Below the pieces are notes generated by a model, which did not search any database, was not told the DNA's origin, and saw only the letters and a program-made list of their open reading frames with translations. From Zancudomyces culisetae HAW-14-8 (lineage: Eukaryota > Fungi > Kickxellomycota), in assembly GCA_052426225.1 (NCBI GenBank), contig JBNJNM010000015.1:1488001-1552000 (forward strand): DNA of 64,000 nt. Direction: 5' to 3'. The translations under genes were made by a program, and so were the position numbers. Positions 1 to 64,000 of the stretch are shown piece after piece (within the stretch, counting starts at the first letter, position 1; every line of letters begins with the position of its first letter).

Positions 1-1835
1 TAAGGCTTCTTTGGCATTTTTTATAAGAGATTCGATGTTGGAAAGTAGCTTCTGAAATAATACGTCCTCTTTTAATACTGCTTCTACAATCTGTAATACA
101 GTTAGATACATAGCAAAAAGGTACCGATTAGTAATGATATATGAACATAGCTTTGATAAGCATCTCGGATCAAGCTCAGTTTAACATAATATTGCACCTG
201 TTTTTTAAAAAAAGAAAAAGACAACCGAACATCATTTACCTTTTCTGACTCTTCACTCAAAAGTTCAATAGTGTTGGAATCTGAAGTAGTTACACCTTGG
301 CTTTTCAATTGTTTTTTCAACTCGTAAAGCTGTCGTTTTTGATTTTTCACCTCAGACTCCAGCTGTGTATTGACAGCCAGTAGCGCTTTTTTTGCTATTT
401 CCAAATCCTCTATTTTTCGACCTACCCGCGCTTCAGCTGCCTCCATAGAGGTTTCATCTAGTGTATAAAAGCTACTTCCATAATTCCGCTCGTTAGCAGC
501 GCGAATAGATCTAAGCGTCCCGCCGTGGGATCCCTCTACTGCTTCGCCATAACTCTCGACCATTAGTCTACTCGTTGATCTAAAATTCGCTGGCTCATGC
601 GTGTAAAACTCATCATTAATCCTATAGGTGGTATCCATTTGGTGCTCCTGTTCACGGTGATGAAGCAGTGATGACTTTTTAGAAACAGGCGATGCTTTTG
701 CAGCATTCATCATTGCGGTTTTACTGGTAATATTTGTCGTAGAAATACCATCCAAGGGTGTATCTACCAGTTTTTTCTGATTATTGTTGTGGATTTCGCT
801 CAATGACATTGGTCTAGGAGTACTCAGTACATTTTCCATAGAATGTATCATAGTGTGCGAGTTCCTACTAGGTATGGTTTTTTCTATCCCCATTTGGCTC
901 ACTAGAGTGCCACTTTTAGCTGAATCATGCATAGTTTGTTCCGTCTGGGCGATAGGTCCATTGTAAACAGTATCATTCCTGGTCTCGTTTCGACTAAAAA
1001 CTCTGTTGGAACTACTAACCCTTACGCCCCCTCTCGTATACCCGACAAACCCTTTATCATTACTCCTGATCAACTGCTCCTGTCCTACACTATCATTCAG
1101 AGGATACGGATATGACAAACCGCTTATATTTTCACTGGGTCCTCTCACATTCGCTGCTCTATTGTCGGATTGCAAGGATGCCGGGTTAGCAATGTACTCA
1201 TTGCTGATATTACTGGTGCTATTTTTCCCGGAAGAGTTGATACTTCCATCACCAACCCTTTGTTGCATCCCCGTCCCAAGTCTTGCTATAATTTCCGATA
1301 TTCGTTGAGCGCTCAACTCGCTTACACCTTCTTTTTGAGGTTCTGGAAATTTCAACACCCGAGCACCCGCACCCAATGCGCTTACCTGTTGGTTCTGCAA
1401 GGAGACACCTTCGTTCAAGACACCGGATCCGGCGGAAATCCGTTTCAACACACTATCAGGTCGAACGTTTTCATCTAAATTATTGATGCTGTAGTTTGCT
1501 GGGAATGCATTGGCTTCTACATTCTTATTTCCGAACTGCTGATGCATACTGGCTTGGAAAATAGTATTGTCTCTTGTCTCATTTACACCTGTGTTTCTCC
1601 TGGCCATCACTGGTCGCTTTTGAACACTCGAAGGTTGAGCATTACCGCTCGCCTCAATATTATACAGATTACTATTGGTATTCTCGTAGGGAAAATGTGC
1701 CCTATTACCCCCAGAAAATCCACTACCACTACTTCGATCATAAGTTGGATTTTCGCCTTGGTACCCTTCTTGTCTACTTGTTGCTCGAATTATATTACTA
1801 GCTTTAACTTTGTTTGCTTGAAGTTGCATATTCAT
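1..1835 (-). CDS. Conserved fungal hypothetical protein: long disordered N-terminus plus C-terminal coiled coil; 3'-partial, runs off the window
   Basis: Exon 1835..240, intron 239..91 (GTAAAT...CTAAC...CAG), then an open exon from 90 (IVEAVLKEDVLFQKLLSNIESLIKNAKEAL). The motif RKIEDLEIAKKALLAVNTQLE resembles a conserved uncharacterised fungal coiled-coil family. Confidence 0.75.
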
Positions 1836-4166
1836 TATTGTACGTTCTACTTGCTGTTTATAACGACTCTTTGTTAAATTTTAGGGTATTGCAGATTCAT
1901 TTGCCGTATTAGCATTTAATTGCGTAGATATTTTATGATTTATTGAAAATCCGTATTATATTATACTTGCATTCACATTCACCTGATTCCCTTGATCGAG
2001 AAAAATATATACTTAAAAACCTTGAACGATTGATATTGTCATAGAGCATTTACTATTGTAAATATATACATTCCCAGGTTGTATTGGATTCGGTTACTGA
2101 ATTAGTCTCCAAATATACATTCTTCCTTCCTCAAAAGACGCTACTCAAGTTTAACCTGTAAATTGTTGCGATTTTTATTGATTCGTGTTAATTTCCCTCA
2201 GTCGCATCTATGTGGTTCTATGAAATACAAAATCTAATATTAATGTATATTGTTTAGTTATCAGTCTAGGTTCTTTCTGCAGTATTGTGATAAATTAATA
2301 AACAGTATTAACGAAAATGAAATGAAATGAAATAAAATAAAATAAAAACTGCCAAAACACCAATAAAGGCTTAGGTAAATGGGTGTGGAGATTTTTTTTC
2401 TGGTATCTTTTGCACTTTTTTTATTGAGCTTCCCTATTACTATTTAACGGATTTCAGGTTTGAAATTTCATACAAGAACTGTGAATGCTTTTATCTAGCC
2501 TAACAAAGTAAAGGCGTATCCAAATTTACCAGGAACCTTGACTGTAAATTAAACGTCTTTCGAGATATTTTTCTAGGCAACAAAATGTGACTTAACAAAA
2601 GATTAGCTTGCTTTTTTATTTTATTGCAAGATGGTTGTGCTAATAGGTTTGGTGCACCCTGTCCTGTCGTGAATGGGCTCATATTAAGCAGGTAAAGAAA
2701 ACTTGGTTCTAATTCCACTGTTGTGATGCACTTTGTAATGGTATACTTGTGCTTAGACAGCAACACTTCACCTCTCCCTTTCTAATACGTGTAAAGTTAC
2801 AAACCCTACTACATTATCTTTTTATTTCGCATCTCCAAATAAGCTTATCGCATAATCACGATGGTTTTAGGCTAAAACTTTTTTATATTTGCCATAATAT
2901 TGTCGCACTTAGTTGATGAATCTGCAAAAAAGGCATGTTTTGGTGGTAATATATTTGGGTGAAAAAATCATCTGACATTTTATTTCCGTTTCTGGATGTA
3001 ATCTGTTTTTACAAAAATAAAATAAAACAAAATAAAACAAAATAAAACAAATGATAAAGTTGCATCATAAAATCTGCAATGTTAGAGCAAGTTAACCACT
3101 AGATTCATTCTAAGCACAACATATCAGCAAAGCTAAAAAGAACCAACCAACTGCCTCATCTCTTTTCAAACACGTGGATGTTCTTTTAGGTTTTTGTACA
3201 AAGTTTTCTGAAAGATGGAGGAGAGAGGAGGGTGGCAGGTTTCCTCCACATTACTTTGTTCCCCCCCCCTTTCGCTCCCATATGCATACACACATAAAAT
3301 TCAGATTGGTGGCTGAGTAAGTAATACAAAGGATACTTGATTACCATATACCTATTTTTTCCCAGAAAGGTGTTTATGTTTAAGCTGTCTAGCGTGATTC
3401 ACTTGATGAAACATACTTTACCGAGATCGAGAAAACTATTCTCATCAACAAAAAATAAAAATAAAAATAAAAAATAGTACGGATGTTTGTGTACACGAGG
3501 GATCACGTTTTGAGATACTCTTTGATTTTAGCCTACAAACGATCAAATATACCATGTTTATTGGTATCTACACAGCACAACCCGATTCCAATTTATAAAT
3601 TCTTTATAGTTGGTTGTAAACACCTATCTATTTTTCTCGTTTTTCTTATTTTTCTAAAAACGCAAAGACATTGTTGTTTTGTGATTGCTTGGTGTATCAA
3701 AAAAAAAATCAAAATGTGCTAAACATTAAACTTAACTAATATGAAATACACATCTAGCGCCTCACATCTACACCATTTCCTTCTCCGTGAACAGTGCTGT
3801 CAAAACATACTTTTGCTGTGAAGAGATGATATCCAAAATAGAAAATCCCTCAGCTTAAGTTACCAACCCAAGAAAGCGTGGTGTTCTTGTTATTTCCTAA
3901 TAAACAGCTGACGAGAATTACCTAATTTTATTCACTATAATTTTTTTTGTCTTGGAAATTGAAAAGATTTTAAGTCAAAATACAGCTAAATATGATAAAA
4001 CATTTCTTTATATTTTTTTTTGTTACAGATAAATGAATTTAAAAGCAAAATCGATTTAAACAGGCTAAATTCTCTACAATACATTACATGTATATATAGA
4101 CATGTAAAACAGTGAATTTGAAAAATAAAAATTCAAAAACAGCAATCAAACGCAGGTAAAAGGAAA

Positions 4167-4964
4167 ATGGTGGCAATCGAGTTAAAAAAGGGGAAGATTA
4201 CAATCAGTAACCATTCTAGGCTCTGGTATTCCACGTTCAACAAAAACTCTACTAAAAAACGAAACTACTACGAACTTTTGAATGTAAAGCCATCGTGTAC
4301 GAATAAGGACATTAAAGCAGCATACTATAAGCTCTCGCTAATTCACCACCCAGACCAAAGCACAGACCAAAAAAAGAGTCATGACGAGTTTGTTCTGATA
4401 ACTGAGGCATACAGAGTGCTTAGAAATGAGCAGACAAGACGAAAATACGACCTGGAAAACAGAATAAGGGGTGGTGTGAAAAGGGTCAACGTTAATAGGG
4501 ACCATTTCAGCAGGCAGGCTGAGAGTTTTTACGGAGCAGGGGACAAATACAACATTTTCAATCGACGAGGAAGAGATAGCTTTAATGAACCCGGAAGTAG
4601 AACGTATCAGGATGCAAAAATGGATGAACAAAACCACCATTTTGCTAGCCAAATGCGCCGAACCATGTTTTATCGGGCTAATGGGTATCATTTTGATGAC
4701 TTAAATCAACGGAACAAGGCAAGTGCAAGTACAAACAAAAGTAGAAATAGCGGTGGTCATGGTGGGAATGGAAGTGGAAGTGGAAGTGGAAGTGGAGGTA
4801 GCGAATTTTTTGAAAATGGACACGAAAATGTGTTGAACTTGGGTAGAAGCAGAGGGAGCAACAATGCAAAGCGCAAGGCTGAATACTTTAGCACTTTTAT
4901 AATATCATTTACTTTGGTTGGAGTCCTGGGGAGTCTGGGAATCGGTGTGTATAATGTACTATGA
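4167..4964 (+). CDS. J-domain (DnaJ class C) protein, probably mitochondrial, with a C-terminal membrane anchor
   Basis: NYYELLNV...YKLSLIHHPD...EAYRVL J-domain with HPD motif; basic N-terminal presequence-like segment; hydrophobic C-terminal helix; intronless. Confidence 0.9.
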   Translation: MVAIELKKGKITISNHSRLWYSTFNKNSTKKRNYYELLNVKPSCTNKDIKAAYYKLSLIHHPDQSTDQKKSHDEFVLITEAYRVLRNEQTRRKYDLENRIRGGVKRVNVNRDHFSRQAESFYGAGDKYNIFNRRGRDSFNEPGSRTYQDAKMDEQNHHFASQMRRTMFYRANGYHFDDLNQRNKASASTNKSRNSGGHGGNGSGSGSGSGGSEFFENGHENVLNLGRSRGSNNAKRKAEYFSTFIISFTLVGVLGSLGIGVYNVL

Positions 4965-5503
4965 GTACGTTACATGTATGACGCTAGAGATAATTCTTGC
5001 TTGTGTATTTATAGAATTTTATTGAATCGGTTTATATATTTTTTCAATAAGGTTATTGGAATTAGAATTGGAATTCTTATTTGCCATTTTCTTGTTTGTA
5101 TTGCTGTTACTACCAATTTTCATAAACTTTGCAATATGAAATTAGAGTCTCTCACTTGATTCAACTAAGCGAAATAATGCTTGCTTCTAAAATAGGGAGG
5201 GTGCGTTGGTTTATAAAAAAAACTAAACTATGGTATACATGGAACCATTCAATGCGTTTGTATTTAGAATTGTCCTAGATTCAAATTACATTGGTAACCA
5301 AGAACTGGAAAGTTTAGGTAAAGGTTTTGGGAAGTACATTATCCAGATAAAATAACAAGTTTAGAACAAAAACGCTTATACTTGGATAAGGAAAAACATC
5401 TTAATGTACTAGTAAAATTAGAAATGAAATGTACATGATGATATAGTGAAAGAAATAATAATAATAGAGATAAAAATCAGTGAAAAGAAGGGGGGGGTGG
5501 TGA

Positions 5504-8327
5504 TTAAAAATCAAACTTGGCTCTAAATGGAGTGATATCTCTACCCTCACAGGCTTCGGCCAACGAGGACTCATTCAACATATACATAACCATCTTTAAA
5601 GTATCCCAGAGACTGGAACTCATGGATAGAGCAGGAACAAAACCATCAGAATTAGAGCCAAAATTGGTTTGAATCATGGAGTCATTATCTGCCTGCAAGG
5701 CAAGGGCACTAAGTAGGTGAGTTGCGGCTTCGCTATAGTGTTGCATGTTGATGCTGGCAATAGACATATTAAAAATGGCTCTTATATAGCTGGGTTGAAG
5801 CTCAAGTGCACGGAAGTAGGCTTCGGTAGCAGCGGTATGTTTTTGGGAATTGGCTAATGTAGCACCAAGTTTATTCCATAACATGTAGTCATCAGGGCGT
5901 TTTGAAAGAGCAGCTTTAAAACAGTCAATGGCCTTATCGTAGTCGCCAGAGATAGACAAAAAGATACCAAAGGAGATTTGTAGGTCAGGATCCCAATCAG
6001 AACCAGGTTGCATTCTGATGGCCTTCAAATATAAATCTTGGAGGTATTCCTTTCTGGATTTTGGATCAGAAACTTTTAGAGAAGAATCAGCGGGAACAAT
6101 GTCCTTGTATTTAGGGTGTCGAGATATCCATTCATGAAGCGAAACGTAAGAGTCGACCTGGTAGTTTTCATTCCCATAAGATACAGCCAAAGCAATGTAA
6201 GCATCAAGGGAGTTTGGATCAATGCTGATAGCTTTGCGTAGAGCAGCTATAGCGGCATCATCTCTTTCATTTTCTTGCTGCTTGACTCCCAACATGGTCC
6301 ATAAGGTTGCGTTTTGAGGATCGTTTTTCAGCATCGATTCAAGTGACATGATGGTATCCTTTAGCGAGATAGAAGCCGGATCGTTTTTTATCTGCGCAAG
6401 AAGTCTGTCTAACTCTTGTTGTGAGTTATTAGCAAAGGGATTCGCACTTGCAAACCCATAGGTGTCATATTTAATATCAGTGGCTCTGTAGCTGTTTTCT
6501 AAGGTATTGTCCCATTCCTTCTTCATTTGATCCCACTGGTCATCTGATTCTGTTCTTAGCTTGTCGACATTATTTCGGTACTGAGATACCCAGTCCATTT
6601 CATCAAATCCAACAGATTCGGGATCACCAATGCTGATTTCGTTTTCCTATTATGTTTTGTAACACGTATACATATTTGCGTTATATTATAATGCTAACTA
6701 CTCGTTCCCGCCTATAATATCAATAGGAACCTGTATAACATAATTAACTAGATAATATCTTACGTGTTTTGCAAACTCCTCTTCCCAATCCTCCATACTT
6801 CCTGCGACAAAAGTTTCCTTCAGCGGACCATCGAGACTCTTCTCGAATTCCTCAGACCAATTCTTTTCTATACTTTGCGCTACCTCTGGTTTAAAAATAT
6901 TCCCGTCTGCTTTATCAGATATTCCCTTTTCACGCGCCTCTATCTCTTGTACTTCTTTTATAAATGACTCGGACCAGCTACTTGCTTTGACTTCCTCTGC
7001 TGATTTGCCTGTGCTTGCAGTAGCCGTATTGTTTACTTCAATCACTCTACTTCCCTGTATGTTAATATCACCGTCACGCAACTTGTGAATAAACGTTAGA
7101 AATTCTGATTTGCTAAAATTTTCATTTCCGGCATATCCCGAAGTAGCTTCAATGAATCTTTGAGCTGCTTCAGTCAGCTCGTTACTATTTCCCATCTCAT
7201 CGTCTTCTTCAACCTCTTTTGATGCCTCCTCTTGTATTTTTTCATTATTAATATCTGAACGAACCAAACCTACCTGAGCTCCATACATTGGCATCATATA
7301 ATTCGATTGCATATACATATTGGCCGCTACACATTGTTATAGTTATCATTATATCAAAACCCATTTTTTAAATTCAACAGAATTCACATTTTCCTTTTCT
7401 GCAAACTTTAATACAATATATGTAAATAACCTCACTTTGAAAAGTGAAAAACAAACAACCAAAAAAGACGTACCTATCCTGGCCTGCCCAAATGCTTTAT
7501 CCATAGCCTCCTTTTCTACGTTTACTGGTGCGCTAATATTTGTCTGTTGTTGAAAACTGCTATTCATCGCGACTCCCATACCAGGCCGGCTCACCATTGC
7601 TCGGTTAAATGCACTACTCATTTCAGAAAATTCTACACCTTGTGGAACAGCCGGCCTGCTGTGTGCAAACTCATTGGCCCACCCTCCTGGTGGTCCCCTA
7701 GGACCAGCAATGGCTGGTCCTTTACTTAATTCTCTATTAAATTCCTCAAAGCTAAACGCATCAGGTCTAAAGTTCTCTGGTTGTTTGTGCATTGCTCCAC
7801 CACCCAAAAACTCTCGTGCCAGCTACAAGAAAAATATCAGCCACATACTTTTATGAATATATCCACTATATAGCACTTGAAAAAAATACAAATAAAAAGG
7901 AACGGCAAGTCGAAACACCATTGGTTTCTCCTATAAACAGAGAATGAGTCGACTTACTGCATCTGCCGGCTGGGGTCCGCGGTTTTGTGCATTTCTCATG
8001 GCCTGTCTAAACGCATTTTGTGGAGCATTTCCCACAGCATGATCTGGACCGAATCGGTTCTATTTATTTTAGTTTTGGAGCGTAATGAGCTTGTTGTTTA
8101 TATTCTGTTTATTTGTATACAGTTTTGAGCATACCATTCCAAAATAAGTATATATATACATATATTGTAACTCGAAAAAGATATACAGTAAATTTCAAAT
8201 AACAAAATACCATACTACATACCTGTTCAAGCGATCTATCCTTATTAAACTGCTTAGTGATACCGTCTAATGGGTTTCCTGTTGAACAATCAGCCCCACC
8301 CGACATCATATTTGGTAATCCCGACAT
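5504..8327 (-). CDS. PEX5: Peroxisomal targeting signal 1 receptor Pex5
   Basis: Exons 8327..8223, 8059..7958, 7822..7474, 7326..6764 and 6646..5504 splice in frame. N-terminal GADCSTGNPL carries the conserved Cys; multiple WxxxF/Y motifs (WANEF, WSESF, WSEEF, WEEEF, WVSQY); TPR domain (LWNKLGATLANS). Likely 5'UTR intron 8594..8353. Confidence 0.97.
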
Positions 8328-10991
8328 TTTCTTTATTGAAGTTGATTTATTCCTATGTGTTTTATTCAGTGTTTATTTGGGAATGGTGATATAGCTGTAT
8401 CTTTATTTCTCCTCTATCTTCCGTAAAGGCCATTTAGTGTGTGTTTAGATAATCTTTCCATCGCTATCACCTCTACCACCCATCTCCCATCTCCCATCTC
8501 ACATATCACCTACCACTTTTCTCCTTACCCCACACCATATGTATATACTAGTTATTTTGGATAAACTCATCCAATGCTAATAATTAATACTTACCTTGAC
8601 AATTGAGATTGCTGAATATTTCTATAGCACTCTTGTAATGCCTTTTACCAAAAAAAATGTTAAAATTAAAGTATCTCCACCTGTTGATTAGAACCCTGTA
8701 TTTTACAGCTATTTCTGTCGCTATTGTATTATATCAAGAAACAGCGTTTGTAGTAAATGGTTAGTATATATACCAAAATATAAATACCCCCTTGTGAACA
8801 AAGCGAGTATTGGTTATAAAAGAGATTGGTTTTCCTAAAACTTGCAATCAGCTCCTGATTATATTAATAATACTGGTTTCTACACCAACAAAAATCATCA
8901 ATTTTAGGAAAGGAGAGACGGGAGTGGAGAAGGGAATAGGGGGGGGGAGGGAATGAGGTTTTTAGGGTTTATTATTTGCAAGCTTCTGTAACATTATTTT
9001 TTTCTCACTCTTTTTAATTTTCCATCAAATCCAACCAAAACTTATTATTCGATTACTTTCAATTTTATTTGCAGAGAGCTTACATAAAAATAAAAAACAT
9101 GCGACACTTTCATTACACCACTATACTAGCAGCTGACACACATATATTTAAGCATGTATACACACATCAGCAAAAAAAATATAGCAAATATCAAAAAAAA
9201 ACCTGGCTGTTGCTTTTTTTCTTTTTCTTTCCATTTCTTTGAAATCTGTTGAAAACATATGCAATACCACCAATATCCCCAATATCCCGACAAAACAATC
9301 TCACTTTCACATGAATTTATTTTTACTTGATTTCTTGACAAGAGCTTATTTTCATCATTCTCGTTTTATCAAAAATAAAATGAACAATAAAAGCGTTTTA
9401 AAATATTTTCATGTGAAAAAAAGCTGGCGATTAGGACCTAAAACAAGAAACCATCCTTGTTAAAAAGAAAGAACCCTCCCCCTCCACCTAATTTTTTCTG
9501 CCAACCCTACAACCCTCATTGTCTTTCTGTGCCTTAATCAACTATTGGTACGCAGTGACTCTAGAGCAATTCAAGTAAAAAAAAACTGGCGATATACTAT
9601 ACATCATCGTTGGACTTCATCACATAATTTGATCTCCTTCAACATTCAGATGGGTATGAATTATATACAATCTACTTGCGTTTTTGAGTATGTATATGGG
9701 AAAGTGGGTATTTTATTGGTTTTTTCAAAATTGATATAACCAAGAAAAAGGAATTCCATTAGTGGGGAGGAATTGTTGAAATATGAATTGATGAATACAA
9801 AATCCACACAATGAAATACTTAATTTGCTAACTTGATTAATTGAAAGAATGAGTTTAGCCTGTAATCATCAACTTTTATCTCTTCAAAAGGATGAGAGAT
9901 GACTGTTTACATATGGTTATCATCTTTTGTTATTATATCGTTTTTTTACTGTGCGTTATGCATTACCAAAAACTATATAATAATATCCTTGAACTTTTAA
10001 TTTGTCTCTAAAGTAATATATAAGGAAATACCAAACCCTTCCGCTCTCTTAGCTTTTCAAAGCTCGTTGTCGTTCAAAACCTTGTACAGAATATTACAAA
10101 CCCTGGTAACAATAGAGACATTTTCACAAGAAAAAAAACTCTATGTTTCTGCAATTATAGTCAGTAACCTAGATGCAACATAAATTAAAAGACAGCTAGA
10201 GTTTCCTAAAATCACGACTACACCAACAACTCTGCATTAAGTAGTTAAAATGAGTATACATTAGCCATTTGCTGTACAGCTTGAGTACAAGATACTATAA
10301 AACTTATTTATTGGTCGTATTAGCAGCTATACTCTGTATCTTGTTTGCTTGTTGTGCACTTTGAGCTACTACTAATATGTGACTTTTCCTCCATCTCTCG
10401 TATTATTCTTAAAGTTTTACAACTTGTACTATTATTGTCCTACCAAAATACATCAGTTATAATGACCTGAGTTTTTACCATAAACTACAACACCTAAATA
10501 TCTCCCGGATAAATAGGCAATAAAATTTCAAAATGTGTTATGTTGGTTATTAACATATCATAATACCATTATATCACTAACAAAAAAGATTGGGTGGTTT
10601 AATAGTTACGAGTAATGAATCAGGCAGTATTAGCCAAAGATTCTATCTGTGTTTAGTATACAACGGAATGACTGGCGATTTTATTTCACGCCGCCATTTG
10701 CCGCAATTTCTAATTAAGTAACCAGCCTATCCAAAAAGCAAAGAATTAATAATTTACGTGAACAGATCAATTCGGTTTAAAATTAATTTAAAAAAATTCT
10801 GAACTAATATATGATCACAGAATTATAACTACATAGAATTACTCTTTCCAAAGATATTCTTTGTTTTCTTTTCTTTTCTTTTCTTTTATTTTCTATTTCT
10901 AATTCTATTTAAAAAGGGGCTTTATTTATTTAAAAGGTTAAAACAAACAGAAAGTAAATATACCTTAGAGTAACAAACACTATTCACAAAA

Positions 10992-12117
10992 ATGATATCA
11001 AAGGGGCTAGCTAGAGACATTTTCATCACTTTTGGTGACTCAATAACCGAATTTGGATACCAAGTAGAAAAGTGTGGTTGGGTATCACAGTTGGCAAACC
11101 AGTATGTACGAAAAATAGAAGTAGTTAACAGAGGATATTCAGGTAAGACGACCATGTTAGGTTTTATGTATATTTCAGTGTGTTACTAGCGTGTATATTA
11201 TCACACAACATACCAATTGTTTGTACAAATATGCTTGAGCCAAGTTCTGAAATAAATCACAACTTTTCGTTTTCAGTGTAACTAAAGTAGTAAGACAAAA
11301 AGTCTGAAATACTAAACAAATACACTTTGTATTGAAAATAGGATATAACACCAGGTGGGGAAAGCATATATTTTTTAAAACATTTCCAAAAAGATCAGAT
11401 GGGTCTAGTATAGCTAGTAAGGATGAACAAAAAGATTCATCGGAAAATGCGGACAATGGTAAAGTCAACTATGAACAACAGATACTGACAGGATTCGAAG
11501 AAAGTAGAACCCCAAGAATAAGGTTGGTAACGATATTTTTGGGAACAAACGACTGTTCCTTCCCAACTTGGTCTCAGCATGTTCCGCTAGCCGAATATGG
11601 TGCCAACATACGTCAAATGATTGATTTTTTAACAAACAAAGAGTCAGAATACTACAATCCTGATGTGAAAATAATATTGATCACTCCACCACCACTATGT
11701 GATATATTATGGGAAGAAATGATGGCAAGAATAGGATTCACAGAGCCTCATAGAAGCAGCCAGATGCCAAAACCCTATGCTGACGAGGTGGTGAAAATTG
11801 GAAAAGATTACAACATTCCTGTTATAAACCTGTGGCAAGGAATCGAGGATAAGATCCAGGAACTGAAGAATGCTGCAGCCAACTCAAATGGTTCACAGCA
11901 ACAACAAGACACAAAAACAGATCAAAAATACTGTACTGATGTAAACAATCCAAGATTCGGGTATGATCGGTATCTCTGTGATGGGCTACATTTGGAGAAC
12001 TTAGGAAATGACTTTTTGTTTAAGAGCCTGATGGAAACCATAAACACAAACTTTCCAGAACTTAGCCCTGAAAATGTTCCCACATTTTTACCTACCTGCG
12101 AGAACATTATTCTATAA
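10992..12117 (+). CDS. IAH1: Isoamyl acetate-hydrolysing esterase-like SGNH hydrolase, copy 1 (308 aa)
   Basis: Exons 10992..11142 and 11342..12117. Blocks FGDSIT, NRGYSGYNTRW, FLGTND, ITPPP and DGLH are all present. Confidence 0.93.
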
Positions 12118-12148
12118 GATAGATGAGTATTTTACGCTGGTTTTTTAG

Positions 12149-12201
12149 CTAGATATTTTGAATGCTAGACATTTTGAATACTAGACATTTTGAATACTAG
12201 A
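12149..12201 (+). repeat. 16-bp minisatellite CTAGAYATTTTGAATR, about 3.3 copies
   Basis: Three full units downstream of IAH1 copy 1 versus one unit downstream of copy 2. Confidence 0.9.
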
Positions 12202-13264
12202 TGCTTTGGTTGTTAGTTTAACTTGTTCATTAAATTCTGGTATATTTGAGCAGGACTTATTTTGCGGTTTATGGTGTAAAGTGCACTGATTTAAGATTTC
12301 AGGTTCACAGAAATGTATTTTTCATACACTTGAGACAAGATAAAAAGAAAGTATAACCAAATATTCTTATTATGATGAGTAGTGATCATATATGTATGAA
12401 TGCAAAATGAAATAAATAATCGAGATAAATGTTTGAGAATTAAAGGATTCTAAGATGTAATTCGACTTGCAGATCCCAATTATAGTCAAGCTAAGCTGTC
12501 AAAACAACCTAACCTCTAAGTTTACTGACCTGATTAATATGAGTCATATGTCTTTGCAGTAAAATATACACTACATTGTTCCATAGCTTTCATACCTGAA
12601 TAACAACAAACTGTGCTAAAAGCTCTACTATTTTCTCCCGAAAAAATGGGCAATAAAAATTACAAGATGTAATATAACGGTTAGTAATGCGGTTGAAGGC
12701 AGTCATACTATTGGTACAAAAAAAGAATGATAAAGGCTAAAATGTTGTAAATAACGCCATTGTTATCCAAAGGTTCCGTTTTAATACACAATTTAAGCGC
12801 TGAAACCTTTTCTTCAAACCCCCCCATTTGCTGCAATTTTCAACCCAAACAGATAGTGTATCTAAAAAGCAGGAATTTTGCAATCAATATAGTCGGATCC
12901 TTTTGAGCAATGTTATTTCGAAAGAATTCTAATCTACATAACGATCAAAAGGTTGAAACTACAGAAATGGCGCGCGCACCTTACAAATGTACCCCTTTTC
13001 ATACTGGTATTAATAATTGAGGATAATTATATTGGCGTGAATGGTAGAAAGGGGTAGATAACACTGATAAAACAGTGAGGGAATTGTTTTAGGGGTGGTT
13101 AGATCTTCCATACTAGTGAGATAATAAAGTTGCATATTCAAGTTACAGCAATGCTTTTCCTCTTTTATTTCAAGTTCATTAACCAAGCAATTTTTTATTT
13201 GTTTAAAAGGTTAAAAGATACAGAAAATAAATATACCTTAGAGTAACAAACACTATTCACAAAA

Positions 13265-14390
13265 ATGATATCAAAGGGGCTAGCTAGAGACATTTTCATC
13301 ACTTTTGGTGACTCAATAACCGAGCTTGGATACCAAGTAGAAAAGGGTGGTTGGGTATCACAGTTGGCAAACCAGTATGTACGAAAAATAGAAGTAGTTA
13401 ACAGAGGATATTCAGGTAAGACGACCATGTTAGATTCTATGTATATTTCAGTGTGTTACTAGCGTGTATATTATCACACAACATACCAATTGTTTGTACA
13501 AATATGCTTGAGCCAAGTTCTGAAATAAATTACAACTTTTCGTTTTCAGTGTAACTAAAGTAGTAAGACAAAAAGTCTGAAATACCAAACAAATACATTT
13601 TGTATTGAAAATAGGATATAACACCAGGTGGGGAAAGCATATATTTTTTAAAACATTTCCAAAAAGATCAGATGGGTCTAGCATAGCTAGTAAGGATGAA
13701 CAAAAAGATTCATCGGAAAATGCGGACAATGGTAAGGTGAACTATGAACAACAGATACTGACAGGATTCGAGGAAAGTAGAACCCCAAGAATAAGGTTGG
13801 TAACGCTATTTTTGGGAGCAAATGATAGCTCTTTGCCAAATTGGTTTCAACATGTTCCGCTAGCCGAATATGGTGCCAACATACGTCAAATGATTGATTT
13901 TTTAACAAACAAAGAGTCAGAATACTACAATCCTGATGTGAAAATAATATTGATCACTCCACCACCACTGTGTAGTACAATGTGGGAAGAAATCCTCAAG
14001 GAAAAGGGGTACACAGAGGTTAATAGAAGCAACCAGTCAGTAAAAATCTATGCTGACGAGGTGGTGAAAATTGGAAAAGATTACAACATTCCTGTTATAA
14101 ACCTGTGGCAAGGAATCGAGGATAAGATCCAGGAACTGAAGAATGCTGCAGCCAACTCAAATGGTTCACAGCAACAACAAGACACAAAAACAGATCAAAA
14201 ATACTGTACTGATGTAAACAATCCAAGATTCGGGTATGATCGGTATCTCTGTGATGGGCTACATTTGGAGAACTTAGGAAATGACTTTTTGTTTAAGAGC
14301 CTGATGGAAACCATAAACACAAACTTTCCAGAACTTAGCCCTGAAAATGTTCCCACATTTTTACCTACCTGGGAGACCATTATTCCATAA
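13265..14390 (+). CDS. IAH1: Isoamyl acetate-hydrolysing esterase-like SGNH hydrolase, copy 2 (308 aa)
   Basis: Exons 13265..13415 and 13615..14390. Same blocks as copy 1, with FLGAND. Confidence 0.93.
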
Positions 14391-14677
14391 GGTGGATGGA
14401 TATTTTAAGCTGGTGTTTTAGCTAGATATTTTGAATACTAGATGCTTTGGTTGTTAGTTTAACTTGTTCATTAAATTCTGGTATATTTGAGCAGGACTTA
14501 TTTTGCGGTTTTATGATGTAAAGTGCACTGATTTAAGATTTCAGGTTCACAGAAATGTATTTTTCATACACTTGAAACGGAATATAATGACTATAATAAC
14601 TATAGAATAAATACAAAACCAGCTAGCTTAAACCCAAAACCATATTTCAGGATTTTGGATAGTGTTCTTAAAAGTGA

Positions 14678-15109
14678 TTAGGCCTTTTCTTCTTTGACAG
14701 GCTCAGGCAAAGGAATGTCAGAGAAATCTTCTTGGCCAACAGCATACATCGAATAGTAATCTACATAATCAGAGATAACACATCCAAATTATTCTTATTA
14801 TGATAAGAGTAGTGATCATATATATATGTACATAAGATTAAAGAAAGGCTCGGGGTAATCCTTTGAGTGCTATGGATTTATGAAGGTACATTTGGACTTA
14901 CATATTCCAATTGCAGTCAAACTAAGCCCTGCAAACAAAGCTGCATTTTTCATTCGATACTGTTGACGACCGCGTTCCATGGATTCCTTGTTAGAATAGC
15001 TAGGTGTAAGTAAATATCGCCTGCCAATCTGTCTTGTAGAAACTAAGCGTGTTTTGGCTCCGTAGTTCAATGAAGCAGTTACGGATTTTCCAATTAGTTT
15101 GCCGAACAT
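14678..15109 (-). CDS. COA3: Cytochrome c oxidase assembly factor 3 (Coa3/CCDC56)
   Basis: Exons 15109..14902 and 14760..14678: ...RGRQQYRMKNAALFAGLSLTAIGIYYYSMYAVGQEDFSDIPLP, the typical Coa3 TM plus 'Y.SM.AV.QEDF.D' signature. Confidence 0.9.
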
Positions 15110-15781
15110 CTTTATATATTTTTTACTGCAGAAATAAATCTAAATATCAATTTGTGGTAGTTTTGAGTGTCTAGTACTGTTTACTTCGTCTTGTTCAAGA
15201 AAGTGTCTTTTTTATCTTCAAAAAAAAAAGAAAGAGACAAACTAGTTTCTGAAGCTGCTATACAAATTGATTTTGCTGCCTTTTTTTTATCTCAAACTAT
15301 TGAAAACCGCCAGGCTGAAATTTTTTATATTAACCTTAATTTTGATCGTAGTTTTTCAAATAGAAAAATGGGGTTAACTAGGTCATCCAACATTTTGCAA
15401 ATTAATCGACTGATATAGTAATGGCAATAAAATACAGAAATATTTGCACAAGTAAATATTGGAGTTACAGAGTAAAAAAGTATGCGTAAAAAGAAGCGAG
15501 TTTTAATATAAATGTGAACCAAACATGCTGGGTTGGTTATTTACATTCTTCTTATTTTGCCCGTCCGTTCGACTTTTTATATATTTTTGATTTTATTAAT
15601 GTAGATATTAATGTCTTTTACTTACAAAAACAGCCTAACTATACCTGAAAGGTTATAACGGGATGGATATCAGAATATAGGCTATTTGATTATGGCTGTA
15701 ATAAATAAATTTGCCACTATCTCGTTGATATATTTAGTGCATATTTCACAAAAAGAAACAACCAAAAACAAATAAATGAAC

Positions 15782-18437
15782 TCAAAATTTTTTAAAATCA
15801 GAGCCGGTTTCAGGATAAGGATCAGGATCAGGTTCGATATCAACATCAAGGTCAGAAGCAGTACCTGTATCAGGATTATCTGCAGTTGATGTTGTAGTTG
15901 TTTTAGACGTTGTAGGTGTGGGTGTTGATGTGGATGTGGATGTGGATGTCATAGTTTTTGGAGCGGATGCAGTGTTATCAATATTTGCAAAACTACCAGT
16001 GCTGTCAATAGTGGTGTTACCATCAACCATGTGGTGGGAACTAGATGCTACATTTCTGCCAGTAGGCATGTTTAAACCTGCATTTGCGTCGTTATTGATA
16101 GTGAATTTAGAAATTTCCTGCTGCTGTTTCGACAAAAACTTGGTGAGGACAGCTTTCGTCAGCGAAGAGGTGCGCTTGGAGTTAGAGAAAGGCCAGTACA
16201 CCTTACCTGCAAACTGGGCTTGCGATTGAGACGTAGACTGTGCTCTATTTTTATTTAGGAGCTCAACTTGTTCTTTAATCAACTTGTCCATCTTAGATGA
16301 GCTGATGGCGTCACCAGTATTGTTGTTGACGAGCTCATTAACATCAACGGCCTTTTCGCGTTTTGTATATTTCCGTTTCTTTCTTTTATTGTCTATTTTG
16401 ACCTTCGATCTGGGCTTCATAAACGAAAAAGAGGTAGAAGGCGTTGTGTTGATATTTACATAATCGGTCAGTCTTGGTCTACCTCTTTTCCGTTTCTTTG
16501 GAGAGTTTGGAATTAGAATATCGGGTTCGGATATCACAAGTGAACTGGCCTTAAGGTTAGAGTTTGTGTTGCTCTCATAGTTGCTGTACATGTCTTGAGC
16601 TATTGTTGATGTGTTTTTAGCTGGAAGTGGGTTGTTCAACGATGGCGTCAGCTTGGTTTTTTTTAATTGCACAGAATTACTTTTTGGGTCCTTTGAAGCA
16701 ACAATCGTGTAAGACGATGGGTTTGGTAGCTATCATTGTAAATCGATTAATTTTAAATTCCGAAGACCAAAAGAAAAAAAGGCACTAGTTTTTTTAATTA
16801 TATAAAACAATCTAAGATTAAATAGGATACCTTTTCCCCTGATTGTACAAAATGTAAGGCCGACCAAACTGGATAGTCTCTTTCCAACTGCATTATTCTC
16901 TCTTCCAAAGCCGACACTTTTTGATGAATGCTGAGCTTTGATGGGTAATCCTCTACGCGAATAAAAAACGTATTGTTATATATCTTGTTTTGCTGTTTTT
17001 ATACTAAAACTATAGATAGAGAGTGAGAATTTGAGTAAGCTTACTAAACGTCAAGTTCAAATGTGTTTTTAGGTTTTCAATTCTCTCTTCCAGCCCGGAA
17101 AGTGCAGAATTTTTGTTTAACTCATTAGCTGATGGTTTAACTTCGGCACTATTACCATCAGTATCAGTGGCCTTTTGAGGATTTGAGTGCATGTTGAATA
17201 AGTATGTTCCCTCAAGAACATCCCGCTCCATTTGCACGCCTCGATTTAACTCCCGAGCATCAACCCTGGAACATCTTGCTATTTTATCGAAATAGAAAAC
17301 TTGTCTTAAATGGATCTAATATTTTTATACAACACATGCACTTTGGATCTTGCTACTTACTCTCTCCCTCAGCTTTCTCTACTAAAAACTCTTTGTTATT
17401 GCTTTCATTGATAATCTCTCGTTGCCTCTCTAGAAACCGATCTAGTTCTTCCTGTTCCTATATAAACGAAGAATTGATCATGTTTTAGCATCAGAAGAGA
17501 AACAAAAAGTAAATACGTAGAGAGAGTCAAAAAATGTATATCTATTCTTTACCTGATCGTTATTTAGAGTTATCAAAACCTCTTTCTGTTGGTGTTTTCG
17601 CAGTCTTTCCTCGAGTTTCCGGATGTATTTTTGCGATTCTAAAGTTAAAAATGAAATGGTTTCAGGTTAAATACTGTATTAGTAACATGAGCTGGATATT
17701 AAATACTGAATACACAATAATGGATCAGAAAGGAGAAAAGTAATTAGGATATGCTCAAAGAAAAGAAAAAAAGGGAGAATAAACACAGGTACAAGTGTTG
17801 AACGTTTACCTTGTGGTGTTGAATCGTTACGTTTTGAGCCACTATTTCCGGTTGCATCCGATCCAATATTCCGCTGGATATATTCGATATTCTCCAACTC
17901 ATCCAACTCATCCAAGACACGCTATATATGTATAAATGTGAATACTTAGTTATATACCTATGTTTTAAGCAAGAAAAAGAGAAAAAAAAACTGTAGCTAT
18001 TCGTAGAGGAAAGCATCAATAAGGAAGAAAGAAATGTGCAAATACCAGTAAATCATCAATTAGTACTTCCAAAGAATCTAGTAGTATAGTTTTTTTCAGT
18101 GGGATTGAAAACAAATCCACCTCAGTCTCGAAGGCTTTACAGCTATGTAGTAAATGATTCTATTTTATACAAGCAAGTTTGGTTTTGCAAGTTAGTCTGT
18201 ATGATGTCTGTTTTTTCTACTCCTCCCCCCTCTTGTCCAAAAAAAAACAGAAAAAAGGAGACACGATGGATAAACCCTGTGCAAAAGGATACTAACCTTT
18301 TCAAAGAACTTTATAAATGGATAATACCAATTGTAGTTGACTCTAGTTTTTATGGGGGTATTTCTGGCTTTAGCTTTGGTTTCTGTATCCGTTTCTGTGT
18401 CGATTTCGATGTCGATTTCCGTAGCTGAGGATGCCAT
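15782..18437 (-). CDS. MBIP: MAP3K12-binding inhibitory protein (MBIP)-like protein with a C-terminal AT-hook/low-complexity tail
   Basis: Eight exons splice in frame, giving RFLERQREIINESNNKEFL...CSRVDAR...LEERIENLKTHL...SIHQKVSALEERIMQLERDYP, which matches the recalled MBIP conserved blocks. The last exon contains KKRKRGRPR. Confidence 0.8.
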
Positions 18438-18730
18438 TTATACTCCAACTCTTAATCTGAATACAGTTACTATTTACATAAAAGGGTTTTACGGGGTGGG
18501 TATTCAAATTTGTCGATTTATTATTAGTGATTTAAGGAAAAGCAAAAAAAAAAAAACAAAAGTAACAAGAAAGGGCTGGTCTTTTTTGATACTTTACAAG
18601 TTCTTAGTGCAATTTTTTTAATATCATTTTTTTTATTCCAGGTTCAACACGAAAGTTGAAAAAAAAAATAAGGATGAATAGAACGAAAAGAAAAAAGAAA
18701 AAAAGTATATTGCTAAGGAGCTAAATAAAA

Positions 18731-20303
18731 TTAACGGTCAACTTCACCGAATACCAAATCACAAGTACCGACAATGGCCACCAGATCAGCGACAAGACTT
18801 CCTACAGCCATCTTGTGGACACCACCAAGATGGTAGAAGCCAGGGGCTCTAATATGGCATTTGTAAGGCTTGCTTCCGCCATCAGAAACAAGGTAAATAC
18901 CCATCTCGCCCTTAGGAGCCTCAATGGCAGTGTATGTTTCACCAGCAGGGACGTTGTAGCCCTCAGAGAAGAGCTTAAAGTGATGAATGACAGCCTCCAT
19001 ATCCGATTTCATGGCATGTCTTGGAGGAGGAGAAATCTTCCAGTCATCAATCTTGTGTAGACCAGGAGGCATGTTATCAAGGCATTGTTTAATGATTCTG
19101 ATACTCTGACGCATTTCTTCTATACGGACCAAGTATCTGTCATAGGTATCACCACGAGTACCAACTGGAATGTCGAATTCCAATTTGTCATAGACTTCGT
19201 AAGGAGCAGATTTACGGATGTCCCAGCGGAGACCAGAGGCTCTAAGCATAGGACCGGTGAATCCCCAATCAAGAGCTTCTTGAAGAGTCAACACACCAAT
19301 GCCAACTGTTCTGTTCATCCAGATTCTGTTTCCAGTGACCAATTCTTCAACTTCATCCAATCTGTCGGGGAACTGGTCAGCCCACTTGTAGATATCCTCC
19401 ATCAACCCACGGGGAATATCCGCTGTCACTCCTCCTGGTCGAACATATGCTGCGTGCATTCGTGCTCCTGACACGCGCTCATAAAACTCTAAACACTTTT
19501 CACGCTCCTCAAACAGATACAAAAATGGTGTGAACGCACCGACATCCATAACGTGTGCGCCTACGGCCAACATGTGGTTCAAAATACGTGTGATTTCAGC
19601 AAACAGTACACGAATGTATTTTGCTCGCTCTGGAATATCTATATTTAGCAATTTTTCTACTGAAAGTGCAAATACTTGTTCGTTAGTCATCATGGAACAG
19701 TAATCCAACCGATCCAGGTATGGGAGTGCCTGCAAGTATGTCTTGTATTCCATCAATTTTTCGGTTCCTCGATGTAGCAGCCCAATATGTGGGTCACAAT
19801 GTGTTACTTTTTCTCCATCAAGTTCTATAATCAACCGAAGTACACCGTGCGCTGCTGGATGTTGTGGTCCAAAATTGAGTGTAAATGGTTTGATTGTAAC
19901 CTGATCCTCTCTGCTTTGCAACTCAGCTATTTTTTATATAATTTTTCCCCCCATTCCCCGTTAGTACCATTATCCCAACACTTTTAATCTACCTTTTTAT
20001 TCAGGATGCAATGATATGTAGTGTTTCAATCTACTTACGCGAAATCTTTTCTACATAGTCGTCTGGTGTAGTTCCTGGTGGTACGATTCTGCCTCCCACC
20101 ATGTAACTGTCCTCTCTTCCACTTGGCTCTGGATAATTAGTGTAATTTCGCCTGTTTTTGAGTCCCACTCCAATCTTCTTGTTTCCATGTAAAAGTCCAT
20201 AACCAAACTGTCTTTTTACTGAATTGCTAATTGAGACCTTTTCGGTCTTCATAAGCCCTCCGAGGCTGCCGAGTTTTCTTATGCCAAATCTACCGCCAAT
20301 CAT
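18731..20303 (-). CDS. NDUFS2: NADH:ubiquinone oxidoreductase 49 kDa subunit (nuclear-encoded Nad7/NuoD homologue)
   Basis: Exon 20303..20039 (presequence), intron 20038..19927, then [16 protein letters not shown]...RLDY...DLVFGEVDR. Confidence 0.98.
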
Positions 20304-21699
20304 TTCCCAATCAGGAGAAGTTTGTCATAAAAGATTTAGTTAATCTTTTAACTTTGTATTTTTTTTTTGCACTGATAGTTGTGAATTTATTTTATTTTAT
20401 AATCTATAAACAAATTTTTTTTTACTAATTGCTTTTCGGCTACGTTTTACCAGTCTTTTTTTTTTGGCGGCACTGAACTTGAATTAATCCTCAGAGTTTG
20501 GATTATTTTAACCAGAAACAATCTTTCCAGTAATTAGTTGAAAAAAAAAGCATTATGAAATAGATAAACTATTGTGGTTTTTACAGAACTCAGCTTATTG
20601 GAGTTGCAAGAAATCATAATCAGTTTAGTTTTACCATCAGTCGCTCCTCGCCTCCCCCCTTTTTTTTATCCTGCTTTTATCATATTTATCCCTATTTTTA
20701 TATTCATGTGGGCGTAATTTACATATACACAGTGACAACCAGAGTAAGACATAGGTGTAGTTGTAAACTATACTGCCCGACCCATACCATAGCTGGATGT
20801 ATGGCGAGGCTAGCTATTAAGCAAGACCAAAGTGGGTCAGCTAGACTCTTTTTTATTATAAGCGCTTTTTCGCTTTTCATCCAAGTTTGATATTAAATAT
20901 TCTTTTTTGCTGCTAGCTCTTGCAAAAGAAAACCACTTTAAATAGAGTTTAGAAATAACTGTAGGTGGACCGGTATACAAGAAAAATAGTTGACTAGCAA
21001 TACCATCTTTTTTTGCCGCAGTGCTTTATTTCTTTTTCATTTTCAAGATAGCCTTTTCCCTGGCACACAACTCCTTTACTCATTTATCTGGATGTTATTT
21101 CAATCTCACAGCTGCTAGACTGGCGATTAATATGCCAGTTATCAAAGCGGCGTTAATTGGACGGATGACAGAGTTCAGCTGTTTGGTTATTATGGAGCTT
21201 GCTTCTTTGATTTTTTTTTTCCAAGTCCGAATCCCCTCCCCTTCCTCCTCTTTTCATTTCTTGCTCCTGGCAAATCCGCTAATTGCCTTTTCACTCACCA
21301 AATTTCACCCCCCCCCCTTACTTTTACCAAACAAGAAAAATATTTGATAAAAAAATTTTTTTTTTCATTTTGCTAAATTTTATTTCTTTCAGTTCTTAGA
21401 TTATTTATAAATACATCGCTTTTTTGAATTGTACATAGTAAATCGAATAACCTAAATAATACTAATACAGTAAAGAAAAAGGGATTTATCAAGGGAACTG
21501 TGATGCAAGTTCTATTTAAAGGGGAGGTGGGTTTCAAGGACACTACAATATTCTTGATCATCTTCCTTTGAACAGTGGAACATTTCGGAGCGAGAAAGGT
21601 AAGATATTTATATATTCAACTATTTATTACTCATAAACTTGACATGAAAGGGTGGGGTTAAAGGGGGGAAGAATAAAATTGTTTGGTGGTATTCTTTAT

Positions 21700-21799
21700 G
21701 TTTAATGAATGATGACGAAAAATAACTTTATATGCATGGCTTTCATAATTTAATGTTGCTGAAAAACGGTTATAATTATAAAAAACTGTCTGATTAAAC
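21700..21799 (+). ncRNA. Candidate intronic box C/D snoRNA
   Basis: Box C ATGATGA at 21709..21715, box D CTGA at 21790..21793, terminal stem GTTTAA/TTAAAC. Lies inside a putative + strand intron 21599..21915 (GTAAGA...CTAG) with no flanking ORF. Confidence 0.45.
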
Positions 21800-22220
21800 G
21801 CTAACATCTGCACTTGCGTCAATGTTTATTCAAATATATGTGTTATTCTATACAACAATTATGTTTTCTGAAACTATATTAACACATGTATTATCTGTAT
21901 TATTGTTTTAACTAGGTAAATGGCAATGTGCTTCGAAATACGCATTATTCATATATTTTGATTCATCTTCATTTATTAGAACTTGGTATACTTAGTAATA
22001 TATGTAGCATTTGATGTTTTTGTAAATAAAGCAAGTGCCGATGTATTAAACAGAAAAAAGTACATTAAGATATCCATCCAGTTTGATATATTTTTGTTCA
22101 TTTGAATAGCCAAGCTATAGAGTTGATATATTCAAGTTTTACTAGGCACCACTGCTCCAAAGAAAGAGTGTAGTTGTTTATTGCTAAAATTAAGGAAGGT
22201 ATCACGGGAATTCTAGATGT

Positions 22221-23487
22221 CTAAGCTAGTTGACGAGTTATCTCTTTTACTTGAAAATTACCTATAAAGCGTTTATACATGTGTACATAGTTGTTATTTA
22301 TGGGCTTATTTGCATGGTAAATATGAGTAAACGCACAAATATAAACTAAATTGCATAGTGCATTACATTTAGGGGGGGTGTCCATGTTAAAAGTAACTTC
22401 GGTCTTTACCCCAAAGCTGTACAAAACACCCTTCAGGATCCCACAGGCAAGGTTCAAAAACTATATGAAGAGAGTAGAGGGGGGAGGAGAAGAGACGTTA
22501 TTTAAAAAACTGGGCTTATGTTTGACATTTTCTGGTTAAGATGTAGTAATGTACTAATGACAGTGTTTTTGGGGGAGAGGAGAAAAGGTATGCTTGTTTT
22601 CGGGTATTATCTTACATGTGTAGCTTCGTTAAGAGCTTCGTGGCTGTTTTCAATATTCGATATTTTAGTTATCCATTTGAACCGCAAGTCTTGTAGAATA
22701 TATATTCCCTAAAATGACATACATTACACAGTACCATATAGCGGTTAGTATGAGCAAGTATATATACATGGCGAACGCAGTATGGTTGTCAGTGGGTGTA
22801 AATTGGGATTAGTACCTTGTGGTTAGTCTTTAGATTGTCGATTTGTTTTTGAAACACCAAGTACCAAACATCCTTACAGATATATTTTACGACGTCCAGT
22901 GTATCGACGAGTCTTGGGATATCAGCAGAATATCTAAGGAGATATCATTTTTTTTGTCAATTCGATTTAATTGCTTATATCCTGTAACAATGCAAAGTCA
23001 AAAAACGGAGGTGTAACAAACCTTTCAGCAATCCTCGTACCAACTCTAAATCCGATATTCTCTAACTTTTTGTTGATAACAAGCAGATTATTTTCTCCAT
23101 TTTGTTCTACAAGGCCAGACAATTTGTAAAAATATTTAAATCAAAATCCATTTATATGAAGAGAAAGCAAAGGAATGGGATGGGATGGGATAGGGTCGGT
23201 AATGGAATCTAGGTAAACCTGTGCTACTACTTACCTTGGTTAGTATTATCAATTGGTGTCTCAAATTCGACCTGGTTTTTGAATAGGCGCTCGAGGTTTG
23301 CAATGTTGTAGTTTAGGGCCTTGGTAGATTTATCGCTGTTTGTGGTTGATGAGAGCTTTATAGATTGAACAAGGCTGAGCAGAAATAATTCGACTAGTGA
23401 ATTGTTTACAGCCAATGCAGATTGGTCCTGGCCCTTTGTATCGCCCGTCAGGTTTCGAAGAAGATTTATAGCATTAGCCACAGACAT
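22221..23487 (-). CDS. TRS33: TRAPP complex subunit Trs33/TRAPPC6
   Basis: Six exons splice in frame: [16 protein letters not shown]...[12 protein letters not shown]...[18 protein letters not shown]...CGILKGVL...PPKCNFQV. Confidence 0.95.
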
Positions 23488-24466
23488 TATATTCTCTTTT
23501 TATTTAATAATCGCTTATTTGTTTATTCTTATTTTACAAGTGCCTTTTAAATTATATTTTAAATTGTTACATAAATCCAGTTTAGGTAATTTTTGAATGC
23601 AAGAAAATAACAAGAACATGTGTGCATTATTTAAATAGAAAAGAAAGAGGTAATAAAAATGTTGATTCTACTAAAAATATTTAAATTCGTTTAAATTAAA
23701 TTGAGAAAAACAGGCATGGCCTTCGGCGTAATAACACACCCACTTTCTAGTGTATTTAAGCGGCTCAATTTTACATCACTAAAGTCGAAATTGAAGATCA
23801 CTCATATTCTAATAAAAGAGAAAACCATGCGACTTCGACATAAGATAAAAAAGGCAATAAGATTAGATTCCTATCCCCATCACTATCTCCATTTTTATTT
23901 CACCTCATCACACTCTTTGTAGCTTGTGCTTTGAGGTATTGTAATCTAATATGGTTTTCGCAAGTTGGTGTAAATATATGAAAGTAGTAGCAAAATTCCA
24001 CCCGGTTATTGCTCGCCATATACCTTGTGAATAAAAATGTCTGTACTAAGAAAATAAATGATGAAAATAGATAAACTAGCTTTTTAAAACCGACTTTTAG
24101 TGTATGTAAAGTTTCAGAGGGGGGGGGGAGCTAAAAAGAGAAGGATAGAGCATGTAAATACTGTAGATATTGTATAGAATAATTGATTGTTTTCTTTGTA
24201 CTATTCATTTAAAGTATATACTACGACAAAAAAAAAAGAAGACAAGTCTACAAAAGTTTAGCAAACCATAGTACAAGAGGGGAGGGGGAAGGCATTTTTA
24301 AAGTGCAATATAGATAGTACTTCCCGTATTAAAACAAAAAAAAACGTATATTGATAATATTAAGAGTGTAATGGTTGGCAAAAAGGAAATGCTAAAATAT
24401 GGGGGGAAAAATGTAGCGAGGTTATATATTATATACAATACAGATAACAGGACAAAAAAAAAGGAA

Positions 24467-25717
24467 CTACTTGCATTGCCAAACAGTAGCGTTAGTATCA
24501 ACGCTCCCAGTAGCCAAAAGAGGAGCAATAGGGCAAAAAGCAACGGTAGTAACAAAATGAGAGGCGGCGTCAATGGTTCGTACACATCGACCAGTTTTTA
24601 AATCCCAGACTTTAAGTCGCTTGTCATCAGAAACAGAGAGGAAAAAATGGCCAGAGGGATGAAAAACCAGAGAACGGACCCAGTTATCGTGTCCAACAAA
24701 GGTATGGACAGGTTGGCCAGAAGAGTCCCAAAGTTTAATCAGCTTGTCACGCGAACAGGATAGCACGTATCTGCCAGGGGTAGTGTTGGGCTGGATTTTC
24801 GGATCAAGACCCAATAGGTTAGCAATGGAAGAATAACAATTTGATGGCACAAACTCGGCACACTCGACAACATTCTCGTGGCCACGCAGGTCGAGCCTAC
24901 ACTCACCGGTATTGCCATCCCATACACGTACGCTTTGGTCGTTTGAGCATGTGACCAGTAACCGGTTATCTTCAGAAACAGAAGCACGGCGAACCCATTC
25001 AGCATGGCCCACGATTGTCTTGGTGCAGTATCCAGAGCTCAGCTCCCAGATTTTTATTGACTTGTCTCTTGATGCCGAAACGATCCGATCGGGACCCATA
25101 AAACAAACCGAGGATACAGAATGGTCATGCCCATATAATGTTCTGATGTTTTTGTATTCGTTTTGCACATCCCATATCCGAATAGTTAGATCAGAGGAGC
25201 ACGAAACCAAGTACTGCCCCTTGGGATCAAACGCTATATCTTGAACCGACTTTGTGTGTCCCTTCAGTGTGCGTTCGTATTCGCCTGTTTCTGCATCCCA
25301 TACTTTTATTGTCATATCCTCTGAGGCTGTCGCTAAGACCAAATATGATGGATGAAAAACAACGCGAGTAATTGGTCCCTTGTGCTGGCTTAGTTGTATA
25401 TGTTCCGTTTGTTGTGGCAAGTACTCGTTTGATCGCTCTCCCTTTCGTGAACCCACTGTCTTTAGTTGCTCCTCGCATTCTTCCATTTTGCTCTCTAATT
25501 CAATGATTTTTTTCTGTAGTCGGATCACCGAGGTCCATTTTTTTGCCAGCAAATTGTGATGGCGATCATTTTCGGAAGGTTGAAAATCTTGATTTCCGCT
25601 CTCGATTTGGAATTCCTGAAAACTTTTGCTATATCCTTGCATTTGTAGATAGTCGAGTATTGCTTTTTCCAACTCCGACTTTTGTCTCGTTGTTAGGGTT
25701 GCACCGAGGTATGACAT
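24467..25717 (-). CDS. PAC1: Lissencephaly-1/Pac1/NudF dynein regulator
   Basis: LisH motif, LAKKWTSVIRLQKKIIELE coiled coil, 7 WD40 repeats; intronless. Confidence 0.97.
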   Translation of the reverse strand: MSYLGATLTTRQKSELEKAILDYLQMQGYSKSFQEFQIESGNQDFQPSENDRHHNLLAKKWTSVIRLQKKIIELESKMEECEEQLKTVGSRKGERSNEYLPQQTEHIQLSQHKGPITRVVFHPSYLVLATASEDMTIKVWDAETGEYERTLKGHTKSVQDIAFDPKGQYLVSCSSDLTIRIWDVQNEYKNIRTLYGHDHSVSSVCFMGPDRIVSASRDKSIKIWELSSGYCTKTIVGHAEWVRRASVSEDNRLLVTCSNDQSVRVWDGNTGECRLDLRGHENVVECAEFVPSNCYSSIANLLGLDPKIQPNTTPGRYVLSCSRDKLIKLWDSSGQPVHTFVGHDNWVRSLVFHPSGHFFLSVSDDKRLKVWDLKTGRCVRTIDAASHFVTTVAFCPIAPLLATGSVDTNATVWQCK

Positions 25718-27961
25718 TGTATTGTATAATCTTTTTACTTTGCTCTATTTTCTATTTTCTATTTTCTATGTTTTATCCTTACCTTTACTTTTTATTTGTT
25801 TTTTCTTTTGTTTTCTTTTTTTTTTTACTGTTTATGATTGTTATTCTATATTTTTCAACTTTAATATCAGTAAAATAAACCTTAATAAACAGCTATGTAT
25901 ATTTCTGCAAATTTTGTTTTTAACTAGTTTTTTTTTCATTTAAACTTCATTGTGCTATTTTTTAAATTATTTTTTCCAATATTTGGTAAAGGCCAAATTA
26001 AACTGCAAATTTGTAATATAGAGAAATTTTAATAAATGGTAAATAAATGTGTTGCCTTTCCAAATTGTGTTTGTTTACAAACGAATAGTAATAACGATAA
26101 TTACACTATTGTAAAAATATTCTCCTTTTGAACTCACTTGTATTCAACTTTTATCTCTATCCCTCTGTCCCTCTTTCTCCCCTACATTCACAAACCACAT
26201 GATTAAGAACTCTATTTTGCGAACTGTACCAGCTTTGCATTTAATTTCAAAAAAAATAATTCAATCTGTCACCTTTGTAAGCTGAAGGAACTTGTGTACT
26301 TGGTGTGGTATGTTTTGCCTGGAATAAAGTTGACATTTTTTTTTTGAAGCGAAGGTATGGAAGGGAAATTAATTAGAGTGGCAGTGATGATGATAGTAAT
26401 GGTGATAGTAATGGTGCTAGAGGAGAAGGTAAAGTAGTGGTGTTTGTAATGACAGGTGATTAACTTGTCATACTTATAACACGCTCTCATACTTATACAC
26501 ACACTAAAGAAAATGACATCCACAATTTTCAGCTCATTTATACACCAAGTATAAATAAGGCATGCATATATAAAAATCATTATACTGGTGTTGCTGCAAA
26601 TAGTAATTGAGAATAAAGCTTGTGTCTCGTTTGTTCCTTTGCATTTTGCATGACTTTTATTATTATTTATTGACAGATTATTTACAACCAATATATATAT
26701 TAATATTTACCTAGATTACTAATATTTACAACTCTAGCTGTTTTATCCATTATAAATATGTTCTAGATTTGTACCACTTTGTAAATGCTGTTTTTTCGTT
26801 TTATTTATCTTATTAAACCTTTTTTTTTGTTTTTTCTTTTGTTTTGTTTTTGATAATAAACCCAAAGTCCAAAAAAACATAGGGTACAAACGCAACCTAA
26901 AAATAAAAAAAGAGTTGGTGAGGTGGAAAATGATGTGACATCAAAATATTTGAATCATTGAAAAGGTTTAGATGTATCACCAAATCTAAAAACCAGCACA
27001 TAACAATATTGATAAGGCTGTTTTTTGGATTTACACTCTTTGCTTTTTATTCTGTCAATGTCTATCATTTACTTTTTTTTACGTGGAGAGAGAGAGTGTG
27101 TGTGTGTATAACATATATATTGACATAACTAATTAATGACACCAACATTATGACAAATTGGTATGATGTAAAGTTTTCGTATTCTCACACCTTTTTTTCT
27201 CACACATTCGTTGCTGGGAATTAATGCTACTATATTTGCTTTTGTCCGTTTACTTGCACCAAGAGAAGCAACAAACCTGTAAAAATGCATCAATATTCTT
27301 GGGCTATTTGTATTATATGCATGTTTGAACAGAACATGAGTGCGTAATGTTGAATACACTTGATTAAACAACTGATGAAAATGTACAAACTATGCATATA
27401 TTGGTGTGGTATAATAAATTGGTGCAGAATGAGTTTTTCAAGTATTCTCTGATCTCGTTTATTTGTACTTTTCTAATCGTATTTAATAGAAATAGCATTG
27501 AAATATATTGAACATTAACACATGGTTGAGCACAATCTACGCAGTTTAACTGTTTATAAGAACTGCGCTATTATTTTACACATCTATACTCTTCTTTCTC
27601 CCCCCCCTCTCTCTCTCCCTCCCCACTTAATTTACCAGCTCCTGGTTGTATTATCCTGAGTAGATGTACACATAGTTAGAGTTGATACCTTTACAAATAA
27701 AAATAAAATAAAACAAAACAAAACAAAGCGACCCGGTCATGGTATGCAGCAAGTTCACAATTGTCAGTTTACTACTAAACATTGTAGGTTCAGCAGTAAA
27801 ACCTGACATGATATATTTTTCAAACCTTCCCATAAATAGCTAGGTATATAAAACTATGTATATATATCAGAATAACTAGTAATAGAAACATGATTTAATG
27901 ACAAACAAATATATAAAAAATTAAAACCTCCTCCCCCCACCCTGCTTCGATAAAACTAGGT

Positions 27962-30898
27962 CTACAAAGCACCAAGTTTTAGCTTCATTATTTCATCATT
28001 AACAAATGCAATCTTTTGAGCCAGTGAAATCAACGATTCAGTTTGACCTCTAATCACTCGCACAACTGAATCGGTCTTTGATTTCAAGTCACTACCCAAA
28101 TCACTAGTACTCAGTGCATTCTGCGAAAAGGTCTGCAAGTACAACGGCTTTAGATAACCCTCGACATTGGCCAATGCCTCGTTGATCTGAGCAAGCTTGA
28201 TTTCGGTTTCACTCAGCCACCGCCAAAAATAATCAGTAGTGACACTTGAATTGATCATAGAATACTGTATCCGCCGAGCGACCTCCTTTGGATCCACTGG
28301 TTTTTGAACAGCCACCAATTCCAAAAGCGAGTTGGTTTCTTGAGCGTTATTCACCACATTGGGATCCTGCAGTGCAGATATCAGCTTCTGCCGCAGTGAC
28401 ATTTGTTGTGATGTGAGTCCACTACTTTCCCACGTCAATTCGTCAATTGTCTGAGTAACCGCTGAGATAACCTGCTCGGTTTCGCGTAATGTCTGGGTAA
28501 CTCTTTTTCTGAATTCCCCAACACTATTTGTATCCGCTGTCAATAAATAACGAACTGCGGCTAGATGTTGTTCAGTGCTAAAAGACATTTTCTTAACAGA
28601 AAATAATTGTGACTCAATTTCTTTTATCACAATGTTTTTCCCAATAGAAATCTGCGTCTTTTTGAATATCCTAAAAATTAAATGAGGATGAGAAAAAAAA
28701 AAGAAATGTCAGTAAAATAAAGAGTTTGTATGTTATGGATGTCCGTAGAAAAGATGAGAGAAAAAAAATACTTACTCTATTTGTTTCAGCAGCTGCTTTG
28801 TTTGCTCGGGAAGTTCATCAAACTTGGTGTTTTTAGTGACAGGCTTATTAGGATCGTGCTGTGGTTTTGGTACTGAAGGTGTGATGGTTTTGGTCGTGGT
28901 TACAGGTGCGGCGGAAGTTGCCGCTGGTGCTAGAGCAGCTGGAGCTGTAGAAGTAGTGATAGATGTGGGAGCAGAGGCAGAGGCAGAGGCAGCGCCAGTG
29001 GTTGATGTTGTAGTAGTGGCTGCAGGTGTGGTTGTGGTTGTGGTTGTCGCAGGCTTTGTAGATAGTGTGTTGAATAGGCTAGATGTGGCAGATGGTGTAG
29101 TAGACGCTGGGGTAGAACCAAACGTAGGTATAGAAGTAGTTTCTTTCTTGGTAGCATCAGCCGTGGACAATGCAGTTCCAGAGAATAGAGAAGTTGTGGG
29201 TTGAGCTGCTGTAGTTGTTGCTGTAGTTGTAGCTGTTCCTGTTGTGGATGAAGGAGAGGCTCCAAAAAGACTAGTTCGTTTCTGAGATGTTTCAGTAGCT
29301 CCGAAAAGACTACTACCTTCTGTAGCTAAAGTACTAGTCGGTGTGTTTGGTTTGGCAGCGTTTCCTTTTCCTAGAGCCTCCGAATTCTGGAAAATAAGTG
29401 GACTGGTTAGTTGAGATGGTTTTGAAGAAAGATTACCAAACAAAGGAGTAGCTGGTTTGGCTGGTTGTGATAGGGTAGTGCTTGGCGAAGTACCAAACAG
29501 AGATGTTGGTGTCTGTATTCCCGCAGAAGTCGCAGTTGTCGAACCCAAGGTAGTTTGAGGCTTTCCAAACAAACTGCCTCCACTTGGTGCTGCTGTGGTT
29601 GTTGTTGTTGGCGCAGCAGCTGCTTCTGGTTTTACACCTCCAAATAAACTTCCACCTGTAGTATCTGCAGGTTTGGCAGTAGTTGGTTGCAAGCTACCAA
29701 ACATGCTGGGTTTGTTGGCGGTATCACTTTGTCCAGTGCTCAAACCTGCATCCGTCTTTCCAAATAAGCTAAATCCGCTTCCAATACCACTGCTGGTAGT
29801 AGCAGAAGTGGTTGCTAATGTAGGTGCTGAAGCCGATGCTGAAGCTGGTATTGATGTTGATGTTGATGTTGATGTTGATGTTGGTGCTATTGTTTGCGCT
29901 AGTGTTGGTGTAGTGGTTTTACCGAACAGTCCGCTGCCTGTGGTTGTAGTCGCACCGCCAAAAAGACTGGGTTTGCTTTCTCCGCCTGCTGCTGTGGTAG
30001 GTGCGTCTGCTACTTTACCAAATAAGCTAGTGCCTCCTGCTGTTGCTGTTGTTGTTGTTGGTGGTGGTGCTGTTGTCGCAGATAGTGTGGATGCTGGTGC
30101 TGCTGTTGCAGGTTTACCAAACAACCCTGACCCCCCTCCTCCAAACCCACCTGTCGGATTCGCCCCAAACAATGAACTCGCTGTTGCCCCTGTACTCTCG
30201 GTAGTCTTACCAAACAAACTCCCAGCTCCCATTGGGGCTCCGGTTGATACTGGTGCTGATGTTGTTGAGGCTGCTGAGGTTGTTGAGGCCGTTGCTACTG
30301 TTGGGTTCGATATATTTCCAAAAAGCCCACCTGGTTTTGTTGTAAGACTAGGAGAACTCCCAAATATGTTACCGCTACCTCCTGTTGTTGTTCCTGCTGT
30401 TGCTGCTGGAACATTTAGGCTTGGGGTGCTGCCAAACCCACCAAAACCACCAAAACCCCCTTTTGGTGCCGCTTCTGCCTGACTTGAACTTCCAAAAATG
30501 GACGCACCTGTTGTTGCACCTGTTGTTGTTCCTGTTGTTGTTCCTGTTGTTGTTCCTGTTGTTGTTCCTGTTGTTGTTCCTGTTGTTGCCCCGAACAATC
30601 CACTACCCACACTACCTCCACTGCTAGCATTGTTATTGGCACCGGACAAAGAATTTCCAAAAATGTTAGGCTTGCTTGCTTCTGTTGTTCCTATGCTGGT
30701 GCTACTGCTGGCATTAGTGGAACTATTCGTGGCGCCACCGAATTGTGTTTTGAAACCGCCAAACATACCGCCAGTTGCATTTGTATTTGCCGCGCCAAAT
30801 ATACTAGTCGATGTCGCAGGATTATTATTTATTGTCGTAGATTCATTGCTCTTGCTGTCGTTGCTATTCGAACTAGCAGATTGTGTTTGTCCAAACAT
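27962..30898 (-). CDS. NUP49: FG-repeat central channel nucleoporin, Nup49/Nup58-like
   Basis: Exon 30898..28776 has many SLFG/GLFG repeats and ends TKFDELPEQTKQLLKQIE. Intron 28775..28671 is followed by a coiled-coil exon to 27962. Confidence 0.8.
30507..30590 (-). repeat. Coding 12-bp minisatellite encoding (TTTG)n in the FG domain
   Basis: CCTGTTGTTGTT-type unit repeated about 7 times on the + strand. Confidence 0.9.
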
Positions 30899-31719
30899 GT
30901 TTTTTTTTTACACTCAACTCGCAAATTAGATTATTAAAACCGTTATGATATATTAGTACTGTCTTTCTGTTCTTGTAATTTCAAGTTGTTAATTGTATGT
31001 ACTACCTACTGTACTTGTGATTTAGATTGCAGGAGATGGGATTTGTATTTTTACATTAAAATTCACAATTTCAAATCTAAACATTTATCGCCGTATATTT
31101 TTGCGGCTTGTCTTTGTAGTGAATATTTTTGGTGGTAACAACTGAATCAAACACTAGTGTTTAAGGATTATTTTTTTTATTCCTTGCTTTCTCGTAAAGG
31201 ATTGTTCATTTTTGCTAAAAACCTTTGCAGATTTTTTTATTTGAATTTTCTGCTTGGAAAAAAAATAAATTAAATAAATAGCACTAACAGTGCAATAACA
31301 GAACTAGAAAAATAAAAAAATAAAATACTCCCTAACATTTGCTGGAAAAATTTTTTTATTTGATTTAGTTACCCTGATTTCCAAGCCAGTTTGCAAAAAA
31401 AATAAATTTAAATATTGTTGCTAAAAGCTATGCTGACTGCAGATGCTACAACTCTGGTAGCGGATCATTTATTCACCTCTCAAAAGATTATATCTGAGTT
31501 TGCTTCACGCCGCCATTGTTTTACGTTGTGTAGATGTATACTAGATCAACGATGGTAGTGACCGTCTAATTCGAAAAATAAAAAATATACCAGTGATAAA
31601 TAGCATAATTTGGTTGGTACATCAAGATTTAAGGTGCGAATGGCTGTATGTCTATTTTTTGTTCTTTAGATTAAAACAACACCAAAAATACAAAAAAAAA
31701 AATAGGCCATAAAGTATAC

Positions 31720-32150
31720 TTCCTCAATACTGAGCAACTACAGTTTGTCTTTGTACCAGGACGAGATATATTAGATCGATTTCTGACATCTGCATCCTCT
31801 GCGTAGCCAAACGCCGTCGGGTTACAGACCCGGAGACACGTAACCAACCCTGGTTAAACAACATTGTGAATACATTGGTACTTACAACCGTCCCTGCCCC
31901 CTTTTCAAGTAAACCGAACAACTAGTAGCATTACAACAAACCGATACGAAAAAAAAAAACAAAAACGAAAACTGCGGCCGATGAATAGGACACGTGCCAC
32001 AAGAGCAAACTGGCAGCATGTAGGCTGATAACATGAAACAATGACGAGCTAGTGGAAGCTACAGCATAGCTTGCCCATTTTACTAATATATCTGCTGTCC
32101 ATGCCATAGATATGCATTTTATCTCGCGTATGGAGCATTGTTCAAAACAA
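31720..32150. ncRNA. Candidate structured ncRNA, family not identified
   Basis: Locally GC-richer island with several stems (ACCAGG/CCTGGT, CGGGT/ACCCG, TGCCA/TGGCA, CGAGCTA/TAGCTTG) and no credible ORF. Confidence 0.3.
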
Positions 32151-32977
32151 ACAAAAACACCACATTGAGCCAACTTTATATTTTGATTTGTTATTTAAAG
32201 GGCAAAAATATAGAGAAGGTTGCTTTTTTTTATTTTTTTTGCATGGTTGTTTTGATTGTCTGATGTGGATTTTCGTGTATTGTAAACAAGAAATGGTGTG
32301 CCGAAATGTGTGAAATGCGAAAAACATATTACCAAAATGTAAATAGCTCTGGCTAATAGTTTTCCAAACTAAGCTACCTTTCTGACTATGCCTAAACGCA
32401 GATTATAAAATCAGCGAAAAAAATTAGGTTTATTATATTTTTATTTATTTTTTTTTCCAAAAATACTTGTTATTTCCCAATAATTTCTTGGTTGAATCAA
32501 ACGGAGTTGGGTAAAAGACAACGAAAGCTGGCTGGACATGAATTGGGTTCTTTTTCAGATTGTCAGCAATTAGTACCAAGGCAAGAATAAATAATTGAAA
32601 AAAATTTTTTTTGCAGCAATTAGGTGGCTAGTGTTAATTGCTTAGTTAAAGTTTATTGGTGTATATAAACAAGAAATTAGACGTACCATCAACGGTTTGA
32701 ATGAATAATAATATAGCGAAATATCCCCTTTAAGTTTAAACTACAGTATAACCCTCCCCCCCAGTACTATAAAAGCATATATCGAACAACCAGTTTTTTC
32801 TTATAATATTTGGTAAAGCTTTAGGTATAGGGAGATACACGGCTCATTATAGGCATATAAACCTCGCTAAATTAAATCACTTAAACTTTAATGTATTTTT
32901 TAAATTATAAAAGAATAAAGTAAAAAAGGAAAAGAAAAAGAAAGAAAATCGAAACAATTGGGGATAAAAAAAGAAAT

Positions 32978-35578
32978 ATGGCGAAAGTCGCGAAATCTAA
33001 AACGAAAACTCCTAAACCGAGTGAGTTGGAACCGGTTGGAAAGAGCCCACAGAAAATAGCCCAAGATCAGCAAAACAAGCCGAAGGCACATGCGAAGACA
33101 AGATTAGACAAGGTGGTTAGTAAAGAGAAGCGAAAGAGTAAAATTAGGAGAAAGAAGCAGCTTCAAGAGCTTTTGAAACAAAAGCAGACTGAAATCTTGA
33201 AGGCAAGGGCAAAAAGTATCATAGAGGGAACCACAAGATTGTTTTCTTGGGTACTGACCAGTTATGGAAGGGTAAAAGTGATAGGTGATAGGGAGGAACG
33301 GGATGCATACATCTCTTATCCCTGGAATAAAATTATCAACAGGAACAGTGTTGATCTTACAGATAATATGGGAGGCACAAAGTATGGCGAAGACCTAGAT
33401 GCCAGTGACGCTGTACTCGACGAATCTGAACAAGAGGCACTAGAAGAAACGATGCAGGAGTTTAAGCTTGGTGTAACAACTGAAAACAAAGAAACTCCTG
33501 GTATTGAGAAAGAAAATAGCAAAGAAACAAATGTGGAGCCGGAAAATATCAATGAAAAGGAGGAGCAACACGAAGATTTAGCCAAGGAGGCAATGGGGGA
33601 TAAAAAGGAAGACGAATGTTTGGGTGTTGATACCAATGATAATGTTGGTGTTGATAGTAGTATGGAGACAGAGTCACAGCCTGAACAGGAAAATACACAG
33701 AAAAAGGAAAAAGACCACAGCAAAGGGAGCTATCTATCAGAGCTGTTTATGCGAATATATCGTGGCAGAAAGGAAGAGGCATGTAATGTAGAAGACAAGG
33801 AGGTCGAAGAGATAGAACAAAAGGAGACTGAACAAGATGGGAATTCTGAGCAGGAATTGGCACAAGAAGCACAAGAAGCACAAGAAGTGCTAGAAGAAAG
33901 ACACGAGATGGCCATTGAGCCCGCTGAAGAAGAAACTCTTGAACCCATTGAACAGAGTATAGATGAAACTGAAGAAATATCTAAAGAATTGGTTGATGAC
34001 CTGGTTGGAGGACTGGTTCAGGAGATAATTGAAGAAACAATGGAAGACTTGGAGGAAACAGAGAGTAGTGAGAACATAATTCTGGCTGCAGAGGACGCGG
34101 AGCGCTATATTGTTGCTGGAGAACAGGAATACTCTGAAGAAGAGCAAGGGGAGGATGAGCAACTAGAACAAGAAAAGATGGAGGAAGACGAACAGCAAGA
34201 GTGGGGAAAAGAGGAGGAGGAGGGGAACGAATATATTGAAGAGATCGAGGAGGACAAGTTTGAAAGGAAGGAGGGTTTGGAGTTTTCGGTAGAAAGACGA
34301 GAAAGTGGATTTAAAATAAAGCTCAAAAGCGAACCAATCTTGCAGCTACAAGGAGTCAAAAGCGAAATAATTGAGCCAGAGCTGAATCTGTGGCCTACAG
34401 TTGATCTATATACATTGGATGAAGGCGTGCACAAACGACAAAGCCCCGAAAGCGAAAAAAAGGAAACACCAATTAAGCGGACGAAACGGAGTAGCGAAGG
34501 TAGCGCCAAGAAAGAAAAGTTAATGCAGCTACGACCATATTATGGCCTTGGAAGTACGGGAAATCCATTGGAGGCTGGATCACTGTATGGAAAGATCAAA
34601 ACCCCCAAAAACAACCGAAGAGCCAGCAAGCCGTCTAAAACATATTTGGAAGGCGAAAGTGAAGAAGGCGAACTTGATTTCGATGAAGTGCATAGAAAAA
34701 AGGTAGTAGCAAACAGGCGCAAAAAGATTGGCCAAGAAACAGCTCAAGCCATCATGAACATCGTGGACCAAGTTCCTACTGAAAAAGAAACCACAAAAAA
34801 TGTATTCCATTCAACGAACCTGCCGAGTTTCTTGAAAGATGCTATTGCTGATCAGGAAGCCAAACCAGACGAGCCACTCGGCTTGTCTGTTCAATCCGAG
34901 AGAAAGCACAAACGCGGTTACGGGCTTGACTACTCTGATGACCAGCAGTTGCTGTCTCCAACTTCAGCCGAGTTGCTATTAATTAATGCTCCTGATTCGA
35001 TAAAGTCTAGGTTTAAAAAGTCACTTTCAAGTGGAGAGTCTGGGTTTCAACTCTCCCCCATTGTGTTTCCCAAATCTCCCTTTGTTTCTTTGCCTACACA
35101 TTCCAAGCTTTCAAGCTCAAGCTATTTTAAATCATTGAAAACTAAACTGATTCCCAAAAAGAACACTACAACTTTGCTTCCCAAAAAGGCAAACAAAGAA
35201 ATCGAGACACTACCACCTCAAGAATCTGTTGGCGTTACTGAATCCGGTGTTAATCAAGAGGAGAACGTGGATAGCTTGATAGATTCCATCCTCAAAAAAA
35301 CCAAACCTAATTTGCTGCCGACGTTCAACTTTTCCCTGAACAACCAACAAAGCGACAGGATGGCGAGCAGGAGCACTAGACCAAGCGGGTTGATCCAACC
35401 TACTTCTAGACAAAACTTTGTGTTTAACCAGGATGTTGTACAAAAGCAGACAAATGTGTTGAAATTAAATATGAAGAGCCTTGTTGATGAGAACACATTC
35501 CGCGATATTTGCGATTCTGTGCTGGATAAGGATGAAAAAAACGGTGTAACTGTTCCAAATTACTCTTTTACTTGTTAA
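32978..35578 (+). CDS. Acidic low-complexity nuclear protein, possibly a Nup60/Nup1-like basket nucleoporin
   Basis: Intronless 866-aa ORF with basic NLS-like stretches, an amphipathic-looking SIIEGTTRLFSWVL segment, a TAQAIMNIV helix, FxF motifs and terminal VPNYSF. The CDS is well supported; the identity is tentative. Confidence 0.7.
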   Translation: MAKVAKSKTKTPKPSELEPVGKSPQKIAQDQQNKPKAHAKTRLDKVVSKEKRKSKIRRKKQLQELLKQKQTEILKARAKSIIEGTTRLFSWVLTSYGRVKVIGDREERDAYISYPWNKIINRNSVDLTDNMGGTKYGEDLDASDAVLDESEQEALEETMQEFKLGVTTENKETPGIEKENSKETNVEPENINEKEEQHEDLAKEAMGDKKEDECLGVDTNDNVGVDSSMETESQPEQENTQKKEKDHSKGSYLSELFMRIYRGRKEEACNVEDKEVEEIEQKETEQDGNSEQELAQEAQEAQEVLEERHEMAIEPAEEETLEPIEQSIDETEEISKELVDDLVGGLVQEIIEETMEDLEETESSENIILAAEDAERYIVAGEQEYSEEEQGEDEQLEQEKMEEDEQQEWGKEEEEGNEYIEEIEEDKFERKEGLEFSVERRESGFKIKLKSEPILQLQGVKSEIIEPELNLWPTVDLYTLDEGVHKRQSPESEKKETPIKRTKRSSEGSAKKEKLMQLRPYYGLGSTGNPLEAGSLYGKIKTPKNNRRASKPSKTYLEGESEEGELDFDEVHRKKVVANRRKKIGQETAQAIMNIVDQVPTEKETTKNVFHSTNLPSFLKDAIADQEAKPDEPLGLSVQSERKHKRGYGLDYSDDQQLLSPTSAELLLINAPDSIKSRFKKSLSSGESGFQLSPIVFPKSPFVSLPTHSKLSSSSYFKSLKTKLIPKKNTTTLLPKKANKEIETLPPQESVGVTESGVNQEENVDSLIDSILKKTKPNLLPTFNFSLNNQQSDRMASRSTRPSGLIQPTSRQNFVFNQDVVQKQTNVLKLNMKSLVDENTFRDICDSVLDKDEKNGVTVPNYSFTC

Positions 35579-36151
35579 TATTTATAAACATGCCTTGCTT
35601 GCAATAATTATTTACTTGTTATTAGCTGGTCTCTTTTATTAAGTGTAGCTCTAAACGCGTTTCACCTACTAACAATAAACACTTTTGTTATTGTCCTGGT
35701 AACTACATATCTCAATCAAGGTTTTGGGTGTTCAAGTTTGGGTTGCACTGAAAAAAAAAATTTTTCATGCCTATTCTACTGTGCTGAGAAATTGGATTTG
35801 ATTTGATTTGATTTAGTTTAATTTGATTTGATTTGCGTTTTTTTTTTCTATAGATAACATTAACTAGAATAAACCAAATTGTATTTGAGAATGTTGTGAT
35901 ATTTGGAGTTTAATTGAAGAAAAAAAAAAACAAAGCAATATTTATTAGCTTTAAATAAAAGTTGTGTGTAGAAATCAGTTCCCCCCCCCCCAAGAATTGG
36001 AAATATAAATCATTATAATTCTACTTTGTTCGTAGACTTGGACTTTTTTTTTTCTTTGGCATTTTTGGCAAACGACTATCGTATAAATACACCAACAATT
36101 CAATCAAATCCCAACTATAAAGAAAAGAGGATTCTATAATCGACCAGGAAA

Positions 36152-37201
36152 ATGTTGTTAACTAAGAGCAGATTTGTGGTAAACAATGGTGGAAAGTACA
36201 TTTCGGCACGATGTTTGGCGATATTGAGCAAAAACCAAACACAAGTTCCACAAATACAATCGCTACTGAAACAATTAGCATTTGCCAAGCAGCAACACAT
36301 AAGAAAATACTCTACCGTATTGAATGGTACTGTTGGCAGATCGATGTTGGCAGAACCAAAAATTGTAGTTGCATTGAATACGATTAACGATTTACCAGGA
36401 TCTAAAAAAAAGGTAATACATCTCCCCCTCCTCCCTCCTTCTCCTCCTCTTCTACATCATCTTTATATTTTCTACTATCTTTCCTTCTCCATTCACAAAA
36501 AAAAATTTTTTTTCTACTCCATTTACTTGTTTTTGGTTGTACTTGACCTTTCTACGTTGGCTATACATGAATATATACTAAATACGTATACATGTATGTA
36601 TGTATTTACATATAAATAGAAGAAGAGACTTGGTAGAGGACCAGGGTCGGGAAAAGGAAAGACCAGTGGAAAGGGTCACAAGGGTCAAAATAGTAGAACA
36701 GGAAACCGTAAAATGACACCAGGCTTTGAGGGAGGACAAACGCCAATACACAAACGATACCCAAAGCGTGGGTTCAAAAACGCACTGTTTAAACGTGAAT
36801 TAGAACCACTAAACATCGATAAGCTACAACATTTCATTGATAATGGGCGAATAGATCCAAAAAAGCCAATTACACTCAAGGAGCTGTTTGACTGCAAAAT
36901 TGTTCGTTTCTCAACAAGAACAATGGGTAGTGGTTGCGGTGTAAGCCTGCTTGCGGGCGGTTCAGAGCGGTTCAAATCAGTAGTTGATATACACGTTACA
37001 AAGGCATCAAAGGCTGCGATAGCCCGGATTGAGGAGCTTGGCGGGAAAGTTACCTGTGTTTATCACAATCGGTTGGCACTAAAGGCTCTCCTCAAACCCG
37101 AAAAGTTTATCGCTATTCCTAAATTTGCTGAACCCACAAACGCTAAATTAAGGTCTTGGTATGCCAATCCTGAAAATAGAGGTTATCTTTCCAAACTATA
37201 A
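36152..37201 (+). CDS. MRPL15: Mitochondrial ribosomal protein uL15m (YmL10/MRPL15)
   Basis: Intron 36413..36619. The spliced protein has KRLGRGPGSGKGKTSGKGHKGQ...GFEGGQTP. Confidence 0.96.
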
Positions 37202-37729
37202 AAACTTTATTTTTTTTTATTTTACTCTTGTTTTTGTTTTTTTTGTTGTTGTTGTTGTTTTCAACGTTCTTGTTTTTGTTAATTATTCATTTGCTTACTC
37301 ACTGATTTATATCCACTATTTCAAAATTAATCCATTAAGCTTCTTCTTTCTTTTTTCTTTCTTTTTTGCTTTGTTTTGGCGAGAAAGGAAGAAGGAAAAG
37401 ATGAATAGAAAAGGGAATGAAAAGTAACACAAGCTGGATGCTATTAATCCAAGTATCTTGGGTAAAAGTACGCTTTTTTTTGTTGTTGTGTTTTGCACTG
37501 GAGTATCTAATAGTGTTTATTATTTTTCATTTTCTATTATTAAGCTCATTGTGTTAATTTACAGGCCTAACACAAAAACAAACCAAAGCAAAACCAAAGT
37601 TAAAAGTTAAACGAATACATCCTAGGTTTAGGCAATACAGTGCAGTGTCGTACAAAAAAAAAAAAAAAAAGAATAGAACAAAAAATACAAATGACTAGCT
37701 TCTAAGCGGTCACAGACATCGCTATTGTT

Positions 37730-40009
37730 TTAAAATGCATCTTCAAATAACTCAAAGTGGTTCCCTCGTGGTTTAAAATGCACGGATACATGTGGAACAC
37801 TAGAACCAATTGCTTTTCCGGCGTAGAATCTATTTCCTGTAATTGAATGAAGCATTAGGCGATTGTTTTTGTTAGCGGTACTCCTTCCTGGTAGGATTTC
37901 GTATTTTCTGACCAACAAAACTATAACCATTTTGGTTAGCGCCAAGCTATATTCCTGAGCAAAATGTACATTTGATCCATAAATCCACATAAGGTTGTTG
38001 TGGAATTCATCTACAAGGCCAGAATCTAGGCCTAGTTGTCGGTGGTAATCAAACTCAAACAGTGAGGATCCAAACACGTCATTAAACCGGTTATGAGTAT
38101 AAGTGTTAAAATATACGTATTGGTCTTTTGGTATTGTAACGCCATTTGACAAGACTACTTTCTTGTTGGTGTATCTTTGTGTATTTGCTATTTACATTTA
38201 AAAAATATCGTAATATATCAGTATATTGCATCCACAAAATGTTATAGAACCCTAAACTGTGCTATGTTCGTAACTCAATAAGACGATAATCACGTTGGTT
38301 GGACTTACCATAATTCGTAGATAACCTAACAGATTCTTTAATAACTGCGTCTAAAATAGGCATTTTCTCTAAAGTTGCCAAGTTAATACTGTAGCCGTGC
38401 TCGCTCACTACCTTGTGTTGCTCCTCTTTAAGATCCCTATACACACCGTCCCTAATCGAGATATCTATTAACACTGTGTATATCATTGATGTTACAAGTT
38501 TTATCGCCAGACTTATCGAAAGCAAAATCGAGTCACAAATTGCATTTTTGTTGTTCATGTCAAATTTGTCTGTGTTTTCAATCATATACTGAACCGAATC
38601 CCGTGGTGAATCGTATTCAGGATATATCTCTCGCCTTTTTATTTCGTATCGCACATATTTTTCGAATATTTTTCTCTGAATAAACTTTCGTGTCCACATG
38701 AATGGGTATAGCGTCATTAATTTCTTAATATAAAATCCGTTTCCTCTCTGCTCTGAATTAACATCGGATACAATACCACGAATAGAATCTTTTAGTTCCT
38801 TGTTTAAAAGTACAACCTATGTTTACCAAATTTATAAATTTATATCAACTACCAAATTATAAAATTCTATGCTTCAAGATGCTTATAATAACACCATCCA
38901 CGCTCTTTATTCTCCTACCTTTCCCAAAAACCTGTGTGAAACTGCATTGACTAAAAAGTGCTGGATAAACGAATTTAAATTTACAACCGAAAATCCTAAT
39001 CCACTTTTAAACCCATAGGTTCTAACCGCCTTGTCGATATCCACTTCCACTACAGAACTGCAAACCTCGATAGATTCTGATAAATCCACCAAGTAAGTAA
39101 ATTGCGATAGTTCCTTTATGTTCTCTGAGTCAAATTTCTCGTTTCCAAGCATCGCTGTATAACTTGAAAACTCCTACAGGTAAACAATAAATATCAGTGT
39201 TAGCACACTCCATCTCCGCACATACACGCTAATAACCTTTTTCTTTATATTGATTTTTTTCTACGTAATTATTACCTGTATACTTGACTTTAATCTACTA
39301 AATACATTTTCAGGAAATGAATAATACTCGTTAAAAAATCTTCCCCCAACTAAAAAGTGATCGTTCCCTTTGGCTGCTTTTACCACTTGGTTATTCTATT
39401 TGTGTATTGTTAAAAATAATAACTTAGATATCTGTATCGCATTAACATACCACAAACCTCGACTAGTAACTGTAACTTACTATAGTGTCCAGCAACTCGT
39501 AGTTCGACACTTCTACTGAATATTCACTACTTTTTAGCACCGGTGGGTCTATGTCCTATTTTTGGGGAGATAAACATCACAGTATTGTTAAATAAATCTG
39601 TCGCATCTATTAACTCTATCCTCCTTTACCGCTTCTCACCTCACTTTCTCTGATAATACTAATGTACTACACTACTGAATGAGCTATCGTTAAATAAAAT
39701 AATAATTACCCGCAGGCCATATGAAATCGCGAGTTCTTTGATAGACTCCTTCATTATTAAGGTTATGAATCTGCATATCACCGCTACCTTAACCAGATAC
39801 AAGGATTTGTCAAATATTCTTTCTATACTGTTCTCATTGTCTATAATTAGACTCTTTATTTGTCTCAGCACATATAGCAATAGAAATGAAAGAGTAACTC
39901 CACACACAGTACTTCTGTATTCAAGTATCATTTTCATGCATTTAGCTATCCTTGAGTATCCTCGAGAATGAAGAAACCTCCATTTGAAAGCTTCCGTAGG
40001 TGTCACCAT
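37730..40009 (-). CDS. Cytochrome P450-fold protein (571 aa) with His in place of the axial Cys
   Basis: Exons 40009..39710, 39555..39481, 39395..39276, 39173..38919, 38816..38309 and 38187..37730 splice without stops. Motifs: LKEEQ..V, KMPILDAVIKESVRL (ExxR), LSNGVTIPKD, FDYHR (PERF-like) and heme-loop equivalent WIYGSNVHFAQEYS. Confidence 0.85.
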
Positions 40010-43000
40010 ACCAATTTTTTTTAATGCTACTTTTTCCTCGTTTTATATATGTATTAAACTATTTTTGTAGTATCGGAGGAGGAAAATTGACGATTCGGGT
40101 CTTTTCTGATATCAGAATCTTTGTATAAACCACCCTTCTCTACTCCTATTCTAGCTTAATTTATTGAGCTGTGGAACTGATTTGTCAGAAAATTCGCATT
40201 TATGATTCTTCTTCGCCGTCCTATTTACTATTGCGACGAATAAATACTGTTTTCATTAGAGAAATACTGTTATTCTCATTAATAGCACCGCTTTATATCA
40301 ATATTAGTCGAATAAAATCCGTGCCTTTTTTTTTGGTTAGAAGGTTGGCTCTACCAAATATCAGTGTTTATGTATTATAATGTTGATTTAGTGATAGATC
40401 TCGCTTTTTCTAAGATTATCTATCCTTTATACACAAGCTTAGACACTCTTAAACTCTTATATTATAAAATGTATTGAACTGTGCAGGTATTTTTTCTAAT
40501 TTTTTTTTCTAGTTTTATGTCTATATCCACAATTATATCACACCGAGGATTTATTTTGACAAAAAATTAGGAATTTTGGTTTTTTATGTTGCCATGCAAT
40601 TTTGCAGAAATACAAAAAATAAATCACAAACACTTGTCTAATCTCACAAATTCCCGTTATTCTTGAATTACAAGTGCAAACTAGTGAATAAAAGCGCAAA
40701 ACAGTAAAAAAAAAAAAAAGTTTTGCCAATGTGATATACTGTTTCTCCCCAGTCTTTTCTATATTTTTTTTTGGAATCAAACCCAAAATCTAAGTGTTCT
40801 CAGACACCATACTTATCATAATAACTACAAAACGTTACCGGATATTGAATTTTTAAAAAAACCGAAAATACAAAAAAAATCCTATATATGATGATGCCAC
40901 ATAACTCAGAAGTTCTAATGTAACAGTAATATTCGAAGATGTGGAGGGAATGGAGACATATATTTGAGATTATCACTTTACAAAATACTCTAGAAATAGT
41001 GGTAAATGTGTAAACCGCCAATTCCATATATGTCCAGTTATATGCCTCATGCAATTTTATTGTTCTCACTTGGCAGCTTTTGAAAAAAACGGGTCATTCT
41101 ATTTTCATTTTATCCCCCACTCACCCCACTCACCCCACTCGGGTCACTCAGTTCAATCAGTTATGATATTTTCACTTTTTCATATGCGTAAATCTTGTAT
41201 TTTATTTTATTTTATTTTTGTGCACCATCATGAAGTCTAAAAATGGTACTTTGACACTATTCACGACTGTTCTATTTTCTTTTCTGGTTATATACTTGAT
41301 TACAAAAATTCCCACCAACAATGCGTTCAAGTGTGTTCAAACTATTTACGCCTCATGAATTATTAAGGCTAAAAATATAAAAGAACAAAGATCTTTTTCC
41401 GATGATTAACCAATTCCAAAGATTATTACTCCTCACCAAAATCTCTTATTTCAAATATTCCACCTCATCTTACCTCTACTTTTTATTTTTAGCGTCTTAC
41501 CTTTTTTGATCTACCTAAGCAGCTCATCTCCGTTTATTTCCTCCATTAATTCTAACTTTTCTTCAGTTTTGCATGACGTACAAAAAAAAAAAAGATTACA
41601 ACACCGTAGTATTCAGGTAGATTCATCTTTAGTAGAACTGCCACTGATTGGCCTCACTGTTTTATTCTGGATCTCGCTACATCACGCTTTTAAAAAAAAT
41701 TATCCACTCTTCATTTACTAATTAGCTAATTAATTTACCATAGAAGAAATGAAAATCTATGAAAGAATTTACCTGGAAAAAAGTTGAAAACAAGTGAAAA
41801 GACCACAGATACGCTTTCATTTAAAACGTTCCTATTGCTCAGCAAAAGCAAAATAACCACTTCAAGCTGTTTTGAAATTAAAATTAAGGGTGCACACCAG
41901 CATATACAGAAAACGCGCATACGCCTTATCCGGGCCACAGATGTCAACCCAGCCAACTTTTAGTACACATAATACGTTAATATGCAAAGTGGTCATGGTA
42001 AACCATGGTTTATGACTTAACCTTTGCTCAAAGAATCCTGGAGTATGTTAACGCGTTCAAGGCTGGGTTCTTACCACAACCCACGGGGTTTAAGGTTATT
42101 TTTTTGCTCACATTGAATGGAAGTAGCTTACAAAAATGTAGGAGGTGTGTAAATTATTTTTTTGTTGGTGGAACGGGTGTATTTGATTATATTAGGCCTC
42201 ACAATGCGTTTTCCCTTTTTTTTACCCCAAAGTTACGCATTCTAATAATTGTATGCTCGGGAATCGAGAGCAGTGATCTACCAGACAAGAAAGTGATATA
42301 ACGGATTACCCATCATATGTATATTCTGAACTGGAAGTATGAAACCTTTCAAACAAATGAGTGTAAATGATTATTGGTCACCTTTACATTCCCATTTACG
42401 TTCCTCATCTTTCTATCATCCCACCCCCACTATTTACATTCAAACATCAAGAGTTAAAAAAGCATATACAGTACTGGTTAGATTGAAAAGTAAATCGCAC
42501 GCCTTATTGATATAAACTCTCGAGAATAGTCGGATTACTATAACTTTAGGCTGACAAGTAATTTAACTCCTTTTTTCAGATAACGACCACTTCTATTTTG
42601 AGACCTTGAGTGCATCTAATAAGATACCTTAAACAGACATGAAATACAATGTTTTCTCTGCTTATATATGTATAGGAACAATGCTGACTGGATATCAACT
42701 GAGTCAATTTTCGTTCACAGGTATTCTCATTATTGTTGGTACTACGATTTACGCTGCTTTGAGCAAATGAAACAATACCTACTCCTTTTTACCAAGAGAT
42801 ACATTTCGCTTGTTTTAGTGGGTACATACTGCACCTCATCATGCTCACATCCAAATTGGTTAAAGTTATTGACAATTTGCCATTATTTTTTTAATTCTCA
42901 AGGATTTTACAAAAAAATTACTAGATTATTTCTATTTTTTTTACTATTTATCATTTTAATTTTTATAAAACTCTATTATAATTTGCCCTTCCCATATCCT

Positions 43001-46000
43001 GTTTAACCCTGTTTAGACAAATAGTAAAGGCCTGTTTTTAAATTTTGGCATTTTTTATTATTTTTTGTCTAAAATATTGTTGATTCAAAAAGGGGTGGTT
43101 GCTAACCAAACAAGTCAGCAAATGCAAACGAAGCCAAATTTAGAGGTTCTAAAGAATAAATTGACGTTCTAGACTCATTTTGCATTTTTTTTTATTCAAA
43201 AATTTTGTTTTTCGTAGGTTACTAAAAACTAACATTCATTACCCTTTTTTTACTTTTCGTTACATCATTTTTTTAAAAAATAATGAATAAGATGGGTCCA
43301 TCAATTGGAAACTCATAAATCTGCGGGAAAAAATTATGGGATTTTATGAAAATTTTCAAATCGGCCTAAAGGAACCTGACTTTATTTTCTAGAGCAACAA
43401 ATGGTTTAGTAATGTTTGTGTTGGTTCTTCCCGAAATATACCTGCGCTTCTCTTTAATTCATTAATAAATCTTTGCAAAACTTTTGCAACAGCTAAACTC
43501 ATTCCTGTCCCTCAGAAGCTTAGGTGTTTTAGTGCTACCATCCGACTTTAAGGCATTAAAATAGTAAAGGTTTTCTAGTGGTATTTGCAACAAAATACGA
43601 ACATTAAAGTTGAAATATATTTTCATTATTGTTAGAACCTTAGCAATAGTAAATACCCATGTTAATACAGGGAAACTGATTGTGTACACCAGCCGAAATG
43701 CATATAATTTTTTATCCACACTTTCTCAAACTTCCAGACATCGAGAAAAGAGTAACATGCTTAGGTGGCCGTCTTTATCAGAACAGATGACTTTTTTTGG
43801 GGTGAGATATCTCCGAGTATAACCTTACCAGTACAAACATAGTATATATTATACCTTATTTTCACTTTTCTTCGACTCGTATAATAGTCATTTCTGCCAC
43901 AATTTACGTTTGCCATTCCTGTATTATACTTTTAAATCATTTGAAACCCAGATTCTATTAAATCAGTATAGTATGGTAACCAATTATGACATATTTCGGG
44001 AAGAAAATGTTCTATTTACAATATCAAACGGATTTATACAAGACTTTCAAATCTAATTAATAGTTAGAATTTTATTCTGATATAAGGATGTCTTTAAACA
44101 TCTTTTACCGCTTGTTAAAACTACACAAAAAGTATCATTGTATCGGTAAATTTGCGCGCGCTAAGGTTGGTAAAAAAGTTGATAAAAAAGGGAAACCAAT
44201 ATTTATTAATTTTCTCTTATTTTTATTCCGAGTCATTCCCTTGTACACGTAAGCTCATAACTCTATAGCAAAGAAATGCGCCAGTATGGTTTGAATGTCA
44301 CTATGATGATGACAAGTGTGTAGGGTGACTGTAACTGCAGTTGTAACAGTGATGATAATGATAATGATAACGATGATAAAAATAAAAATAAGAATATTTG
44401 CAAAACCATAGGTAACCTCATCTAAACCACATTTTAGAACCTGTGCCAGGACCAAGATGTATACTGTCATTACTATTCAGACTTCACCAAAAATTGACGC
44501 CAATTCTTTCAAACTTTTACCCCTTGGCTTTTTTTGGACTATGTATTTACCAGCAGTTTTGTTCAACTTTGACCCAAACTGTAAATGCTATACAAATACG
44601 TAAGGTTCGGAAAAATGGGTGGGTTTAAAGAGATTTAATAAAACCGTACGTATAATCAAAAAACCGAATCTAGGTTCATCACAATAGCACACAAATCGAA
44701 CCTAATGCACAGATAATTACATAACTTTATATTTGATTAACAGTGTGCATTTTTGTTTGCATAGTGACAGAGATGGTTGAGTATGCTAAAGATTAGCCTA
44801 TTTTTATTGCACATTTTCAGGCTGTTCGTAGTGTCCTATGTAATTGGTTGGGAATGTATGCTTTTCTTCAAAGGGTGGGAAGGGTAAGACTCAAAGTCTT
44901 TTATTAATGAGGCCTAAAATTTAGTTTTTACTTGTTGGTATTTAAGGTCCGCTTAGTCCAAAGCGATTTTTTGTTTTTGGGGAGTCTTCCTTCACATTTT
45001 ATATGTAATAATTTGGGTTAGGAATGTGTGATAGCCAAGTAAAGATTTTCTAGCACATTTCCCTTTACGAAACCACAGATAACCATAACCAGCACTGATT
45101 GTTTTGCAACAATTTCGGAAAAAGTGGAATGTTTTAAAAGGCTTCCGCCTAGTCGTGGGGAGGATATTTTAAACATATACTATTCTAGATATGGTGTGTA
45201 AATCGAAGGCCGTATAATATGGAATATGCGTGATTCTGAAGAGTTTGAATTCAAGTTGCTGGAATGTATAGTACATAACTGGTAAAAGATATACATAGTT
45301 TTTTGTAGAGCTCGGTTATAAAACACCAATTATAGTGTAAGTTTCGTACACAGGAAAGGTAAAATATCCCACAAAGTTTGATAAAAGACAATGTCAAGTA
45401 GTGAGCAAATACAGTTGAATAAGTCTTTTGAAAAAAAGATAAATATATATAAATATAAATATATACTTAAACATATTTAGTTGTCACACAACTCTCCAGG
45501 TATCTGAACTGTGAATGCTTCTCGCTTTGCATTGACTTTTATATGTATAAGATACCTCTCCTTAACGGGTTGTAAATATTTATTACAGTAACTTGTCCTG
45601 AGAATCATGTTTACATCGAAAATAACCAATATGTAAACTGTGCAACTATCATTATTGAGGTTGTAATGGCAGACCTCATACCATAATAGTTTTTTAGTAT
45701 TATTATTACTATTATTGTATTTCTTTGTTTTATATTTTGAAATGGGGCTGAAAAATGATAATACTATTTATCGGCTGATTCGATCCATTTTCTTTTTAAA
45801 CCAAATGAAAGCCAGTTAATAAGAAAATAGAGCAACTATATATTTCATACAGTTTACCCATCTTGGATTGTGTAATTTTTGGATTTTTCAAACATTAATA
45901 GTATTTAACTTGTTGCTGGTGTTTACGGTATGCAAGATTACAGAAAAAAAGCTGGTGATACTACTTTTCACTTATCCACTACCTTTATCTGAGCCAGAAA

Positions 46001-47033
46001 ACGAGTGCCATTGTAACACTAGAGGTTGGCTAAAAGATTCACTTGATTTTTCTTAACATGCACATGCATTTTCAAATCCTGCAGCTAAAAGCAGCTATAT
46101 ACTAATGTGGAATAAAAATGCAAAAAAAGAATACACTCGGGATTTGTTTACGCACCACATAGAATTAGAGAATGAACACTGGATTTTGAGTTTTCAGTGA
46201 ATACAGATAAATTCTCAAAGCACGTAGAGAAAAAGTATAACGACGAAAATAACTAGTTTGCCCAAAATTATTGCAAGTCAAGAGAAATCCTGTTTCTTAG
46301 CACCTCTGTTTATAAAGCCGAGCAATTAGGTGAAAATGAATGCAATGTACATTAAAAAAATTTGTTGTTTAGCTAAATTTCATCAACAATCCAACCCGAA
46401 AACAATAAACGAGCCAACATTTTTGTATGAAAATAAATCTTGGCTAGCAAAGGCATTTATATCTCTTAGGGAGAGGACTGCATTTTTTAAATGTGATATT
46501 TGGGAAATGCAAAAAAAAAAAATGTTGCATTACAGAAAGGTAAATACACCGAATCCCTTGGCTTACCAATAGCGATTGTAATAGAAAATGAGTTATCAAA
46601 TAGGGTAGCTCATAGCTGAATTTATAGGATCCTACATTAGTGCATAAAAATGGGATGAGGATACCAAAAAGTAAACTGGATAAAATAAAATAAAATTAAT
46701 GAGCAAATTAAACACCATAAAATGCAAATTGGGGGCAGGATATAATGCAATGAATTAAAAGCCAGTTAGCTTTTCTATAAGGATTTCACAAAGATTTTTC
46801 AAAGCTTTATAACAGTAAAACGTATATTAATTAGCGCTTCATTCTCAAACCGAAACTCAGGATAGAAGCGCAAGGGAAGTGACTATATAGTCGGGGACAA
46901 AGGAAATCACGGACATAAATCGACCAAAAAAAGAACAATATTTTGAGAATATAGAATAACAACAACAACAATATTAGTAATACGCACAAACCAAAAGGAA
47001 GCAAAAGGCAAAATCCCATCTAGAAAAAGTAAA

Positions 47034-48465
<1,432 letters not shown>

Positions 48466-48723
48466 CCGCAACTTAACAAGCAACAATAATTCTCTCCTTA
48501 AGAATGACACCTATATCTAATTAAACTTATTCTCTTTATTCATTATTATTTTCATTTCATTTTCGTATAGGCTTTAATCCAAGTAGTAATATTTGTATTT
48601 TATTATGCCAAAATACCATCTATGTCTTTAAATTATTTTGCGTGAGATTTAAGAAATTCAAATAAACAAAAATAGGAAGGGAATATCGAAGAGAATAACA
48701 AAATGCAGAATGTGAGAGCAGCT

Positions 48724-49764
48724 TTAAGCCACACATCCATAATGTTTCTGGTATAGATTAAATAACCAAGTTTGTTGAACAATATTAAGTGAACCTTGAC
48801 GCGTAGCTTGATGAGTTATTTTTGTATTGCGTTGTTTAGGCTTTATAACAAGAAGTGAGTCTACATATCTGTTGCTGTGATTTTTTAGTTCATTCGTCGT
48901 CGCAAATGGCAAAAATTCGCATTCATTATCCCCAATGTCAAATAGTGGAGCCAAAAAGTTATTTTCTACTGGTTTATCCTCGTAAAACGATGTTTTTTTC
49001 GTCTCTTTATGGTGTGCCAAGACGTAGGGGCTTTTGCTCTTCAATGAAGAATACTTTGAAACTTTATTTCGATGTTTGATATAAACCTGCTTTTGTCTTT
49101 TTTTAATTATTAATGAGGTTAGCAAATTTGGTTGTTCAACTGAATATATTCCATAGCAGTCTTTACCAGAGACTTTAAGTTGTCTTCTTTTGGCTCGGTT
49201 GTAGGACAGTTTATCGAGAGTACTTATTAGAGTTTTTATCCCGACGCTATTTTTTAGTTTTTCGATGGCGTCAAATACAGTTTTTTTGTTTTGAGTATTC
49301 TCATTTGTTTCGTTCTAATGTTTGCACCAAGTTTACGTTAGTCTTGTTAAATAAAGATCCACACAGTATAAAAAACAAAGTCACAAATATATGATCATTA
49401 CCTTTGTATCACTGTCTTTCTTTAATAACTTATCAAGTAGCCCCTCTAAATCATCCTATTTAACAAATAAACATAGTTTTATTATATGATACATACACAA
49501 GTACATAGATTAAAAAACAAAAAAGAGTCTTACTCTTCTTACCTCTGGGCTAAATACGCGTTCATATATTTTTATCAGTTCATTTCCTCTTATAGAATAT
49601 TGATTAGTTCCGAGTTTTATACCTATCCGCCTCAACCATATATACATCGATGTGACAAGTGCTATCATTAAAGAGACACCCAGCACAAGAAGCACATATT
49701 GTTTGGGTCGTAAGTTTTCTATGCTCTCCACCCGGAATGAATCCAGGCGTCTAATTAATCCCAT
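48724..49764 (-). CDS. Hypothetical single-pass membrane protein (about 288 aa), lineage-specific
   Basis: Exons 49764..49543, 49455..49402 and 49314..48724 join in frame via canonical introns. One N-terminal hydrophobic helix, then a basic tail; no recognised domain. Confidence 0.65.
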
Positions 49765-52700
49765 TATACTCTATATTCACCTCTGTTGCTTCTTTCTTCT
49801 TCTTTGTTAATACACTGCCGATTTTACCATGCACACCTATTAAATTTCAATAAAAGTAACCCTTAGTATACGTTTCCTTCAATAAAAACATCCATACAGG
49901 AATGGCCAAACAATATCGTATAAAATTTTTTGCGGGTCCTCGAAAAATGCTTTTCATTATATTGCTCTCTTGTACTTATAATATCGCTAGTATCCCCGCT
50001 GTAATAGAAAAAAGTCGATCCTTTACTCGTCTATAGTTCTCGGTAAAGGCAACTTTAAAATATTCCTACCTTAAAAAACACCTCGGTTTTCTGTATTTTA
50101 CTCTTAAGGTGGGCAAAAGAATTGTTATATAAGCAATGATAAAACCTCCAGGATTTCCGTAAAAGTCCTTTTAAAAGTAAGTCTAAGAAGCTATGATGGC
50201 CAAAATAAGGAGGTATGTTAATAAAAAGCCAACTTTCTTTCTAGCTCTTTGAAATGTATTTTTACTCTATATACTAACAAAAAAAAGTGCTGATTGAACC
50301 TTGTTTTTTATTTATAAACTTCTCGTCAATTAAGCTGACCCAAAGTTTCTTATTACTTTTCTTCACACATTTAAAAATTGATTTTTATCGACATTTTTAT
50401 CACACTATTGTTGCCATTATTTGTAAATAAATAAATGAATGAATGAATGAATAGCAGTAAAAAAAAAACATTTTTTCAAGTCTTTTGAAATAATGCAGGC
50501 CTATCCAAAAAATAGCTATGCTGCGATGGAAAGACAGCCCGAGAACAAAAATTTTTTTTTATTAATCATGCTGAAATATTCAAAGCTATTGTATTAGTGG
50601 GCTTTTATCTAAGCATCAGGATGAATAAGGCCACAACTTGAGAATTTTCATTTTTCTATCTAAAAGAGGTAAAATCAATCATGTGAATAATTGCTGCCCA
50701 CCCATCGCGCTTCTTCAAAAAAAATAAAAATAAAAATAAAAAATACAGGTTTTTATTTTAGCGTAAAAAAATGGACCAATGTTGCACACTTTTAGCAAAG
50801 CTGAATATGAGCTTTGCTTTTCTAGGACTATTCTAGCTCCTTTTTGGTCCAACAACAAAAAGAACAATTATAATTTATACGCTAAAATGATAAAGTGACC
50901 AAAGTTCCTTTTCCTAGGAAAATCGTTTTTAATATTTTTTCCAAGTTTAATCAACAATTCATAGAGCCAATAAAAGGCTCGCTTAATTGTTCAACATGTT
51001 GCTAGCCAAAAAGCAATACTCACTCATCCAATGGTAGGGTAATTTCCTTCATTAAGCAAGTTGCTCCTAAATTCCAACACTTTTGTTTCCATGTTCATTT
51101 ATGGTTTCTCAGTTTTTTTTTTCGATACAGCGTTTTTGTTTAAAATCAACCAGCTATTCAAAAAGTAAATTAAAAACACTCTAGTTGATTGTGCACACTC
51201 TTCAGCAGTTTTGCACAACAATACATGCCAGTGTTTCGCAGAAGCAAACCCATCTCAAATATTGTCTTTATTTGAACTTGGGCATTTTCTAGCTATTTTT
51301 TTAAAATTAAAAGCACTGTGCTTCATTGTGCTTCAAATTAATTTGATATTCTGATTAGTTTTTAATTGTGTTGATTTTGATGTGCAAACCTCTCAGCTCG
51401 CAGATAGCTTTGGCATAATAAATTATAAAGCATCGAGAAAATCGAATGCTCTCTGAGTTGCAAATTAGGTGAAGCCAAAACAACCTCGATGCGAATCTTT
51501 TTTTCGAAACTTTAACTTGTGCTGAGGTGCTGGGAAATATACAAGGCAATGTTTCTACTTATTTTCAAAAGATAAAAGTAGTTTTTTTTTTGTAATTTTA
51601 TTTTATTTTAAATAATGAGTATATTCAAAAAATAGATTGAGAAAATCAGCATGCTGGGAGGAGCAAGGTAGATTAACTATGATATTCTGTCAAGCACACT
51701 AAAATAATATACAAAAAATACCGTTTGCTCTTCAAATACACACTCCCTTTTGTATGGGGTAAGAAAAAAAATAAAGAATTACAACAAATACAACATTGCC
51801 TTTTCAAGATAGTTATAGATAAAAATACAAGGTTTGTTTTTCATAAACGTTTAGTGTGTAACCTCTACGGTTTGCAGCAGCATTCCCTGCCCCAACTGTT
51901 TTGATACACTTGTAGTAAAAAATATTAATACCTCCAAGAGTTTACTGGCGATGCTCTTGAATTTAAATATCACATGTGCAAACCGATTTTAAAACCAAAA
52001 ACCAAAACTTTTGGTAAAAGATGCAGCTTTTTTTTTCATACCCATCTGTAAAACCAGGCGAATGTGTTGTGGTGGTCAACTGCTTCCTCTCCCTGAAATT
52101 ATTATATACTAACCACACCATCACATGCTGTAGCATTATTTATCCCATACCATTCAATCCATATTTATTTCCCTGGGAGTATTTCAGTTCTTCAATTGGA
52201 AGGTCATTTGACGTCTGAAGTATAACATGGGTGGTATTTTCAATACTATGTTGGACAAATGACCAACTTCTCTTAAAGATACTCAAATTGAGGTGCAACA
52301 CACCGCCTTTGTATTACTAGCGGTGAAAAAAGTATTTAGGATATACAACTGCTTTTTTCTTACTTTTAAATCACAAAAAATTGTAAAGACAGAAAAATAT
52401 CAGTATGTATTCTAAAAGTTCATGCTATGACAGCCCCAACCATGAGCGGAGAGTGCTATATATTTATTTTTTATTTTTGAAAATATATGTACATATACAC
52501 TCCTACGCGTGTTAAACACACGCTTTCAACCCCCTTTTGTTTCCAGATGATCAAGGTGGATATAATGTTTTATGCTATCCTGCTACCTCATACTGATCCT
52601 ACAAGTCAGAAAAAATGAGTACACTGAAAATAGATAGATGCAAGCACAGATAGGTCCGTGTGTATAAATAGACAACAAACAAAATTAATCAAAAGAGGCG

Positions 52701-54948
52701 ATGCTCTTTTTTTTTTCCTGAGCTGCGCTAAAAGTCGCAACTCAACGTATATACTCGCGCTAATTCGAATATGTAAAGGGAATAGCACATGGTTAGATAT
52801 CCACAGATGCCCTCCTATTCTCAGGGAGAAAAATACAACATATGGGATTAGTGAAAAATTTCGAATGCTTGTTAATATTGATTCTATTGCATTTAAAATG
52901 CTCAAATAGCTTTTGTATAAGAGCTCATTTGTTAGTACATTTGAAAATAGATGTGTGTGCCCAGTAAAAACTAATTCTTGGGCTTGCCAATCACTAATAT
53001 TACTATTGCTGCTATTGTTGTTTTGGTGTTGTATAGTGTTCCCTGAATTACATGATTATATAGATCAAAGCACAAAAATGGCGTGCTTGAGCAGCCAGGT
53101 TCGCATAATAGCAAATGACTAGATGTATATCTAAAGTGCGCGTATTCTACCATTTACACAGCTCAAAAGTACTAGACAAGTGAACATTAATTAAAATTTT
53201 GAAGCTATTATCATCTTGTACCAACACATGCTGGTATACTACTCATAAGCTGATATACCTCCCCAAAATCCACAAAAATTTTGTTCATATGAGATAATGT
53301 CATACCAATAAGTCATTAAAAAGATAGAATATCAGTGAAATGGCTTAGATTCTAGTTAATACAAATTGTGGCCGTCTATATTGCACATACAAGTTTAAAA
53401 ACAACACTTTAATGAAGGGGGTGATATTTTTATAACACTATTCTCACATGGAGTACCTATAAAGAAAGCGCATATGCGTTTTTGGTAAAGATGCGTGATC
53501 ATTTCGACACGCAAACTTGTAGTGAGGGATTTATACTGAATTATTTTATTTCACCAATTGAGGTGTATGAAGGCATTGAAGTGGTGATGGGTGTGATGTA
53601 TTGGTGTGTTGGATGAGAAGAGGGGATGCGATTAGAAGGGGGGAGGCTTCTCACCAGAATTTGAACTTTGGTTCGAACATACAAGAAAAATATCAATGGT
53701 TTTACATATACACTTTTTTTTTTTTGAAAAGTCCTGGTATTTTGATGAGCGATTAGGTATGCAAAGCACTATGTCCACAGCAAGTTTCCATTCTAGATCC
53801 AAGCTTGGTGGTAATGGCATCTATTGGTAGAGCGGAGATATTGGGGAGGGGGGAAACGGAAAATACGTTTCAATGATGAGTCCAGTAGGAAATTTGGTGA
53901 AGCTGATCAAGCCACCATTAAAAATGCAAATTAGCAAATGGGATGCATCCTAAAAATAACAAACGCTGCCTTTTGTTGGATTTTAATTGGGCTGGGCATT
54001 TAAAGGGGAGAAAATTCATGCCAAACTTTTCTAGCGAGAACAAAAGAAAAGACGGTAGAGGAAAGCTGAAGGGATTATTGGCAAAGGCGATATTTTCCTA
54101 GTAGTTCTGCAAGAAAGAAACCACAAGGAATGGGTCGTAGAAAAAACATCTTTGGTTAAAATTTGGATAGTTACACCAGCTTGCTTTCTATACCAACAAA
54201 AAATCAGAAGAAAAAAAAAACGACAAAGATGAGTTAAAACTCCTCTCAATGATGGGATTAGAAATCATTTATTCATTTGTTTACGCCTTTAACTGCGGTG
54301 AAAAAAAAAATGTTTGGATAAAAAATCTAAACTCAACTCCCTTATACATGGAGCAGAAAATACCAAAGACAAAAGCAAAGGAAAAGTGTAGCCTACTAAC
54401 CAAAAACACACCTTTTCTACCAGTAATACAATAAATCCCTACAAAACTAGATCCATAAGTTTATATTAAAAGGTGTTGAACTTTTAACCATTCAATGAAA
54501 TCCACAACTATTAAAATTCAGTAAACCGAGCAAGTCTAATAAGGAAGTAAAGGAAAAAAAATCGACGTTGGAATTTTTTAGGCTGAGACAAGCACAGAGA
54601 TAAAGCTTCATAAAAGCGTTATAAGAAATTATGAACTCATTCAAAAGGTATGAAAAAAAGCCTCTAGTAATTAGTTTTCCCTTTCGCAAGACCAATTAAA
54701 TGTCGATATATATACTTTGTTTATTCATATCCACAAAATGATGGTGTAATATTGACGGCTGTTCAATAAAATAAAGAGCCTTTTTATATCGTGAAAAGGG
54801 ATTCTTATTTGAAATTGTCGCTTAGGTATAAGAAAAAAATAAATTTTATAAGATTTTTGCATATCAAATGAAATATAAGAGAGTAAACTGATATAACCTC
54901 CAGTCCTTTTTTATAAAATATTTTGAAAAACAATAAATAGTCGAGACA

Positions 54949-57900
54949 ATGGGAATAATTAGTTGTGGTATGAAATCGAATGAAACAATACTAAAAAGAT
55001 TGATATTATACAAACCGTTTAGGATATACATAAAGCATGCAACAATAATTGAAAACTGTTACCCAAAGGGAAAGGATATTGAGACAAAACCACTGTCGAA
55101 TGAACTTTCATATCTGACATATTACACTAAAAGCAAGCCGGCAAAGCTTGCAAAGGTGGGTAAATACTTACACAGACGGGTGGCACGCGATCTAAAGTCA
55201 AAAAGAAACAAAGATGTGGCAATAGATCTGATGATCTTTGAGGCACTTTTGGAGTCAAACCCTAAAGATATACATTACTTTGGTACAAAAATGCTTAAGT
55301 GTATTCAAATGGTGTTGGATTCCAAGAACCTGGACCATATATGGAAGGCAGCAGAGGTGATGTGTCTTTTCTGTAAGCAACACAGCGGTGCAATAGCAGT
55401 GATATCTGAAGAGATCATAGATATGTATAATGACCTAATATCCGAGTTTTCAAAATTCCTAGTTACTGCCGAGACTGATAAGGCTAGGAAGCTACAGTGC
55501 CAAACAATTGGGCTCAAGGTTGTGTATGCAGTGATTAAGTGTCAGGATACTTACACAGACGAAACCAGAGAAAAGCTAAATCAAGTTGTGTATTCGTTAT
55601 TGGAGAGCATTCTATCCAACAACAAAGGCAAATATGCTTTGGAAGAGTCTAAGGAGCGCGCAGCGGATGATACACTGGGGTTGATAGAAATAAACGAAGA
55701 GGATATCGAGTATGTGGAGCAGGTTAAACAGGAGGAGGTTATTGACAGTGAAAAGCAAGATCAGATCATAGCCCGGATAGAGATGGCAAAATGGGGGGCG
55801 TTGAGGAGGCTTACAAAGTTGGCATATGGGTCTAATTTGCGATATGTAATTCTTGCGGTATTCAAGTTTATAGACAGTTGTCCAGATCACTGGGCGTATC
55901 CGAATTATGGAAAGGAACTAATGGGTTTTTTGGCAAGGCAGCTACAGCCTCAGTATCAAAACATAGTTATTACAGAGCTATTGCTATGTTTGGGACGATT
56001 AACAGGTAAAAGGTCAAAGAAGAATGATCAAAAACAATATTGTTTGGTTGCAATATTGAGATACTTGTTACAAGGACCTGTGGTCTTGGAGGGGGTATCG
56101 GTTTTGGAGGTTCTGGCGGTACTTGTTTCAATATTGATGAGTGAGGTGGGAACAGGAACAATTAAAAGCCGAACGCACGTGAACGACGTAGAAAAGACCG
56201 AAGAGAATGGTGCAGTTAGACGAAGGCTCATCGAGGAATTAGAGGAATGTATAGCAGTTCTTGTAAAGAGAAAATATTATGCAAACCAAACTTGCGATAT
56301 TTTGACGACGCTTGTTGGACACATCAAGATAGAATCAAAGGGAGACATGGGTAAACTAAAAAACTCCACGCATCAGAAAAACATGAGTCTGCTGAGAGCA
56401 ATTAAAAAAGCATTAATTAATTTGGAGGGTGGAGTCCAGGAAAACAGATTTGGGATACAGGGAGATGTGAATGCATGGTCATGGACGCCAATAGCTACAA
56501 TATGCATGTTGCTGCCTGAGGCAGACGATGAAATGAAGCTCCTGATCGGACAGATAGCATGTTTGGCGCTAAAAGCGTCTAGTACCAAAAAGGACAAAAC
56601 GAAGGAGAGGCACACGCATAGGCGCTACACCTTGACTGCAGAGCGGGGCAAAGGGATCGACAGGGTAATTTCCACTATGCTTACGCTACTAACTAATCAA
56701 AATCGTGCCAGTAACTACAATTATTACGTTTCAAGCTATTTTTTCAAATACGCACTCAAGTACTGTCCGGGATATAGATTTATAATGCTTAAGGCGTTGA
56801 GTCTTATCTACAACGGACGCACAATCACGCAAAAATCACACGAAGTGCAGTTTTATTGCATTCAAACAGTATACAGTATATATATTAAAGCTCTTGCAGA
56901 AAAATGCAAGAAACGAACATCTGAACTCAGTAATTACATCGAAAGCACAATTTCAAGCCAAAAGTCACGATCATGCTGGGTTGATCTAATTGAAGAAAGA
57001 ATGGACACGGATATTAAGTGCTGGCCGGGCCCAAAAAATAACGACAAATTCAATACCAGCTTTACTGAGGGTAGCGGAAAGCTTGTAACCGGATCAGCGA
57101 ATGACCAGCAAAATAGTGATCTTTGGGATTCGGCTCTTCTGGCAGGGTTGTTTATTGGGTCAAATCCCACAATTTCAAAGAGATATCTAGAAACGCTAAA
57201 ATCAATGCAGACAGTTGATGCAGAGGGTACAGAAGCTAGTATTGATGCAGTTTTGACATCCCTTTTGTACTGCAGTGCTGAGGATAATGGTGAAAACCTT
57301 GCCGATGAAAAAGACGAACTTCTCCCTGTCACTTCTGGTTTCGTATCTGAGGATAGGAGAGTCGATACCGAACTTGATCTAAAGGACTACGAATTAGGCA
57401 ATGATTCAGAAAACATAGTGATGGAAAAAACCATGCTTAATTCAGAGCTCTTCGACTCAAGGCCTTCGTTGAGCGTGTTGGATACCAGCGACCTATTAAA
57501 GGCCGGCGAGAAGGCTATTATGCTGGATCCAGTCCTACCTGAGCTCAAGTTGCGGGGTCTTCCAAATGTTTTCCCATCTCCAATAATGACTTCTGTGCTA
57601 CCTTATATGACACAAAACCCTCCGAAAAACTCCATTTCTACTGGTTCTCATCACAACAATACTTTTGTCGAACCACTGAGTTATGCTAATAAAGATGAGA
57701 ACGAAAAAAACTCAGAAAAAAATCTCGCTTCGGGCTCCAAAAACCCATCTGAAAGGAGCAAAGCAACAATGGATTTTTCCGCACTTGTCTACCAGGATTT
57801 ATCTGAGGGCTTCTCTAACGTCTTGGCCAACAGTGTGGGTTATTCCAATGACGACGGCACAAAAAACATGCAATATGAAAAGCAGCTGAACCAAGGGTTG

Positions 57901-58290
57901 GTCTCTTATGATATTCACAGCGACGAGTCGTTTAACAGAGGGTTTTCAGACAATTTAAATGTCGCCCACTTTAAGAAAGTTCTGAGTTCTGGCTTTGCTG
58001 ATGTGAACACCATGTTAATGAACAAAGACGCCAACGTAACTGCTGTTCATTTCGATGAAAATAATAGTAGTGTAAAGGCTAATAGTAGGAGTAATGTTGT
58101 CAACGGAAACAGTAAGAGTAGCAGCCAGTCTGCGGTAGGAACCCAGTTATATAGTTTGTCACAGGGTAATGCTTTGGTAGAGTCAAGTTCAAGCGATGAA
58201 GACGATGATCAAAGCTTTGATATTCATGATAGAGACTATTATAACAGCTCTAATAAAGCTGACCATGTCTTTTCGTATCTAAAAATATAG
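54949..58290 (+). CDS. EFR3: Efr3, plasma-membrane scaffold of the PI4-kinase (Stt4) complex
   Basis: KHATIIENCYP...NELSYLTYYTKSKPAKLAKVGKYL, PQY..IV, G.SVLEVL and YYANQTCDI motifs; 1113 aa. Confidence 0.93.
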   Translation: MGIISCGMKSNETILKRLILYKPFRIYIKHATIIENCYPKGKDIETKPLSNELSYLTYYTKSKPAKLAKVGKYLHRRVARDLKSKRNKDVAIDLMIFEALLESNPKDIHYFGTKMLKCIQMVLDSKNLDHIWKAAEVMCLFCKQHSGAIAVISEEIIDMYNDLISEFSKFLVTAETDKARKLQCQTIGLKVVYAVIKCQDTYTDETREKLNQVVYSLLESILSNNKGKYALEESKERAADDTLGLIEINEEDIEYVEQVKQEEVIDSEKQDQIIARIEMAKWGALRRLTKLAYGSNLRYVILAVFKFIDSCPDHWAYPNYGKELMGFLARQLQPQYQNIVITELLLCLGRLTGKRSKKNDQKQYCLVAILRYLLQGPVVLEGVSVLEVLAVLVSILMSEVGTGTIKSRTHVNDVEKTEENGAVRRRLIEELEECIAVLVKRKYYANQTCDILTTLVGHIKIESKGDMGKLKNSTHQKNMSLLRAIKKALINLEGGVQENRFGIQGDVNAWSWTPIATICMLLPEADDEMKLLIGQIACLALKASSTKKDKTKERHTHRRYTLTAERGKGIDRVISTMLTLLTNQNRASNYNYYVSSYFFKYALKYCPGYRFIMLKALSLIYNGRTITQKSHEVQFYCIQTVYSIYIKALAEKCKKRTSELSNYIESTISSQKSRSCWVDLIEERMDTDIKCWPGPKNNDKFNTSFTEGSGKLVTGSANDQQNSDLWDSALLAGLFIGSNPTISKRYLETLKSMQTVDAEGTEASIDAVLTSLLYCSAEDNGENLADEKDELLPVTSGFVSEDRRVDTELDLKDYELGNDSENIVMEKTMLNSELFDSRPSLSVLDTSDLLKAGEKAIMLDPVLPELKLRGLPNVFPSPIMTSVLPYMTQNPPKNSISTGSHHNNTFVEPLSYANKDENEKNSEKNLASGSKNPSERSKATMDFSALVYQDLSEGFSNVLANSVGYSNDDGTKNMQYEKQLNQGLVSYDIHSDESFNRGFSDNLNVAHFKKVLSSGFADVNTMLMNKDANVTAVHFDENNSSVKANSRSNVVNGNSKSSSQSAVGTQLYSLSQGNALVESSSSDEDDDQSFDIHDRDYYNSSNKADHVFSYLKI

Positions 58291-58576
58291 TTTTTAACTC
58301 TTTTTTTTACGCCTTTTATTGTTTTTTTAATTTTTTTGTAACTCATCCCTCCTAAAGCCAAGCGCTGGTTATTATTTGAGACGTTTACCGATTCAGTATA
58401 GCTTGGATTAAATTTTGGTATTCTTCGTAGCAAGTAAATAAATTATGATTCTTCTTTCATGATTAGGTAAAAGGTATTGAGAAAATTGGCCCTAGTTTAT
58501 TTATTGGAAAATTACTCAAGGATTTGAGTATAGAAAAACCAAAGGAAAGAAGTACAGAGAAGAAGTATGAGTTAAA

Positions 58577-60438
58577 ATGAGTATAAAAAACTGCTTTTTC
58601 AAGGAGAAGCAGCACGACTCTTCAAACGGTAAGGTGCCTTGTTACTAGCTTGTACTTTTTGTTATACGAAGAGAGAACCGCAACTATAGCATTATATATA
58701 AGCAAGCAATACAATTGTAATTGGATTGGATAAAACGTTATTTTGAAATAGATTACGAGGCTCTCTATACTCTGAAAACGGATATAGTTGGTGACAGAGA
58801 GTTTAGCAGGGTTAGTAAAGGCCTTTTACTTTTACTTTTACTTTTACTTTATCTTTATTTGTATTTTTGTAGTGATATTTCCAAATTGTTTGTTTAACTG
58901 TTGCTCCGCGCGGGTGAGCTGAGACCAGCTACATTTGTATTATTTTCAGAGACTACAAACATAGTACATTTTATAGATAAAGCAGGAAAAGCAAAAAGCA
59001 ATTGAGAGATTTCGAGCTCCAAGATTTCTGAATCCCATTCAGAACAGTGGCACTAACTCTGATGGTTATATTGAAAACAAGAGGGGCGATCTTGATCTGC
59101 TTTCAGGCATTTTACTCCCGGGACACATAGAGAACTCTACTGCTGAAGATTTTGGTGACTCTGAAGAGAGTTATAGAAATGTTGTGCCAAGAAATCAAAT
59201 AACCGAGATATTTGGAAAGAGGGGGCTGGTAATGTTGTTTCTTTGCTTAAAGATAGCAATACAATTCATTAAAGAAGATCCAGGCAATACGGTTGTGATA
59301 TATCACCACGATCATATTTCAAAGTACAGAAATAAAGTCCATAGCATACTACGTCTATTATGCAGCAATGTAAGCCGTTTTGTTCTTTTTTTTTTCTTTC
59401 CCTTTCTTGCACTTTTTTTCCATGTTACGAATATACACATTAAGGAAAGACTAGAGTGAAAGCATCAAATGTTATTGGTGAATAGGTAAATGAAATTCTC
59501 GAAAGGGTGAATTTTGTGTGGGTTGGTGACACTTATGACTTGATAACCGGTTTGGAATCGGAGATATTATCACAAAAACACGGGGAAAGTAAAAGTAGTA
59601 GGTGTGATAACAGGTTGGTGATAATAGACGATATCTATACGCTGATGGGTGCTACTGATTCGGCTTCATTATTTCAATCAAGCTCAATGTCAATCCAACG
59701 GCTCTTGTTTTCACTCACAAGAAGTTGCAATGCCACCGTGCTATCGATTAATTTTTCCGTAAATATTACAAATAAAAAGGTAATCGGAACGCAAATACAT
59801 AATGGTAGTTTTATATATGCAGAAACAAGAGATAGCGGTGTATTTGGGTTAAGTGACATCAGGGTGGTAAACCCAGATCACTCTCGGCAAGGTCAGCAGC
59901 AAGAACAATACCAAAAGAGCCAAGATGAAAGGGAGAATGGTGTTGAGAATGGTGATGATGGCGATGATGGTCAAAACAGTTCTCCAAAAGTATTTGGGTT
60001 AAGGCATGGACTGGGAAGTATTTGGGCGAATTATTGCCACGCAAGAATATGGGTTAACTGTACTGAAAAAATCATTTCTCCGAGCTATTCGATTTATAAC
60101 GATCTTAAGATTGACTACAAAATCAGCATTACTGAAAGGATTCATAACTCCGCCGAGAATAATGATGGCGAAAATAAAGATAGTTGGGCTCCAAGTGTTT
60201 TAGCTTTAACACTTATAGATAGTAGCAACTCCGATGCGACAATTGATGACGAGTATTTAGGATATAAGGGAAAGACGTGTCAGGCTGTGCTTATTAGATC
60301 ACTTTGTTTGGTAAGACCAATAATAATTTTTTTTTTGTTTATCCATATTCAGCCCACTCTTCTTTATTACCAGCATTCAACAACTGTTTATAAAATTTAA
60401 AATAGAGATGTCCGAAGCATTTCAGCTTTGTATTATAA
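58577..60438 (+). CDS. Divergent RAD51-paralog (RecA-fold) protein with degenerate Walker A
   Basis: Exons 58577..58628, 58752..58810, 58977..59369, 59486..60310 and 60406..60438. Motifs ITEIFGKRGLVMLFLC, ILERV, RLVIIDDI (Walker B), ATVLSIN and GLGSIWANYCHARI. Confidence 0.75.
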
Positions 60439-60513
60439 ACAGTTCATTTATTTAACAAAGGAATGTACCACTAGTTTTTTAACTACAGCTTCTTCCTCCC
60501 CTATTTTTTTTCT

Positions 60514-62527
60514 TTATAAGCGTGGTGATTCCCATAAATAGCTCACTTTATCATAAAATGAACAACTTAAAACGATATCCTTATCCATATTGCCAAAGTA
60601 GTTCCAATCGGCACCATACCCTAAAGATTGGTGTTTTGTAAATTGGTTTATACTGTTAACTTTTTTGCTATCAATAGACAAATCCAATGTACAGATTCCA
60701 CTATTCATCGCTGCAACCAGTAATTTTTCTTGGCTTTTGGGATGCCACTTGACTCTCCATATTCCGCTTCCGTCTATATACTCGCTAATAATGGGGGATT
60801 TCATTGACCTCTTATCCCATACATTTACAGTTGAGTCGTAGCTATCAGCATGCAGTATTTAAGAGTGTATTGATAGTTGTTTCTGAAGAGACTCATAGCT
60901 TTATTATAATACCATATACTATTTCTAGTATTTGAGAATATGTATAAAGTTAATAAAAGTTTTAACTTTACCTTCCTGTTGCTAATAAATGCTGATTATG
61001 AGGGTTAGATTGTATACTACAAACACCTGCCTGGTGACTATACCATCAATATTTGGATATTGTGTTATTTATTCGAAATATATTGATGAGGTATGTTAAT
61101 CAGTATGTTGAAATGTCATTTCAAAAGGTGTAAAGGTGTACTTACAACTTTGAGGTAAATATGGGAACTGCTGCATCTTGTCTAATGTCCCAGCCCTTGA
61201 ATAGACCGTCGTCTCCACCTATCAAAAAACAACAAACACACATTACTTTTATAAACAGGATAGTCCAATTGTTTGTGTCAAGAGTATTCTATTTTTGAAT
61301 ACATACCTGTGTATATAGTGTTTCCATAATTATGATAGTCAAACGCCGTTATCCACGCTTCAAAATCGTGAGCTTTAAAATCATTAATCAGGGATAAACC
61401 GTTGTTTGAACCCTGCGAGTCTGTCAGTTTATGAACTTTAATGTGCCCGTTATCAAAAGAACTTGATATCAGTGGTTCGTCGCTATTTTTGACATTAAGG
61501 TTCCAGTTTATCATACTCTTTGCTTCATTATATTATATTATATTATACTATATTAAAGTGTATTATAGCTATCTATGTTACAGCTATCTCTATATACTAT
61601 CAACAAAAAGTACCTCTGGAAAACCCTATTTGACCAATCCAAAGACAGGCACATCTCTGACTTGCCATTGTTGTCATGTTCGAATCCATCATCTGAGCTT
61701 AGAAGTTCAGTTAGCCAGTTCTTATATGGATGAAAAAATTAATACACATATATATCATTATTTGATTTAAATACAATACAATTTTAGATTTTGAACTTGG
61801 TGGGATGATCTTTACCTTGCTATTTTCGTCATTATTTGCTTGATATATAGTTATCTTTCCATCGGAGCCACTCTGTCCCAATAAATGTTTGTTGCACACC
61901 GGGTTGTGCGACCTAAATCGTTAAAATTTGTTTGCTGTTTTTTGAGAGTGCGATGAGAGAGTAGAGCTTAATTAACAATCGGATACATCCAATACCAATA
62001 TCATTAATGACACAAAAAATTTTAAAAATTTGGGTTTTAGGGTGTATAAGACTTGCCATTTTATATCAAAAACGCCGCAGCAGTAGATTTCCTCAATCTC
62101 TTTTCTATTCAATAGTTGAAAAGTTCAATGTAAGTTTTGCTTGCTTGATATAAACATTAAAATATACGATATTATCATACGTTAATGCTACTCTTATAAG
62201 CAGAAATTTCATAAAGTTAATGCTAAAAAATATATGCTTTAATCAGTATGGGGAATAGAATAGAGAATAGTAAAAGGCTCACATTGAATATTTCCCATCA
62301 GTGTCCGCAATAACGTCTACAACATTCAACTTTCCACATCTTCGTTGTGTGTTACTATCGGCTGTATCGCCAGGCTCTGTCAATAGCTGATACATGCCCA
62401 TAACAAATCTTGATACTAGATTTGGTTCTCCAAAAGAATTTTCAAATGGATATGTCTCTACACAATCAGCAGTAAATTCGAGGTCCATTTTTGCCATTTC
62501 GGTGACTATTTCGTTAATATTTGCCAT
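60514..62527 (-). CDS. DPH7: Diphthine methylesterase Dph7/Rrt2 (WDR85)
   Basis: Multi-exon gene: ADCVE, GMYQL, FDIKW, MCLSLDW, AHDFEAW, TGGDDG, ATGSYD, GIWRVKWHP, SCSFYDK. Includes one GC-AG intron. Confidence 0.95.
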
Positions 62528-62870
62528 TCTTGCCCAATTTCAAATAAAATGTATATTTAGCGTATTTTCAGTTTAACCAGAGTTTTATTTCTCTCTCCCC
62601 TATATTATCGATATATAAATTCAAAGTTTATTAACTTGTGGGATTGTAATAAAATACCAAGAAAGAAAATTTGTAGATCAAATTTGTTTAAATGCGATTG
62701 ATTAAATGAAATAAATGGGCAAATGGTGTGTTAGCTTTTTTTATTATTGCTTTTTAGTTTGCTTGGTTTAATATATGAGCAAAAAAATTGCGTATTGTTA
62801 CTTGAATACACAAAACAATAAATCTTAGCAAATTTGAGGCGCATATTAGTGGAGGAAAACTTATATATAA

Positions 62871-64000
62871 ATGGAGAAGGAAACTATAGAAAAAGACATA
62901 GACAGAATTCTGAAAAGGATCCAGCGGGGTAACTCTGACATTAAGGAATATATCGTGGATTTGTCAGCAACGTTTAAATCCTTTATAGAACAAAAAGTCA
63001 GAAAATATGATTCGGCTAGTAAAAGAATGATTCTTCCCAGCCCTATAAATCCAAAATCTACGCTTGAGGACGGTACGAAATCAGAATGTTCACTTGATGA
63101 CTTTTGTACAAAAATATTTGAAGAGCTCATTGATCTACAAAAGCAGGTAAAGGCGTGGGGAGACTGCAAGGATAGAATAGAGAGTAAGGAGATGGAACAG
63201 GTTATCGGGCTAAAGGATAAATTGAACATTACACAAGCGATTGATTTTGTGCTATTGTTTGCAGTAGCACCAAAACTATTACGGGGTACTACAGTGGAGC
63301 TAAAAAAAAGATTTGAATTACCAGCCCTCAAAAAAATGCTGGGACTTGATCCCAAAATATTTGTTGAATACTATAGACTAGCAAGTAGGGATTATGATGA
63401 CTCGGGTTTTGAAGAGGGTAGGTTTTTAGAGCTGTACAAATGGACAAAAAAATTAGGGGAAGTTTGTGTTTATGACAAAGTAAATTATATTGATGTGTCA
63501 AGTATATTGAGGGAGCGTGGGCTGCTGGATATATTTTCAGGGCTTATACAAGTAGGGTATGCACCCAAAAAATATGGAAAAGGGTTGATAACTGAAGAAC
63601 AATCATTTTTTTTGAAAAGGTTATTTACAAAGCTATTTTTTATGACAAATGAACGTCTATTGATGGAGGTTTTCATGGGATTGATGAGTTACAGGGCAAG
63701 CCCATCTGTTGACAGGAGTATGCTGTGGTTTAAAAAACTGTGCAAAAGATTTATGGTTAAAACACTACAGCTTGAGAATGGAGTTAAAGTGCTGATCGAG
63801 TACGTGGTAGGTGATGATAAAGACAGTACTTTAACAGGAGAGAAAGCGGAAGATGTGTCTAATGTACTGCTTACACCTGGTCTTGGGACTGCGGGAGGTA
63901 ATGACAAAGAACTGACAGAGTACTTCACTAATATTGTGAATCAATTATTAAACCTGGCAGAGGAAAGCGACGATAACTCGGGTAGAATTGCGGTTAGCGT
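62871..64000 (+). CDS. RTP1: RNA polymerase II assembly factor Rtp1/TANGO6, 5' part; runs off the window
   Basis: Open frame from the ATG at 62871 to the window end, absent from the ORF track because there is no stop. Segments IGLKDKLNITQAIDFVLLFAVAPKLLRGTTVELKKR, DIFSGLIQVGYAP, WFKKLC...ENGV and EYFTNIVNQLLNL match Rtp1/TANGO6 blocks. Confidence 0.8.
   Translation, partial: MEKETIEKDIDRILKRIQRGNSDIKEYIVDLSATFKSFIEQKVRKYDSASKRMILPSPINPKSTLEDGTKSECSLDDFCTKIFEELIDLQKQVKAWGDCKDRIESKEMEQVIGLKDKLNITQAIDFVLLFAVAPKLLRGTTVELKKRFELPALKKMLGLDPKIFVEYYRLASRDYDDSGFEEGRFLELYKWTKKLGEVCVYDKVNYIDVSSILRERGLLDIFSGLIQVGYAPKKYGKGLITEEQSFFLKRLFTKLFFMTNERLLMEVFMGLMSYRASPSVDRSMLWFKKLCKRFMVKTLQLENGVKVLIEYVVGDDKDSTLTGEKAEDVSNVLLTPGLGTAGGNDKELTEYFTNIVNQLLNLAEESDDNSGRIAVS

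Follow-up and report, generated by a model that had tools for sequence, protein, structure and literature searches.

A probably maintained cytochrome P450-family gene with histidine at the axial cysteine position in the fungus Zancudomyces culisetae

Results

Structure of the gene

Zancudomyces culisetae is a fungus that lives in the gut of mosquito larvae. We analyzed a stretch of 64,000 nucleotides from strain HAW-14-8 (the window), in which a P450 gene, here called His-P450, occupies positions 37730-40009 of the minus strand. Its six exons form a coding sequence of 1698 nt, corresponding to 565 codons and a stop codon. The features of the gene are listed from its start codon onward.

39710..40009, minus strand: exon 1, 300 nt, codons 1-100, start ATG at 40009-40007; residues 82-100 align with paralogs
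Residues ~38-56 of exon 1, minus strand: hydrophobic, membrane-anchor-like stretch
39556..39709, minus strand: intron 1, 154 nt
39481..39555, minus strand: exon 2, 75 nt, codons 101-125
39396..39480, minus strand: intron 2, 85 nt
39276..39395, minus strand: exon 3, 120 nt, codons 126-165
39174..39275, minus strand: intron 3, 102 nt
38919..39173, minus strand: exon 4, codons 166-250, donor after the ...FLGK codons
38799..38918, minus strand: intron 4, 120 nt, holding four between-strain substitutions
38309..38798, minus strand: exon 5, codons 251-413 and the first base of codon 414, with the I-helix region and the K-helix ExxR
38513-38487, minus strand: SLAIKLVTS, I-helix region, exon 5
38339-38322, minus strand: KESVRL, K-helix ExxR (E-S-V-R), exon 5
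38188..38308, minus strand: intron 5, 121 nt, phase 1, GTAAGT..TAG
37730..38187, minus strand: exon 6, remainder of codon 414 through the stop codon, with the SNG strand, meander, heme loop and L helix
38152-38126, minus strand: LSNGVTIPK, exon 6
38053-38039, minus strand: FDYHR, meander with PERF-like Arg, exon 6
37958..37987, minus strand: WIYGSNVHFA, heme (Cys-pocket) loop
37964..37966, minus strand: CAT codon, His488, axial-ligand position
37933-37895, minus strand: L-helix string, exon 6

An earlier note on this DNA had described six exons and an intact reading frame of 571 amino acids; the exon number and the intactness hold, and the length is 565 codons, a small counting difference. The motifs that it quoted are all present, at the coordinates given above. 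All five introns run from GT to AG and contain an in-frame stop within 17 codons or fewer, and GC content is higher in the exons than in the introns. The chance of a random 565-codon open frame at the given base composition is ~1e-18. The predicted product is a full-length, probably membrane-anchored P450-fold protein of 565 amino acids. The nearest neighbors of the gene are the mitochondrial L15 gene and FG-nucleoporin-like ORFs. The counterpart of the adjoining 866-aa ORF was recovered by homolog search; exact look-up of this ORF fails, as the strains differ.

Membership in the P450 family

Pfam scans and homolog searches with His-P450 were run on single exons. The comparison with PF00067 that had been proposed earlier gave 36.1 bits for exon 5 (E = 4.3e-9), above the cut-off of 22.8. 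Exon 6 alone scored 12 bits, which is under the cut-off, and its match ends before the heme loop. The paralogs aligned with His-P450 score 82-101 bits on the same model, and exon 6 matches paralogs from its own genome at E ~1e-22. Exons 1 and 3-6 are colinear with intronless paralogs of 560 aa, and the 25-aa exon 2 gave no match. His-P450 and the paralogs are 28-47% identical in amino acids, and the mean identity to the family (30%) lies inside the members' own range. The ExxR motif and the meander Arg align with their counterparts in the family, and GC content by codon position equals that of the paralogs. Of the columns conserved across the clade, 11/11 are kept in exon 5 and 9/12 in exon 6, where three columns are changed (C to H, A to V and I to V); the total of 20/23 is within the range of Cys-bearing members. 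By the Pfam match and these alignments, the gene is a member of the P450 family.

With exon 6 as the query, a search of PDB sequences returned no solved chain at E values up to 10, EryCII included. AlphaFold2 modeling of exon 6 alone from a 19-row alignment yielded a poor model (pLDDT 58, pTM 0.30), in which a helix spanning residues 75-92 begins straight after exon residue His74, where the L helix is expected. When this poor model was compared with the PDB by Foldseek, nothing was found at E <= 0.001; most of the low-scoring matches at the head of the list were P450s, to which we give no weight as evidence.

A Harpellales clade with one intron-bearing copy in Z. culisetae

A homolog search of 1.84 billion representatives produced 13 matches, and each of the ten that were looked up came from Harpellales (10/10). 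On this sampling, His-P450 is placed in a P450 clade limited to Harpellales. The HAW-14-8 genome holds ~29 copies, among which His-P450 is the sole intron-bearing copy; the other ~28 are intronless and Cys-bearing. Its intron positions recur in Smittium-clade genes. Exons 1-3 have the same sizes (300, 75 and 120 nt) as those of Smittium simulii gene P0008, and 4/5 intron positions coincide with those of P0009 from Smittium angustum, including both exon 3 boundaries. The exon 4 donor lies at the same position in P0009 and P0004, and the position and phase 1 of intron 5 are common to P0004, P0008, P0009 and P0012 (4/4 Smittium-clade genes examined). The Smittium-clade genes carry two additional introns around the heme loop.

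All sampled relatives, including the intron-sharing Smittium-clade genes, keep the Cys. The earlier note had asked whether the His is conserved in orthologs of related species; a His-bearing homolog in another species was not found among the sampled relatives, so that to date a single species is known to carry the His. In a tree built from exon 5, His-P450 falls beside P0009/P0015 with an SH-aLRT value of 93, and the exon-6 tree, which has long branches, does not recover this grouping. A homolog search with P0009 recovered only P0009 itself, and the P0009 locus has no neighbors in common with the window. In three Smittium-clade genomes, the surroundings of the mitochondrial L15 ortholog held no P450, annotated or unannotated. 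Because synteny is not conserved, no positional ortholog could be named, and we do not claim one-to-one orthology of His-P450 with P0009/P0015.

Histidine at the axial position

In a gapless alignment of 19 family sequences, 18/19 have Cys at the axial position and the Z. culisetae gene has His. The register is bounded by an invariant Trp at -7 and an invariant Lys at +11 relative to this position, and the Cys of the paralog is matched to the region of CYP24A1 that holds the heme-ligand Cys. The alignment thereby confirms the proposal that CAT (37964-37966) encodes a His at the heme Cys position, and it rules out the other register that we considered, in which the His is aligned with the Arg/His two residues before the Cys and Ala occupies the ligand site. 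A second apparent Cys-less copy (L020) was a false regex match, and its Cys is present in the alignment. The heme loop retains Trp -7, Gly -4 and Ala +2, whereas Gly/Ser -6 is changed to Ile, Arg -2 to Asn and Cys 0 to His. Arg -2 is also variable among Cys-bearing members of the clade. The His488 codon is two base changes away from TGT or TGC. A single-base error had been judged unlikely in the earlier note, and this view is borne out by the independent assembly of a second strain, COL-18-3; since it carries the same CAT, the codon is not a sequencing error.

The axial Cys of the F/W-x-x-G-x-R-x-C-x-G/A loop is thus absent from His-P450, which therefore cannot be a heme-thiolate protein. The I-helix was also reported to be degenerate, and the acid-alcohol pair is indeed missing, with Lys and Leu at the aligned positions. 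This pair is conserved nowhere in the Harpellales clade, however, so its loss is a clade-wide trait that is not specific to this gene.

Constraint between two strains

We compared the gene in the HAW-14-8 window with its counterpart in COL-18-3 (L028). The CAT codon, the heme loop and all ten splice dinucleotides are identical in the two strains. The exons differ at 4/1698 bases with no indels, whereas the introns of the same gene differ at 9/582 bases and by one indel, and pooled nearby non-coding DNA shows 0.0113 differences per site (1.13%). Fisher's test gave p = 0.0011 for exons versus introns and p = 1.4e-4 for exons versus pooled non-coding DNA; when each cluster of substitutions was counted as one event, the values were 0.022 and 0.005, respectively. 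At the local non-coding rate, ~19 substitutions and ~3.9 indels would be expected in the exons, compared with the 4 and 0 observed. The nonsynonymous divergence (dN) of His-P450 between the strains is 0.0030, equal to that of a Cys-bearing paralog (L019) in the same strain pair and close to that of neighboring genes. All four exon differences are nonsynonymous (4/4), and there are no changes at ~360 synonymous sites, so that a classical dN/dS is not computable; taken alone, the 4:0 split fits relaxed constraint at the protein level. The 2016 annotation of COL-18-3 has no gene called at the locus.

The shared CAT codon, loop and splice sites, the few exon changes and the paralog-like dN together make the gene look selectively maintained rather than decaying. 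This fits the suggestion in the earlier note that the gene is under selection. It had also been reasoned there that Cys in the orthologs together with neutral evolution or lack of expression of this copy would mark a young pseudogene; the relatives do carry Cys, but the exon constraint speaks against a neutral copy. The His state is older than the split of these two strains, which are ~1% apart.

Discussion

Comparison with known systems

By convention, it is the axial cysteine that defines a P450. His-P450 resembles canonical eukaryotic microsomal P450s and the paralogs of its clade in length, N-terminal hydrophobic anchor, ExxR, meander, L helix and the Trp/Phe-x-x-Gly scaffold of the heme loop. 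It differs from them in its axial His and in being the sole intron-bearing copy in its genome. The same replacement in a P450 fold was reportedly engineered by Wang et al. in 2014 (cited in PMC11036407) in P450 BM3, where the His is said to ligate the heme and oxygenase chemistry to give way to carbene transfer; the BM3 variant was made in the laboratory from a bacterial enzyme, whereas the Z. culisetae gene is natural. Among fungi, PpoC of Aspergillus nidulans, with 'only one active haem', is reported by Brodhun et al. (2010; cited in PMC4727417) to retain a P450 domain without the Cys ligand. The two proteins are alike in having a P450 domain that is kept without this ligand, but the PpoC domain is the C-terminal part of a dioxygenase fusion and its replacement residue is not His.

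The 2024 survey of ~200,000 P450 homologs found the axial Cys in >99.5% of them (Nguy et al., bioRxiv, PMC11703216). The exceptions described there as ncCYPs are bacterial and form 20 families, each conserved across many genomes, which according to the main text have Glu, Arg, Ser, Sec, hydrophobic residues or no ligand at the axial position; for some of them, heme binding with Ser or selenocysteine as the ligand has been demonstrated (PMC11703216). The main text of the survey names no His family and no eukaryote (PMC11703216). The Z. culisetae gene, in contrast, is fungal and carries His, and this residue is found in two strains of one species rather than conserved across a homolog family, as the alternative axial residue of an ncCYP is. 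P450 homologs without the heme-ligand Cys also include the glycosyltransferase activators EryCII, DesVIII and AknT, which have a non-catalytic role; activators of the EryCII type are bacterial proteins free of heme, in which the C/C' helices and portions of G/H are absent, and they adjoin their own glycosyltransferase (PMC3391682). His-P450 shares with them the missing Cys, but it is colinear with its paralogs over the full length and lies among mitochondrial L15 and nucleoporin genes. Exon 6 gave no EryCII-like match, and the nearest neighbors do not encode a glycosyltransferase.

A probable maintained P450-fold protein and the possible role of its histidine

We regard it as likely that His-P450 encodes a maintained, non-thiolate, non-monooxygenase P450-fold protein. 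The last of these attributes would follow from the missing thiolate ligand, without which P450-type oxygen activation is not expected, and the monooxygenase role is presumably carried by the ~28 intronless Cys-bearing paralogs. Provided that the gene is functional, the heme pocket may still be in use with His488 as the iron ligand, a proposal that we put forward tentatively, at a little under even confidence. A protein ligated in this way would be a hemoprotein of the globin or peroxidase type, fit for binding ligands or gases, for peroxide chemistry or for electron transfer and not for hydroxylation. Trp -7, Gly -4, Ala +2, the ExxR motif and the meander Arg are all kept, in favor of a retained heme pocket, and the Asn at -2 and Ile at -6 could weaken heme binding. 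In its most far-reaching form, which we think rather improbable as a whole, His-P450 would be both the first natural His-ligated P450-fold hemoprotein and the first eukaryotic 'non-canonical CYP'; the ancestral intron-bearing copy would have swapped its ligand and taken up non-oxygenase heme chemistry or sensing, while the Cys paralogs, probably retrocopied, kept the thiolate enzyme role.

What is new here is a second strain with the same His codon, together with signs of purifying constraint, in a fungal P450 with an axial His. If the His binds heme, the protein would be a natural counterpart of the ligand swap that engineers made for carbene-transfer chemistry, as well as a ready-made scaffold and test case for proximal-ligand tuning of P450 reactivity. 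If the protein is heme-free, a eukaryote would have its own equivalent of the P450-derived chaperones of bacteria. Under either reading, the gene is a concrete, clonable candidate.

Alternative explanations

A maintained gene could also encode a heme-free pseudo-enzyme, whose fold would provide a scaffold, bind lipids or sterols or partner another protein, and whose His488 would not be a ligand. Such a protein falls within the maintained-gene reading and competes only with His ligation; we hold it to be a serious possibility, about as likely as ligation itself. There is precedent in natural Cys-less P450 homologs, which include the heme-free chaperones EryCII and DesVIII (PMC3391682; PMC11703216), and both the alteration of positions -6 and -2 to Ile and Asn and the PF00067 match of exon 6 that stops short of the heme loop point in the same direction. 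Unlike EryCII, though, His-P450 is missing no helices, being colinear with its paralogs throughout, and the PDB search with exon 6 turned up neither EryCII nor any other solved chain. The pocket residues that favor a retained heme are also at odds with a heme-free protein, and the change at -2 counts for less given that Arg -2 varies in Cys-bearing members too.

Two further explanations deny that a maintained, Cys-less gene lies at the locus. A young pseudogene or unexpressed relic would be a once-normal P450 in which the loss of the Cys is recent and stops or frameshifts have still to appear. Gene death is expected in a family of this size (~29 copies), and the Cys in all relatives, the absence of a gene call in the 2016 annotation and the 4:0 split of nonsynonymous to synonymous exon changes would all suit such a relic. 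We nevertheless consider it improbable, because the exon constraint between the strains argues against a young pseudogene: far fewer substitutions and indels have accumulated than the ~19 and ~3.9 expected, dN is the same as for a Cys-bearing paralog, and the His predates the split of strains ~1% apart. The change from Cys to His also took two base changes, yet the reading frame, the ten splice dinucleotides and 20/23 conserved columns are intact. Finally, the gene model could be an artefact, with another last exon or splice pattern supplying a canonical Cys loop. The weak Pfam score of exon 6 and the two additional introns near the heme loop in Smittium-clade genes would be in keeping with this explanation, which we think highly improbable. 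Over the whole span from the SNG strand to the end of the L helix, exon 6 stays in frame and unbroken in its alignment with the paralogs. In a six-frame scan of the whole window, no other Cys-loop-like exon came up; the single string of this kind was a chance match within an unrelated gene. A search of the fungus's own genome gave one exon-6-like match in the window.

A six-exon P450-fold gene with His at the ligand position

The His-P450 gene, in which His488 occupies the axial heme-ligand position, has the following predicted exons.

Exons of the His-P450 gene (window coordinates)
40009-39710, minus strand, exon 1
39555-39481, minus strand, exon 2
39395-39276, minus strand, exon 3
39173-38919, minus strand, exon 4
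38798-38309, minus strand, exon 5
38187-37730, minus strand, exon 6

These sum to 1698 nt, or 565 codons plus a stop. The intact six-exon reading frame that an earlier note described at 37730-40009 is therefore borne out, with the length corrected from 571 residues to 565. All five introns (154, 85, 102, 120 and 121 nt, in order) have GT-AG borders and meet an in-frame stop within 17 codons, and their G+C contents (0.275-0.318) all lie below those of the exons (0.325-0.427). At the local base composition, the chance of a random open frame this long is about 1e-18. The motifs quoted in the note were all found where it had placed them, and the His codon is CAT at 37964-37966. The N-terminal segment of the protein is hydrophobic.

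Homology and fold searches were run on single exons. Exon 5 matched Pfam PF00067 with an E value of 4.3e-9 (36 bits, against a cut-off of 22.8), which places the gene in the P450 family as the note had proposed. Exon 6 matched weakly (12 bits), with the match ending ahead of the heme loop, and its predicted fold, taken alone, was of poor quality. The intronless paralogs of the same genome are clearly P450s: E values against PF00067 were 9e-29 and 6e-23, and a PDB search aligned the paralog loop W-G-A-G-N-R-V-C-L-A to the CYP24A1 loop F-G-I-G-K-R-M-C-I-G.

The His-P450 protein, its paralogs and nine proteins of other Harpellales (19 sequences) could be aligned gap-free over the segment that starts at the meander motif and runs through the L-helix. 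Numbered from the ligand Cys (0), three positions do not vary: Trp (-7), Lys (+11) and Arg (+19). At position 0 itself, 18 sequences have Cys and the window's gene has His, which upholds the register read in the note. The gapless alignment also rules out that this His is the common Arg/His two residues ahead of Cys. The heme loop retains Trp -7, Gly -4 and Ala +2 but has Ile in place of Gly/Ser -6 and Asn in place of Arg -2; position -2 is variable among Cys-bearing clade members too.

Relatives and history of the gene

Searched against 1.84 billion representative proteins, exon 6 gave 13 matches in all. Each of the ten that we looked up is from Harpellales (Zancudomyces culisetae, Smittium simulii, S. 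angustum, S. megazygosporum and Furculomyces boomerangus), and several of the Z. culisetae proteins are near-identical to paralogs in the window's genome. A six-frame search of that genome found 28 further copies, all uninterrupted open frames, mostly of 553-658 codons (one of 379), with 30-46% identity to exon 6 and 26-38% to exon 5. The intronless paralogs are dispersed over contigs C6-C21 (loci L002-L021, for example), and the His-P450 gene is the only intron-bearing family member in the genome.

All of the Smittium-clade relatives have introns. In S. simulii, exons 1-3 of the gene measure 300, 75 and 120 nt, just as in the His-P450 gene. The His-P450 and S. angustum/F. boomerangus genes also coincide at both ends of exon 3, at the donor following exon 4 and at a phase-1 intron nine codons past ExxR. 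Because these structures come from independent annotations, they support our exon model, and they show the intron-bearing structure to be the ancestral one. Thirteen intronless copies form a young group, 84-88% identical in nucleotide sequence over about 1.93 kb that takes in just the gene and short flanks. This is consistent with retrocopies or gene-sized duplications; Z. culisetae appears to have expanded one P450 clade through retrocopying.

In four Smittium-clade genes, moreover, the heme loop is split: a conserved micro-exon of 33-39 nt encodes its first half (...NLxWGxG). The second of the two introns flanking this micro-exon lies 2-3 residues ahead of the ligand Cys, and both are missing from the His-P450 gene.

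Micro-exons in four Smittium-clade loci
L022:11816-11854
L024:4809-4847
L025:5213-5251
L026:5145-5177

In an exon-5 tree, the His-P450 protein adjoins the S. angustum/F. boomerangus protein (SH-aLRT 93), whereas the exon-6 tree does not resolve its placement; we make no claim of strict orthology. A search for a positional ortholog in Smittium-clade genomes found none. The note had suggested looking for the His in orthologs of related species, but the other 18 aligned sequences all have Cys, and the His is known from one species.

The note also read the acid-alcohol site of the I-helix as SLAIKLVTS. Both residues are missing from the aligned string, but the exon-5 clade alignment shows the site conserved in no branch of the Harpellales clade, whose members still keep Cys. 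Its loss is thus a family trait, not particular to the His-P450 gene, and the whole clade may use chemistry independent of the usual proton relay.

The coding sequence is conserved between strains

Through a neighbouring 866-aa ORF we reached LSSK01000164.1, from a 2016 Illumina assembly of a second strain, COL-18-3. This contig spans window positions 23000-45597 with 203 substitutions and 36 indel events. The gene was compared as window 37730-40009 against L028:14753-17032, L028 being the matching COL-18-3 contig.

Differences between HAW-14-8 and COL-18-3
His-P450 exons, 1698 nt: 4 substitutions, 0 indels
His-P450 introns, 582 nt: 9 substitutions, 1 indel
Pooled nearby non-coding DNA, 8739 nt including introns: 0.0113 substitutions and 0.0023 indel events per site

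No change falls in the His codon, elsewhere in the heme loop or in any of the ten splice dinucleotides. Exons differ less than introns (Fisher p = 0.0011, or 0.022 with clustered changes as single events) and less than pooled non-coding DNA (p = 1.4e-4, or 0.005), and about 3.9 exon indels were expected where none was observed (p = 0.02). The His state is therefore older than the strain split, after which the coding sequence stayed conserved.

All four exon differences (codons 83, 96, 472 and 518) are nonsynonymous and lie in poorly conserved stretches. Taken alone, this 4:0 split would suit relaxed constraint, as in a young pseudogene. Classical dN/dS is undefined, because no synonymous difference occurs in about 360 synonymous sites (P about 0.017) while introns differ by 1.5%; chance or nucleotide-level constraint may account for the missing changes. 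With the non-coding rate as neutral yardstick, however, nonsynonymous sites are about 3.8-fold depleted (P = 8e-4). The dN of 0.0030 equals that of the Cys-bearing paralog L019 (dN 0.0030, dS 0.0166) for the same strain pair, and neighbouring genes have dN of 0.0026 and 0.0048. Across columns conserved in at least 80% of other clade members, the His-P450 protein has the conserved residue at all 11 columns of exon 5 and at 9 of the 12 of exon 6, departing from it by the Cys-to-His change and two conservative substitutions; for Cys-bearing members the fraction kept is 0.56-1.00. On average it is 30% identical to the family in either exon (members' range, 25-38%), and its codon-position G+C is that of the paralogs. 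Conserved residues, the second strain and the dN comparison all argue against decay of the gene. The note had named Cys-bearing relatives combined with neutral evolution or lack of expression as the sign of a young pseudogene; the relatives do carry Cys, but the exons are depleted of change relative to non-coding DNA, and we regard a young pseudogene as unlikely.

Possible roles of a P450 fold without the thiolate

By established P450 chemistry, oxygen activation of the P450 type needs a thiolate ligand, and is therefore impossible for the His-P450 protein. The gene probably encodes a P450-fold protein that is maintained and lacks the thiolate. Since it has kept the entire fold, the hydrophobic segment, the ExxR-meander pair and half of the heme loop, we suggest that the heme pocket is still used and that His488 may ligate the iron. 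A natural His-ligated P450 is a tentative proposal. In engineered P450 BM3, the Cys-to-His change reportedly makes His ligation chemically possible within the fold; here, the same change is found in a genome. About as likely as His ligation is a heme-free binding or scaffold protein, a role known in bacterial P450-derived glycosyltransferase activators (PMC3391682).

A 2024 preprint surveying about 200,000 P450 homologs found the axial Cys in more than 99.5% (PMC11703216). As exceptions it lists 301 heme-free activators and 880 non-canonical CYPs of bacteria, the latter grouped in 20 families whose putative ligand is Glu, Arg, Ser, selenocysteine, a hydrophobic residue or absent. Its main text names neither a His family nor a eukaryotic example, so the His-P450 protein would add a new variant to the non-canonical CYPs. 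In those families, however, the alternative residue is conserved across the family, whereas the His comes from a single species.

Surroundings of the locus

The 2016 COL-18-3 annotation, made without RNA data, has no gene at the His-P450 locus, nor elsewhere between the mitochondrial L15 gene and the far end of the compared stretch, upstream region included. That upstream DNA (window 40010-45597, L028:17033-22601) differs by 1.06% between strains, like other non-coding DNA. Convergent with the His-P450 gene are two plus-strand ORFs at 36152-37201, which make up the mitochondrial ribosomal protein L15/YmL10 gene (PF00828, E 2e-17); the second is 100% identical in COL-18-3. Over the 22.6 kb compared, the strains differ by 0.9% substitutions, enough divergence for other findings in this genome to be tested for constraint, genome-wide, with this strain pair.
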